From Oikopleura dioica (Eukaryota; Animalia; Chordata): DNA of 64,000 nt. Every line of letters begins with the position of its first letter. The first letter of the stretch is position 1. The translations under genes were made by a program, and so were the position numbers. The notes under the pieces were generated by a model that worked only from the letters and a program-made list of their open reading frames with translations, had not been told where the DNA came from and did no database searches. Positions 1-64,000 of the stretch are shown piece after piece. The stretch spans positions 7,378,001-7,442,000 of the forward strand of contig OU015566.1 of assembly GCA_907165135.1 (NCBI GenBank), given 5' to 3'.

Positions 1-173
1 ATACCGGCGAGAATATTTTGTTTGATGAAATCGACGTTGTCATCTCCGGCAATTTCAAACACAATCGGATCGAGATTCGAGCTAATGGTGACTTTTATTG
101 ACCTCTGATCAACAGGGATGCTCTCTTCGTTGTTTTCATGTTTACTCATTAAAACATCGCCGTTTTCGCTCAT
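1..173 (-). CDS. 5' part of a gene running off the window; N-terminus resembles a ubiquitin-like fold
   Basis: ATG at 173 preceded by tttag acceptor; reads MSENGDVLMSKHENNEESIPVDQRSIKVTISSNLDPIVFEIAGDDNVDFIKQNILAG with no stop to base 1; IKVTI...FEI..DDNVDFIKQNI resembles the Ubl beta1-beta2-helix pattern (inference). Confidence 0.4.
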   Translation of the reverse strand, partial: MSENGDVLMSKHENNEESIPVDQRSIKVTISSNLDPIVFEIAGDDNVDFIKQNILAG

Positions 174-389
174 CCTAAACGATGCAAATTTGAGTTTGAA
201 ATAGAAAATGGAATCTGCGGACACATGTATTGAACGTGAAGAAATAAGAAGATAATTAGCAGGAAAGTGCATCAATGAAATAAAGTTCGAGTTTAAAGTA
301 GGTAAGGATTTTTGTTTCAATTCGTTTTTGTTGTATCGGAGTAAATTCGCAGTTTAAACTGTCTTAAACAAGAAAGATATACATGTGTT

Positions 390-2350
390 TCAGTTCACCA
401 AGCGTTGCTTTAGCGAGAAGAGCAGGCCTGTCCACCAATCATTCCTGAAAGAATATTGATTGGGAAAGTGTTTTCAGAAAGATGAGAACCTGTAACATTG
501 GTGCTTTTTTATTAAATCTTCGATCGCATATTGAGTTTCCATTCGAATTTCATCAACTGTTTTTCCAATCGTTTCTTGTAATAAAAGAATTAATGAAACC
601 GGCAGAAAATGATAGCTTAAACAGGTTTTTTTTAAGACTGCTCCTCAACTGTGGAGCGGTTTTGAGTATCTTAGAGTCCAGATATTTTAATTATCTCTTT
701 TGCAACAAGTAGGGGAGGGTCCATAGTGTGTTAAATAAGCTTTTGGTGTCCTCATCTGAATCGGTGGTGGAGCAATGACGTCAGCATTCCGAAATTCTGG
801 CTCTTTTATAGACGGCAACCAAAAATCGAAAAATGGTAAAAAGCGATAGACTTTTGTTCTAATCGAGCAGATGTCTTCCGCATATGGGTAAAAAGTATTT
901 TTGATTATTTTTGGTGTTAGCACCAATGTTGGTGGTGGAGAAATGAGGTCATCGTCAATTTTTTCCTATGATTTAAGTGTATTTTTGACTATCTGGTTAC
1001 TCCACCACCACTGATGGTGCTGACACCAAATCCTTATTTAACACACTACAGACCTTTTTGAACAAGGTCCAAAAGAGAGAATCAAAATATCTTGACTTTA
1101 AGGTACTCAAAACCGCTCCACAGTTGAGGAGCAGTCTTAAAAAAAACCTGTTTTACCGATTGGATCGCCGATGTAAGTCTTCAGCTTGACCGGAAAGCCG
1201 CCGAATAAAAGAGAAATAGGAAGTCTTGTGTACTCATAGAGCCTTCGCATTGTTGCACCTTTGAATCTGTCGGGGAAGTCGAACGCTTGGCGAACGTTTT
1301 CAGTAAACATGGGGACTATTGGTACTTGAGCTGCTGAAGCGCATTTGGCAAATCCATCACGTTTTCCCTTCAAAAGATTTTAGGAAAACTGCTTCAATTT
1401 CTGTTCATTACCCAAATTTGCTGGTAGTGTTTTGAATGGAGCGCTTCTCGAACGCCACCAGGAGACACAATGACGATTTCCCCATCGCTGAGGAGCTCTT
1501 CCAGACGGCTTCGAGGACCGTAAGTAGCTCCGAACGCGTCTAACAAGAGTCGAAAGCCTGGTAGCTTGAACATGAAGTGGTCAACGACGGGGCGAAGAGC
1601 GATGGAATGGTTGACATGCGACCAGGAGTTGAGGTAGTAAACGTCGATTGGTAATGCGCCGTGGTAGTAGACAATCAGCAGCCCCTGAGATAAAAATAAG
1701 TTGAGTAAAATAGAGTTTGACACTTAGGGGTTTTTTTACTCTCTAGGACTGCATGGAGCGAACTTCCCTAGTAAAACGATTACGGACGAAAATACCTTGT
1801 TTTGTTGCTGAAGCTTGATTATATTTTCAAAGCCGATGACTTCATAAGAATGCCAGAGGCGAGCGTGAACCGACCAGCAGTAACAAATGACATTGACGAA
1901 CTTTCGAAGCGGGGTATCATCCCTTCGGACGACGTTGAGAAGCTGGCCCCGATGCCAGCGGTAAAGATGAAGAGCAAGAACGGATAAATAAATGTAGATG
2001 ATAAACAATGCAGGAAGAATTATGTAGAGAATAAGGAAGGAGTTCATCACATAGTTGCGGATGTCGAGTATCTTTAGGCGCTCTATAAATCGGTAAATTT
2101 CGAGAGATTTCGGAAATGCCCATGTGGCGAAGAGGATGATTAATGCGATTTCTGTTTTATAAATCATCCGCTTAAAACTAAAACTAATTGGAAATCCAAC
2201 GGTCTAGTGATCTTATTCTAGAAGTTACTTACCAGCACGGGCAAAGAGCCAGTCGAAGAATCCGGTAAATTTGTCGACCGACAAAACGGCGATGGTCGAC
2301 ACCCATGGCCAGAATTCGTAGAAAACTTCAGCGCATATCTTTCCGGACAT
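390..2350 (-). CDS. TMEM68: TMEM68/DIESL-type membrane acyltransferase (multi-exon)
   Basis: Exons encode HARLWHSYEVIGFE, IVYYHGALPIDVYY, VSPGGVREAL, GFAKCASAAQVPIVPMFTENVRQAF, GGFPVKLKTYIGDPI and C-terminal AIEDLIKKHQ...KQRLVN*, matching TMEM68 motifs. First exon MSGKICAEVFYEFW splices in frame to EIALIILF. Confidence 0.9.
622..1150. mobile_element. MITE/foldback element with ~150-bp imperfect terminal inverted repeats in a TMEM68 intron
   Basis: CAGGTTTTTTTTAAGACTGCTCCTCAACTGTGGAGCGGTTTTGAGTA at 622 is the reverse complement of ~1100-1150; similarity continues ~150 bp inward; TSD not resolved. Confidence 0.8.
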
Positions 2351-2489
2351 ACTGTTTCTTTTTCATATCAAATGGAACATCCCATTTCGACTTTCTCTAA
2401 AAACAGAAATTTGCTAAAACCGATGTTTTCGAAAGATTCAGACAAAAGTTGATGAACATAAAGGGCAGTTTCTGATATTGAAAAGGGGA

Positions 2490-4301
2490 CTAGTCGAATG
2501 TTCTCTTTCTCGTATTGCCGCCGAACTTTTTCTTTTTAAAAGCCACAGGCTATAGAAAATGATTAAAATGGTAATCCTTATTCAATCCTACCTCAACTTT
2601 GCCTGTTTCATCGCCGACTGAGATGATTTCGGCCTGTTTCTCGCCCCCTACTTTGAATCTTTCGTCTTTATACGTAAAGCCTTTATATTTGTCCTCATCG
2701 TTAGCTTCTTGTTCGTAAAACGCATCTGCCTCTGGAGGAAGACCGAGACTTTCTGCAGTTTCTTGCTTTACTTCCTCATGGACCTCTTCAGTTTTCTTTG
2801 GAACCCAAGTACCGTAAGCTACGTCGTTGGATCGTTTACTGCCGGCTTTTGCATCATCAGCGCCCTATAATTTTAGTACATCTTTGTATTTATAATTCTG
2901 AAATATCCTTACCTTCCAAGAAAGCGTCTTCGCAAAAGCAGAATTACTCTTCAGCCCGGCTGTTGTCGAATTCGAGGTATTATTCGTTCCTGCGCTCGAT
3001 TTGAACAGGCCCTTGCCGGATTTTTTGAAGGAAGGCTAAATTATTCATTCTTGAGAGGCTCATGAAAATGATGAAGAGTCAGTCAGACTGACAGTGACAG
3101 CGAATGACCAGTGAACTCACCTTGCTGATTTTGACATTTGATGCTCCTTCAGCAGCCGCGCTTTCGATAGATTTCTGCTTGCACTCCCACATCTAAGATT
3201 ATTTTTAGTTTGAGGCTTTGTCGGACATTAACCCCTATAAGCGAAGCAGTCTAAAAACCCCCTTAGACGAAGTGTACAATTTTTGTTTATTTGGCCTTCT
3301 TCTTGAGATAATCTCCTGAAAATCACAGATTATACAAAAACGAACATTCTCTTTCAAACTGCACTTTTAAATTTCTAAAAAAACTATACTACGCACTAGA
3401 ATTTGTTTTTCTTATATGATTAATTATGTTGAAATTATTAAAAATCTTCATCCAATCTTTTCAAAGATCCCAGATTCGAATTCTCCATACTTAAAAACCT
3501 GTAAATAAGTTAAAAGTAATAGCTCAGAGACGCCTAAAAGATAAATAGAATTTTTTGTTCCTTTGAAGCGCGCAGGTGGAGGTGAGAAAAACGGTGCTCA
3601 CGCAGTACTCGTGGGTCTTATCAGGCTGAAACTTTTTAGGGAGGTGCGTAATGCGTGTGGAAATACTCATTTAAGTTTTCAGATCGTTCCGATTTACCAG
3701 TTCTGTTTGGCAGGCGATAATAACCCGAAATCGACAAAAATTGTACACTTCGTTTATAGGGGTTAATTTACCGGCGGCGGTTTCCATCTAGTTTCTCTGG
3801 TCTTCGAGTTCCAGTAGTAAATATTCCCACTAGAATCTTTCGCTTCATGCCAATCCTTGGCCTCTTCTTTTTGTTTCTCTTTTTCTCTCTCAGCTTCGAG
3901 TTGTTTTTCTTCATCGCGTCTTTGCCGTTTCAGACTTTTTGCAGTGACCCCTGCTTCTCGCAGATCTCGTTTATACGCCTCCTAGAAAGGTGATTTAATT
4001 TACTACAGAAATTCTGTAACAGAATTTCAATATCCTCTTACTCTAGCAGCTCTGTCAGCTTCAGCCAAATAGCACTCGATTTTGTCCTGCTCCTTGGCAT
4101 TGAATTCGGAGATCTTTCTGATGGACGCTAGCGCCTTGGTCTTGAGCTCCTGATGCTTCGATCCCCTGCAGGAAAAGGGAATAAAAAGTTAAAGATAACA
4201 GATTACCTCTCATGAGTTTCCTTCTCTACTTTATTGTCCGCATACCAGCATTTACAAAACTCACAATAGACTCGCCCCTGCGAGACCCAGAATTCCGACA
4301 T
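2490..4301 (-). CDS. WBP4: WW domain-binding protein 4 / FBP21-like splicing factor (U1-type Zn finger + WW)
   Basis: MSEFWVSQGRVYCEFCKCWYADNKVEKETHERG (Zn finger), WHEAKDSSGNIYYWNSKTRETRWKPP (WW), AYGTW and C-terminal PVAFKKKK...* match WBP4 architecture. Confidence 0.88.
3232..3762. mobile_element. Non-autonomous piggyBac-like element in a WBP4 intron
   Basis: TTAA at 3228-3231 and 3763-3766; termini CCCCTATAAGCGAAG / CTTCGTTTATAGGGG; internal copy of ACGAAGTGTACAATTTTTG near the left end. TTAA TSD plus CC..GG ends is the piggyBac signature. Confidence 0.85.
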
Positions 4302-4542
4302 CTGAAAAAAATAAACATCATTTTTTCAAGTCTTATGACCAGAAAAACAGTCGAAGAACGAATTTTTAGAGGAAAATGAGCTGGACCTTAGAGCGACGAC
4401 TCTGATTGGCTGAAAAAAGAGGCGCTCAATTTAAAATGAAGTCCAGCGCGCGAGAAAATTTTTAATTTTTGAAGCAGGAAAATGAGTTTATTTCAGTATT
4501 TCATAAAGGAACAGAAAAAGGCCGGAGGTACAGTAAAGGTGA

Positions 4543-4809
4543 CTAAAAGAACTTTCCGGTATTGGGAGGAACGATTTTCGGCTTAGTAAGGTTTCGGAAA
4601 TACGGGAACTTGTTCGTTTTGTCCGTTGATTCATTCAGGAGGGTCTGGAACTTTTGAGCTTCACGCTGGTAATCTCTGAATAAATTGGATTATTGAAATT
4701 TTCTTGAGCTTTTTTTTGTCAATTACCGATTCTGGGCAGCAGATCTGGTCCTCTGAAGAAGCTGCTGTGAAATTCCAAAATTTTGTTTCAAAGTTTTTTG
4801 CACAAACAT
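4543..4809 (-). CDS. Putative 71-aa two-exon microprotein
   Basis: MFVQKTLKQNFGISQQLLQRTRSAAQNR|DYQREAQKFQTLLNESTDKTNKFPYFRNLTKPKIVPPNTGKFF* joined in frame by a ~50-nt GT-AG intron; not in the ORF track. Confidence 0.5.
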
Positions 4810-5499
4810 TTTTTCAAGAATTCTCTTTTTTTGGCGACAGGAAATTGGCTTTTTGGTAACTGAAAAATGGACACGAAGAATTTATCAGCGGATCTCAAGA
4901 TCGTGCAGTAACAACTGATTGTTACGTAAGAAGCAGCTGATGACGATCTTTCTTCTCGACCAGGGGTGGATATTTTGATATCAAACCAGTTTTTCAAAAC
5001 TGTCGAATCATTTATTTCATCGTTTCAAAATTTGAAATTTCAATTGAAATTGCAGGAAAAAGCCGATGCAATGACTGAAATCTATTGAAAATGAAAAAAA
5101 AGCGTTTTCAAAAGATAAAGCTTCGTGCGGAGTTTTGAAATGAATTTGAAACTGCAATAATTGACATTTCAATCAGTTTTTCTTGTTTAGCGACTTGAAA
5201 GGAATTTGAAAAATGAAATTGAAAAAATGAATCGTTGCAAATTTGAAGAAGGCGCAAAAGGAAAAACTCAGCGCGCCTGCCATCCCTTTTTGACTCCCGC
5301 ATTTCCAAAAATCCCGTATTTTTAAAATCCTAAATTTATGAAAATCCCGTACTTCTCAAATTGGCGATCGGAAATCGCCAATTTAGGATTCTGCCGATTC
5401 AGGATGATGGGAAATGCGAGATTTTTTTCTTTTGAGTTAGTTGCTTTACCAAATTTTCATTGATTGATCATATAACTTTATTTTCTTGGCTTCTCCACA

Positions 5500-5820
5500 G
5501 CCAATCCCGGCTTCACCAACTTTCATCCCGGCTTCAATAACTTCGATCCTCGCTATACATACGTGAATACTGGTGGCTCAAGCAACAATTCGAGCGTCAC
5601 TTTCTTCAATCCTAGCTTCTCAGATGCCAGTCCCGGCTTCTCAGTTCTCTATAATTGCTTCTTGAATGTAGATCATGGCTTCTCCAAGATTAGATTGACG
5701 TTGGTAAAACCTAGATTGAAACTAATGAAGCCTGGATTGACGTCGAAGAACCTGGGATTGAAATTAGAGAAGCTATGATTGAACTCGATGAAGCTAGGAT
5801 TGAAGAAATTAGGGTTCCAA
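5500..5820. repeat. Degenerate 21-bp periodic repeat in two oppositely oriented arrays
   Basis: Units like AATCCCGGCTTCACCAACTTT / CATCCCGGCTTCAATAACTTC on the left; reverse-complement units (GAAGCCTGGATTGA, GAAGCTAGGATTGAA) on the right. Confidence 0.6.
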
Positions 5821-6522
5821 TTTTCGTCGAAAGAATGTTGAGCTGAGCGAACGGCTGAGCGGTCGACCGCTTAAAATTTTTGAGCGGAGCGAGCGGTTGA
5901 GCTTTTGACAAAAACAGCCGTGAGCTGAACGAGCAGACTTTGAGCAAAAAGACTGTAAGCAGTGTATTTTTTCCCTCAAAAAATACTTTTTCAGTTTTTA
6001 TTTTGAGTATCGACTAGTGTCGGACATAAATTTCCCAAATGCGGCTGAAGAGTGTAAAGAATCTGTAAGAAGTGTTTTGACCAATTATTTCTAATAATTT
6101 CTTTTATTATTTTCTTCATTTACTCACCAAAAACACTAAAGAAAGTATTGACTTACCGCTCAACCGCTCACTGATCTCAAGTTGAGCGAGCGGCTGAGCG
6201 GTCTTAAGAAATGACGGTAGTGCTGAGCGAGCTGACGGGCCGCTCATTCCTTAACCTTTCGACGACAAACGAGAATTTCCCGCACCGACGACAATGTGTC
6301 ATATGACACATCTCCTTTACTGGCCTCTAGAGGCGATTATAGAAACCAAAATTAGACTCTGGAGTCTGGAACAAAACTCAAGCCTCAACTTTAACCCGAA
6401 CTCGAACCGAAATCCCCCAAAAATGTATAATTTTGCCGGCGGAAGATATCTTACCGACGACAATGTGTCGTATATGAAACATAGCCTCTACCGCCTTCTA
6501 GAGGCCATTTTATAGGCCGAAC

Positions 6523-6607
6523 TCCGTGCGCACCAATTTTCAAAATCTGCGTGCGAGGCAAACACGCGCACGCGTGCGCACGGACGCACGCGTGTTTTGG
6601 AACTCTG
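6523..6607. mobile_element. Terminal fragment of the CAGAGTTCCAAAA hAT-MITE family
   Basis: GCAC-type repeats ending GCGTGTTTTGGAACTCTG, the reverse complement of the left terminus of the element at 10262. Confidence 0.75.
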
Positions 6608-8278
6608 CTCAGAAGTCGCCTACCTGTTATTTTCTAAATCCAGGTTACAGAATTCGACGACCTGAGACTGGTAAACCCTGGGTTTACCTTTAAGGTTAGA
6701 CATTTTGAGAACCTTGGTTTGTAAACCCAGGTGACCGCATACCACCGAATTTTCGGTCTTTCTCGATTGGTCTCCGTTTGCCCAGGTCGCTGTTTCCCCA
6801 AGTTGGGCAAACGGAGATCAGCTCAACTCAGTGATTTTTGAAAATGCTCAGCTCAGCTCTGTAGAGCTCTTTATCGATAAGCTTTCTCCTGGTTATTCTT
6901 TAACACTCTCGGTTAGGGTTAGGGTTTGGAAATCGGCGTATTTTGAGAATTACTGCATGCATCTCCTGAGGTGCATGGCTAGAATGATGGATGCACCTCC
7001 TGGCGGGTAAGGATAAAATGTCGATTTGGGGGTAAGGTTAAAACACAGTAAAAACAGCTCAGCTCAGCTCTAATTAGGGTCCGCTCAGCTCAGGTCAGCT
7101 AAAATACCTTAAAAAAATCTGCCCAGCTCAGCTCAATGACCTCTGAAAAAGGCCAGCTCATCTCCGCTCAGCTCAGAGAACTTTATACTCGGGTCAGCTT
7201 AGCTCAGCTCAGCAAAAATATAGCAAAATTTGCAACTCTGCAGATAAGGGCCTTATCTTTTTAAAAAGCAGTAGCTGAGCTTAGATAGCGGAGCTGAGAG
7301 GAAAGTTTAGCTAAGCGTAGCGGAGCTGGCGAAAATTTATTTGGCCGTAGCGGAGCTGGTCAGAATTTTCTTCACTGTAGCTGAACAAAAACCTTTTTTT
7401 CCGTAGCGGAGCCGTCAGCTCCGCTATCTCCGCTACGCAAATTTCCAACTGTGGCCCTACATGTCCCAGTGTGTAGCTCAGTCTATGACGGTAATTTTGA
7501 GCGCAAGAATTCCTTGTCCCGGAAGGTCTAGGAGGTGGTACAAAGTTCGGGAAGTCGACCAAAAATTGGTACTTTTGAAGAAAATTTTCCTTTTTTCTAT
7601 CATTTATGAGTCTAACTTCACTTTTTATACCTCTTCAACGCATTGTGTCCTCCAGTGTCCTCCAAGGCTAAGCAATTTGAAATTGATTTGAAAAATGAAA
7701 ATAGATTGAAAAATCTGTCAAGATTTGAAAACCTTTCGCAAAATGCAAAATGAAACAGTTGAAAATTTCAAAAAAGGCTCGGCGTCATTATCATTTGAAA
7801 TGAATTTGCAATTGCGAAAATGAGTTGAAAAAAGGATTATCTTTTGAAATTTCAAATCAAAAACGGTTGAAATAATGATTTGATATCAAAATATCCACCC
7901 CTGTTCTCGACCATCTTTTTTTTTCTCCTGACGATAAGTTAGAGAAAGTACTGTTATTCATCTTTCTGACGGGAGTTTTATGGAAATCTTTGATTTTTCA
8001 GAAGAATTGTTCTTTTCTCTCGATGACTCATGAAAGCCATTAAATTCTGCTGAGTGTCTCCTTTATTATTTTCTCTGGAAAGTTTCATAATTTTTCACGT
8101 CTTTTCTATTTACGAATTTTTCGAAAAAGGGCATTTTCGGCGCCAGTTTAATTTTTCGCCTCTGGTCTCATTGGCCGCGCCACTCCTCTTTTTTCATTTC
8201 AAAAAAGAGCAATTTTTGAAAAACGCGACTTTTACTGTATTCACTGGAGAGGAAACTGGAGGATTCTTTTGCTTTAGA

Positions 8279-10051
8279 ATGGGTGTGAAAACTTGCTACA
8301 ACAAGGCTTGCTCCAACCAAGGGAAATTTAACGAAGAAGAAAATGGACCTGAAGCTTGTAGATTTCACGCGGGAGGGCCTGTTTTTCACGATGCTTACAA
8401 GGTGCTTTTATTTCTTTATATAGAAAATGATACTATATATTTCTTTTTATATAAAGGCTCGATTGTCAAGGCGATTATATGGCGTGCTTTCTTTGCTCTT
8501 TCGAATCGAGTTAAAATCGATTGGAAACACAAAAAACTGACAAAATTGTGATTTTCTTTGAACAATTTTGAAGGGCTGGAGCTGTTGTAAGAAACGCGTG
8601 ACGGATTTTGGCGAGTTCTTGGCGATTCCAGGCTGTACCGCTGGCCCCCATAATCCCGAAAAGAGCGAGGCGGCACCTGTAAAGCCAGACGTAAAAAACA
8701 CCGGCGCCAAAGAAAAACCCGCTTTTTCGAAAGGTTTTCACAGTAATTTTATGATCATTTTTGACAATGAGCTTCAGAAAGAGACCCGAAAAACTATGGA
8801 AAAGAAACGTATGTTTCCGCGCCGCCAAGTCGAGAAAAATTGGCAGCTCAAGAAGAAACGAATGATTCAGAAGAGGTTGAGCAGAAATGCTCCCTGAAGG
8901 CGAAGATTTTGAGCTCGCTGAAGACGGAGCTGGCGAAAATGGAATTGGCGGAGAAGAATAGGGCCGATTTGACGAAAACTGTTCAAGGTAAAGTGGCAAA
9001 AATCGAAAAGCCGCTTGCGGCTTCGAGAAACGAAACATGGAGCCGCAAGCGGCTTCTTCATTTGAAGAATTTTCTTTTCCAATAAACATTATTTAGTCGG
9101 CTGGCCTTGTAGCCGCTCAGGCTGTTCCGAAACTTACAAAGGCGAAGCTAGCAACGCCAACTGCTGTCATTACCATCCTGGCGTGCCGATCTTCCACGAA
9201 GGCATGAAATTCTGGTCCTGTTGTGAGCGAAAAACATCCGACTTTACCGCCTTCCTCAATCAAGCCGGATGCGAGAAAACAGACAAGTAAATACGAATAA
9301 TTACGAATAGTTTCGTGAATAATGGGTTGGCTCAATTTCCTCTTTGCTTCGTGGGTTGAGCAAATACATATTTTTAGTCACGATTGGGTGCACCCGGACG
9401 AAGCAGCGCTCAAATCGAAGGAAAACGCGAGATATGATTACCACCAAACACCGACTAATATCACCCTCAATGTTTACTGCAAAGGTTTGATAATGAAACG
9501 ATGTTGATTTTAAGAGGATTGATCATTTTTAGGAGTTATTCCGAAAGAAACTACAGTTCATGTGTCAAACAAACGAATCGACATTGATGTAAGGATTCCT
9601 ACGGAAAGAGTTAATTATTCAATGAATTTTAGTTTTGCTTTGGAATCAGAAAGACAAAAATGTCCGTGGCGGTTTCCGAACTTTGGGGAAAAGTAGTAGC
9701 AACGAGCTCGAAACTCAACATTGGCAGCACGAAGCTGGAGCTAATTATGAAGAAGAAAACGAGTGGAACATGGAAGAAGTTGCACGCCGAGGAGATAGGC
9801 GCCACCGTGTTTTTCGGAATGAGAGATAAGAAGCCGGACATTTGGGTTAGCCCCTTTTTGTTCGAGAAAGACTTTCAATTATTTTTCAGCCAGAAAATGT
9901 CGTCGATGATAACGGAGAATCAGCCCCTGCCAAAGCCGACCTGAAAGCAGCTCTTCCAAAAGTAGAAACAAAAGCGTCCCCACATGTTATTTCAAAGCCC
10001 ATCGAAGAAGACTTGGACGTTGACGATTTGATCGAAAGTGAATGGAGCTAG
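8279..10051 (+). CDS. CHORDC1: Cysteine and histidine-rich domain protein 1 (CHORD1-CHORD2-CS)
   Basis: CYNKAC...[15 protein letters not shown]|[21 protein letters not shown]; [27 protein letters not shown]; CS domain RYDYHQT...LWGKV...KLELIMKK..W. Confidence 0.95.
9008..9056. repeat. Tiny foldback repeat (AAGCCGCTTGCGGCTT family), intronic
   Basis: AAGCCGCTTGCGGCTTC and its inverse AGCCGCAAGCGGCTTC; related copies at ~29783 and 31579. Confidence 0.6.
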
Positions 10052-10181
10052 AATTTTTCACTCTTTAGTCAATTTTTTGAATTAACTTATAACCAAAATA
10101 TCTTCAACTATCATTTTTTTCCTGAGAATTTTACTTGTAGCTTCTACAAATTAAAATTTGTTTCAATTAATGTCTTTTAGA

Positions 10182-12240
10182 ATGTCTTATTACGACCACC
10201 CAAAGCATCAAATTTTTGTCGGGAATTTACCAGATGAAGCATCAATGGAAGATGTGGAGGACAGAGTTCCAAAACACGCGTGCGTCCGTGCGCACGCGTG
10301 CGCGTGTTTGCGTGCGTGCGCACGCGCACGCACTCGCACGCAGATTTTGAAAATCGGTGCGCACGCGCACGCACGCGCACGCGCACGCACGCGCACGCGA
10401 AGATTGAGATTTCGCACGCGTGCGTGATCGTGCGCGTGCTCGTAATCCTAGAAAATTTGGCGTTTTAAGGTCATTTATGCCGAAAATATTTCTAGAATCA
10501 ATTTAAATGCATAAAATTCTCGGTTTTCCTATGTTTCAAAACAATTTTGACTTGGTTTTAGCAATAATTGTTCTAGAATTGTCGATTGAAAAAAATTAGA
10601 GATGCAAAAAAGTGCTAAAAATTTGGCAATTTTATCCCTTTTTGCGCACGCGCACGATCACGCACGCGTGCGCACGCGTGTGCACGCGTGTTCGAAAGTC
10701 GTCTCCGCACGCGCACGCACGCGCACGCGAAATTCTTAATTTCTTCGCACGCGCACGCACGCGCACGCGAGAATTTTGCGTTTTTTGGAACTCTGGTGGA
10801 GGATCTTTTCAAGCCGTTCGGAAATGTCAAGAGCATCAACCTCAAGCCCGGCTTTGGTACTTTTGCTCATCAAAAATGTTGTTTTGACAATTTCAGGTTT
10901 TGTGACGTTTGATGAAGAGGAAGATGCAGAAAGAGCACTTGATTCGCTAGAAAGAAACGCAAAATTGTGCGGCTATCGCGTTGATATAAAGCCTGCAAGA
11001 GGTAAGACGGTTTATTTGTATTTGCATCAATTAAAAAGCCCTTGCTTTTATATTTTTATACAATGATTATAAAAGAAACTTTAAGAAGATACTAAAGATG
11101 TAGAGAGAAACTTCGAGAGAAATATCTCTCCCCAAAGAAGGGATACTCCTCAAAAAAGGGAAACTCCCCAAAGAAGGGGCACTTCCCCAAGAAGGGACAC
11201 TCCTCAAAGACGGAACTCTCCCCCGGTTAGACGGAATACTCCCCAAAGATGGACTTCCCCCGATAGAAGGAACATTCTTGATAGGCTACAAAACTCTCCA
11301 AATAGAAGGAATACCCCTGATAGACGGAATTCTCCTCGTTTTCCTCGAAGGGTTTCTCCAAATAGCAGGGGCTCGCCAGATAGACGGGTTTTCCTCCCGA
11401 ATAGGCGTGGCTCATTCCCGAATAAGAGGGGGCTTCCTGATAGAAGGACTGTTCCTGATAGACGGGGAAATAATCCAGAAAAACGGGATTCCGTTGTTCC
11501 AAGAGTTCCATCTGGTAAGGCTGTTGGTTTCAAAATCTTATATAATCTTGGTGAATTTTATTAAATGGTGATCTGGAGAAAACTTTCTAGTCAAGAAAAC
11601 AACATCTTCAATAACATTATTTTAGTCAGAGGTGACCGAGGCAGATCTGGTGGTCCAGTAATCAGAGATATGCGAAGAAGAGTAAGTTTTCATAAATTTC
11701 TTACTTTTGAAAATTCGTCTTTTTAGCGAAGCCGAAGCAGAAGCCGCACAAGAAGTCGAAGCCGAAGTCGCGGTCGAACTCGGGGCTACAACAGAGGTCA
11801 CAGCAGGGGACACAGCCGAGGCAGAAGCCGCAGCCGTGGACGAAGCCGTAGTAGAACTCGAAGTCCTGTGTATCGACGAACGCCAAAGATTCTGACAGAT
11901 TACTGCTTGAAAGTTACGAATTTGACGACACGCGCGAGCTGGCAAGACTTGAAGGATTTTATCAGAAAAGAAACTGATGTCGAAACGGCTTTTTGTGAAG
12001 CGCATCGAGTGAAAGTCAGAGAGGGACTAGGTAAATAGCCTTTTTGTAACTTCCTCAGTTTCAATCATTTTTACAGTTGCTTTACGAACAAAGAACGATA
12101 TGAAGCTCGTCTTGAAATACTGCGATAACCAGCTTATAAATGGAAAAGAAGTTTTCTTCCACGAAATGATAGTTGATCATCGATCCATCAGTCGCTCGCC
12201 GGTCAGAAATCGTCGAAGGAATGCGTTTCAGAGTTTATAA
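10182..12240 (+). CDS. SRSF4/5/6-like SR protein paralog 1 (RRM interrupted by a MITE; 3' end uncertain)
   Basis: QIFVGNL...EDVE/DLFKPFGNVKSINLKPGFG|FVTFDEEEDAERAL; RS tract at ~11727-11860; pseudo-RRM hallmark SWQDLKDF at ~11937. Confidence 0.85.
10262..10795. mobile_element. 534-bp hAT-type MITE inserted in the first coding exon of SR paralog 1
   Basis: TIR CAGAGTTCCAAAA at both ends; 8-bp TSD GTGGAGGA at 10254-10261 and 10796-10803; GCACGC subterminal repeats. Confidence 0.95.
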
Positions 12241-12835
12241 TTCGCTCGGTTATTCTACTCCATATTATGAAACGTTCAAAGAAGTTAACCTATTCCGTTC
12301 GACATTCTCTCTTCTCATCCATCTTCAATTATCCACTTGCCAGTATACATTCTTCTTAGTTAGTAGATTCAAAAGTAACCTGACGATGCTCACAATCGAC
12401 AACACCGAAGCCGCCAAGATATCGCCTAATCTCAGCTTGACTGCTTTACTGCTTCCTCCTTCCTCTGCTAGAAACCTACGGAAAACCTTGCTGATCAAGG
12501 GCTTCATTGATAATTCTGCTTTACCGGGACCTGCCTAAACGGATTGCCCCTTCATTGATTTGACGATAGGATTCACCATCCATCGGGCGCGGGACCAGGA
12601 GTTTTCTTTATGCTTATTTGCCCTAGGCTCTTCTGCATCTTTGCTTTTCTACTACTAGAAACTTGACAATCAGGTGAAAACATCTCCAGTCCAATTTATC
12701 CTCAGTTCTCCAGAGTGCGGTGTTATTTTTCCGTTCCCGATACTATTAATTAAAACAAAATGTTTCGTTTTTCTGTGATTCAAATCAAAATCATCAATGT
12801 TGATTTCACTGTTCTAGGATTGAAAACCTGTGAAA

Positions 12836-13891
12836 ATGGACCGTGAGGAGGCTCAGATCTACATTGGCTATTTGCCTAATCATGCACGAATGAGCGATGT
12901 TGAAGAGTTCTTCAAGGGCTTTGGACACATCAAATCGATCAATCTCAAACCTGGGTATGGTTTTGTCGTGTTTGAAGATAGAAGGGACGCTGAAGAAGCT
13001 GTCAGGGTATGAATATTTAGTTCTAGTCCTTGTTGATTTCACTGATTCAAGGATCTTGATGGAAGACGAATGTGTGGAGAAAAAGTTGACGTAGAGATGG
13101 CTAAGGGGCCGGGGAATAAGGCGAAGAAAGACTCTTACCGCGGCGGAGATCGTCCTATCGTTAGGGATACCCGTCGAATGCGAGGAAGATCTCGCTCTAG
13201 AGACCGATTCGTAAGCATCTCCCTCTAAAAATTCTGAAAATCTAACGACTCTATCACTAGTCAACGCGAAAGAAGGAGCCGTACAGGGACGATCCTTGCA
13301 TTGAAATTACAAATCTTTCGACACGTTGCAGGTTTTCTTTCTTTTACGACTCCGCGGTTTTTCTAATCTGGATTTAAGCTGGCAGGATTTGAAGGATTTC
13401 ATTCGCGACAATGCGAGGGTAGAGCCGGATTTTTGCGACGCGCACAAGTTCGAAGATCGACTAGCTACTGGTAAAACAATTTGTCATGTTTTATGATGTT
13501 GATCGTGCTGATTAAGTTTCGTTCCGGAGCAGCAGCGACATGAAGAAGGTGGTCTCGAGGATGGATGGTTTTGAAATTCATGGCAGGAAAATCAACGTCA
13601 GGGTAATGAAAGCCTTGAAGTAACAAGCGCTTTATTTTCTCCTATTAGGTCAAGTGGGATCCTGAATCTGGAAAAAGAAGTGTTTCGAGAAGCCGATCTA
13701 GATCAAGAAGCCGATCGAGATCACGTTCAAGAGGACGACGATCGCGAAGCCGCGGACGAGACGATATTCCACGACGCTCTCCTCCCCGTCGATCTCCTTC
13801 TCGATCCCCAGCGCGTTCTCCAAAGAAAGAACAAAATGGCGATGACGAGAAAGCGCGCTCGAGATCTCGATCCAGATCTAAATCCAAATAA
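12836..13891 (+). CDS. SRSF4/5/6-like SR protein paralog 2 (RRM, pseudo-RRM, RS)
   Basis: QIYIGYL...KSINLKPGYGFVVFEDRRDAEEAVR|DLDG; SWQDLKDF; C-terminal RSRSRSRSRSRSRG...RSRSRSKSK*. Confidence 0.92.
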
Positions 13892-14086
13892 AGTTTTACT
13901 AACAAATGTAAGCACTGAAAATCGTTCGAGAGAGAGACTAACCAACATTTTAAGGAAAGAAGCAATACGATCTTTGATGAAAACACTGCGTTCTCAACTA
14001 TTTTCCTGTCACAACTTCTGATCTGACCTACTTGTTGTTGATTAAATCATGGCGAAAGCAGAAGAATTGATAGTTTTGTGGCTTTT

Positions 14087-15114
14087 TTATTTGTTAACAG
14101 ATTCATGAATGACACCAAACTCGTTATTCTCCCTTTTGATATGTGATTGTGATCCGAAAACTCTATTTCTGTATGATTGACTTGAGCGGGGAAAGCGGAT
14201 AACAGCGTAGAAAAAGTCGCCAACAAGTAGAACGATTGAAAATACTTGAATCGAGACAATGTAGCGCATGAAAAGCGTCTTTTGATTGCTTTTGTCGAGA
14301 AAGCAGCGGACGTTTGGGTCCTGAACTGGCATTAAAAAGTGACGGGGGGATTTATGATTGTACCGTGCAAGAGTTACGATTCAGGTCAGCGCCGATCGTA
14401 CAAGTGTAGTCTCGAGGAATCATCCATGATTCCCAAAAATGCTCTTTCTTATTTTGCCAAACGTTGAGGCTGTAGACCGCGTAGAGCGATCCAAATTCCA
14501 TGCCAATAAGAACTATGCATAGACACATGTACAGTCGCCCCATATTCGGGTGCCACGTGACTTGTTTCTTATTTTCCTCTTCTACGTCTTTCATTATGTG
14601 ATATCTGTTTTCTTAAATGATGATTATTTCTTGAATCGGTAAAGAAATTACCAAGTTGTGAATATTTAACGATTTTGCGAAGATTTCTTGTATATTCGGC
14701 AGAGTTTTCGGGGAGATTCTCTGATTCCTTGCTTAGGGTGTGATATTTCGAGTTGTAGAATGAAGCAACAAAGTAAAAGAGTGCCATCGGGAGGGAGAAA
14801 AATAAAACTTGAAAGTGCCACAGCCTCGTGTGGTCCATGAAGATAAATCTGTTGTAGCACTGCTGAGTACAGGCCTTGACATCGGTGAGGCAGTTGAATC
14901 CTTCATCACCTTCGTCGCTAATGTTGCTTTTGAAAATATTCTCTCCGATGATTTCAACGGCAAGGAAACGGAACACAAACAGTGTTACGAGCCTAATAAT
15001 CGTCAAATTAGAATAGTTCTTGTTGACTTCTTCTTACCAAAAATCTCTAAAGGGCGTATTGTAGACAGAAAAGCTTTCTATGATAAACTTTTCGAAAAAC
15101 TCTGTTAAATTCAT
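14087..15114 (-). CDS. Connexin (gap-junction protein), divergent
   Basis: LFVFRFL..., extracellular loop 1 CLTDVKACTQQC (C-x6-C-x3-C), HTRLWHFQVLFFSLP, VRCFLDKSNQKTLFM (cf. C-F-x-SRPTEKT); four hydrophobic segments. Confidence 0.85.
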
Positions 15115-15669
15115 TGTCGTTAAATTAAATTTGTCGCCAAGTCTCGGACTGATGCCAATGTGATCCTGGTTCTTTACTACCGAAGCGTATTTAATACTAC
15201 GATTCTTTTTACTTTCTCGTAACAACTAAAGTAGCAGAGCGTATAATTCAAGTTTGGTCGTTTTTAAATGACTCGAGTAGGACATTTTTATGATGATTTT
15301 CATTGCTTCGAATAAGGACATAGTTTTTATTGTCAATAAAGCAGAGGCTGAATCAAAATTTATTCTATTTAATAAAGAATTTGAACTTTCATGTCTTTGT
15401 CTGAAGGAAAAGTGGTATTTCTCGAAGTGTGGAGGCATGCCAAAACAGTTTACCGAAGAAATTATGTGGGATTTTGTGCACGAGAGATTTTGATGAAATT
15501 GTCCAATTTACTATTTTTAGCTCAATAAAATGATTGCTTATTATTTTTCTTGAACAGGCAAATGGATGCTTTTGCCAGACCACTGTTTCATCAAATTTCT
15601 CCACCAGATTTGATTTGAATTGATAAAACTATTCGAGATGGCCTCACCTCAAGCATTAAATTTATAAGA

Positions 15670-16214
15670 ATGAATCGATTGCAAGAACGAAAGCTTCGAA
15701 CTGAGCCAGCGCAGTCAACCTTCCAGAAGCTTGAGAGTTCCCATTGCCTCCCAGCTGGAATCAAAATTCACGACCTCCTCTCCGGAAAATACAAGCCTAA
15801 GAGCGACAAAAAACTCATCCACTTCAAGGACGCATCTCGTGAGCAACGAGAGCCGTTTCACGCGAAAAATCTCCCGCAACGATGCCTCCAAAACTACCAT
15901 TCCATGGCCCATCCAGCAGGAATGGTTCTCAATGAGTTCGCGCAGCTTCGAAATTTCACAATCAAGGTACATTTAATCTTCAGTTTCTCGTATAAAATCG
16001 AATTCCAGCATGAAGCTTTCAAGCCAAAAATCAGCAACTTTGGCCACCGAATCGTCATCAAAGGCATGGTCTTCGCCGAGGCCGAAGGTAAACTCAGATT
16101 CAAATCTTATACCAACCCTTTTTTCAAGCATTGAACAAAGCAGATGCGAAGCGAATCGCGTATGACATGACCGCCAAGATCATTTTTGGACCACCTCGCC
16201 CAGATGCCTACTAA
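15670..16214 (+). CDS. Small protein with one double-stranded RNA-binding motif
   Basis: Three exons splice to ...HPAGMVLNEFAQLRNFTIK|HEAF...FGHRIVIKGMVFAEAE|ALNKADAKRIAYDMTAKII, fitting the dsRBD alpha-beta-beta-beta-alpha consensus. Confidence 0.7.
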
Positions 16215-16477
16215 ACAAACTCTCTAGTCGAGCGTCTCGACAAGTGCCTTATAGATAGAATTGATAATTTTTTTCTGCACTCTTTTTCCAACTGCCTTTT
16301 ATTCGCTTAATACTGCTAGAAAACCTAAATTGTTTAGGCTATTTTTGAAAGATCATGTCTGAGACTCGGACAACGACCCAATTCACTGATTTCTAGAGCA
16401 TAGAAAATCTATCTCAGTCAATAAGTCCAGCTTTCAATAAAAGAGAAATATTCAGAATTTGAAAACCGTTTTCAAAA

Positions 16478-19400
16478 ATGGATGACGAGTCGGAATCGGA
16501 AGAAACTCCCGGTCCATCCGGGAGTCAAGGAAACCAGTCTCCAAAGATTTCAGGGACGAACAAACGCACATTTTTTGCAGAAATTACCAGGGACAGCGAC
16601 CTGTTCCACGATTTTATATTAGTCATGGATTCAATCCGTACCGGCACGCCGTACACCAGAGATCAACTGAAGACAGCCGATCGCGTTGGCTACTACACTA
16701 CTCGGTCGAATAAAAACCAAGATCCGGATCTTCCAGAGACACTGAACATGTACGAAAAAACGCGCTCTTCGAATAAACCTCTCTTCGACAAACCGGCAAA
16801 TGTTCTCAAATTCAACGAGGCAGAATTGCCTTCTGACGACGAAGAGGACGAAGAATTCCAGCCGCCATCTGAAGAGGCAGAGGAGGACGATGAAGAAGAA
16901 GAACAAGAGACGATCACTTCCAATAAGCTTTCTGATGACGAAGAGACAGAGTCCGTTACGCTCTCCCACCAAGACGAGAATTCCCGCTTCTCAGAAAAGT
17001 CCGCCAGCTCAACCATCGCGAAGAAAACTCGTTCCCAAATCCGCTTGCCTGATAATTTCGACGATCTTTTAAACGGAACGCAATTTTTCGACGATGAGCC
17101 TGTTCAACAACCATCGACGAGCTATCTAGATATGCAAGACGATACGACTGAATATGACAGCGAATACATGCAGTTTCTCAATGAAACGTTTCAAACAAAA
17201 CCCGAAGAGCTCAAAAACATGAACCACGATGATGAGAGAGATGTTGATTACAACCCTGTTCCGGAGATGTTTCAGTCGAAAAAGACGATGGATGAGGAGG
17301 AAGGAAATGAGAAGAAAGGAAATTATAGAATTTCGAAGAAGGAATGTCGAGACCTTCAGGACGATAATTTGAATGATCTTTTCGAGCAGTTCACTCCGAA
17401 AATCAACCTAGAGGAAGATCTCAGAAGGCGGAATCAAAGTGAGTCCTGCGATGCACCAGTTGGAGAGGCTGAAAATCAGGAAAATGTAGCGACTGAAGAG
17501 TTCATTTTCTACCAAGAAGTGGAGGAATATGGAATGACTCCTCAGCAACATGAAACGCTTCAGACTCAGCTTCATCAGCACATTCAACTCCTAGGCCAGA
17601 GCATGCTTCTAATGCGCGGCGATGAGAGCCTCGTTGAGAAAATACAATACAAGCATGGATTCCTTTCTCAGGCGGATTACAATCTTTGCGAAATTATTGA
17701 AACAACGAACCCAAGCCGTGCGCCCGATTTGCAGCTAGTTTACAATCATGCCTTCCCGATGAGAGAACATGTTTGGGCAACAAAAGATGAAAACTTCGTT
17801 TCGAAAAAGAGGCGTTATGACGAGCGAGTGCGATGGATTACTCCACTTAGCGCTAAAAAGATGATCGAATGCTACCTGTTTCCGTTCATAGAAATGCTTC
17901 CGCGAATCGATAAGATCTACACCCAGCAAAACATCAAATCAACCACCTTGGGCATGAATATTTGGGGAAGAAACTTGGCAACATCTCCGGGAGAAGAAAA
18001 CTTGTTCGTCTTTTATTGGAACTTCTACATCAGCTATTCTGAAATCAAAAACTGCACAGAGTTTATCGACTGGCTCAGGAAGCATACGATTTTCAAACAC
18101 TTCACCGACTCTTTCTTGAAAAAGCTCTACAAGGCGCTCCGAAAGAGAAATCCAATGAAGGTACCATCAGAGCTGAGAAACACAACTTCCAGTAATACGG
18201 TAGTCGAGCTCTTCCGGGATACCGGAGAACTGCCACGAAAGAGCATCACGATCAAACCGATTGTTTATGACAATTTCAAGAGCGCTCGTTGGCTGATAAA
18301 GAACTTCGTTGTTCCAGAAGATGATATCAACTATCCAGTAGAACTTTTACGAATAATCGAAGAATCGGAGAAAATGTATAGGCAGCCTGTTTATCAAAAT
18401 CCTCGTTTTGTTCAACAAAATGTTGTTATGCGAGCTCCGCGTATGCAGACACGATTTGAATTACCATGGCGAGAATTTGTAGCTCAAAATCGTTCTTTTT
18501 GCCCGATTTTGCCACCTTCAGTTCTGCGGCCGTATTCTTTCCCACAAACTGCTCCACCTTCTTCTTTCCCATCAGCTCAGCTACCAACTTCATGCCAACC
18601 AGAAGTTATCGATCTTGTCGCTGATCATTCTCCAGTGGTTCCTCCAATCTCTCAAAATATTGCTGAAGTGGAGCTTTCGCCTGTTATTGACCCTGTTCCA
18701 CTCTCGGTTCCAGACACAGTTCCAACGCAAGAATTACTGTCAGATGCAGTACCTGCTGTAAAAAGTGCACCTCTTTCCATCGAAGCTCCAGCGCCAAATA
18801 CACCTAAATTTGACGGTGGCATTTTACTGACACCTGAGCAACTAAAGAGAGCTATCAAAAAAGTGTCGCCAAAGAAAATCGTCAACAGAACTCCAATTAA
18901 TCAAAATCAAGACGAGCCGCTGGATTTAAGCATGAAGACTGACCCAAAAGTGGCTCAGAGTGCTCCATTAGACTTCTCAAGAACGATGCCTTCACAGGAA
19001 CCGAAACAGCAAGGTAAAAAAAAACCAAGGAAACGAGCTCTGATCACAACATTAGCGACAAGGCCGTTTTCGCCCTTACCAGAAGAGGGACAGCCTGAGA
19101 AACTATTGTCTGATGGTACGCCTGCCAAGAAGATACTCTTCCCAAAGTCTCCTGCGAAATCATCTATCAAAGATCCCTCATCTAGTAAGAATACCCAAAG
19201 ATCTGTGAAAATCGGCAGCGTTACCGAGCATCTACTTGAGGAGCTTGATCCACCTTCGTTTTCCCCTGCGAAGAATCTGATGGATGCAATCGAGAAAAGC
19301 GGAATCCCGACATTTTCACAGCCGTCCAAGAAGAGCTGCCTGCGCCAGGAAACCACCCCCGATGTGCCGATTCGGCAGATGGTTCCATCGAAAATTATTC

Positions 19401-22400
19401 CTCCAACTCAGGTCAAGAAAGTTGAGACTCCAGTAACACCGGAAAATGGGCCAACAATCAGGTCCATTATGAAACTGAATGTGGAAGAGGATGACAAGCA
19501 TCAAACTTCGGAAGTAAAACCACGACAATGCTTCTCGAGATGTCCTGCTGTTCAGTGTGATTTGAGACATATCTCACCTTCACCAAGTAGAGAAAAAATC
19601 GTCTTGACTCACCAACCAGCAACCAACCCGACCGGTGAACTTCGTAGGAATCGTCAACAACTGCCACCGAATAAACGGATTCCTCTCACAACAATTACAC
19701 TGGCAAACGATAATCCTTCCAAAAAGATTCCAACTGGAACTCCTTTAATTCCACTAAACCATCGCCAATTCAATGTCAAAGAATCCACCATCCATATGAA
19801 TAGAATAAGACAAAGAAAATTATCAGCTGAAATTCAACAAAAGCCTCTTTCACCTGAACTTGAAGGAGACAAGCTTATTCTACTTGCACAAGAAAAAATA
19901 AGACAGAATTCGATAGCGCGGATTCGAAACCAAAATCCACCAGCCGACGCCACAACCTACTATCAAAGTATTCTCGATACAACTCAAAATTTACAACCAT
20001 CCATTCATCCTCCTCTTCGAGCTGAAAGACAATCACCGTTCGAAGAGGAAAAAAGAATAAAATCGATGATTGGAGTGACAAACAGGAACCAAAATATTTC
20101 TTCAAATCCTTCAACTTATTCAAAAACAAAGGATGCAGAAGAGACAACTAAAGCGACAGTAAAGCAATATTGGAATCCCCTCAAATCGAGACATGAGACT
20201 GAAGCTATCGAAGTCCCATTTGATCCTTCTGATCCTCCCCGTTACAAAGAAAAATCAGCTGTGAACAAAATGAAGAAAGTAAACCATGACCAAAGAAGAA
20301 AAGACCAGAGTCATCAATTTCACGAAACTCTAGTCGAGGAAGAAAATCTAGCCGCTGCTTGGGGAAACGCACTCGGAAAAAGAAGAAAAAAGCTCGCGGA
20401 GAAACCGATTCAAGAAAAGAAAACTGAGCCAGTGAAGCAACCCGTCAAACAGCCGGACGTTTCTACGGTTGATACATGCAAAACAAAAAGCCTGCCAGTT
20501 GAAGAACCAACAGCCGATAATTGTGATTCTGCTGAAGAAATATCCCAAGATAGCTTGTCCCCTGAAAGACTAAAACGCTCAACATCTTCTGTAGTCCGAA
20601 CTGCCAACAAACGAAAACTTGCCGCTCCGAACTGGAGTCCTATCAAAGCTCAAAAGACTGCACGAAATGAACCCGAAACCCCTGCGCAAAATCAGCCTAC
20701 CCAAAAGGTAATTAATTTCCGGAAGCCATTTATTATATTTAGACTCAGCATCCTATCGCTCCACCAGAAGTCCATCAGTTCCATCCTCAAGCCAGAGAGT
20801 GCCATATCACGAAACTGCTAAAAGAAACCGTGATAAACAATATCCAAGCAGACGTTGCTTTTATAAAGTCCCCTAGCATAAAATATGAAGGCAGGAAGTC
20901 TTTTATGAGTCTGCCTCACAACAAGATCTTGGACCAGCTTTCTAAAATATCACCGGTGAGTTCTTAGTTGAATTGTTGGTTTTCAAATCAACTTTCTTAG
21001 AATAACCGTGCACTCTTCGACTCATTACCACGAGAAGGGGACAAAGAAAAATTTTGCAAAGCCTTGCGAGAGCTTATTCTTCCTGGAAGACGCTCAATTA
21101 TCCCTGAGATCTTGAAAAACTCAGGTATGATAGCCAAATGTTCAAATCTCTTTAATTTTTAGGCGGCAAAAATGATTTGGACCAAGATTTGATGGATACC
21201 AGCACAACGACAATCATTCCAGCTCATTCAATTTTCAAGGTGATTAATTTAACTTTACCAATCTCTGACCATTATAGGATACATCACCAACACCAAATGT
21301 CATGCGCCTAAATGAAAACAGCACATCAAACGAAGCTGAACCTGACACGACTATTGTCCCAAAGCCTGTCATGCCAGATATTGTTCTCAGTAGCGCAAAT
21401 GAAGACAGCATGTCTTCGAACCCAGATCCTTCGGTTTTCGCGGAAAAAGCGAAACGCATAATATCGAAAAATAAAGACGAACATGGAATCAACAAAGACA
21501 GCGTCGAGCAACAATCCGGAGAAAAAACTCAGTCAATTGATCTGGACGCAACAGAAAGCCAGTGGGAAACTGAAAGCGAAGAAGAAGTTGCTCCGCCAGC
21601 TGCAACTACTGAACACGACGACGATGATGATTGGGAAACAGAAAGTGAGGAAGAAGTTCTTGTACCTCAAGCTTCCAATAAAAAGCCTGATCAAGCGAAG
21701 GTAGTCGATTTCAGGCAAACGGATGATCAACAAGAAAGTAAAGATGTTCAAAAGGTAATACAGCTTACTTTAATTAAAAATTCAAACGAATTTAGATCGT
21801 GTCTGTTGATCAGCCCCCAAATGAAGATGCACATGCAAAAAGAAAAATTGAACATCCAGAGCCAAATCTTGAAACGAAAGAAAAGATTCCTGAAACAAGC
21901 GAAGCTGCTGCCGTCTCGTCAAAAGTCACGTCGGCTCCTGAGAAAAACCAGACTGATGCACCAAAAGAAACTATAGCAGATTCTGAGGAACCGGAAGAAA
22001 TACCTATTTCATCAACTGACGAGTCTAGCGAAGACGATTCGGATTCAGATTCTGACGGCGACGAGGTTTCATACCTCAACGAAACCGGCCTCAACGATGA
22101 GTTTGAAGAGTATGATCATCCCTTCTTGAAGCCGCCGTACACAACGTTTGACTTGCCCTTCGAGTTTTCGGAGCACATGAGGCTACTTCCACAAACGAAG
22201 CTATATTTGGACACTGAAGATCAGTGCGACTTTCTGTTTTGGCGGATTCTCTTCTCAATGCATGATTATCCACCTGAACTTTTCCAAAAGGTAACAAAAT
22301 TTACTCATTTAGTCGAAGTTGATCGAAATTTAAGCAAAATCGCATTTATTGGGCAGAACTCCTGAGTGTAAACATGGAAAGAATTAACGCTTGGATTGAT

Positions 22401-22973
22401 AACCAGCTCAACCTTCTTGAATTATATCCGAAGAAAACCGCTGCTATGCGTCATTTGATTAAAATGAACCGAGCTTTAAAAGGCAAGGAGGAGTTTGTGG
22501 ACGATCCAAGCAAGCACAGAGAGTCAAAGTACTGGAGCATTTATTTCTCCCCAAAGTACAAGAAAATAAAGAAGAAAAAACTCCAGAAGAAATTTCGTTT
22601 CTTGAGCAAAGAAGAATTCAGAGCTTTGCAAAAGAGGACGCTTGAAGAGCTAAAAAGGCGAGAAGAGGAAAAAAGAAACGCCTTGAAAGAATCTGCCAAA
22701 GCTGAGGCGAACAAAAAATCTGAAGAAAATGCACCACCATCGCCAAAAAGAAAGAAAGCAGAAGCACCAGCAGAAGTGACTAAAACGAAATCGCTCGTAA
22801 AAAATAAAAAGCCTACTCCAAAGAAAAGACCTCCGCCAAATCTTCTGAAGGCTACAGTCATCAAAGAAGCAAAACGGCGATCTGGAGAGGAAGAACGACC
22901 CGAAAAGAAGAAGAAGAAAAGGTCTGCAAACATAGAAGAGTTTTCAGAATCTGGGTCCGTGAAGCCGAAATAA
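16478..22973 (+). CDS. GON4L: GON-4-like transcriptional co-regulator (large, mostly disordered; later exons joined by eye)
   Basis: 1447-aa ORF with SDDEEDEEF, EYMQFLNETF, RISKKECRDL and MTPQQHETLQTQLHQHIQLLGQ, resembling GON4L/YY1AP1 conserved blocks; short introns link to the 21302, 21799 and 22374 ORFs. Confidence 0.65.
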
Positions 22974-23112
22974 ACAAACAACTTTTAAATATATGTTTCT
23001 GAGAATCAGTTCAGCTTTTATCCTACTTTTACACATTCCATATACTTAAGCTTTACACTTGACTCGAAATAAATCTCAAAAATATAAAACACCTGACTTA
23101 AGTTTCAAAAGA

Positions 23113-23972
23113 ATGGATTCGTTCATCGAAGTAGATGGGCAAATTTTCTTCATTCACAGACTGCGGCATTACGCAAAGCAAGGACATCTTGAGGTGGAAA
23201 TTTGTTGTTTCTTTGGTCGTTATTCTTAGATAGTAGGTTGTGCAGAAGTTTTGTGAAAAGGGGGTGGGGATTATGGCTGATGCAGCGGAGGGAGCAATTG
23301 AAGGAGGCCATGTGAGCATTTTGAAGTTTGTCAAAGATATCGGCTTTATTTTCCCGAAAGAAATCGCCACAAGGTAGTTTCGAAAAGCTTTACTTCATTC
23401 CCTCTGTCTTTAGAGTCGTTGATCGATCCTACCAAAAGATCGTCTTGCCAGAAGAAATCAAAGCTTTCCTCGAGGCAGAAAACGTGACGATCCCGGACGA
23501 CAAGGAAGAAATCAATACTGAAAAAGTAACTCCACAAGAAGACTTGACTCAAATAAGAAGCCACTCGGAGAATTTAGAAGCAGGAATCTCTATCGGGGAA
23601 TCGCGAAGGCGTCTAATTCGACAAGCCGAGTTTCATCGAAAGCCGTGGCAGCCAAATTTGCCAATTTATCGAAACGACCTGGATACAAACTTAGAGGACT
23701 GCTTCGGAAAGGGGATTAAACTTACCAATTTTTTGCATTAACCTCTTGAGTCTTATCCCTCTAAAGCCGGACTATCTTGCATAGCTGAGCAGCTGGCTAT
23801 TGTCAGACAAATCAAAAATCACGTAGGGGTCAACGACTCGCCAGAAATGAAGGTCGCTGTTTCAAGACTCCGAAAACAAGTTCAAGAAACAAGAAAAGTT
23901 GTCAAAGAAGTTGAATGCCTCCAAATTGAAAATAAAAACTGCCAAGATTCGCTCGATTCTGAAATCAAATAA
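23113..23972 (+). CDS. Ankyrin-repeat protein
   Basis: Spliced LRHYAKQGHLE|VVQKFCEKGVGIMADAAEGAIEGGHVSILKFVKD has two ankyrin-like AxxGHxxVV repeats; coiled-coil-like C-terminus. Confidence 0.65.
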
Positions 23973-24038
23973 AGCACATTCTTCATTTGAAAATTCATAT
24001 TTTCTAAATTTAGAGGGTAATTCGTAAATTGATCAAAA

Positions 24039-24618
24039 ATGTCTGACAACGAAGAAGAGCATTACGACTTGGACGAGCCTATGGACGAGACTGGAGCTGT
24101 CGACGATGCGGGAGATGCTTTTATCACGACTGGCGAAGAAGTTGAGGGCGGCCGAGCTGTGCCAAGAGATGAGAGAATCACTGTTAGTTTATGAGTGTAT
24201 TTTTGTTATCTTTATCAAATACTCTAGACGCCCTTTATGACAAAATACGAGCGAGCGCGTATTCTCGGAACTCGGGCGCTGCAGATTGCGATGAATGCCC
24301 CCGTCATGGTAGAACTGAGAGGAGAGACTGACCCCCTTGCGATTGCGTTGAAAGGTAAGTTAAAATAATTGAGTTAGTTGTAAAGTTTTGTTGAAGAATT
24401 GAAAGTGAAGAAAATTCCGATTATCGTGCGTCGGTATTTGCCTGATGGATCTTACGAGGATTGCTACGGGTTTAAATAATAGTTCTTTTCTTATTTATTG
24501 TAAGATTTAATGAATAAAGAAAGTTTTTAACCCAAGTAAAAGGCCCTCCAGCGAGTTGATCCTGGAAGGAGAAGGAACGCTTTTGACAGACGACATCCAA
24601 GAAACCTGCTTCGCATGA
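24039..24618 (+). CDS. POLR2F: RNA polymerase I/II/III shared subunit RPB6
   Basis: PRDERIT|[42 protein letters not shown]|[22 protein letters not shown], near-invariant RPB6 core; last exon uncertain. Confidence 0.97.
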
Positions 24619-26029
24619 AGAACTAAAATCCTACTGCCCTTTCTGCGCGCGATTTGCTAAAATCTTGAATAAATTGAAAAAAAGTAATCGACAAAAAATA
24701 AGCTTGTTCACAAAAAGCGTGACCTTTTGCACTACACGGCCACGGTTGGTGATTTAGGAGGCTGATTTGGCGATCAGCGCGGAATTTGACTTTTGCGAAT
24801 TTCGCGCTGCCAAATGGTATTAGTTTAAAATTGAAATTGAAAATGTCACCCATTTTTTCTTCATTTCCACATTCAAATTCGATTTTCATAAAATGGCAAA
24901 CCGGATGTCCGATTGACTTTTTCTGACTTTCGAAAGCGCCGTAACTATGCACGATTGTTAATCCAACTCGATCCATTGAAATGCGACAGTGCAACAAAGT
25001 TAGTGCCAAGCGAGCCTTTCCTCCTTAGATTTGGGCACATTTCAGGGCGACAAAGGAAACCGAACACTTGAAACTGGCTCAAACGCCACTCATCATGATG
25101 AGCGGAAAGCGCGGCTGTTTTGTTCTCCAATTTTTAAGTCTTTTCGTCTAAAGACAGAATCTGCATAAAAACAGGTTGATAGAAGAGCGAGGATCAATAA
25201 ATTGGAAAGACAGTCAAAAACGACTTACCGAAATAAGGCATTCAACTTGTGACAGGTTGAAATAAGGAATCGGATTTGCTTTTGCACATGTTTCCATCGA
25301 ATCAGTTCAATCATCCTTTGACGTCTTTCTGATTGAGAAGTATTATACTTTTCTGAAATTAGCGAAGTTCATCTTGCTTTGATGCTCGCATTATTTACTG
25401 CAAAAAACTTGCTTCTCACATTTTGATGTGGAAATAATAATGAAGGGTGGTTGAAACAAAGGCCGGATTTTGGCTGGATTGATGTACCAAACACCGCCAC
25501 TTTTGCGTTATCAGAAATGCGCAGTGATTGATTCCGCGGCAGGTGCAATTTGTATTATCACTGATAAGCACTGTTATCGGCATTCAAATTACGATTTCCA
25601 AATTTTGATTCAGAAATCTCGTTCTTTTCCAATTCTGCGGTCAGATAAAGCTTGTGAGTCGACATGCGGCCGCTGCTTTATTTGCCCAAACAGAAAGAAC
25701 CAGTTAATATCTATATCAGAATATTTATCGGCGGCGCTTTCATTTAGGTTGGTGTCACAGCAAACCAATTCCAAACGCAAAGTGTATCAAGAAAAATGAG
25801 TTGATAGAGGCACTCCACAACTGTGATAAGGGCACAAGCAAGAATACGGGCATTCCCAAGTCTTAGACTTGTTGGTGCTACTATGGGAAACCTGTGCTCG
25901 GTAACCTGTGTAGAAACCTGAGTCGTAGAGAGGGGTTTTCATTCGAGCGTATGATTCTAGCCATCCAATATCTCTAGAATCTGGGCTAGTTGTTAGGGTT
26001 TGGGACTGGGAACTCTCAAGGGGGTCCGT

Positions 26030-26199
26030 GGGGCGAAGCCCCCTGGTTTAGGCCTTAAGTGGGGGGTTCCGGGGGGGGGGCATTGCCCCCTGGATTTGGG
26101 TTAGGGGCAGCTCGAAAGATAACCCCCTTCTACCACCTGAGTCAGGGTTTTGAAATTGCTTTACTTTTCAATAACGCGTTTTCAAGACCCTGACTCAGG
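26030..26199. repeat. GC-rich repeat remnant with GAA-loop hairpin, TTAGGG and a long hairpin
   Basis: GGGGCGAAGCCCC at ~26030, GGGGTTAGGGG at ~26097, inverted repeat CCTGAGTCAGGGTTTTGAAA...TTCAAGACCCTGACTCAGG at 26136-26199. Confidence 0.5.
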
Positions 26200-27750
26200 C
26201 TCTATATAGGTTGCTGAGACAAGTTGCCTTAGACAAAATATTAAGCGGTGTATTGGTACCTAAATTTGTGTTTGATATTCATGCAAATTCCATATTCTGA
26301 GAAAAACATAGAACGTGACGAATTGCTATTGAAAAATCGAAGCATGCAGGAGATTAATCAGTTTGAAATGTTTTTCAAAAACGGGCAGGAATCCTTTTGG
26401 GCACAGATCGATGGGGACTCATCTGGTGGCCTAATTTTTTGCTCAGAAATACAAATCGCCCATGCGTTTGAAGTTTTTCTTTTTTGGGCACGCAGCAATT
26501 ATGGTGAGCCAGTTGAAATGAGCCCATCGATCATTGGAGTCGATTTAGATTCTACTTACAAGCCGACTTACTGTTGAGTTAAAACGATAATGCCGATAGT
26601 ATCTCACTGTATCAATCACTGTATTTCTTGGATTATTGCTAATAATTGGATTTTCTTTGGGGGAAAACCGCCAAAAATTTATATAAGAATCATTATCCGA
26701 AAATTGAATAAGATGGATACGTTTTTAGCATCGAAAATGGAGTAGAACCGCTCAAGTTTGAGAGGTTTGCTCAGATGTAGAGACAGGCGCCTTTGTAACA
26801 ATTGGGTCCACTTGGAAAGTGGCTTGAAACAAATTTCTTTTTTCGATTTTTCAAATTTATCATTCAACTCTAGTACTCTTAGGCGCTTTTGTCTGCGACT
26901 CGGGAGAAAGTCACAATTCAATGTAGAAAGAGCTAATCCGGATCTAGGCAGACTGCCTGGAAACCGAACTGCTTCAGTATCAGGATTCGAGAAGCATTCG
27001 TTCTCGCTTTAATTTGACTATTATTCGAAGTGTCAAAAGATCTGCAACAAGTAAACTGGTAATTACCACGTCCACAATTGATAGGCTAATTAGGCAAGCA
27101 ATAAGTTACAGTTGGAAAAAGATATTCTCTCCGATTAGCAAAAACCACCATGATAAATGTGGAAATAAATGCGATTTTCAAAATGATTTTTTGTTTTGCA
27201 TGAATCGCAAATTTGAGGCTTTGATTAGACCACTCAGATTATCATCAATTTGTGAAGCCAAAAATCGCTTTTAGTTTATGAAGGAAAAAAATTCCGACAT
27301 TTCAGAATCTGATCTACTTTAATTTCTATTAATAATTTGATGAAAAAATCTTGTTTTGAAAGCAAATTAAACTTTATCATATAAGGCGCAACAGGTACAC
27401 TCCAACTCCCAAATCGAAAGTATTCGGCAGAGGAAAGTCGTCTTCCGCGATTTCATGGACTAATTTATCGAAATTTTCCAACGCTGCTGCATAGAACTGG
27501 CCGCGGCGCACCTGCTCCACCGCCGCAATTCGAAAAAAAAAATTTCATCTCTGCAACAAAAATTGCGAATGGCGCCCTCCGCCAAAGTGGGCGCTGAGCG
27601 ATTCCAATTCGAAACACCTTTGTGAAACGCACCTAGCGCCAAACAAATTCCGCATTACAACTTACTCAAACAGATCAAACTTACACACTCAACTAGATCG
27701 TATAAACCTTATAAATAAAAAAAAAGAAAATACACTGAAGATTATCAGAG

Positions 27751-30700
27751 ATGGACCCGGCTCAGCTTCTTGCTTCTTTCAAGGTAATCAGCTTTTTACC
27801 AGAGAGTTCATATCATTGGACAAAGCTTCTGACTTTTTCAGATGATATTTTTCCTTAGCGTTATTTCTTCGCTTTGAAAATCAACCCCGAAGTCCCTTAA
27901 GACATATTTTGTCGACTAAACAATACCTGTATGCTAATATATTGCTTTACAGCATGTTCAGCAACGGCTCTCCCAAAACTTCCAAGATCGTCTTGCGATG
28001 GACCGTCCCGTCTACTCGACTCCTCCTCCCGTCGAATCCACGCCTCAAAATAACGAGTGCCGACTTGTCGAAGTCCACGGCCACAAAATTGCTGCGTTCA
28101 CAATCAACCATGAAGAATACATCTGCTTGCCACAGGTTTGCCCCTTGTTGCTCTTCGTCCAATAGCTTTGGGTGGTCTTAAAATCAGTTAGGTCTGTAGA
28201 ACTTGTCCAGTAGAGGGCTATGATTAGTCTCGAAGTTTATACATATATATTTCAACTGAATTGGACACGAATTAAGGGAGTTATCCATTTTGCGCCCGGA
28301 CGCAGAATCCGCCTTTCGCAAATCCGGCCTCGCATTCGTCAATTGAAAAATCGCTCAAATTTGAATATTAATCGTAAATCCTGCTCGGTATCCGCATCCA
28401 TTCATTTTCGCGAAAGCTCGATTTCTGCGTCTTATAAATATATATACATTTAATGAAATTCTGCATTTGAAATTCGGAATTGGCTCTTCCGCACTTTTGG
28501 GCTTGGCGATAGAATCTAAAGCTGGGCGATCAGCCCGACAAGCCACTTTCTGCGTCACTTGCCTCCAAATTAGAGTTATAATTTTTATCTGCGAATATGT
28601 GGATGATATACGGACCGAGAGCGATTTAGATAATTTTAAAAATTTAATTTCATTCGTCGCGTGCCACTGTTTTCGGCGCGAGAGGACGATAAAACCAGAA
28701 AATCCGAAATGCAAAGAATTAGTAAACGTAAAGCGGCAGGCCACCTGCAAAGGATGAGCACTAGATAAGGAATTATTCTTCATTCCCTCTTCTATATTCA
28801 GGTTTTTTTTTATCTTTTTTGGTTATAATTTTTTGGAAGTTCGGAAAATATTTTCTTAGTGATTTTTTATTTTCTTACCCATTCTGAGGGTCCAATTTCG
28901 GAATAAACCAATTTATGGAAGTGCATTTTGGATTACCAATAAGATTGCTGTATTTGGCCTACCTGCCAATCAAAACCCTGATCCATAAAATCACTTTCAT
29001 AAATAAGTTTAACCTCCAATTTCGGACCCCATTCCAAATAGGCTTTTTGGGACTCCCAAACCCAAAATTCGAGATAACTAATTTTTTCTCACTAAAATTT
29101 TTAGGCATTCGAAATCTTCCTCAAACACCTCGTCGGTGGCCTACACACCGTCTACACAAAGCTGAAGCGGCTCTCAATCACTCCGCTTGTCTGCAATGTC
29201 GAACAGGTCAGTGTTATATGATATTCTACACTTTATGAGTATTATTATTAATCTTTCAAATTCGCCGCTTGCTTGCTTGAAATTTGTCAAATTTCGCTCT
29301 CCATTACCTTGATCGAGTCCGTCTCGGATTGCGCGTGGATATCAAAGCTGAATTACTAAAGAAAGCGGCGATTTCTGTAACTACGCGCATCTTCAGTTAC
29401 AAAGAAACATTTTTTCTCTCTTTTCGCATCCGCCATTGTGCGCCCGAAGGGGTATAACATTTCTATTCATAACTATTATTCAAAAAATAATTTTGAATGT
29501 TTCCCATCTCCAATTCAATAGGATCCGATTGCACTTCGGCCCAGTCTCTTTCTTTCTTTTGACATGCTGGATTGAATGCGACCATTTCTTAGAAGTGAGT
29601 TACTAACTGCAACTGTAGGTGCGAACGCTACGAGGTCTTGGAGCCATCCAGCCTGGAGTGAATCGATGCAAGCTGATCACTAGAAGGGATTTTGAAACGC
29701 TCTACCAAGACTGTACTACTTCCAGGTAAATTATCAGGCATTCTTCAAGGAAAAACTGAAGTTCAAAAAGAGCTTAAATAAAAAGCCGCATAGCGGCTTT
29801 TCTAAAAATGAAGCTGCGAAGCGGCTTCGCCAAAATCATCATCTCAATCTTCTGTAATTTTCCGCCTTCGCTTTCTTCCCTTTCTAACAGTAATGATTCT
29901 AGCAGACCCGGACGACCACCAAAACGATTCCTCCCCCCTCACTTTTCTCCCACTCCTCCAATCCTTGGAGCGACACCTCCCAAGATGCCGAAGACGTCCT
30001 TTGAAGGTGAGAGTTGTCCCAAAACGCGTCCAATGTTTTTCCCCCAACAGATTATCGCGCAACCCATTATCGCCAAGTTCGATCGTTTCCGGAGCACTAG
30101 CGCGAGAATCGAGATTCGGCAAGAATGGATTCAAGTGTTGTTTACCCCCGTTTTGGGTGTATAAATGTATTACACTTGAGATAAAGAAAAGGAAAATACA
30201 AAGAGAGCTTTTATCTCCAGCCAAGTTTGATACTTGAAGTGAAAGCCGATTTTAGTCAATTTTTCATTTTCATTTCGAAAAAGACAAAAAGCCGAAAAGT
30301 GTCTCAGTAAATCAAGCGTGGCTAATTGACTTACACTGCGTCGACCGCAAAACTGCCATAACAGAACAAAACACATTTTATTAGAATACAACACCGACCG
30401 GGATAATTGAAATATAAACACCACCACCGCCAGCTCTGGTTTTCCATTTCCAGCGCTAATTCTTCTTTTCCCGGTCTTTTTTCCTGAACAAATTGAGAAT
30501 TTCTAAATTCTCTGAGAGGAGAGAACTAAACGAAAGAATTATTCTTCGTGTGCGTATTTTGGCAACGCGGGATTAGAAGACCGAGGAGGAATCTTTTCCC
30601 GTTTGCGTGATGCATATCGAAATTTGAAAAAATGATTTTCCTCAAAAATCACAACGGAAGAAGCGTGAGAATATTGCGCTAGAATTGATTCATTTTTTCA

Positions 30701-33412
30701 TTTTTATTCGGGACTGGGGCCAAGAAAAGGGCGCCGCCGGTGACCGGATTTGGAGAAAACTTACATTTCATCTCTGACTGGTGGCGCTGTTCTACGGCCA
30801 ATCAATGACTAGATCAAATGAATAGAGCTCCGAATATGAATTCCATTTGTAGATTTGGCATTTTTGGTAGACAAAGTCTTCTAGAGCTAGGGTCAAGGGT
30901 GGTCTTATGTTTAGAGGCATCTGTAGAAATCATTAAAATGAATTGTATGATGCAAATTTCCTGCTTAAAATCCCCAAATGAGTTAATTCTGACTAAGTAA
31001 GTGGTTGGAAAATTTGACCTTTTCTTTTCAGAATCTCTACCCACCGCTACAATCGACGAATTCAAAGGCGACGACGACGAAGCGAGCAACAAGGCCGGCT
31101 CCGACGAGGAAATCACCACCTCTCCCTCCGCCCAGGCGATTTCTACCTCCGCTCCCGCCCTACCCGGCGCTCAATCCGGCATCTACGCCAAGGCCCAAGA
31201 AGCCCTCCGCGCCCACTACCAACACATGGGCCTCGTAATGTTACGGGTTTTCGCATCACCAGAATTTTCACTCAAATTACATGAAAAATGATAAGCGTAT
31301 TTGCGCACGAGTTGTTCGGTCAAACGGCACTTGGGATTAAAATTTTAGTAAATTGGAGAAATGGAAATATCATTTGTCTCACAATTGCGATAACGAAAAC
31401 GGCACGAGTGGCGCGGTTTTGATATTTCAATTTTGAAACGACGCTATCACAAAGAGCTCCTTGTTTTGCATACAAAACTCAATCCGACAATTTTTTCATA
31501 TTTTTTATTTTTGGGAAGAGTGATTTTCCGAAATCGAAGTCTTCTTCAAAAATTCTCAGAAAGATAATAATAATGTTTGAGAAGCCGCTTGCGGCTTCGA
31601 GCGAAAAATAGAAAAAGCCGCGGCTTCAGTTTTCGTTTGCTTGAAGCCGCAAGCGGCTTCTCAACTTTTATAGTGACGCCCTTATTTAATTTTCCTGACA
31701 AAAAGCTCTGAATTTCGCGTGAAGAAAAAAATCTTATACCTATTCCAATTTAATCCTGCTAGCAGTGAAAATATTAATTTGCTGAAATCGATCTTATCAA
31801 AATAAGGAAGTCAATTTTGGTTCTCACTAGTTCCACTTTGGCGATAAGGAAATGTCGCTCGATGTCTTTGATTCCGCCGACAATGTTTTTTGTTCTATAA
31901 AAATCACATTTTTTCGTGCATCCGAAAATCCATGTAAAGCCGCCACATCCACTCCTCGCGAATCCGCTCCTTCAGCTTGGCGCTCAGAATGGAACAGCAG
32001 CTCAAAATGGAGTTCCTCCAACTTCGGCGCCGGTCAACGTTGGTGCTGCTTTTGGAGCCGCTGGAGCGGCCCTTGGTCTGCCTACTCCGCTCATGGCCGC
32101 GCAGATGAGAGGCGCGGAGAATGGAATCGAAGCGGGAAAGAAGGAAAATCAGAATAATGCCTATCCGAATTGCTCGCCTAGGTCTCCTTCTGAGCGAGCT
32201 ACAGCAGGTAAAAACTAAAATTTATATTTTTTTTTCAAAATTTTTCGAAAAAATTCTGATTTCTAGCGTTTTTCGAAGCCGCGTGCAGCTTGATATATTT
32301 AAAAAAGGAAGTCGTTTTTAATTTTTTTTTTCTCAAGAAATCGGAAATAGATGAGGAAAACGGTGTAAATTTACGTCTGATTCACGGGCAAATCCAATCT
32401 GCAGCTCTAATTGCGCGGCATTATTTGCGTTCTACAATCTGCTGCTACAGAAAAGGAGGATTTCGCATTGAAAATGCCATTTCGGGATGAGCACGGATAT
32501 TAAAACGAATATTAAACCGGCCGTTTGCCACTTTTCTGCAAACACAAGTGGCCAAATGTCGCCAAATGTCATCAGGAATGTTCAGCGAGGCGCATGACAT
32601 TTTCACATTGAGTCTCAAATGTTTCACATTAAAATTTCGAAACGCTAATTTCTCCATTATCAATTTTTCTCAATTTCTGCAGGAATCAAATTTCACAGAG
32701 GAAAAGGGCACGTAAAGGGGATCTTGCTTCAGCGCAAAGTTTTAATCCGAAATTTTCAGCCCGGCGCGTACCGGAAATGTTGGAGCGCTTGGACGAGATG
32801 ATCTCGGAGCCGGAGGAAAGCGAGTCTATTCTAGTGCTGGCTTCTAAATTGGCTACATATGCAGCGGAAAATGCTAGAAAGCGGAATCAAGAAGCTAGAG
32901 CTGAGCTTGGTAAGTTTAAAATTATTAAAAATCTGATTATTTACATTGAATTTTTGTCCTAGACTTAGCAATGTGACACCCTTATTTTTCAATTAAATTT
33001 GAAAGAGAGGAATTTAAACTTCAATTTGCCCTTTACAATTTATTTTTTTACTTTATCAATGAAAATTTTTTTTAGAAAAACTACGAGAACTCTACGAAAA
33101 CGAGCGTCGACAACGAGAATCCGCAGAAAAGAAGCTTGAGCAATCCGCAAAAAGCTCACGTGAGTGCTTAACTCTTTACCATCAACAAATATCAACTCTT
33201 CTCTAGGTCGGCTATTCCGCATCATCAAAAACCTGCGTCAATCACGTGGAATCGCGGGGGCTAAAAACGAAGAATCTCCATCCAAATTCTCCCGATCCTC
33301 GGCAGAAGAAGTCGTCGACGAGGACGAAAACTATTCCCCATCTTGCGGCGGAAATCTGACGATTCATTCGCAAGTTGAATTTCACAAGATCCAGCAGCCT
33401 CACGTGGCGTAA
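27751..33412 (+). CDS. DACH: Dachshund homolog (Ski/Sno/Dac DD1 + coiled-coil DD2)
   Basis: PVYSTPPPVESTPQNNECRLVEVHGHKIAAF...ICLPQ|AFEIFLKHLVGGLHTVYTKLKRL...CNVEQ|VRTLRGLGAIQPGVNRCKLITRRDFETLYQDC...SSRPGRPPKR; DD2-like AAENARKRNQEARAEL...ERRQRESAEKKL. Confidence 0.95.
29783..29829. repeat. Degenerate copy of the AAGCCGC..GCGGCTT foldback repeat
   Basis: AAAGCCGCATAGCGGCTTT...GAAGCTGCGAAGCGGCTTC in a DACH intron. Confidence 0.45.
31579..31662. repeat. Foldback repeat (AAGCCGCTTGCGGCTT family)
   Basis: GAGAAGCCGCTTGCGGCTTC ... GAAGCCGCAAGCGGCTTCTC, 20-bp inverted arms with a central AAGCCGCGGCTT palindrome; in a DACH intron. Confidence 0.7.
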
Positions 33413-34889
33413 ATCATAAAAAAAGAATCGACAATCATATTTACTAAAATAAGAGACCTAATACTGTAAATACGTATTCCATCCTAACTGTAACATTCTT
33501 TTCCTGTAGGAGATTCTTATCTCGCGAAAAATGGTTAAATAGCTTGTTTTATTTGAAGAAATAAATCTTAAAAAAGACATTTATGAGTCTGTTCGTTCTA
33601 AATTGTCACGAAAACGAGAAATTTACTTTCGAGGGAAATGAACTTGTTTGATCTTTCATATTCGCATCAGACATATTCGCTTTTATTTGCAGATAATATT
33701 TTAGCCCATCATTTTGAAAGGCCTTCCAAATTTCCTTCCAAGGAGAAAAAACGTCCAGCGAAGCTAGTTCAAGCAAGATTCCGTCTAGCCAAATGAGGAA
33801 TAGATTCGTAAATTTACTGACGCACGCATAATTTTATGTTTTACTTAACAATTTTATTGAAAACCCCTTAGAGAAAGGACCACGACTCGGTTCGAAGGTC
33901 AGATTATGAATTTTGATGGACATATCTGATAGGATAATTTGTAGGAATTTTTAAAGAAATCAAACAAGCTGACAGAATTATCATTCAGTTGTCAATACCA
34001 AATCGGATATCCCTGTTTGTCAAACAAAACCGGTGCTTATCTGAAGAGAACTTGACAAAGATCGAACGAGGACAACTATTGAATTAACAACTTTTTCCTA
34101 GGCGTAGTCTATAGGAGCGAAAAAACTAATAAAAATGCTAATTGATTAATAATCCGTATGATTAAAATAACGAGCGGTACAATCATCTTCGTTGTAAATA
34201 AAGAATATTTATTGCTTCAAGTACCTGAAGTGCTCGAAACAATCACAAACCATAATAGAAAATAGAGTGGATGTAACCTAAGTTTGGGCGCGGTTGATTT
34301 TATCTGAGTCCGGATTTTCGCGCGGAATCAACCCTCGAAGCATTAATTACAAACGGAAATATTTAAACTCGCGAAAATATATACCATCGCTCAGGTACGC
34401 GCGGATATTTATCTAATCCGGAATGATAACGCATCTACCTGCCAGTGCCTGGGCCAGCCCCTCCGCACTCCAAATTTTGAAGCATCTCGTAATGACGCTT
34501 GTTAGTAGTAAATTCCGTTCGAAAATACAATGCGCTTCCTTTGAGCGGTACCAAACTCAGAATACGGTTGTACTCGAGATAAGTTTATCCGATTCCAGAG
34601 CCAATACCAGTAAGCCAAGAAGCCAATAAGAAAATGAATTTATAAAAAATGTATTTTCAATTTACAGAACAGTCAAAATTAAACAGGGAAAATGAACAGT
34701 AGTATGATGCCTAAATCTATGATGAAGCTACTAATGAAGAAGATAGCCTTTGAATAAGCGGCTCTAATTGTTATTGCAACGTCCCATTCGAAAAATTGCC
34801 AGTGAAAACGGAGATGAGTGTAATTAGGAGTAGAATCACCCTCATTATTGTGAGTGAATCACTGACATTTCGTAGTCGATAAAGTTTCA

Positions 34890-35777
34890 TCACTTCAAAA
34901 TGCGAAGAATATTAACACAAGGCTTTCTACAGTAAGGGCATCCCTTCGTCGCCCACTGCCACTTGAGAGCGCACTGCTCGCACGCCACCAAATGGGCAGA
35001 GGCATCGTCCGATTCTAGTGAGCCGTGGAGAAACGCGTGACTTCGATCGTTCTCTCGGCAGAGGATGCAAAGCTCGTTTTCTGGATCTATTTTTTGTCTT
35101 TTTGAGCTTGGCTGGTTCTCTTCCTTGTTTTCAGATTGTTCAAAATTTAGCACTTCTGGCTTTTGATTCTCAGCGGCTTCTTGGTCTTCTTTGTCTTGTT
35201 GTTCTTGCGCTTTTTTGATCCCATCGAAATCCCATTTATTTATCTTCGGGGATGGACCAGATGTTGAGGGAATATCAGACGAGTTTGGTCGCTTCGTTGA
35301 GCGGTCGAAATGCTTCCAACTTTCTTGCAGTCGACGGCGGGCGAGTGATTCCTCCGCATCGACCTTGTCGTAATTTACAGAACGTGGTTCGTATTGATTC
35401 ATGTAAAACTGCGGATCCATCACCCTAAAAGAATGTTACGCACGTTTGCACCAGGCACGTTTTTACGATTCTTTCAAGTTCTCGGTCGTCTTGAAAACAA
35501 AGAGGCCTGTCTCCGAGACTCGAAAACACAAAATCCCCGTAACAAAGAAGAAAAGCTTTTGAATGCACTTTTAAACTTTGAGGTCTTTCTTTACAAGTCG
35601 TCTTTAGGAAGTTCATAGGAAAAATGAACACTTACCGTGGTCTGACAGGCGTTCCATCGATTGCTAGAATATTCTGTTTGAGAATCGCCCATTTTAGCTT
35701 CATATTCTTAGGATCCAAAGAGTCGACTCGGCAGATTTTTCGTAATAAAGGCTCGTTTTCCAGTGGTATTTCCGTTG
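34890..35777 (-). CDS. MDM2/MDM4-like E3 ligase (C2H2C4 RING; tentative SWIB/p53-binding-like N-terminus; start uncertain)
   Basis: C-terminal CILC..FLHG..HLVACEQCA..CPYCRKP..ILRIL* is the MDM-type C2H2C4 RING; IPSTS and QDKED upstream; exons at 35777-35425 read EPLLRKIC...MKLKWAILKQNIL and LLCYGDFVFSSLG, resembling the MDM2 N-domain (inference). Confidence 0.7.
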
Positions 35778-37249
35778 CTAAACGAGTTTGTGTAATGACG
35801 CGAGAATAAACGGAAATGAATGGTGGTTGTCTTTAATTATACTTTTCATTGTTTGCTCAAATAACGACCCTATAACTTCCTACGTACGACTCTTTTCCAT
35901 GACTAATGAACTTTGTTGCTACGTTATTTACAATTTCATTTGTCAATTTTTGGGCGTAGCCGTTCTTGAGACAATTGAATCTACAGTCATTGCATGGCTA
36001 AATTACCTGTACTATCGAACTTCTTGACGACATTTGAAACATATTTCGCGAAGCTATTGTGCATATGAATACATTTAACAGGCCCGCCATTATAATTTCT
36101 GTATTCGTCCGAGTACATTCGTATAATTTCAGTAAATTCTTCCACAGGCGTAACCATACTTGCAGCTCTGAAACTCGATTTATTCATTTCCTCGAAGGAA
36201 AATTTCATTTTGAGGAAGTATGCGGTCGGCTTTCTTTTTAACATCACTCAAATAGCGCCTCTTATTGATGTTAGTTAGGAAAAAGGTAGGAAAAGGTAAG
36301 ACTATGATTGTTTTTACGGCTGAATACATACCTGAGCTGAGGAATCTGCTGTGTTTCTCTGTACATATTATAGTTGAATTCTCAATTGAAACATTCATAG
36401 GAACTCTTTTGTCTCTCCTGATGCATTTCAATTTTCCCAGTTTTTTTTGTATTTCTCTCTTTTTTGATATTATTTCATTTCATTCCACTAGATGAGGGCG
36501 CAGTAACTCTTTGCCCTAGGATAAAATCTTCCTATCGTAACATGTTATGCGTGGCTGGTTTTTCTGAGAAACGTTTGCTTTGTTTTATAGTAGCGTGGTC
36601 GTGAATAACCCCTCGAGCTGGACCTCCGCCAGAATGTTCTTTTGGACAATGTGCTTCTTAGAAACTAAGACTGAAAATAATGGTTAAATATTTACGCGTA
36701 GTGTTCGAACTTATCGAACTTCCTTAATCAAATTTGAATTGAAATGTGTTTGATTGAAAATCGCCTTGACTACCAGATTATCAATCGAGCCGATTGTTAT
36801 TGTTTTTTTATTTTATTTTATTTTATGAAATACTCAGTTGAAGAAATAGGAGTAGGAAAAGGCAGATGTTGCTCTTGAGTTTGCATAGGACCTGACATTA
36901 AGACTAAAAGAGTAAATATTAATTTTCCTAAGGGTATTGATGATAGGAATCTTGAAGGTCACACTTGGCTTTTTCAATAGAAATATCTGTTGACTATTTG
37001 ACCCACAGCTCCTAGAATCTCAAGATCTCTCTCCGTAGGATCATTTCCTGAGGATCCTAAGGAATGAAAGTACCTTGGATTCGTGTCTTGAACAAAGGTC
37101 GACTGTATAGGAAAAGAATAGTCATCCAATTCTGTTATCTCCTCAAATGCTTTTTTTATAGTTTGACGAGTGAATGAATGAGTGTGATTTTTCCTATACA
37201 ATTAAGCAAAAAAAACTTCCTATAGACTCTAGTGTAAGTTTTCAAAAGA

Positions 37250-38480
37250 TTAATCGGCTTTCTTAGTCGAACAATTTCCTTGGTCAACATCGAGAATCTC
37301 CTCATTCGTGTCGTCTTCCATCAAATTGCTAAAATTAAAAATGTCAAACAGCGGTCCTAGAAAATTTCTATAGGAGACAAGTATTTTGTCTGTCTTCGTT
37401 TTATAATGTCTTCATAATAAAAAGACGGTTTTCCTCTCAAAGACCTCACACGGTCTGCAAGACTTGTAAATGAATGAACTGATAGCCGGTTATAGATGTT
37501 AAAAGATTACCTGCCACCGTCATCAAAGTCATTGTCCATCCCCGCATCATCTATTTCCATTTCAATTTGCTCTATAAGCTCCTCTTCCCTGAAAATTTCG
37601 TCAACATAGAAATACTTCAACATAAAACGACATTTATTGGTAGTGAATATTGGGCAATGATTAGATGTACACCGACTCAGCGATTATAATTTCACACATT
37701 TCCTCGTCGTCTTCTTCATCCTCGTCGAATTCTTCTTCGTCATCGCCGTCGCTGTCGCCGCCGGATTCATCTGCTTCCTCGTCCGTGTCATCGTCGAGAT
37801 CAGCCTCGGCTTCAGAAACAACTTTTCTTGGTGAAAGTTATACGTAATTATTGTGTCAATCTGGCGGAAGTTGTAACGGCTAGGATGCGAGAAAAACGCG
37901 TAGGAATAAAAAAAAAAACATAAAAGAAACGATCACCACACATTCCAGTGTCCGACCCTGAAAGCGACTCAAGGTCGAGATTAGCAATCTCTTGTAAACG
38001 AAGATGCTCTCGTTCGAGTTCCTCATTTTCTTCTCCTAGATGACGGACATTCACCCTCCTCACGAATTCTTCGTCCAAGGACTGTGGGTCATCGTATTGG
38101 GGCCTTTGATATTTCTGAATTTCTGAGGTTGCTTCAAGTATTTGAAAAATTAACCCAGAACGATCCTGTAAGGCTGACAAGTCAAGCAAAATCGAAGCCA
38201 CATTCTTCCAGAAAATATCATCTTCAGCTCCTTTTTCAGCTGCCGCCTGAAATTTCAAAGAACACCAACGACTCAATGGTTGGTAGAAAACCTTAGCTTA
38301 TTTTTCTTTTTATTTTTCTTGATTGTCGCCGTAATTGAGCTTTGTGGTCTGATAGCTGGCTCGGGTTCATCACAGATTTCTTGTTTTTCTCTCCATAAAC
38401 TTCTTTAACATAATAGATTTTCCGCGTCATTTGACATTATTTTACCTGAAATATCTGCGAGTAAGATACTTTGAGTTCAT
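37250..38480 (-). CDS. Acidic orphan protein (multi-exon)
   Basis: MNSKYLTRRYFR|SLWREK...|AAEKGAEDDIFWKNVASILL... then DDDTDEEADESGGDSDGDDEEEFDEDEEDDEE and EEELIEQIEMEIDD, separated by short GT-AG introns; no family recognised. Confidence 0.5.
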
Positions 38481-38933
38481 AATAATGAAGCTTTCACTTG
38501 AATTTGCTCCGAATGAGCTCATTTGCCCTGATTGATTTTCAATGCGAACAAGAAAAGTCACTTTCAATTTTGAAAACAACGAAGACATATTAATCTAGTA
38601 GCAAAGTTTCAGTATGATTTTAATTTATTATCCAATAGTAAGTTCAGTATTTATTGCTGTCCCATCTCCGCGACGACTTTACCAGTTTCCTTGTTCCTAT
38701 TTTAATTAACAGTCTAGTTGATTCTTTCTTTAGTTACCGTATTTCAATTTTGATCGCGTTTTTCGCCGAAGAATCTGGCCGTAAAATTCCATCTTTTTTG
38801 GTTCCATCAATTTTATTGTTTTTCACACCTGGAAAGCTTTATTTTATCATGATTCGGTCTGCTAATTAGATTATTATGAAATATAGATGTCGTTTTAATT
38901 CCTAGCGTGTGAACGAGAAGAAATATCTAAGAT

Positions 38934-41900
38934 TTATAGTCCCAATCCTGAGCCCGTCTTCCAGACTGTGCCTCGCTCGGAAACTTGGCCTTCCGCAGGA
39001 ATAACGCCCTCGTCAGCATCCCGGGCAAGCTTGATCATTGAACTATCAATATTGAAGCTCATGGAAATTCGTTCTTAAAAGTTTCTTTACAAATTATTTC
39101 GATATTTTTTTACCTGTCATTTTCGCAAAACTATCTCTTAGCAAAACAAAAGCTCGAAAGAAAAGATGATTGATTTGTGTTCTTGTGGAGAAGAACTTTG
39201 GATTTTACTGTGCTGCGTGACTGTAAGGCGACTAACACGTAACTGAAGCGTCTTTCGTCACCTAGCCTTTCGCACACTGCGATTGTCTGATCATCATCAA
39301 AAATTACGACAAGTTTGCACCTTTACTTCACTGTCAGCGAGTAAATTTTGAAACTAATTTACGACGCTCACTATCACTTGCTTTATTTACAGTCAGATAC
39401 AGGAGCGCAGTTTCGATCAACCAAGCATAGAAGATAGTCGCATTGAATGATGACATTGCCATCTTCGTTGTTTGAAAATTGAAACGCTAGGAAGGAAAAT
39501 CGCGTCTTCTTTGTCTCCGGATCGCGCGGTAGAATTTCTACTGTATCGTCTAGTAGACAGCCATCTTCAATCATCGTCCAAATCACATTTGGTTGGTCTT
39601 CAGTAAATGCCCGGCAATTTGTTATCTTTTCGTGGCGTCAATGAATTTTCTAGAGCATTTTTGATAATGAATTGCTTTTGCAAATTTCAACACAGTTTTC
39701 CCCTCAAAAATTCCAAAGACCATGTATCATTTTGCTTACAATCCTCTAGCTGGTAATTCTAAACTAAAATTTAACCTATTTTGACATTGCGTGATTGATA
39801 ATTGACATCGTGTAGATAAATGTAGGAGTTTATTGCAGTTTGCTGAACGTTTTCGGTCGTGAGCTCTGATGATGGTCTCACGACCGAAAACGTTCAGCAA
39901 ACTGCAATAAACTCCTATATTTTGACATTATTTAGACTTCAAAAAAGTATTGATCGATCGTCTTCCGCAAAATAACGTTCTCAACCATTGGGCTTTCCGA
40001 GAAGATTTAATGGGTGCACCATTGCGCAAAGGTAACTAAAGTAGAAGTCAGTTGATCGCATACTGATTTTTAAAGGGGTCGTCTTCAAGCAAATCGAACT
40101 CAATCTCGACAATCTTTTACTGACACTTTTGTTCGTCACTTCTACCATCGGGTACTCAAGTTATGCCATAAGATCATTCTTCTGTACACAAAAAGAAGAG
40201 CCAAAACAAATAGTTCTACCGAAAAAGACGCCAAAAGAAGTTCCAACTAAAGAACCATCTGCTCATGGTGATACATGAAGAAATTTCCTCCCCATTCAAT
40301 TTTATATAATTTAATAAATTCTTGACGCATTCCTGAACTGTTGCGTTGTACTCAACCGAGGCTTGGGCATATATAACTTGATTGACATAGAGAGTAGTTG
40401 CTTCTACGGTGAAATCTTTGTCGACGAAAAGTTGCATGTCCATTCTCGGCGTGTATGTCTCCGTCTAGTTGAATTAGCATAAATGCTGAATAATTGACGA
40501 ACATACCTCAGCATTGAAGTACAACTCATCAATAGCATGGAACTCATCAGTCACTTCGAATTCGGTTTCAACAAGCTGCTCGCATTTTACTTCCAAATTC
40601 AGGTGTGGCATAACCGGTTTGATGACTGTCTCTTCGCTGATAAACGTCCTCAACACAGCTTTGTACTCAACCAGATCGCCATTTTCTCTAGGAACGATTC
40701 CACAGTCGGTAAATCCAATATCCCATCGCATATACGTTCCATTTCTCGATTCAGAAACAACCGAAGGGCACTTTTCATTATTGATAACGATATCATCAGC
40801 GGTGAGTCCATTGAGTTGACAAATCGGAATTTCAAGTGTCATGCTGTTCGAGTTGCACATGAAATTGGTAGATTGCTGCCGGTTGAAGCACTTTTTCCGG
40901 TCAAAAAGCGACGCGATTCGAGTAAAACTCATCCGCCAGATATTCATAAGCAAGTCTTCGTTTTCGTCTATGCATTGGCCTCCACCACAGATGGATGCAT
41001 CCAATTTGTCATTCACCCATTTGGAAGTGAGGACAAAAATCTTATCAGGAGAGGAGTTTTCGTAAGCAATGCCCTTTAGCGGATTTCTCAGAAGCCAGAG
41101 GAACACAGAAGCATTACTGTCGTCTGGAGAAATCGTCGAAATCGTGGTATCCGAAGAAGTCGTACAGAAATTAGGAGTCGTAAAGAGAGACCCAAGCGTT
41201 GTCATGTAGCTCGCGGAATTCGCCAGATCTACATCTACGTGAGCCAGCCCATCTCTTAGATAGATGATTCTGAAGCTTTTGACCGGCAAGTTTCCATCTA
41301 AAACGGAGAAAATCCCATTCAATGTCCTAGTAATAACACCAATGAATCGATTGTCTCCACAAACTCTGTCCCTTGTGTCAACTGCGATTGTTACATCCAA
41401 CGGACAAGTTTCTGCTGCCTTGCAAGTTTTCTCATCTTCGTCCAAAAATGAGCCACAAGGACAAGTGCATTCGATTTCGCCGAATCCTCTGTCGATACAT
41501 TTGTGCGAGCATCCGCCGTTATTGAACAAGCAACTCGAATCGAGCTGCTTTCGATTGCAGGCAATTTCTTTGTCAGAACTCCATCGAATCGGCGAAGCAG
41601 CAAACTCTTCATACATGCAATATCTTCTCGCTGGTCCGTTCAATTTATATCCAGCCGAGCAAAAGGCCTGACAAACGGAGCCAACAGAGTTATCAGAAGT
41701 GCAGAAGACCAGTCCATTTTCAAGCTCTCCGATTTCTTCGCAACTGTATTGTTTTTGCTCGTCTGTGTATTCAGGAACTTTTTCAGAGCCTTATTCAATC
41801 GTCTGCAAATGACTTTTGAGGCATCAATCTCTACTCCATTCGATAGGGTGCATTTTCCAACGATACTTTTTATCAGAAAAATAAACACGATTTTCTTCAT

Positions 41901-42462
41901 TTTTACTTTTGCTTATGTTTTTCTTCCACTGTTAGTTTTGTTTGAAGATTTGAGGTGGCGAAAAAGAGCACAATTACAGAAGCCTATTTTTTAATCTCCG
42001 TAAAGGTTGATAGCTCAGCGATGAATTTCATGCCCGACTTACCGTATTTGAAGTTGAATGTATTAGCTAAGAATTTTTTCTTGGGTTGGAATGTGGCAAT
42101 TAAAGAGAGCCCAAAACACACGTCCGCCGGTACGCTGCGTGTTTTAGCGGCCGTACACATCCACATCAGGTGATTTGATGATGTTCGAATGCCGGATGGC
42201 AGCTGGTGAACACCGCCACCACCACGAGTTTGGGTAATCTCGAGTAGCATTTTTTCACACGCGCTGAAATCGCTTTTCTTGAGAGAGAATTCAAGGAGCG
42301 CGCTTTTCTATAGAAAATATGGGCGAGAAGTACACTTGTGCCCAAACAGACGGGATTTGGGCACACACTACAGGCGACTACATGCGAGAGGCGATTTCCG
42401 CAGCTCCAAAGAGCTGAGAGAGCTTTGAAAAACAGAGAAACTTGGAGCTGAAAAAGCGTCAT
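38934..42462 (-). CDS. Secreted EGF-like + vWA-like + ZP-domain extracellular matrix protein (ends uncertain)
   Basis: CLFNNGGCSHKC...ECTCPCGSFLDEDEKTC (EGF); LDVTIAVD (vWA-like start); CNSNSMTLEIPIC...FTDCG...LEVKCE (ZP-N); WTMIEDGC...RFSFLAFQF...IIQCDYLLC (ZP-C). Confidence 0.8.
39823..39917. mobile_element. 95-bp perfect hairpin (mini-MITE) with TA ends, intronic
   Basis: TAGGAGTTTATTGCAGTTTGCTGAACGTTTTCGGTCGTGAG pairs perfectly with CTCACGACCGAAAACGTTCAGCAAACTGCAATAAACTCCTA around a short loop. Confidence 0.85.
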
Positions 42463-42894
42463 TTTATATTATGCAACTTGTTTTTAAGCCCCTATGGTTG
42501 CATAGTTTTAAAGTGATGTTGATTTTCTCCACTTATCGACAGAAAAAATGCCAAATAATTTGTTTAAAATAAACTTTATTCAACCACATGCATATAAAAT
42601 CCTTTTATAAATACAACTTCAAACTTCATCTGCCACAAGTTTTCCACAAGAACCATAAGTGTAGAAAAATCCAAAGAACGTAAACACGAAGCTCAGTACA
42701 AACCCTAAGATTTTCGAATTTACCATTTGCCAGCGAAAATGATTACTTACAGGCAATCATGGAGGTATAAATAGCGAGTTGAAGATTGATTCTAGCGTTG
42801 AACATCAAAACTTTCAAGGGTCGTCAAAACCTGTTTTTTCTCATCCCTTTTTGGTACTTGTCAATATATAGGCAAATAATGGCGACCCTCCCAA

Positions 42895-42966
42895 GCGTTG
42901 GTGGTGTAATGGTCAGCATTGATGCCTTCCAAGCATTAGATCCGGGTTCGATTCCCGGCCATCGCA
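42895..42966 (+). tRNA. tRNA-Gly (anticodon TCC)
   Basis: GCGTTGGTGGTGTAATGG...GATGC CTTCCAA GCATT...GGTTCGATTCCCGGCCATCGCA; cloverleaf with A/B boxes and a downstream TTTTTT Pol III terminator. Confidence 0.95.
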
Positions 42967-43105
42967 CACTTTTTTCATTCTTCCGAGCAATTTTACGACC
43001 CTTTCCTGAAATCCCTCGTTCCGGCAGTGGAGCAAAGTACATTACACAAGGCATTACAAGCAAATAGATGATTCCCTAAACAAATTTTAATATTTTTGAA
43101 GCATT

Positions 43106-44136
43106 TTAGCGCCGCGCTATTTGATTTACCAAGCAGGAGAGGATAAATTGGACCAAGACAGAGGCGCGGAAAAGGGCGAAATCGTCAGAATTGACTGTTC
43201 GGTCGGTGTCTTGCTGCCTCAGGTAAGAGATGATAAGGAGTAGGCAGGAGACGAAAGCTGCGAAGACGATGATGTAATTGATGGCCGTCAACAAGTTCCG
43301 CGCGAAAACTAAAGATGACAGTAATGGTAAACTGCTTTGAAAGAAAGGCAAATTGGAATAAATCGATAATATTAAACTCCATAGTATGGAGTCCATACTA
43401 TCCTAGAGCCAGACTGTTTTGCTTCGTCGATATGGCGTCAAGTTTATATAAACCTCCGCTAATAATTTTCAACAAATGTGGACCCGACAACAGACGGAAA
43501 CTTTTACAACTTACCGATACAACACATCCTGTTCTTCGAGCGCTTTCTAGTTCCCCGTCTTACATCATCCTCCTCCTCGTGAGGTCCACCTCGTTTTCTA
43601 AAAATTTCGAGCTTATTCTGAAATTCTTACGGTTGCATAAAAGGACTCGCTCCTTCAAAATCAATGTAGCGTTTTTCATGCGCTGGCGAATTTCAATTGA
43701 AAATCTGGCGCACCTGTATCGGGCAGGCGGGGATTCCATCTCGTCGACTTCTGTTCTGTCATCGGCGATGACTTTTGCTTTCTTCCAACTTTCGCAGCAG
43801 CAGATGATGTGCTTTCCTTTTGCGAAGATGCTTGAGGTGTAGTGGAGAATTGTAAGAAGCGCTAGAAAAAGATGGTTTTTCAAGTATCTAGCCCTCTTTC
43901 GGTGTTTTAGAATCTCTTCTTGATAAAAATTCTGTTATTATTTTGGTACCTGGGACAAGTTGAACCCAAGCAATCACAAAAATCGTCGAGTAAACATCTT
44001 GGAAGGGCTTCCCCGTGTGATAATTTCCATCACACTCCAAAAACGATCCATAAATCTCTGCCAAATTACTTGGCTCCTGCTCTTGCACAGTCGGTAAACT
44101 GGTAGTACTAGTAATAGCAGTGGTACTATTTGCCAT
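43106..44136 (-). CDS. Multi-pass membrane protein, family not recognised
   Basis: Consecutive ORF segments with hydrophobic helices (STIFVIAWVQLV; LFLALLTILHY; INYIIVFAAFVSCLLLIISYL; SVLVQFILSCLV) and an N-terminal N-x-S sequon. Confidence 0.5.
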
Positions 44137-44189
44137 TATACAAAAAGAACAACTTTCACAGCCTCTCCTCTGATTTTCGTACCTAGCAA

Positions 44190-44465
44190 CTACAAACTAC
44201 AACTGAGAAAAGCGAGCTGCTGATCAGTTTGATTTTCAGTGATTCTACTTTTGTGCTGGAATAAAACACTTTTGACTTTTTCTGTTTGCGATGCATTGTG
44301 ATCGGGAATCCGGTCGACAGGACGGATTTGCTCACTTTTCAGAGCAAAGTTGATTTTCGAAGCTGGACCCGTTGTCAACATAAAGGCGATTCTCCAGGGA
44401 ATTATGGAGAGGAACAAAGCAGACCGGATGTAGGAGGCGATAGTTGACTGATTTGCGGCCGACAA
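44190..44465 (-). CDS. Possible 91-aa protein
   Basis: Single ORF between neighbouring minus-strand genes; hydrophobic ALFLSIIPWRIAFML; no homology recognised. Confidence 0.3.
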   Translation of the reverse strand: MSAANQSTIASYIRSALFLSIIPWRIAFMLTTGPASKINFALKSEQIRPVDRIPDHNASQTEKVKSVLFQHKSRITENQTDQQLAFLSCSL

Positions 44466-44609
44466 TGAAAAGTACTTGGCGAGAAGTTCATAAATGACTT
44501 ACGAAATGTAAAGAAAGAGTTCAAATTTGTTATCATCATTTTATTCTTTTCTAAACGATTCAAAATCAGACCTTATGCAATAGTGGCGAACTAGCACCCA
44601 GGAAAATAA

Positions 44610-45504
44610 TCAATGAGTTTTGTAGACATCTTTGACAGTGAAGTAGGCCCGGCAGTTTGGACACTTCTTCTCATGGAGGGCCGCGATGCAGTAAAAGCAG
44701 AACTTGTGCGCGCAAGGGATAATGATTGCTTCTTGGCGGTCGTCATCGTAGGGATGTAGGCAGATCCTGCACTGATGTTTCTCGTTCACTTCATCGTGTC
44801 TTGCTTTCTTAGCTGCAGGCCATTCTGAATATAAAACTTATCATAATATGAAATCATAAAATATCTTTAAGATACCATGACGCTGAAAGGCAACTTTGGT
44901 AACAAGAAGCACTCGTTTTTCACTTTTTTCATGCAAACTCCTCAGTTTGCAGACGTTCAACGCAGTAGATTTGCATTTATCTTCTGCCGTTAAAACATTC
45001 TCTTGAGCTTTTTTCAATGATTCGCGCGCTGATCGCAGTTCTCTTTTGGCAAAGAAGGACGCTGTCAAAGAAGAATGTCTTTCTTTTTTCGTTTGTAGAT
45101 AGATCTTGTTGATTATTTCGTGCTCGTCTTTTGCAGCTTTCAAACTTATTAGTGTCAAGATTTTAAAGCAAAAAGTTACCAATAAAATCATAAGGTTCTT
45201 TCGCCAAAGCGGCCTCACAACAAGATCCAATGAAGAATTCTCGAAAAGAGAGTTTCTCCGCTCCACAGTTTTCTGCACGACATTTGAATGTTGCGTCCGA
45301 CTCTCGGAAAATGGTGTCTTCCTTCGGATAATTTAATTCCTTGCATCCCTCGCAGAATCTTCTTCCTCTGATCACACCCGTAGATTCGCATGGACTAAGG
45401 AACGCAATAAAAATGGGAAATAAAGAGGAATATTACTCGTCGCAGTTAAAACACTTTCCAAAGTTCCCGTACGACGTAACGAATTCTTCTAGCCGCCGAA
45501 ACAT
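44610..45504 (-). CDS. C3HC4 RING finger protein with Cys-rich N-terminus and coiled coil
   Basis: CRICLHPY...IIPCAHKFCFYCIAAL..KCPNCRAYF at the C-terminus; N-terminal FCEGC...CRAENC...IGSCCE; central heptad region. Confidence 0.8.
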
Positions 45505-45642
45505 TCTCTCGTGGGATTATATTCACTTATAATTTTATTGCCGGATCTCCCGAAATTTCTGACTTTTGCGCTTTTGTGATACATTAGTAGCAAGTCTAGA
45601 AATGAAACCATTGACACTGTTTTTTTTATGTTTCCGACAACT

Positions 45643-45907
45643 GGGGAGTCTATGTTCTCCGACCAGAGAAGTCGCAGAGAGTTCCCGAGGGTACCAAAAT
45701 GTAGCTTAGGGTCTGATCTGTGGCGTAGGGACACTGAGCAAATGTCAATGTCACGTGATCTTTGACAAATGACGTCATCAACCCGAAAATACCCGATTTC
45801 GCCAATTTTAACCTCATATTGGGAGTCTATGTTCTCGGAGTACAATCATCGTACAGCGTCTCAAAGGGGCTCAAATGAGAGCTAAAGCTCTATTCTGTGG
45901 CGTAGGG
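45643..45907. repeat. Degenerate ~180-bp tandem duplication
   Basis: GGGAGTCTATGTTCTC at ~45644 and 45821; TCTGTGGCGTAGGG at ~45717 and 45894. Confidence 0.5.
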
Positions 45908-46660
45908 GGGTTAAGATAATCTCAGGATATACTCATCCTTTTTTTACAGAGGGTCGATAATGACGTCGGAAACATAAAAAAAACAGTGTCATTGCTTCCA
46001 TCCACCAGGCCTTCAAAGCACCATCTTTCAAAACGGATCATCTAAATTTCCACGAGCGCTGATTGGCTACGCGTCGCCAATAAAACTGGCTTTCCAGCGC
46101 CAGCTCATCCTCGGTGGCAAATTAGAGAAAATTTACAAAATGAAAACTTGACAAATATCGGGGCACTCTCTCTTGCCCCTAACACTCGCCAGCACCGGAT
46201 CTCGCTAGCACTTTTCACTCGCCTGCACTTTCCTCGAAAGAAAGTGCAGGAGAGTTTTTGGTGCAGATGAGAGTCGGTGCAGGAGAGTCTTTCACTTTGC
46301 GTGGGCGGTGGAAAATATTTTTTTTTATAATTTACAATACTTGAAATTTTAAAATTTGTTTATATCAAATTTTGATAAATTACAGTACTTCGGAAAAGTA
46401 AATAAAGAAACCAGTAATGCATAAATAATTTCTTTATTTAGTTTCTTCTCGAGAAGCTGATTTTTTGCTCAAAAATATCCAGTCTCGTAGACTCAAACAA
46501 AAATTACTTCTATTTTTCTGAATAATTTATTGATTATTTACCGTTTCTTTGTAAAAATAACATTTTTATGTATAAAATTGTACACAAAAATAAATATGAG
46601 GAAAATTCATACCTTTCCTCACCCTTTATCCGCAGTCTTAGCATTTATTTCGGATTTCGC

Positions 46661-46710
46661 CGCACGCGCACGCACGTGCACGCGAGAATTTTGCGTTTTT
46701 TGGAACTCTG
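46661..46710. mobile_element. Terminal fragment of the CAGAGTTCCAAAA hAT-MITE family
   Basis: CGCACGCGCACG...GAGAATTTTGCGTTTTTTGGAACTCTG, nearly identical to the right end of the element at 10262-10795. Confidence 0.8.
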
Positions 46711-46718
46711 ATTCTTAA

Positions 46719-47470
46719 GGATATAGCCTATGAAATTGAACTTTCATAGCGCCCAAATGCGACGTCGGATCATTTTATTTCAAAAGCAATCCCAACTAAA
46801 AATGTACGCAAAACTCGATTATGGTACTTTTTTAAAATTTTTCATTTGAAATTCTCTCTGTAGAGCGTTTTGAAATCTTACGATCGCGATTTCTCGAAAT
46901 TTTTACATTAAATCGGTCGAGTTTTTTTGATAGAAAGGTAATCTAGACCCTTATCTACAAAATTGTGGTTTCGGTTTTCTCTAATTCCGACAAAAACCGA
47001 TTATAGAGCCATTTCCATGAGGCTTCCTCGGCGCGTGAATAGTGTAAAAAACGCTCCGCTGGGTGCTCAATCTCTCGACTCCTCTTTCCCGAGAGAAACT
47101 GCGCGTTTGAAAGAGCGCTCTGATTGGTTTGACCCAAAAAAGCGCGCATGGAAGAAAAACAGAAGCAAGAAAGAGGAAAACACTAGAATGAAAATTTGCC
47201 CGAGATTGAAAAATTTTCAGCCACAATATTCTAGTTTATCATTTTGCTAATGCAGTCATGGATTTTGTTTTAGCGATTTAATGTAAAAATTTCGAGAAAT
47301 CGCGATCGTAAGATTTCAAAACGCTCTACAGAGAGAATTTCAAATGAAAAATTTTAAAAAAGTACCATAATCGAGTTTTGCGTACATTTTTAGTTGGGAT
47401 TGCTTTTGAAATAAAATGATCCGACGTCGCATTTGGGCGCTATGAAAGTTCAATTTCATAGGCTATATCC
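46719..47470. mobile_element. Kolobok-like MITE with ~197-bp perfect TIRs
   Basis: TTAA at 46715-46718 and 47471-47474; termini GGATATAGCC...GGCTATATCC (RR..YY); arms 46719-46915 and 47274-47470 are reverse complements. Confidence 0.85.
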
Positions 47471-47745
47471 TTAATATGAGTAACAAAAAGTTCTACCAAA
47501 ATCAGGTTGAGAAAATTTTCTCACTAATAAATATATTCGATAAGTTCGCCCGCCCACGCAAAGTTAAAAACTCTCCTGCACCGACTCTCATCTGCACCAA
47601 AAACTCTTCTGCACTTTCTTGCTAAGAAAGCGCAGGTGAGTGAAAAGTGCTAGCGAGATCTGGTGCTAGCGAGTGTCTGGGGCAAGAGAGAGTGCTCCAC
47701 AAATATCGTTTTTACAACCAGTACTGCCCAATCGAATACTAGAAA

Positions 47746-49112
47746 ATGAGCGGGCTTAGGAGAAGAAACATAGCTCCAAGCGAGCCAGAGGAAGAAAATT
47801 CAACTTTTTTGGAGAAATTTAGAGAACTCGATGCATTTACGAAAATTACAGAAGAAGCCGAAGCGCCAAAAACGTCCCAGGGAGGCTTTTGCACCGGTAT
47901 TGATGTTTTTTCAAAAATAGAGTCTATTCAGCCTTTCAGTGATTACGTTTTCCGTGATGTTGCTCCTCTTGCTGGGCGAAATGACGGTCTGGTTTACGAC
48001 GACAAAGATCAAATACGAATTTGACGTCGATTCGGACTACGAGTCGAAGATGCATCTCAACATGGACATTACTTTCAACTCTCCTTGTCACATGATCAGC
48101 GCCGATATCGCCGATTCTTCGGGCGACGCATGGGGCTACAACTTTCAAATTCAAGAAGACGCCGCCGAATTTGAGCTTTCCAAAGAAAAAGCGCTGGAAA
48201 GAGCGAAGTTGTTGAAGATGAAGGAATCTATGACCGATCCGAATATGCGGTGAATTTAACTTGAGGAAGGAATTCTTAACGAGGGTTTTTAGGGATCAGC
48301 TTTTGCGAGAAGGTCACGATGTCCAACACTTAGAATTGAGTCGCGCAAAGAACAAGAAAATGATGGATCAGGGAATGATGCATAAAGTTGTCCAAATCAA
48401 CCTAGACCCAAGCGAACCGCAAGGCTGCCGCGTCTGGGGATCGATAGAATTACAAAAAATCGCTGGAACGATCAAAATCAGCGGCGGAGGAGTGGGTGGC
48501 ATTCCTGGTCTCCCAGGTGGCTTAGACGCGATCATGGGGATGTTCATGATGCCGATGATGGGCATGGGTGCGCAGATTCAAGATGTAAGACGAAATCTTC
48601 ATTTGCATTTTTGTAACGACTGCTCTTTCAGGGCAAAAAGGCTAATTTCAGCCATAGAATCGATCATTTTTCCTTCGGGGATCCTTCAAGCGGACTTGTT
48701 TACGGACTTGACGGCGATATTCAGATTCAAGAGAAAGAGACGGACGATACAACTTACGTTGTCAAGGTACAGCGAAAACCGAGGTTCGAGAATCACTCTG
48801 TTTAGGTCGTTCCTACTGACCTGAAGACCTTCAAATTTCAGCAGAAAGCGTACCAATACGCGGTAACCCAGCACGTTGGCAAATCTGAGAAACCAGGCGT
48901 CACCATCAAGTACGTCTTTGAGCCCCTTTCCAAAGGGCGCTTACGGCTTTTAGGTTATTGGATTGTTAAGGTACGACTTTTCCGGTCTTGGGGTCAGCAT
49001 CACCGAGTACCGTGAGAGTTTCGTCGGGCTTTTGACACGATTAGCGGGAATTTTAGGAGGTATCGCTGCCTCCTCAGGAATCCTTGCAAATGTGCTCAAT
49101 GCACTAAGCTGA
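47746..49112 (+). CDS. ERGIC2: ER-Golgi intermediate compartment protein 2 (Erv41-like)
   Basis: RELDAFTK, SQGG, KYEFDVDSDY..KMHLNMDIT, GCRVWG...KIAG, NFSHRIDHFSFG, PLDG-like GLDG, VVPT, KYDFS, RLAGILGG. Confidence 0.9.
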
Positions 49113-49197
49113 TTACTGTTAGAGTTCTACTGGACTGAACTCGCAACGATTTTCCGAAAGAGGATATTTGAACTCTTCAAGAAATTTCATTAACTAT

Positions 49198-52100
49198 TCA
49201 TATTTTCTGTAGCATCTGTACCTTCCTGTACGTATTTCGCTCTACTCCATCTACGTTTTTAGCATTCGAATGACCACGCAGATGATCGAGAATAAAATTA
49301 TTTATATATTCAAACCGAACACTTGTCGATGAACGTATTTCTAATTTTGCCATGGAAATTTTCGTTAGACAAATGTCGATTTTGAATTTCATTTATTTCT
49401 CATTATGTTACGTTGTATTCGTTTTCTCTTTGGAACAAACCAAGGGAGGAAAGATAGGTACGATCGAAAGAGGACAGTTGGTCGGAGTTGAGGATGAGAT
49501 TGCAAATTTCGACTTCTTCGCGGGAAGCAGTCGGCTCTCCAGCCATTGTTCTACCTAAGCTGGACCTGGAAAGGTCGCTCTTGAGACTGGTGAGGGCAGA
49601 CATTAGGTATTCTTTACGAAAGTTATAAATTGTAGACCAGACTCGGCTCATTTTCGTTAAACGACTTGCGAGATGGTTGAGGGCACATCAATCCTAACTT
49701 TTCCTATATTTCGCAAGTCTTTTTCCTTCAGAATTTTCGGCGCTATGTGTAGGAGTCTGAAGTAGACCATTCCCTTGTCTATCTTTGGCAGGGTGGGGAA
49801 AGGTCTACGGCACAGCACGGCACGGCACTGCGGCACGGACACGGCACGGCACGTGCCGTGCCGTGCCGCTCCATTCAGTGAATTTCAGTTTGGACACGGC
49901 ACGGTGCCGCGGCACTGGGGTTAGGGTTAGGCGCAGCCCCGTTCCTTGATTTTTAAATTTAAGGGGCTTGACGGCCCTTCGGGCCGTTTCAGCCCCGTTC
50001 CTTGATTTTTAAATTTAAGGGGCTTGACGGCCCTTCGGGCCGTTTCAGCCCCGTTCCTTGATTTTTAAATTTAAGGGCTTGACGGCCCTTCGGGCCGTTT
50101 CAGCCCCGTTCCTTGATTTTTAAATTTAAGGGGCTTGACGGCCCTTCGGGCCGTTTCAGCCCCGTTCCTTGATTTTTAAATTTAAGGGGCTTGACGGCCC
50201 TTCGGGCCGTTTCAGCCCCGTTCCTTGATTTTAAATTTAAGGGCTTGACGGCCCTTCGGGCCGTTTCAGCCCCGTTCCTTGATTTTTAAATTTAAGGGGC
50301 TTGACGGCCCTTCGGGCCGTTTCAGCCCCGTTCCTTGATTTTTAAATTTAAGGGCTTGACGGCCCTTCGGGCCGTTTCAGCCCCGTTCCTTGATTTTTAA
50401 ATTTAAGGGGCTTGACGGCCCTTCGGGCCGTTTCAGCCCCGTTCCTTGATTTTAAATTTAAGGGGCTTGACGGCCCTTCGGGCCGTTTCAGCCCCGTTCC
50501 TTGATTTTTAAATTTAAGGGGCTTGACGGCCCTTCGGGCCGTTTCAGCCCCGTTTCTTGATTTTTAAATTTAAGGGGCTTGACGGCCCTTCGGGCCGTTT
50601 CAGCCCCGTTCCTTGATTTTTAAATTTAAGGGGCTTGACGGCCCTTCGGGCCGTTTCAGCCCCGTTCCTTGATTTTTAAATTTAAGGGGCTTGACGGCCC
50701 TTCGGGCCGTTTCAGCCCCGTTCCTTGATTTTTAAATTTAAGGGGCTTGACGGCCCTTCGGGCCGTTTCAGCCCCGTTCCTTGATTTTTAAATTTAAGGG
50801 CTTGACGGCCCTTCGGGCCGTTTCAGCCCCGTTCCTTGATTTTTAAATTTAAGGGCTTGACGGCCCTTCGGGCCGTTTCAGCCCCGTTCCTTGATTTTTA
50901 AATTTAAGGGGCTTGACGGCCCTTCGGGCCGTTTCAGCCCCGTTCCTTGATTTTTAAATTTAAGGGGCTTGACGGCCCTTCGGGCCGTTTCAGCCCCGTT
51001 CCTTGATTTTTAAATTTAAGGGGCTTGACGGCCCTTCGGGCCGTTTCAGCCCCGTTCCTTGATTTTTAAATTTAAGGGGCTTGACGGCCCTTCGGGCCGT
51101 TTCAGCCCCGTTCCTTGATTTTTAAATTTAAGGGCTTGACGGCCCTTCGGGCCGTTTCAGCCCCGTTCCTTGATTTTTAAATTTAAGGGCTTGACGGCCC
51201 TTCGGGCCGTTTCAGCCCCGTTCCTTGATTTTAAATTTAAGGGCTTGACGGCCCTTCGGGCCGTTTCAGCCCCGTTCCTTGATTTTTAAATTTAAGGGGC
51301 TTGACGGCCCTTCGGGCCGTTTCAGCCCCGTTCCTTGATTTTTAAATTTAAGGGGCTTGACGGCCCTTCGGGCCGTTTCAGCCCCGTTCCTTGATTTTAA
51401 ATTTAAGGGGCTTGACGGCCCTTCGGGCCGTTTCAGCCCCGTTCCTTGATTTTTAAATTTAAGGGGCTTGACGGCCCTTCGGGCCGTTTCAGCCCCGTTC
51501 CTTGATTTTTAAATTTAAGGGGCTTGACGGCCCTTCGGGCCGTTTCAGCCCCGTTCCTTGATTTTTAAATTTAAGGGCTTGACGGCCCTTCGGGCCGTTT
51601 CAGCCCCGTTCCTTGATTTTTAAATTTAAGGGGCTTGACGGCCCTTCGGGCCGTTTCAGCCCCGTTCCTTGATTTTTAAATTTAAGGGGCTTGACGGCCC
51701 TTCGGGCCGTTTCAGCCCCGTTCCTTGATTTTTAAATTTAAGGGGCTTGACGGCCCTTCGGGCCGTTTCAGCCCCGTTCCTTGATTTTTAAATTTAAGGG
51801 CTTGACGGCCCTTCGGGCCGTTTCAGCCCCGTTCCTTGATTTTTAAATTTAAGGGGCTTGACGGCCCTTCGGGCCGTTTCAGCCCCGTTCCTTGATTTTT
51901 AAATTTAAGGGGCTTGACGGCCCTTCGGGCCGTTTCAGCCCCGTTCCTTGATTTTTAAATTTAAGGGGCTTGACGGCCCTTCGGGCCGTTTCAGCCCCGT
52001 TCCTTGATTTTTAAATTTAAGGGGCTTGACGGCCCTTCGGGCCGTTTCAGCCCCGTTCCTTGATTTTTAAATTTAAGGGGCTTGACGGCCCTTCGGGCCG

Positions 52101-55100
52101 TTTCAGCCCCGTTCCTTGATTTTAAATTTAAGGGCTTGACGGCCCTTCGGGCCGTTTCAGCCCCGTTCCTTGATTTTTAAATTTAAGGGCTTGACGGCCC
52201 TTCGGGCCGTTTCAGCCCCGTTCCTTGATTTTTAAATTTAAGGGGCTTGACGGCCCTTCGGGCCGTTTCAGCCCCGTTCCTTGATTTTTAAATTTAAGGG
52301 GCTTGACGGCCCTTCGGGCCGTTTCAGCCCCGTTCCTTGATTTTTAAATTTAAGGGCTTGACGGCCCTTCGGGCCGTTTCAGCCCCGTTCCTTGATTTTT
52401 AAATTTAAGGGGCTTGACGGCCCTTCGGGCCGTTTCAGCCCCGTTCCTTGATTTTTAAATTTAAGGGCTTGACGGCCCTTCGGGCCGTTTCAGCCCCGTT
52501 CCTTGATTTTTAAATTTAAGGGGCTTGACGGCCCTTCGGGCCGTTTCAGCCCCGTTCCTTGATTTTAAATTTAAGGGCTTGACGGCCCTTCGGGCCGTTT
52601 CAGCCCCGTTCCTTGATTTTTAAATTTAAGGGGCTTGACGGCCCTTCGGGCCGTTTCAGCCCCGTTCCTTGATTTTAAATTTAAGGGGCTTGACGGCCCT
52701 TCGGGCCGTTTCAGCCCCGTTCCTTGATTTTAAATTTAAGGGCTTGACGGCCCTTCGGGCCGTTTCAGCCCCGTTCCTTGATTTTTAAATTTAAGGGCTT
52801 GACGGCCCTTCGGGCCGTTTCAGCCCCGTTCCTTGATTTTTAAATTTAAGGGCTTGACGGCCCTTCGGGCCGTTTCAGCCCCGTTCCTTGATTTTTAAAT
52901 TTAAGGGGCTTGACGGCCCTTCGGGCCGTTTCAGCCCCGTTCCTTGATTTTTAAATTTAAGGGCTTGACGGCCCTTCGGGCCGTTTCAGCCCCGTTCCTT
53001 GATTTTAAATTTAAGGGGCTTGACGGCCCTTCGGGCCGTTTCAGCCCCGTTCCTTGATTTTTAAATTTAAGGGCTTGACGGCCCTTCGGGCCGTTTCAGC
53101 CCCGTTCCTTGATTTTAAATTTAAGGGCTTGACGGCCCTTCGGGCCGTTTCAGCCCCGTTCCTTGATTTTTAAATTTAAGGGGCTTGACAATGGCAGGGA
53201 ACTCTGAGGTGATCAATTTCAGTTACTTCCCAAACCCCACCCTCCCCCATTAACTGTTAAAATACAATTTATCCAGGTTTTTATTCAAATTATGGTTTTT
53301 TTTTTCAGATTTCAAAAAAAAAATTTCAAAATTTTTCGAAAATAATTTTTCACGAAATTTCTCGGCCGATACATACGGTGCAGACGAATTGATCAAGTTA
53401 AATTTTATTCAAATATTTTTGAGTGTTTTTTACGAGAAAAAAAGGAAAAAACTGTGCCGTGCCGTGCTGTGCCGTGTCCCGGCACGCGTTCTTAAATTTT
53501 TTGCCGTGCCGTGCCGTGCCGTGCCGCGGCACAGGAATTTTCGGTGTGCCGTGCCGTGCCGGTGCCGTTGAATTTTCTTAAGACATTCCCCACCCTGATC
53601 TTTGGGATGAGTGGAATCTGTTTCACCACGCGGAGCATTTTCCCACAGCTGAAGATTTCCATCAACAAATCGAAGAGGATTTTCTTTTCATGCTCGTTCC
53701 CTGACAGCTCGTCGAGAAACTCTTCCACTGTTTTATCTCTCCTTTTTAAGAGTTGTGAAAAATGGTAAAATTTGATGAAATTCTTTTGTTTTTGAAACTC
53801 TTTCTGAAGTATCTTGAGCAGAGTTGATGTTTTGCGTCTAAATCGATATCGGCTAGTAGAAGAGTTCTTAGCATCTCGCTCTGGAGGAGAAATTCACCAT
53901 TATCTTTCGTAAGATGCAAGGCCAACAAACGGATTTCAAAATGAAGGACATTATATTTGAAATTCTAATGAAAGAACAGACTCATTCGAAATCCCCACAG
54001 GAAAATATACTCGTCACCAAATTAGCATTTTCTTAATCTGTCTCATTCTATGAAATCCGTTTCTTTGCCCATCTACGCAATCTTTCCCCATCTGGTTTGT
54101 ATGACATCTTCATGCTAACAGCAAGATAGACCAAATAACCCAGAGGATCGTCCAAGTCGCTACTTGATTCGATGTTTTCAAGACAGGTCAAACAGAATTG
54201 CTCATCTTCGTTTCTGCTGGCGAAATCAAGCGCGAACAACAGCCTGAAGATTATCGTTTCTTTATTGTTTGAAGTTGACACTTACCCAAATCGGCCGGGA
54301 TTTTTGGCGTATTCTTTGAATGTTCTCCCGTGCGTCGTTAAAGAAACTGTTTCCAGGATCAATTTGAAGATTACATCTCCTGTTTTGAGTGAATGAAAAA
54401 CGGATTTATCCAATTTATTTTGAATGAGAGGAGACAATTTCTAGAGCTAAACAGAAACAATATCGTTATTTCAAAGTCCACGCACTCGGCGGAACAAAAT
54501 GGGCTTCCGGAGGCGGAAGGCTTTTAAAAAGGTATGAAATTCTGTGAACAGGGAATATATACGGATTTCCCGAAAAGCAGTTTATCACACTTGACATTCA
54601 TTGATTCAAAAATTTATACAACTCTATGAAGACATGTGCCTTTGATTCACTGATAAGACACATTTTTATCAGACGGTAAAAGTAGAAGTGCCGGCAAATG
54701 TGAATAATACGGCCCGAAAGGCATTTATTTATTGAAAATTCTATCATATAAAATGCAATGTTGAGCGTTGTCAAACGTTCCGTTATAATTTTTCTTATAA
54801 ATTTCTTCAAGATTATTGAGATTTTTCAGGCGCTAAGAGAAGCTACTGGGGCAAATGCGACCGATGATTCCTCCAAGCTGGAGAAAGATCAGTCTCCACC
54901 GCCGAGTCGGGGGTTTAGCCAGCATCTTATCGATGGGTATGTTAATTTCTCACATAATGTTGAGGAACTAATTATTTTTAGAAATTACGCAGTTGCCCTG
55001 GACATATTTTTAATGGTAATTTTCTTCGGAATCTGCTTTTGCTGGTCGATTTTCCTGATTGTCATGAAAATGTAAAGAAAAAAATCGTTTCACTGTTCCT

Positions 55101-57874
55101 ATTACTTCAAAAGTTTCCTCACTCCAATTGCCAAGTTGTGTATCTAAAAGTCTGTCCAGGCGAATGACGCGATCAATAAATTGTTCTTCGATCATAGCAA
55201 ACTCTTTTCCAAGCTTCAAGAAGATTCCCTTTGGTAGCAATGCCCTAATGCTGGGGTACATATTGTCACAGCCGATCTTTTTTGAGGATTCTAAAGACAA
55301 TGAGGCTCTGGTAGCGTCCACCGTGACGCATTTCGCGTAGAGAGAGTACCAACCGCAAAATCGTCAAAGCCTCTTTCATGGAGGGCAACCATGAGCCGAT
55401 TCGAAATCCCATCACCTGAGAACAGATTTTCAGAAAATATAGCTTCCCATTCAGTGGCATCTCGACCTTTTGCGCTGACAACGATTTGATAAGGCTCAGC
55501 GGGTGATTTGTATCCATGGCGATGTTTATCACGATGTCTCTGATGATTTCGTCCTCTATTTCGTCCAAAAGTCGCATGGATAAATAGCTGATGGAGATGA
55601 ACTGCTGCGTCTTCCATTCGATATCATCATCAAGGACCCAAACTGACGGGTCGAGAATCGTCGTAATGAGCTCAAGAAAGTCTCTTTTCGACATTAACCG
55701 ATTGCACCAGTGAAGAGAAGCGCCTATGCAAAAAGATGTATGAACTGGATCTTCGTACATTTGGTCCATCCATAATCTTATACGCTTATAAGGGAGTTTT
55801 TGTACGTTTCCGATTCTAACATATGAAAGAATATCTTCTATATAAATATATACAATTTATAAGCGTTTCCTGGACATCTTGGCAATCTCATCTGAGCTCT
55901 TGAAGAGCGGAAACTCGGGCTTTCGGGGATAAAATAATGCGATTTTCTATGACTAGAGAGGAATCTAAGTTCACCGAATTTCAAGCTGTTCAATTTTCCA
56001 TATTTGAACCTCGAGATATTTGAAAATATTGATATGAACCCCTTCTTTCCGAACAGTGCTATTTTTTCGATTATCGATAGAAGTAAGGTCCCACTTTCCG
56101 GCGCAGGGCCGCGAAAATGGCTCGCTTCCAAGTCTCCATTTTCATCCGAAAAGAGTCCGACGATGTGATGCACTGAAGCCGTGTTTTTATGGAATTGATG
56201 GAAGTGGAATTAATACTTACAAGCGGGGATAACGCTGTTATAGTAGTATTTGTCGAAGAAAGGCATTTCTTCTTGACTAATGACAATATCAATTATCAGA
56301 CTAAATTCGAGCTCCTTATCATAATAGGAAGCCTTTATCGCGGTAAAAACAGGAGCTCTTTCCTGAGAAAATTCAAACAAGTGGATATTTCCATGCAATT
56401 CGGGTTTTCCTTGAAGCTGAAGAGGTAGTCTCCAACGATGTCCATAAAATCCATCTGCAAAAAATCGTCCAGCATTCCTGGAAATTTTAAAACACAAACG
56501 CGGAGCACTGAAAACTCTCCAGAGGAAGCCTTATTTGGTGATATTCGACGCCTGTTCTGTCCCTTAGTGGAACATATAATCCTCAGTGGAAACTTATCGA
56601 TAGACTACTCGTGCCGAAGACGTGCGCAGTCTCAAAAAATATGATATATAAATAGGGTTATATCACTTTCCTTGGCTCTCAGCCGATTCAAGATAGCTGG
56701 AATGGACTTAAAATTGATGAAAAACCAGTTTATTACTTTAAGTACCTGTTTGAAGAACTTTTGATCGATCTCTCCTGGTGGAATGTTGTGAATGATCATG
56801 CACATCCAGCTGAGGTCCTGATCTCCGATGTCATCCGTAGTTAGGATTTGCTTGAGGACAGCAGATGCAAAGCCATCTTTGAGATTGACAGGCATCTTGA
56901 GGAGATGGAGGGCTTTCATAAATCCCGGCCGGAAAGTGAAGAATGGAGAAGTCATGACCACATCTTCGATATCTTCTCGTAGATGATGAAGCAGACCACT
57001 GTATCTCTCAAGTGGGTAGTGCTCTTCTTTGATATTCGTAAAAACAGTGGCGAGAAAGACGACGCCTTCTTGCATCGGAATCGTATGCTTTTCGATCTTC
57101 GATATAGTTTCCTTCGTAAACGCGTCTTTTCCGCGCTCATGAGTAATTCGTATTTCGAGAAAGGCGAATTTAAGACTTGCAATCATTCTCTGAATCCTTA
57201 GTCCTGATCCTTTTTAGAATGAAAGAAAATTCTTAAACGAAATTTATGCGGATAAGACTTCGATCTTCCGCGGAAATCGTCGAATTCATCATGTCCCTGT
57301 CTATCAGAAGATCAAAATTTAATAAAGCGTGTCCTAGCATTTCAAAATGAACATCTCCAAAAAGGCCGAAGAATTGCGAGAATGCTCCTTGCAGAATGAA
57401 TTTTGCTTCTTCACCTGGTTCTTCGCGATATCCGACTAGACAGGAGAAAATTTAATGTATAGGATGATTCAAAACTGTTCCTACCTTGTGTACCAAAGAT
57501 TATGTACGACTCGAGAAGAGCGAACATAATTTTTCTGTACTCAATATGCCGCAAAAATTCTTCAATCATTGCGGTCGTGACATAATCGACGAAGAATGTC
57601 AAATGCTGAAGAAAAGTCGAAGGCCCTCGTGAGTCGACAAGCAAATTCAAATTGCAAAATACACACCTAAGAAAAAAGTTAGGAGCTAATGTTCTTGTTA
57701 CTCGAGATAGAATCATCGACATTGAGAATTTCCTACGCATCTGTTTTGTCTAGGATTCAATCCAAATTTGCCCCAAAAATTCCGTGAAGAAACTTACCCT
57801 CCTTGACTCTTGAACAAATTGTCGCAACTGCAATATTTTTGAGGAACATTCTCATTCGGATTCATTTCTCTCAT
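49198..57874 (-). CDS. Large multi-exon, predicted alpha-helical (ARM/HEAT-like) protein, family unassigned, interrupted by a hAT element
   Basis: Chain of Leu/Ile-rich minus-strand ORFs (57411, 56632, 56210, 55838, 55266, 55010, 54048, 53746, 53492, 49657, 49403, 49198) separated by short introns; frame KQIPLIPK/IDKGMVYF is continuous across the insertion. Confidence 0.7.
49789..53597. mobile_element. 3.8-kb hAT-type element carrying a satellite, inserted in a coding exon
   Basis: 12-bp TIR CAGGGTGGGGAA at both ends; 8-bp TSD ATCTTTGG at 49781-49788 and 53598-53605; GGCAC/GTGCC subterminal repeats. Confidence 0.92.
49934..53189. repeat. Tandem satellite, 54-56-bp unit, ~58 copies
   Basis: Unit CAGCCCCGTTCCTTGATTTTTAAATTTAAGGGGCTTGACGGCCCTTCGGGCCGTTT; variants are almost only T4/T5 and G3/G4 run lengths. 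Confidence 0.99.
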
Positions 57875-58392
57875 CTGCTCGTTTTTTTTAAGTTTTTGTT
57901 ATTTCACGATTATGGTTCCCCATTTCGCTCTAGAAAGAGAGAGAGAGAGCTCGAGTCAAAAAATAAGTCGCTGCCCTGCTTATTTTGTGTTGCCATGAAA
58001 TCAAGAGAAATAACATTCCGACCACAAATGTGGATCTATTAATATATTATAATAAAAGTAAGTCGAGGTAAAATACAGTTTCTATGAGAGGTATAAAATA
58101 GTAGTGCAGTGGTTTAAAAATTAAAGCTACAGTAAAAAGAATTCGGTCAAAACCGCCATTTCGGAAGAAGCAGTCAAGGTATGGTCGATAAAGAAGGAAA
58201 TTTATCACGTGAGTATATGAATTTTTGTCGCTAGAAATAAGACAAATGCCGTGTATTCGGTCAACCAAAGCTTAAATACGGGCAATTGGCAGATTTTTTG
58301 GCGATTTTTGAGGAGAAATATTGTTACTCACATGATTCACATAAAAAGAGCTCTAAGTAGTTGATGTTCAGGAAGAAGTTAAATTGAAAGTT

Positions 58393-58837
58393 TTAGTCCA
58401 TTTTAGTCTTTTGTTCGGCCGGAGAATCATGATCTTCGAGTTCGGCGACTTCCACCCCGTCGACGGAAGCAAACGCAGCCGATTGGGGCCGCTCCGTTGG
58501 AGTTGGTCTCCTCGTCGTCCCGGTTAGCGGCTGTGGATTTTGGACACTTCTGACTCTTTCTCGGGTCTTTTGGCGAGTCGATTCTGTCTTGTGTTTTTTC
58601 GCTATCCTTGCCATCGTCGTTGAATTCTCCGAGAACTTCTTTCAGGTCCTTCCCGTCGTAGATTTCCCAAGGAGCCACTCTGTGGAGCTGCTTCTTTTCG
58701 AGCTTCGGCCGGCCTCGGCATTGAGACTTCTCGCCCCAAATGGGCAGCTCTGTGCCTCCTGCCGAGCTCGTAGCCGATCTCTGGAAGGATCTGGTAACCT
58801 CTTGGATCGAGCCAGAGGCTGCCTTCTGCTTGTGCAT
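58393..58837 (-). CDS. Small charged protein with an AT-hook-like RGRPK; C-terminal frame ambiguous
   Basis: ORF 58427-58837 (CRGRPKLEKK) with overlapping ORF 58393-58614, whose tail also looks coding. Confidence 0.35.
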
Positions 58838-58926
58838 ATCTTGCTTAGAGGACGGAATCTTCGCCGTTGGATATCTTTGGGCACACGCCTTGAACCGGGC
58901 GCGGCCAAACCTATATCAGAAAAAAT

Positions 58927-58990
58927 GGCGGGAAACGCGTTTGACTGGCAAGTGAGCGAGTGCGCGCTCCGAGCAAGAGATAGATTGGCC
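58927..58990 (-). promoter_or_regulatory. E2F-like site plus CCAAT box upstream of the small minus-strand gene
   Basis: GGCGGGAAA (reverse complement TTTCCCGCC) at 58927 and ATTGG at 58984 in a GC-rich island; motif match only. Confidence 0.3.
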
Positions 58991-60639
58991 CGAGGCGTAG
59001 AACGCTCGGCGCTAAAAAGAAAAAAGATAAAGCTCTGGTGGCGCTACACAACTCGAGCGACCGTGATTTACATAATTTAAATCACAACGAACGGCCTTTT
59101 TCGGTTATGTTTAATCTAGGTGTATTAATCTATAATTTTATATAATCCTCTTTTCAAAAAAAACCATATACGAAATCAAGATTGAAATTTTAAATTTAGT
59201 GCAACTAAAGATTTAGAAAAGCTACCGAAGCACTTCCGCGGATCTCGAGTGGGATTAACCTGGTCTCTAGTAAGATTTTGCCTGGTGTGAAAAAGGGGAT
59301 TAGGCACCCGTGGAACAAGAAGACATTCTTAGATGCGCATCCGGATTGACGACGTCTTCCTGTGGTCATCACGGGACTCGTCCTGTTTCGAAATATTCTC
59401 ACAGGAAACTGAAAATTAGAATAGTTTAATTCTTAGATTTGTGTTGGAATATCCAGCTGTGAGGAAATAATAGCGTGAGCACCAATATAATACTGGTACA
59501 ATTTGTGGATTCTTATGGAATTTTCTTAATTCAAAATAATTTCCATCTTTTCCCTAAAACGTTCATCTGAGACTGTACGACGTATAGTTGGTAGTCTGAG
59601 GATTTTCCCGGGCTGAAAGCGTAAAAATGAGGTAAGATTGACGTTTGCGCGCAGTTTTATAGACAAGAATATTGATAGACACCAACAAGTCTGCTGTTCC
59701 TTGAATCTTCGTCAAGGTAATCTGCTAGTAGCTTTTTAACTAAAGTCTAGCCCTAAGAGTACGCTTTAATCGATTGATAATGATATGTAAATCGACTTAT
59801 GTGCACTACTAATATTAATTAAGCGCTGAGCCGATCGACCTCTGGTTATGGTAATGGTATACTCCGTTTTTGGTCAATAAATGTAAATAAGAACACCTAA
59901 ACATGTAGTTCGTTTCCATATTTAACACCCCCATGAAGCATTTGTTGGACTGTCTGATTTTTTCAAACATATTCATTGACGGTCGATGATTCAGGAATGC
60001 TAAAATTTCTCCTTACTCCAATTCGTTAGTAAATTCTGAACCGCCTTATTTGATGGAAATTTTCCTGTCTGGATATGAGTCTGATCGACATCGAATAATT
60101 AATCGAAAGATATCTTGGATTGACACATGTAGACATGGATATCTGACAGGGAACGGAGTGCTTAATATGGACAAAAGAGACACAGTGTCTTGATGATTCG
60201 TAAGATCTTGGCTAGGAATCCAAAAATGAACTGCTAGAAGAACTCTTGAAAAAAAAAATAGAAGTGACAATTGCTATAATTGAAGATTCAAATTCTCTTC
60301 CTTGATATCAATCCCAAAACTGAAAATAATCCTGGTTCAAATTTTACGAAGTTTGCCCTTTTGTAGACTCCAAAAGTAGTCACCATATCTACACGTATGT
60401 ATTGGCCCATGTGCTGGCGCTGAAAAGCTAACCACCGCCGCGGTTGGACAATCGCCTTTTGTCGCGTGAACCGGTCGCTCTCTACCGAGTACCTAACGCG
60501 TTTAACGGTCTTCTAAAATTGTCAACATGTCGCCCTCGTCCACTTGGAGCGGGCACCAGTTGGTGTCTTTTTCGCTGATGATATATAACAACTATCCAGG
60601 AAACCGACCAGCTCATACCCGAACAGAGTACCACGCGAA

Positions 60640-63600
60640 ATGCGACTTTTCGTAAGCTTCGCGACTCTGCTGGCCCTAGTAGCCGGCCAATTTGAGACAT
60701 CCGAGTTTGACGCGACCGCCGAGCAAGATAACGGCTCTGAAAGAGGTTTCACGAAGAGCTTGAGCGCCCGAGAACGGAAAAATGAGAATCGAAAAGCTCA
60801 GATTGAAGCAGAAGATGAAGTAAAATACACGCCGAAGAAATTCCTTCAACTGGCTGAAGCAGAAGTAGCCATGGCGAACCAGACGGATAGTCGCCTAAGA
60901 AATAGGAAACGGGCCACATAACTTAGTAGACTGTTTGACACTTACCTAAAAAGGAAATTTTCTCACTCTTTGAGAATCGAGACACAAATGTGACCTCGGC
61001 GAAAAGACAGACACAGAGGGTGATTTCTATCGGCGTCGACGAGAGTATTAATCCTAACGATGTTTTCTATTCGCCAAAATTCATCGAAAAGCTCGAAAGA
61101 GATGGATTTTCTACAAAGGGTATACGACGAGCTCAGAGCACTCCCGAAGATGAACTGGTAAATCACAGATAATTAATTTTTTTGAAAAATAATTCTAATG
61201 CTTGTTTTCAGAGAGGCCTTGGCTCTTTGTACCTCAAATGGAACGAATTTTACAACGGAAAAATCGTCGTCCCATATTCCTTTCATCCTGACTACCCTTG
61301 GCCAGCACGAACCTTCCAGTACATAAAAGAGCTCAACAAAGATCTCGGATGCCTCCAGTTTTTCTACGTCCCTTTTCAGCGACTTCGAGTAGCTAACTAC
61401 AAGTACGGTATTCTTTTTGTGCATAAACAAACTACTGGAATTCCTGGCTGCTGGAGTGCACATGGTCGACGTCCCGGTTTTTCCCCTGGTAGCTTCGGAC
61501 CAGCAAAGTATGGAGCGAAGGACACGTGGCAGCTGCTTCAGATGGATGAGCTCTGTGGAGGTAGGATTTCCAAAGATAACTAATGCCAATAGAAGGTCAG
61601 CACAAGACTTATTCCATCAACGATACTTTTAGGGGATACCAAACACGTCGTTCACCATCAATGCCTTCATGCCCTTGGCCTCGCTCACGAACAACATCGA
61701 CCTGATCGAGACGATTACATCAATATCTTTCCAGAACGATACCGAATGGACGTTCCCAATCAGACCTGGAAGTACAGCCTTGAAGACTGGGAAGACACCG
61801 GATTTCCATTCGATCTCAAATCTTCCATGATGGTTTCTTCTTACTCTTTCAAAAAGATGGGCGAGACAAAAGCGCCAATGACTCGAAAAGACGGGACAAC
61901 TTGGGGCATGCACGGTATTGCCAGTACAACGGATATTCTTCAACTCAAGAAGCACTACTGCACCGGATTTCCAGATGTCCCAGAGAAGAAAGTCATCAAC
62001 TGTCCGAACCCTGATTCTCTCGGTATCATTCGACCTATTTTCGCCGATCGAGTCTGTGACAGTGTTCCCGATTGTGAAGATGGAGCTGATGAGGACGGAA
62101 GAATGGGAGAATGCCGAATGCCAGCTGAGTATGTACCTAATTCATCCCTCATCCTTCTTTAGCAAAAATCATCATATTTTCAGACAAACTCCCAACGGCT
62201 GCTGCCGAACATTGATTGTCGCCAACGGTGACATCTGCAACTACCGAGGCTTCTTTATGGGCCGAGATGCTTACCAATGTCAGCGAGTCGCAAAAGAAAC
62301 CTCTCGAACTGGAACTTTTGTACTCTACTCCCACTTCAGAATTTTCAACATCCAAGATAGAAAATTCAAGCGAGGATGGATTTGGTCGCGAACTGGTTTC
62401 GTCTCTGCGGGAACTCAATACTTAGGACTCAAGTTCTCTGACGGCAAATGCCCGATTGAAGGAGCACTGGATGACTGGAGAAACGCACCTTCAGTCTATT
62501 GCAAACGACTCGGTCTTACTGAGGCTGGAAAGGCGACTGTTGCGAGATTGATTGAAGAAGCAAAAGTTGAAATTGAGTTTGGTGTGAAAAATGAATTCGA
62601 ACTACAAGTTGCAAGCTCTAGCACTTCAACCACCACAACAACAACTACAACAACAACTACTACAACCACGACAACAACCACGACAACAACGACTACCACA
62701 ACTACTACTACTACTACTACCACTACTACGACGACGACGACTACAACAACAACCACTACTACTACAACAACAACGACAACAACGACAACAACAACAACAA
62801 CAACCACAACCACAACTACGACTACGACTACAACTACAACTACAACTACAACCACAACCACAACAACCACGACAACCACAACGACAACGACAACCACCAC
62901 AACTACAACGACAACTACCACAACAACAACTACTACGACAACAACTTCGACAACCACAACCACGACAACGACTACCACTTCAACAACTACTACAACAACA
63001 ACAACTACCACAACTACGACAACCACGACGACAACCTCGACTACTTCTACTACAACTACCTCGACATCGACGTCCACAACTTCAACGACAACCACCACAA
63101 CAACTACGACCACCACAACAACTACCACAACCACGACTACGACGACCACAACCACAACAACCACTACAACCACCTCGACTACCGAAAACATTAGTTGTTT
63201 CGCCGACTTTGCTGCTGCCTACCAGACTGATCTATCAACTTGTCCAGCTCCATCTTGTTCTGGATACCACGTTGAAGTTGTCGACTCCTGGGTTTCTCGC
63301 CTTGGAAAGAAACACCAATCATATGGGCATTCTCTCAAGATTCATGTCAACCAAGCGCAATACGATGCAAATGGCTGGACCATGGTCATGGCAATCAATT
63401 CGACTAGAATGTTCGTCTCGAGTTGGAATGTCTGGTTCAAGGATGTTTTCGAAGAGAGCGACAGGACTTCCATTGTCCTTCACCAAAAGCACTCTGATGA
63501 AGAAGAGCAGAAAGATCTTCATGGACAATACTCATTTAGCATAGTAATTGACTGGCTGCGCACTTCAGATCTTCGTATGATGATTTAATATTGTTTTGAA

Positions 63601-63783
63601 CTTTTAACAAAACTTCCTTTAGCTCAAATTTTCTTCTTTGAAAGACGCCTGAACGACCTTTCCTGTGTCTCAACCGATCCAACAGGATATGCAGCTGCGA
63701 TCGCGAAGCGAGGTAAAGTCAAAGACTGGATGGACGTCAACACCGTCGTCCTTACTGAGCGCGGCGGCCTCCGCGTAAAGTAA
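60640..63783 (+). CDS. Secreted astacin-like pseudoprotease + LDLa-like + poly-Thr mucin + CBM2-like domain
   Basis: Signal peptide MRLFVSFATLLALVAG; W...IVVPYSF; GCWSAHG; HQCLHALGLAHEQHRPDRDDY; VCDSVPDCEDGADE (LDLa-like); Thr tract; C-terminal DSW...NGWT...SSWN. Confidence 0.88.
62623..63183 (+). repeat. Coding poly-threonine tract (~185 codons)
   Basis: Almost pure ACN codons using all four Thr codons, with occasional Ser, in frame within ORF 61918-63588. Confidence 0.95.
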
Positions 63784-64000
63784 GTGATTCACCACGGTTT
63801 GGCCGGCCGTACCAATTTATAAAAAGAAAATCAACCAGCGGCGGAATACCCGATTTATATTCTTATATACTGTACATATGCATTTACTAACAAAAAACAA
63901 ACACGCAAAAACGGAAAGTTTTTCACGGGGAAAATAATTCCGTTTTTAATTGACTAACCCTTTTTCAATAAACTAAACCAGAAAAAATCTGTATCAACAA

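Follow-up and report, generated by a model that had tools for sequence, protein, structure and literature searches.

A young, polymorphic hAT insertion in a coding exon of Oikopleura dioica, with an in-frame GT-AG pair at its ends

When a DNA transposon sits in a coding exon and its two ends happen to supply a GT and an AG, is the insertion tolerated as a new intron, or is the gene that carries it broken? This question is raised by a non-autonomous hAT element of 3,809 nt at 49789-53597 of the window, by which we mean the 64,000 nt of chr1 of the Okinawa O. dioica reference analysed here; the sense strand of the host gene is the minus strand. A first-pass annotation had seen in this element a candidate introner, that is, a transposon that generates spliceosomal introns. 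Our analysis leads us to favor, with modest confidence, a recent hAT insertion into a small Oikopleura-specific gene that most likely breaks the gene on the haplotype carrying it.

The element and its host gene

Hallmarks of the hAT superfamily are an 8-bp target site duplication (TSD), short terminal inverted repeats (TIRs, about 10-25 bp) beginning YAG, and subterminal repeats at both ends, and the target consensus is nTnnnnAn. The element has an 8-bp TSD, YAG-type TIRs and subterminal repeats at both of its ends (Table 1). The TIRs match at 12/12 positions with 0 mismatches and are the only two perfect matches to CAGGGTGGGGAA in the window, the ends carry CAGGGTGGGG, and the TSD is perfect (8/8), with A at position 7 on the sense strand and T at position 2 on the opposite strand; flanks of other copies of the element begin AT(C)(T) in three of four cases. 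When the whole window was scanned for TIRs of 10 bp or more between 8-bp direct repeats, the hits were confined to this element, two other hAT-like elements and matches internal to repeats, which places the transposition signature far beyond chance. No transposase ORF is present in the 3.8-kb element or in a 2.9-kb element at 4961-7903, and no autonomous partner was found within the window. With non-autonomous hATs of the Ac/Ds, hobo and Hermes type and their MITE-like derivatives the element shares the 8-bp TSD, the short TIR starting with CAG, the subterminal repeat arrays, the lack of a transposase gene and an exact empty-site polymorphism, whereas it differs from them in that 85% of it is a homogeneous 56-bp satellite seeded beside two TTAGGG units.

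Table 1. Features of the 3.8-kb insertion and of the interrupted gene (window positions)
Feature	Positions	Strand	Remarks
Predicted GT-AG intron, 3,811 nt, net +6 nt	49783..53593	-	Sequence prediction only
TSD, upstream copy, CCAAAGAT	53598..53605	-	In sense order 53605-53598
TSD, downstream copy, CCAAAGAT on minus	49781..49788	-	In sense order 49788-49781; contains candidate acceptor AG 49784-49783
TIR, CAGGGTGGGGAA on -	53586..53597	.	First in sense order (53597-53586); contains candidate donor GT 53593-53592
TIR, CAGGGTGGGGAA on +	49789..49800	.	Perfect reverse complement on the sense strand (49800-49789); pyrimidine tract ahead of candidate acceptor
Subterminal GTGCC/GGCAC repeats, high-coordinate end	53454..53570	.	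22 nt perfectly complementary to 49807-49828
Subterminal GGCAC(G)/GTGCC repeats, low-coordinate end	49807..49916	.	Probable transposase-binding motifs
Two telomere-like TTAGGG units	49917..49932	+	Immediately ahead of satellite
56-bp tandem satellite	49934..53189	.	58.7 copies, 98% matches, 85% of element
AT-rich unique internal segment	53190..53453	-	Sense AATAAA at 53409-53404 and 53285-53280
First coding exon of host gene, inferred	53799..53874	-	ATG 53874; MLRTLLLADIDLDAKHQLCSRYFRK; both SNPs synonymous
71-nt GT-AG intron upstream of interrupted exon, inferred	53728..53798	-	10 SNPs between haplotypes
Host exon, part upstream of element	53598..53727	-	MEEFLDEL...IPLIPKI; in no published gene model
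Host exon, part downstream of element	49704..49780	-	Published g1968 begins at ATG 49770
92-nt GA-AG intron of published g1968	49612..49703	-
Last coding exon of host gene (published g1968)	49403..49611	-	Wild relative protein 89% identical

The insertion site is coding, as the first-pass annotation had held. It is in frame with an annotated CDS that begins 11 nt downstream, and the second haplotype of DNA sample X2 differs by 5 SNPs in the two upstream exons (4 of them synonymous) against 10 in the 71-nt intron. By reconstruction we infer a small, Oikopleura-specific host gene of about 163 aa. The published annotation has no intron bridging the element and cuts this gene in two: nothing is annotated from 54047 to 49771, the upstream exons are missing, and g1968 (91 aa) begins at the first ATG past the element, a start at an internal Met that is most simply explained as a prediction artefact on an interrupted gene. 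GA-AG introns are believed to be placed by the gene predictor only where RNA hints support them. The unannotated interval, the start of g1968 and its GA-AG intron thus together suggest that RNA of the 3′ part was seen, and that no canonical junction across the element was.

Two other gene structures were rejected. The interrupted exon might have been the last coding exon, ending at the read-through stop at 49657, but the mapped published protein continues past this stop via the GA-AG intron to 49403. We likewise discarded a single large gene taking in every minus-strand ORF between 57.7 kb and 49.4 kb: the published models, together with a synonymous SNP immediately ahead of the stop at 54048, show that a gene of 278 aa terminates at that stop and that the interrupted, small gene stands apart from it. 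Protein searches with the ORFs around the insertion site gave no matches, and Pfam and ESM Atlas returned no family for the host gene or its neighbour. A HMMER search with the 184-aa exon of the upstream neighbour gene recovered only short fragments from wild relatives, on metagenome contigs of 0.5-2 kb that stop short of the site.

Age of the insertion and RNA at the site

In sample X2, one DNA contig runs from window positions 49751-49780 straight on to 53598 and thereby shows the precise empty site, with a single TSD copy. As this is the DNA of another animal, the insertion is very recent and still polymorphic in O. dioica. At 53665, 67 nt from the junction, the sole X2 contig shows a non-reference base, so that the insertion-bearing haplotype is unseen there, and further upstream a haplotype identical to the reference is present. 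Other X2 contigs carry the same element terminus with different flanks, and the terminus has about tenfold depth, which argues for a multi-copy, recently mobile family. The single-TSD empty site, together with the TIRs, the TSD and the subterminal repeats, bears out the hAT identity that had been proposed for 49781-53605. It is hardly credible that a long-read assembly misplaced the element in the exon: although satellite-rich content could confuse assemblers, nothing specific points to such an error, and the perfect 8-bp duplication, the perfect TIRs at the junctions and the matching empty site indicate a real transposition.

Three bulk RNA runs (X15-X17) have zero depth on the host exons. 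RNA reads at 53453-53568 all continue into other sequence and derive from related copies of the element elsewhere. In the collections searched, the site was not spanned by any transcript-derived protein or contig, and no match came from scanning metagenomes with a pattern for either junction, empty or +6 (0-6 nt gap), or from a protein-guided scan. The evidence from the published annotation is indirect, given low expression of the gene, small RNA depth, and pooled animals that may for the most part have the empty allele.

Nascent intron or broken allele

On the sense strand the candidate donor GT falls on TIR positions 5-6 and the candidate acceptor AG on TSD positions 5-6, preceded by a pyrimidine tract, CCTTTCCCCACCCTGCC, that the far TIR supplies. 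Splicing here is predicted to turn the empty site ...LIPKIDKGMVYF... into ...LIPKIRIDKGMVYF..., with the junction AAGATCAGG/ATAGAC; the +6 nt scar would be in frame, placing Ile-Arg where there was Ile, with no stop. Position of the GT, position of the AG, intron length and the in-frame +6 nt were all reproduced as the first-pass annotation had given them. To judge from their sequence, the donor AGG/GTGGGG and the acceptor (a 17-nt pyrimidine-rich tract, then AAAG) look usable. The 5′ consensus of 16 unique introns of the window is loose and A/T-rich after the GT, in a sample too small to score the candidate donor; given a consensus this weak in so crude a sample of splice sites, GTGGGG stays plausible as a donor.

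Unspliced sense RNA, on the other hand, would meet a stop after 34 codons, at 53494-53492, just beyond the AT-rich segment, and AATAAA 188 and 312 nt into the element. Predicted to cofold at -156 kcal/mol, against -105 kcal/mol when kept apart, the two element ends can pair through their inverted repeats into a highly stable RNA duplex, in which the GT as well as the pyrimidine tract would be hidden.

If the spliceosome used the GT of the TIR and the AG of the TSD to remove 3,811 nt, the insertion would be close to neutral and might in time be fixed as an intron. We consider this unlikely, though it deserves to be weighed with care. The in-frame geometry and the good pyrimidine tract ahead of the AG speak for it, the terminus is identical on either strand so that every insertion carries a GT, and a second exonic element, in another gene of the window, also has the +6 layout. 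Furthermore, O. dioica shows rapid intron gain and has 11% non-canonical introns (PMC8008620), introns of MITE origin are established for another larvacean, the related Fritillaria (PMC11282704), and exonic Ds1, likewise a hAT element, is spliced from maize transcripts at sites no more than 35 bp from its ends (PMC5432752, citing Wessler 1991). On the other hand, there are no junction reads, the host gene being silent in the three RNA runs, and the published annotation, which made use of RNA hints, leaves this canonical GT-AG pair unused. An intron of 3.8 kb would moreover be about 80 times the genome's median (49 bp, PMC8008620), AATAAA and a stop lie near the donor, and the GT and the pyrimidine tract are inside a potential 12-bp G+C-rich stem that complementary subterminal repeats lengthen. 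An AG in the TSD is also found at a non-coding insertion, and thus gives no evidence of selection. In view of the empty allele elsewhere, the split annotation, and the stop and two AATAAA just inside the element, the introner reading is somewhat disfavored, and the indirect evidence leans against tolerance based on splicing.

It is more improbable still that the cell handles the insertion in some other way, by alternative in-frame sites or by expressing the two halves separately. A GG-AG intron starting 3 nt further in would leave +9 nt, and an AT-AG intron exactly at the duplication would be scarless; by reasoning, the latter is the only scarless choice with an AG acceptor among the offsets within the duplication. 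Introns of the GA-AG, GC-AG and GG-AG types do occur in O. dioica, and the intron that follows in the host gene is itself GA-AG, but AT-AG is outside the usual types in this species and no RNA supports any variant. Alternatively, transcription of the downstream half could start inside the element or immediately beyond it. A separate annotated model, g1968, does begin right past the element; against this stands the simpler account of its start given above.

We therefore return to the broken allele as the reading we prefer. Transcription on the carrier haplotype would enter the element and run into the stop after 34 foreign codons and into the AATAAA signals, and with no efficient splicing to rescue these transcripts the host gene is most likely broken. 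The in-frame GT...AG would then be a by-product of a CAGnGT terminus, which is a typical hAT end, combined with an integration preference that tends to place AGA at TSD positions 5-7. As the genome is extremely gene-dense, young hAT insertions will often land in exons by chance, and an assembly from a single individual would catch them ahead of their removal by selection.

The two other hAT-like elements of the window bear on this point. The element at 10262-10795 (plus strand; TIR CAGAGT, TSD GTGGAGGA) sits in an exon of another gene and has the +6 layout, whereas the 2.9-kb element (minus strand; TIR CAGGGGT, TSD GTCGAGAA) is non-coding and nevertheless has AG at TSD positions 5-6. The geometry first described for both holds on checking the sequence. 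The argument that a shared geometry reflects tolerance by splicing fares less well: the layout is real in two exonic elements, but it carries little weight when the AG at TSD 5-6 is also seen outside coding sequence. Its presence in the non-coding element and in some other copies of the family points to an integration preference and not to survival by splicing. It is doubtful that we are dealing with an active chordate hAT family pre-adapted as an intron, with CAGGGT on any transcribed strand and AG at TSD positions 5-6. Were it so, any exonic insertion would be flanked by GT-AG, leave exactly 6 nt and hence be tolerated, and such insertions could feed the rapid turnover of introns in Oikopleura, an introner mechanism caught while polymorphic in an animal.

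Comparison with known systems and significance

Among animals, Oikopleura is the classic example of large-scale intron turnover, and where its new introns come from is unsettled. Introners are reportedly the subject of work by Huff and colleagues in 2016. Those of Micromonas, Aureococcus and other aquatic eukaryotes resemble the present case in being DNA transposons with TIRs and TSDs, in which one splice site comes from the element and the other is co-opted from the duplication (PMC9860276; PMC11282704). They are, however, short, and hundreds to thousands of almost identical copies are spliced as introns, as transcripts confirm (PMC9860276; PMC11282704), whereas here there is one large copy at the site, known from sequence alone, for which both splice sites and the kept frame are predictions. 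Introners are typically 100-300 bp and uniform in length, a range that the 3,809-nt, mostly satellite element falls outside. Among animals they have been found in only two groups (Gozashti et al. 2022, PMC9860276).

Exonic Ds/Ds1 elements in maize, whose splicing from pre-mRNA was shown by cDNA (Wessler 1991, cited in PMC5432752), are similar in that an exonic hAT has candidate splice sites a few bases from its termini and a near-normal in-frame mRNA is possible. Ds1 is about 400 bp with its splicing shown by cDNA, while the O. dioica element is 3.8 kb with splicing predicted only, and the candidate acceptor comes from the target duplication and not from the element. The larvacean Fritillaria borealis, of a related tunicate lineage, has non-canonical introns derived from MITEs, with TIRs and TSDs at their borders, so that transposons are neutralised by the spliceosome (Henriet et al. 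2019, summarised in PMC11282704; PMC13326754). These are short and fixed, for the most part with AG-AC or AG-AT borders, and they depend on a modified spliceosome (PMC11282704; PMC13326754), in contrast to the canonical GT-AG pair and the polymorphic 3.8-kb insertion considered here.

As the same haplotype has both carriers and non-carriers, a polymorphic exonic transposon with built-in in-frame splice sites would permit a direct population test of intron birth. Even if the allele is merely broken, it shows present-day mobility of hAT elements in the Okinawa lineage, and it shows that a reference from a single individual carries gene-disrupting insertions that mislead annotation, in this case by splitting one gene into an unannotated 5′ half and a 3′ half called a separate protein of 91 aa.

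The insertion and the gene it interrupts

The window corresponds letter for letter to chr1 (OU015566.1) of the Okinawa O. dioica reference GCA_907165135.1, on its opposite strand. The insertion of the 3.8-kb element at 49789–53597 (3,809 nt) into a minus-strand host gene is real and recent. In a contig from X2, a set of DNA contigs from another sample of the same study, the sequence continues to the left of 53598 with 30 letters identical to 49751–49780, and this 53598/49780 junction is an exact empty site with a single copy of the target-site duplication (TSD). In other X2 contigs the identical element terminus adjoins different flanks, and its depth in X2 is about 10 times the single-copy depth, from which it follows that the element family is multi-copy. 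A haplotype identical to the reference is present in X2 at 53672–53830 and 53889–54028, yet at 53665, a position 67 nt away from the junction, the sole X2 contig bears a non-reference base. Hence the haplotype with the insertion cannot be seen at that position, and an empty haplotype that is nearly identical is still segregating. As X2 contigs can miss rare alleles, we do not claim that the insertion is absent from X2. An assembly artefact, in which the element would have been misplaced into the exon, we regard as highly improbable.

The structural hallmarks of the element (terminal inverted repeats (TIRs), TSD, end motifs and no long ORF) point to a non-autonomous member of the hAT superfamily. 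The TIRs are 12 bp long and perfect (CAGGGTGGGGAA), and are the sole two perfect matches within the window. Arrays of a GGCAC(G) motif lie at both ends, with one 22-nt stretch perfectly complementary end-to-end, and two TTAGGG units precede the internal satellite, behind which lie 260 nt of unique, AT-rich sequence. No long ORF was found in the element, nor was a transposase partner for it in the window. Besides this element, a scan for the same signature across the window returned two further hAT-like elements; its remaining matches were repeat-internal.

Features of the element and of the host gene (window positions)
Feature	Position	Strand	Size or copies	Remarks
TSD CCAAAGAT	53605–53598 and 49788–49781	minus	8 bp	perfect direct repeat flanking the element
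Satellite in element	49934–53189		56 bp; 58.7 copies	98% identity
Putative unannotated exon	53874–53799	minus		begins at ATG; upstream of element; SNP pattern
Putative GT-AG intron between the two upstream exons		minus	71 nt	
Putative unannotated exon	53727–53598	minus		abuts upstream side of element; SNP pattern
GA-AG non-canonical intron of g1968	49703–49612	minus	92 nt	directly downstream of interrupted exon; published model

In the published annotation, a 278-aa gene ends at 54048 and the 91-aa model g1968 occupies 49770–49403, with no model between. The start of g1968 is the first ATG past the element, 11 nt from the TSD, and the model is in frame with the open reading frame that crosses the empty site. 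The second X2 haplotype has five SNPs in the two upstream exons, four of them synonymous, and ten in the intron that separates them, and because these SNPs are mostly synonymous and denser in the intron, we infer that both exons are coding. Joined to g1968 via the empty site, they would give a reconstructed protein of 163 aa with a putative start codon, into which the element is inserted at codon 69; the insertion site is coding. It seems that a single small gene was divided at the transposon in the public annotation, with the exons in 53598–53874 in no model and g1968 starting at an internal Met. For the reconstructed protein we found no Pfam family and no informative ESM Atlas neighbour, and a wild relative encodes a C-terminus 89% identical to it; the host gene is an Oikopleura-specific orphan.

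Geometry of the proposed splice

The first-pass annotation proposed that the element is a candidate introner, removable in frame as a GT-AG intron, and the sequence bears out each part of this layout. The donor GT at 53593–53592 occupies TIR positions 5–6, the acceptor AG at 49784–49783 occupies TSD positions 5–6, the far TIR supplies the pyrimidine tract before the AG, and the predicted intron of 3,811 nt would leave 6 nt behind (+6), turning ...PKIDKG... into ...PKIRIDKG.... When all offsets within the TSD were enumerated, AT-AG was the sole scarless option with an AG acceptor; AT-AG is not among the usual O. dioica intron types. An alternative GG-AG pair 3 nt further in would leave +9 nt.

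The same annotation had noted a shared geometry, which we also recover: the hAT-like element at 10262–10795, in a coding exon, has the identical +6 layout (TIR CAGAGT, TSD GTGGAGGA on the plus strand), and that at 4961–7903 gives +7 (TIR CAGGGGT, TSD GTCGAGAA on the minus strand). AG stands at positions 5–6 on one strand in all three TSDs, including one outside coding sequence, and among the X2 flanks of other copies of the 49789–53597 element's family, three out of four start with AT(C)(T). For these reasons the TSD AG looks like the outcome of a target preference of the nTCT/AGAn-like type. The GT is just a part of the CAGnGT terminus, and given both, +6 arises automatically, with no need for selection. 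The +6 layout is a precondition of an introner mechanism and no evidence of one at work.

In introners, one splice site comes from the element and the other from the duplication (PMC11282704; PMC9860276). The mechanism proposed here is identical, with a TIR donor from the element and a TSD acceptor, but the element does not have the length of an introner. PMC5432752, citing Wessler 1991, describes the exonic maize hAT element Ds1 as spliced from transcripts via sites near its ends, and our element resembles it as an exonic hAT with predicted splice sites near its termini. In Fritillaria, a related larvacean, introns derived from MITEs are established, with ends that are non-canonical (PMC11282704; PMC13326754); the pair proposed here is GT-AG.

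Evidence bearing on splicing

Three oligo-dT RNA runs, each of about 1.5–1.8 Gb read, were mapped to the donor side of the element, and depth was zero across 53600–54400 in all three. Metagenome and assembly collections, searched at both the protein and the DNA level, yielded neither a contig nor an ORF that crosses the site, empty or spliced. To our knowledge, GA-AG introns get into hinted gene models only if RNA hints back them, and since g1968 contains one, RNA presumably reached the 3′ part of the gene. The reference annotation drew on RNA-seq hints obtained from the same culture (PMC8008620), and none of its models spans the element with a canonical GT-AG intron. That this annotation does not bridge the element counts against efficient splicing, if weakly, because the empty allele may predominate among the pooled animals, and its gapped reads would have non-canonical ends.

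Unspliced RNA would reach a stop at 53494–53492 after 34 foreign codons, and AATAAA occurs in sense orientation 188 and 312 nt into the element. Cofolding of the two element ends gives −156 kcal/mol, against −52 and −53 when each end is folded singly, and the modelled end-to-end duplex would take in the GT as well as the pyrimidine tract. This argument is two-sided, as pairing could also bring the splice sites together. The median intron of this genome measures 49 bp (PMC8008620), and the proposed intron would be about 80 times as long. In a strict set of 16 window introns the 5′ consensus is loose and A/T-rich, and the donor GTGGGG is atypical but possible against a consensus of only 16 introns. 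The indirect evidence (annotation, stop and AATAAA, duplex, length) leans against efficient splicing.

The observation is thus confirmed and the introner interpretation is unproven. We somewhat favor a recent gene-breaking polymorphic allele; a nascent intron removed via the +6 GT-AG pair is possible but doubtful, and handling of the element by other processing is unlikely. The locus offers one more genotypable test site for intron birth in Oikopleura.

Neighbouring haplotypes, repeats and relatives

Across 53672–54400, X2 has two haplotypes, with a depth ratio of roughly 1:2. One matches the reference exactly and the other differs from it by about 8% across the intron-containing 53672–53830, reflecting either very high polymorphism at this locus or pooling within the sample. 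In the satellite-filled stretch 49917–53189, the 56-bp repeat begins directly behind the two TTAGGG units. RNA reads from three runs match the subterminal GGCAC-repeat segment 53453–53568 (summed depths, both read directions, about 30–75), and as all of them run on into unrelated sequence on both sides, this RNA comes from related element copies transcribed elsewhere in the genome.

Contigs from Tara Oceans and other marine metagenomes are about 95.6% identical over 2 kb to the neighbouring upstream gene (56249–58330), and a second metagenome contig set is about 71% identical to it in exons; public ocean data thus contain wild relatives at two divergence levels. A perfect 201-nt inverted repeat (46715–46915 and 47274–47474; spacer 358 nt) begins 5 nt past a solo end (46698–46710) of the CAGAGTTCCAAAA transposon family, the family of element 10262–10795, and a truncated end of the same family (6520–6607) is nested within the 2.9-kb element at 4961–7903.
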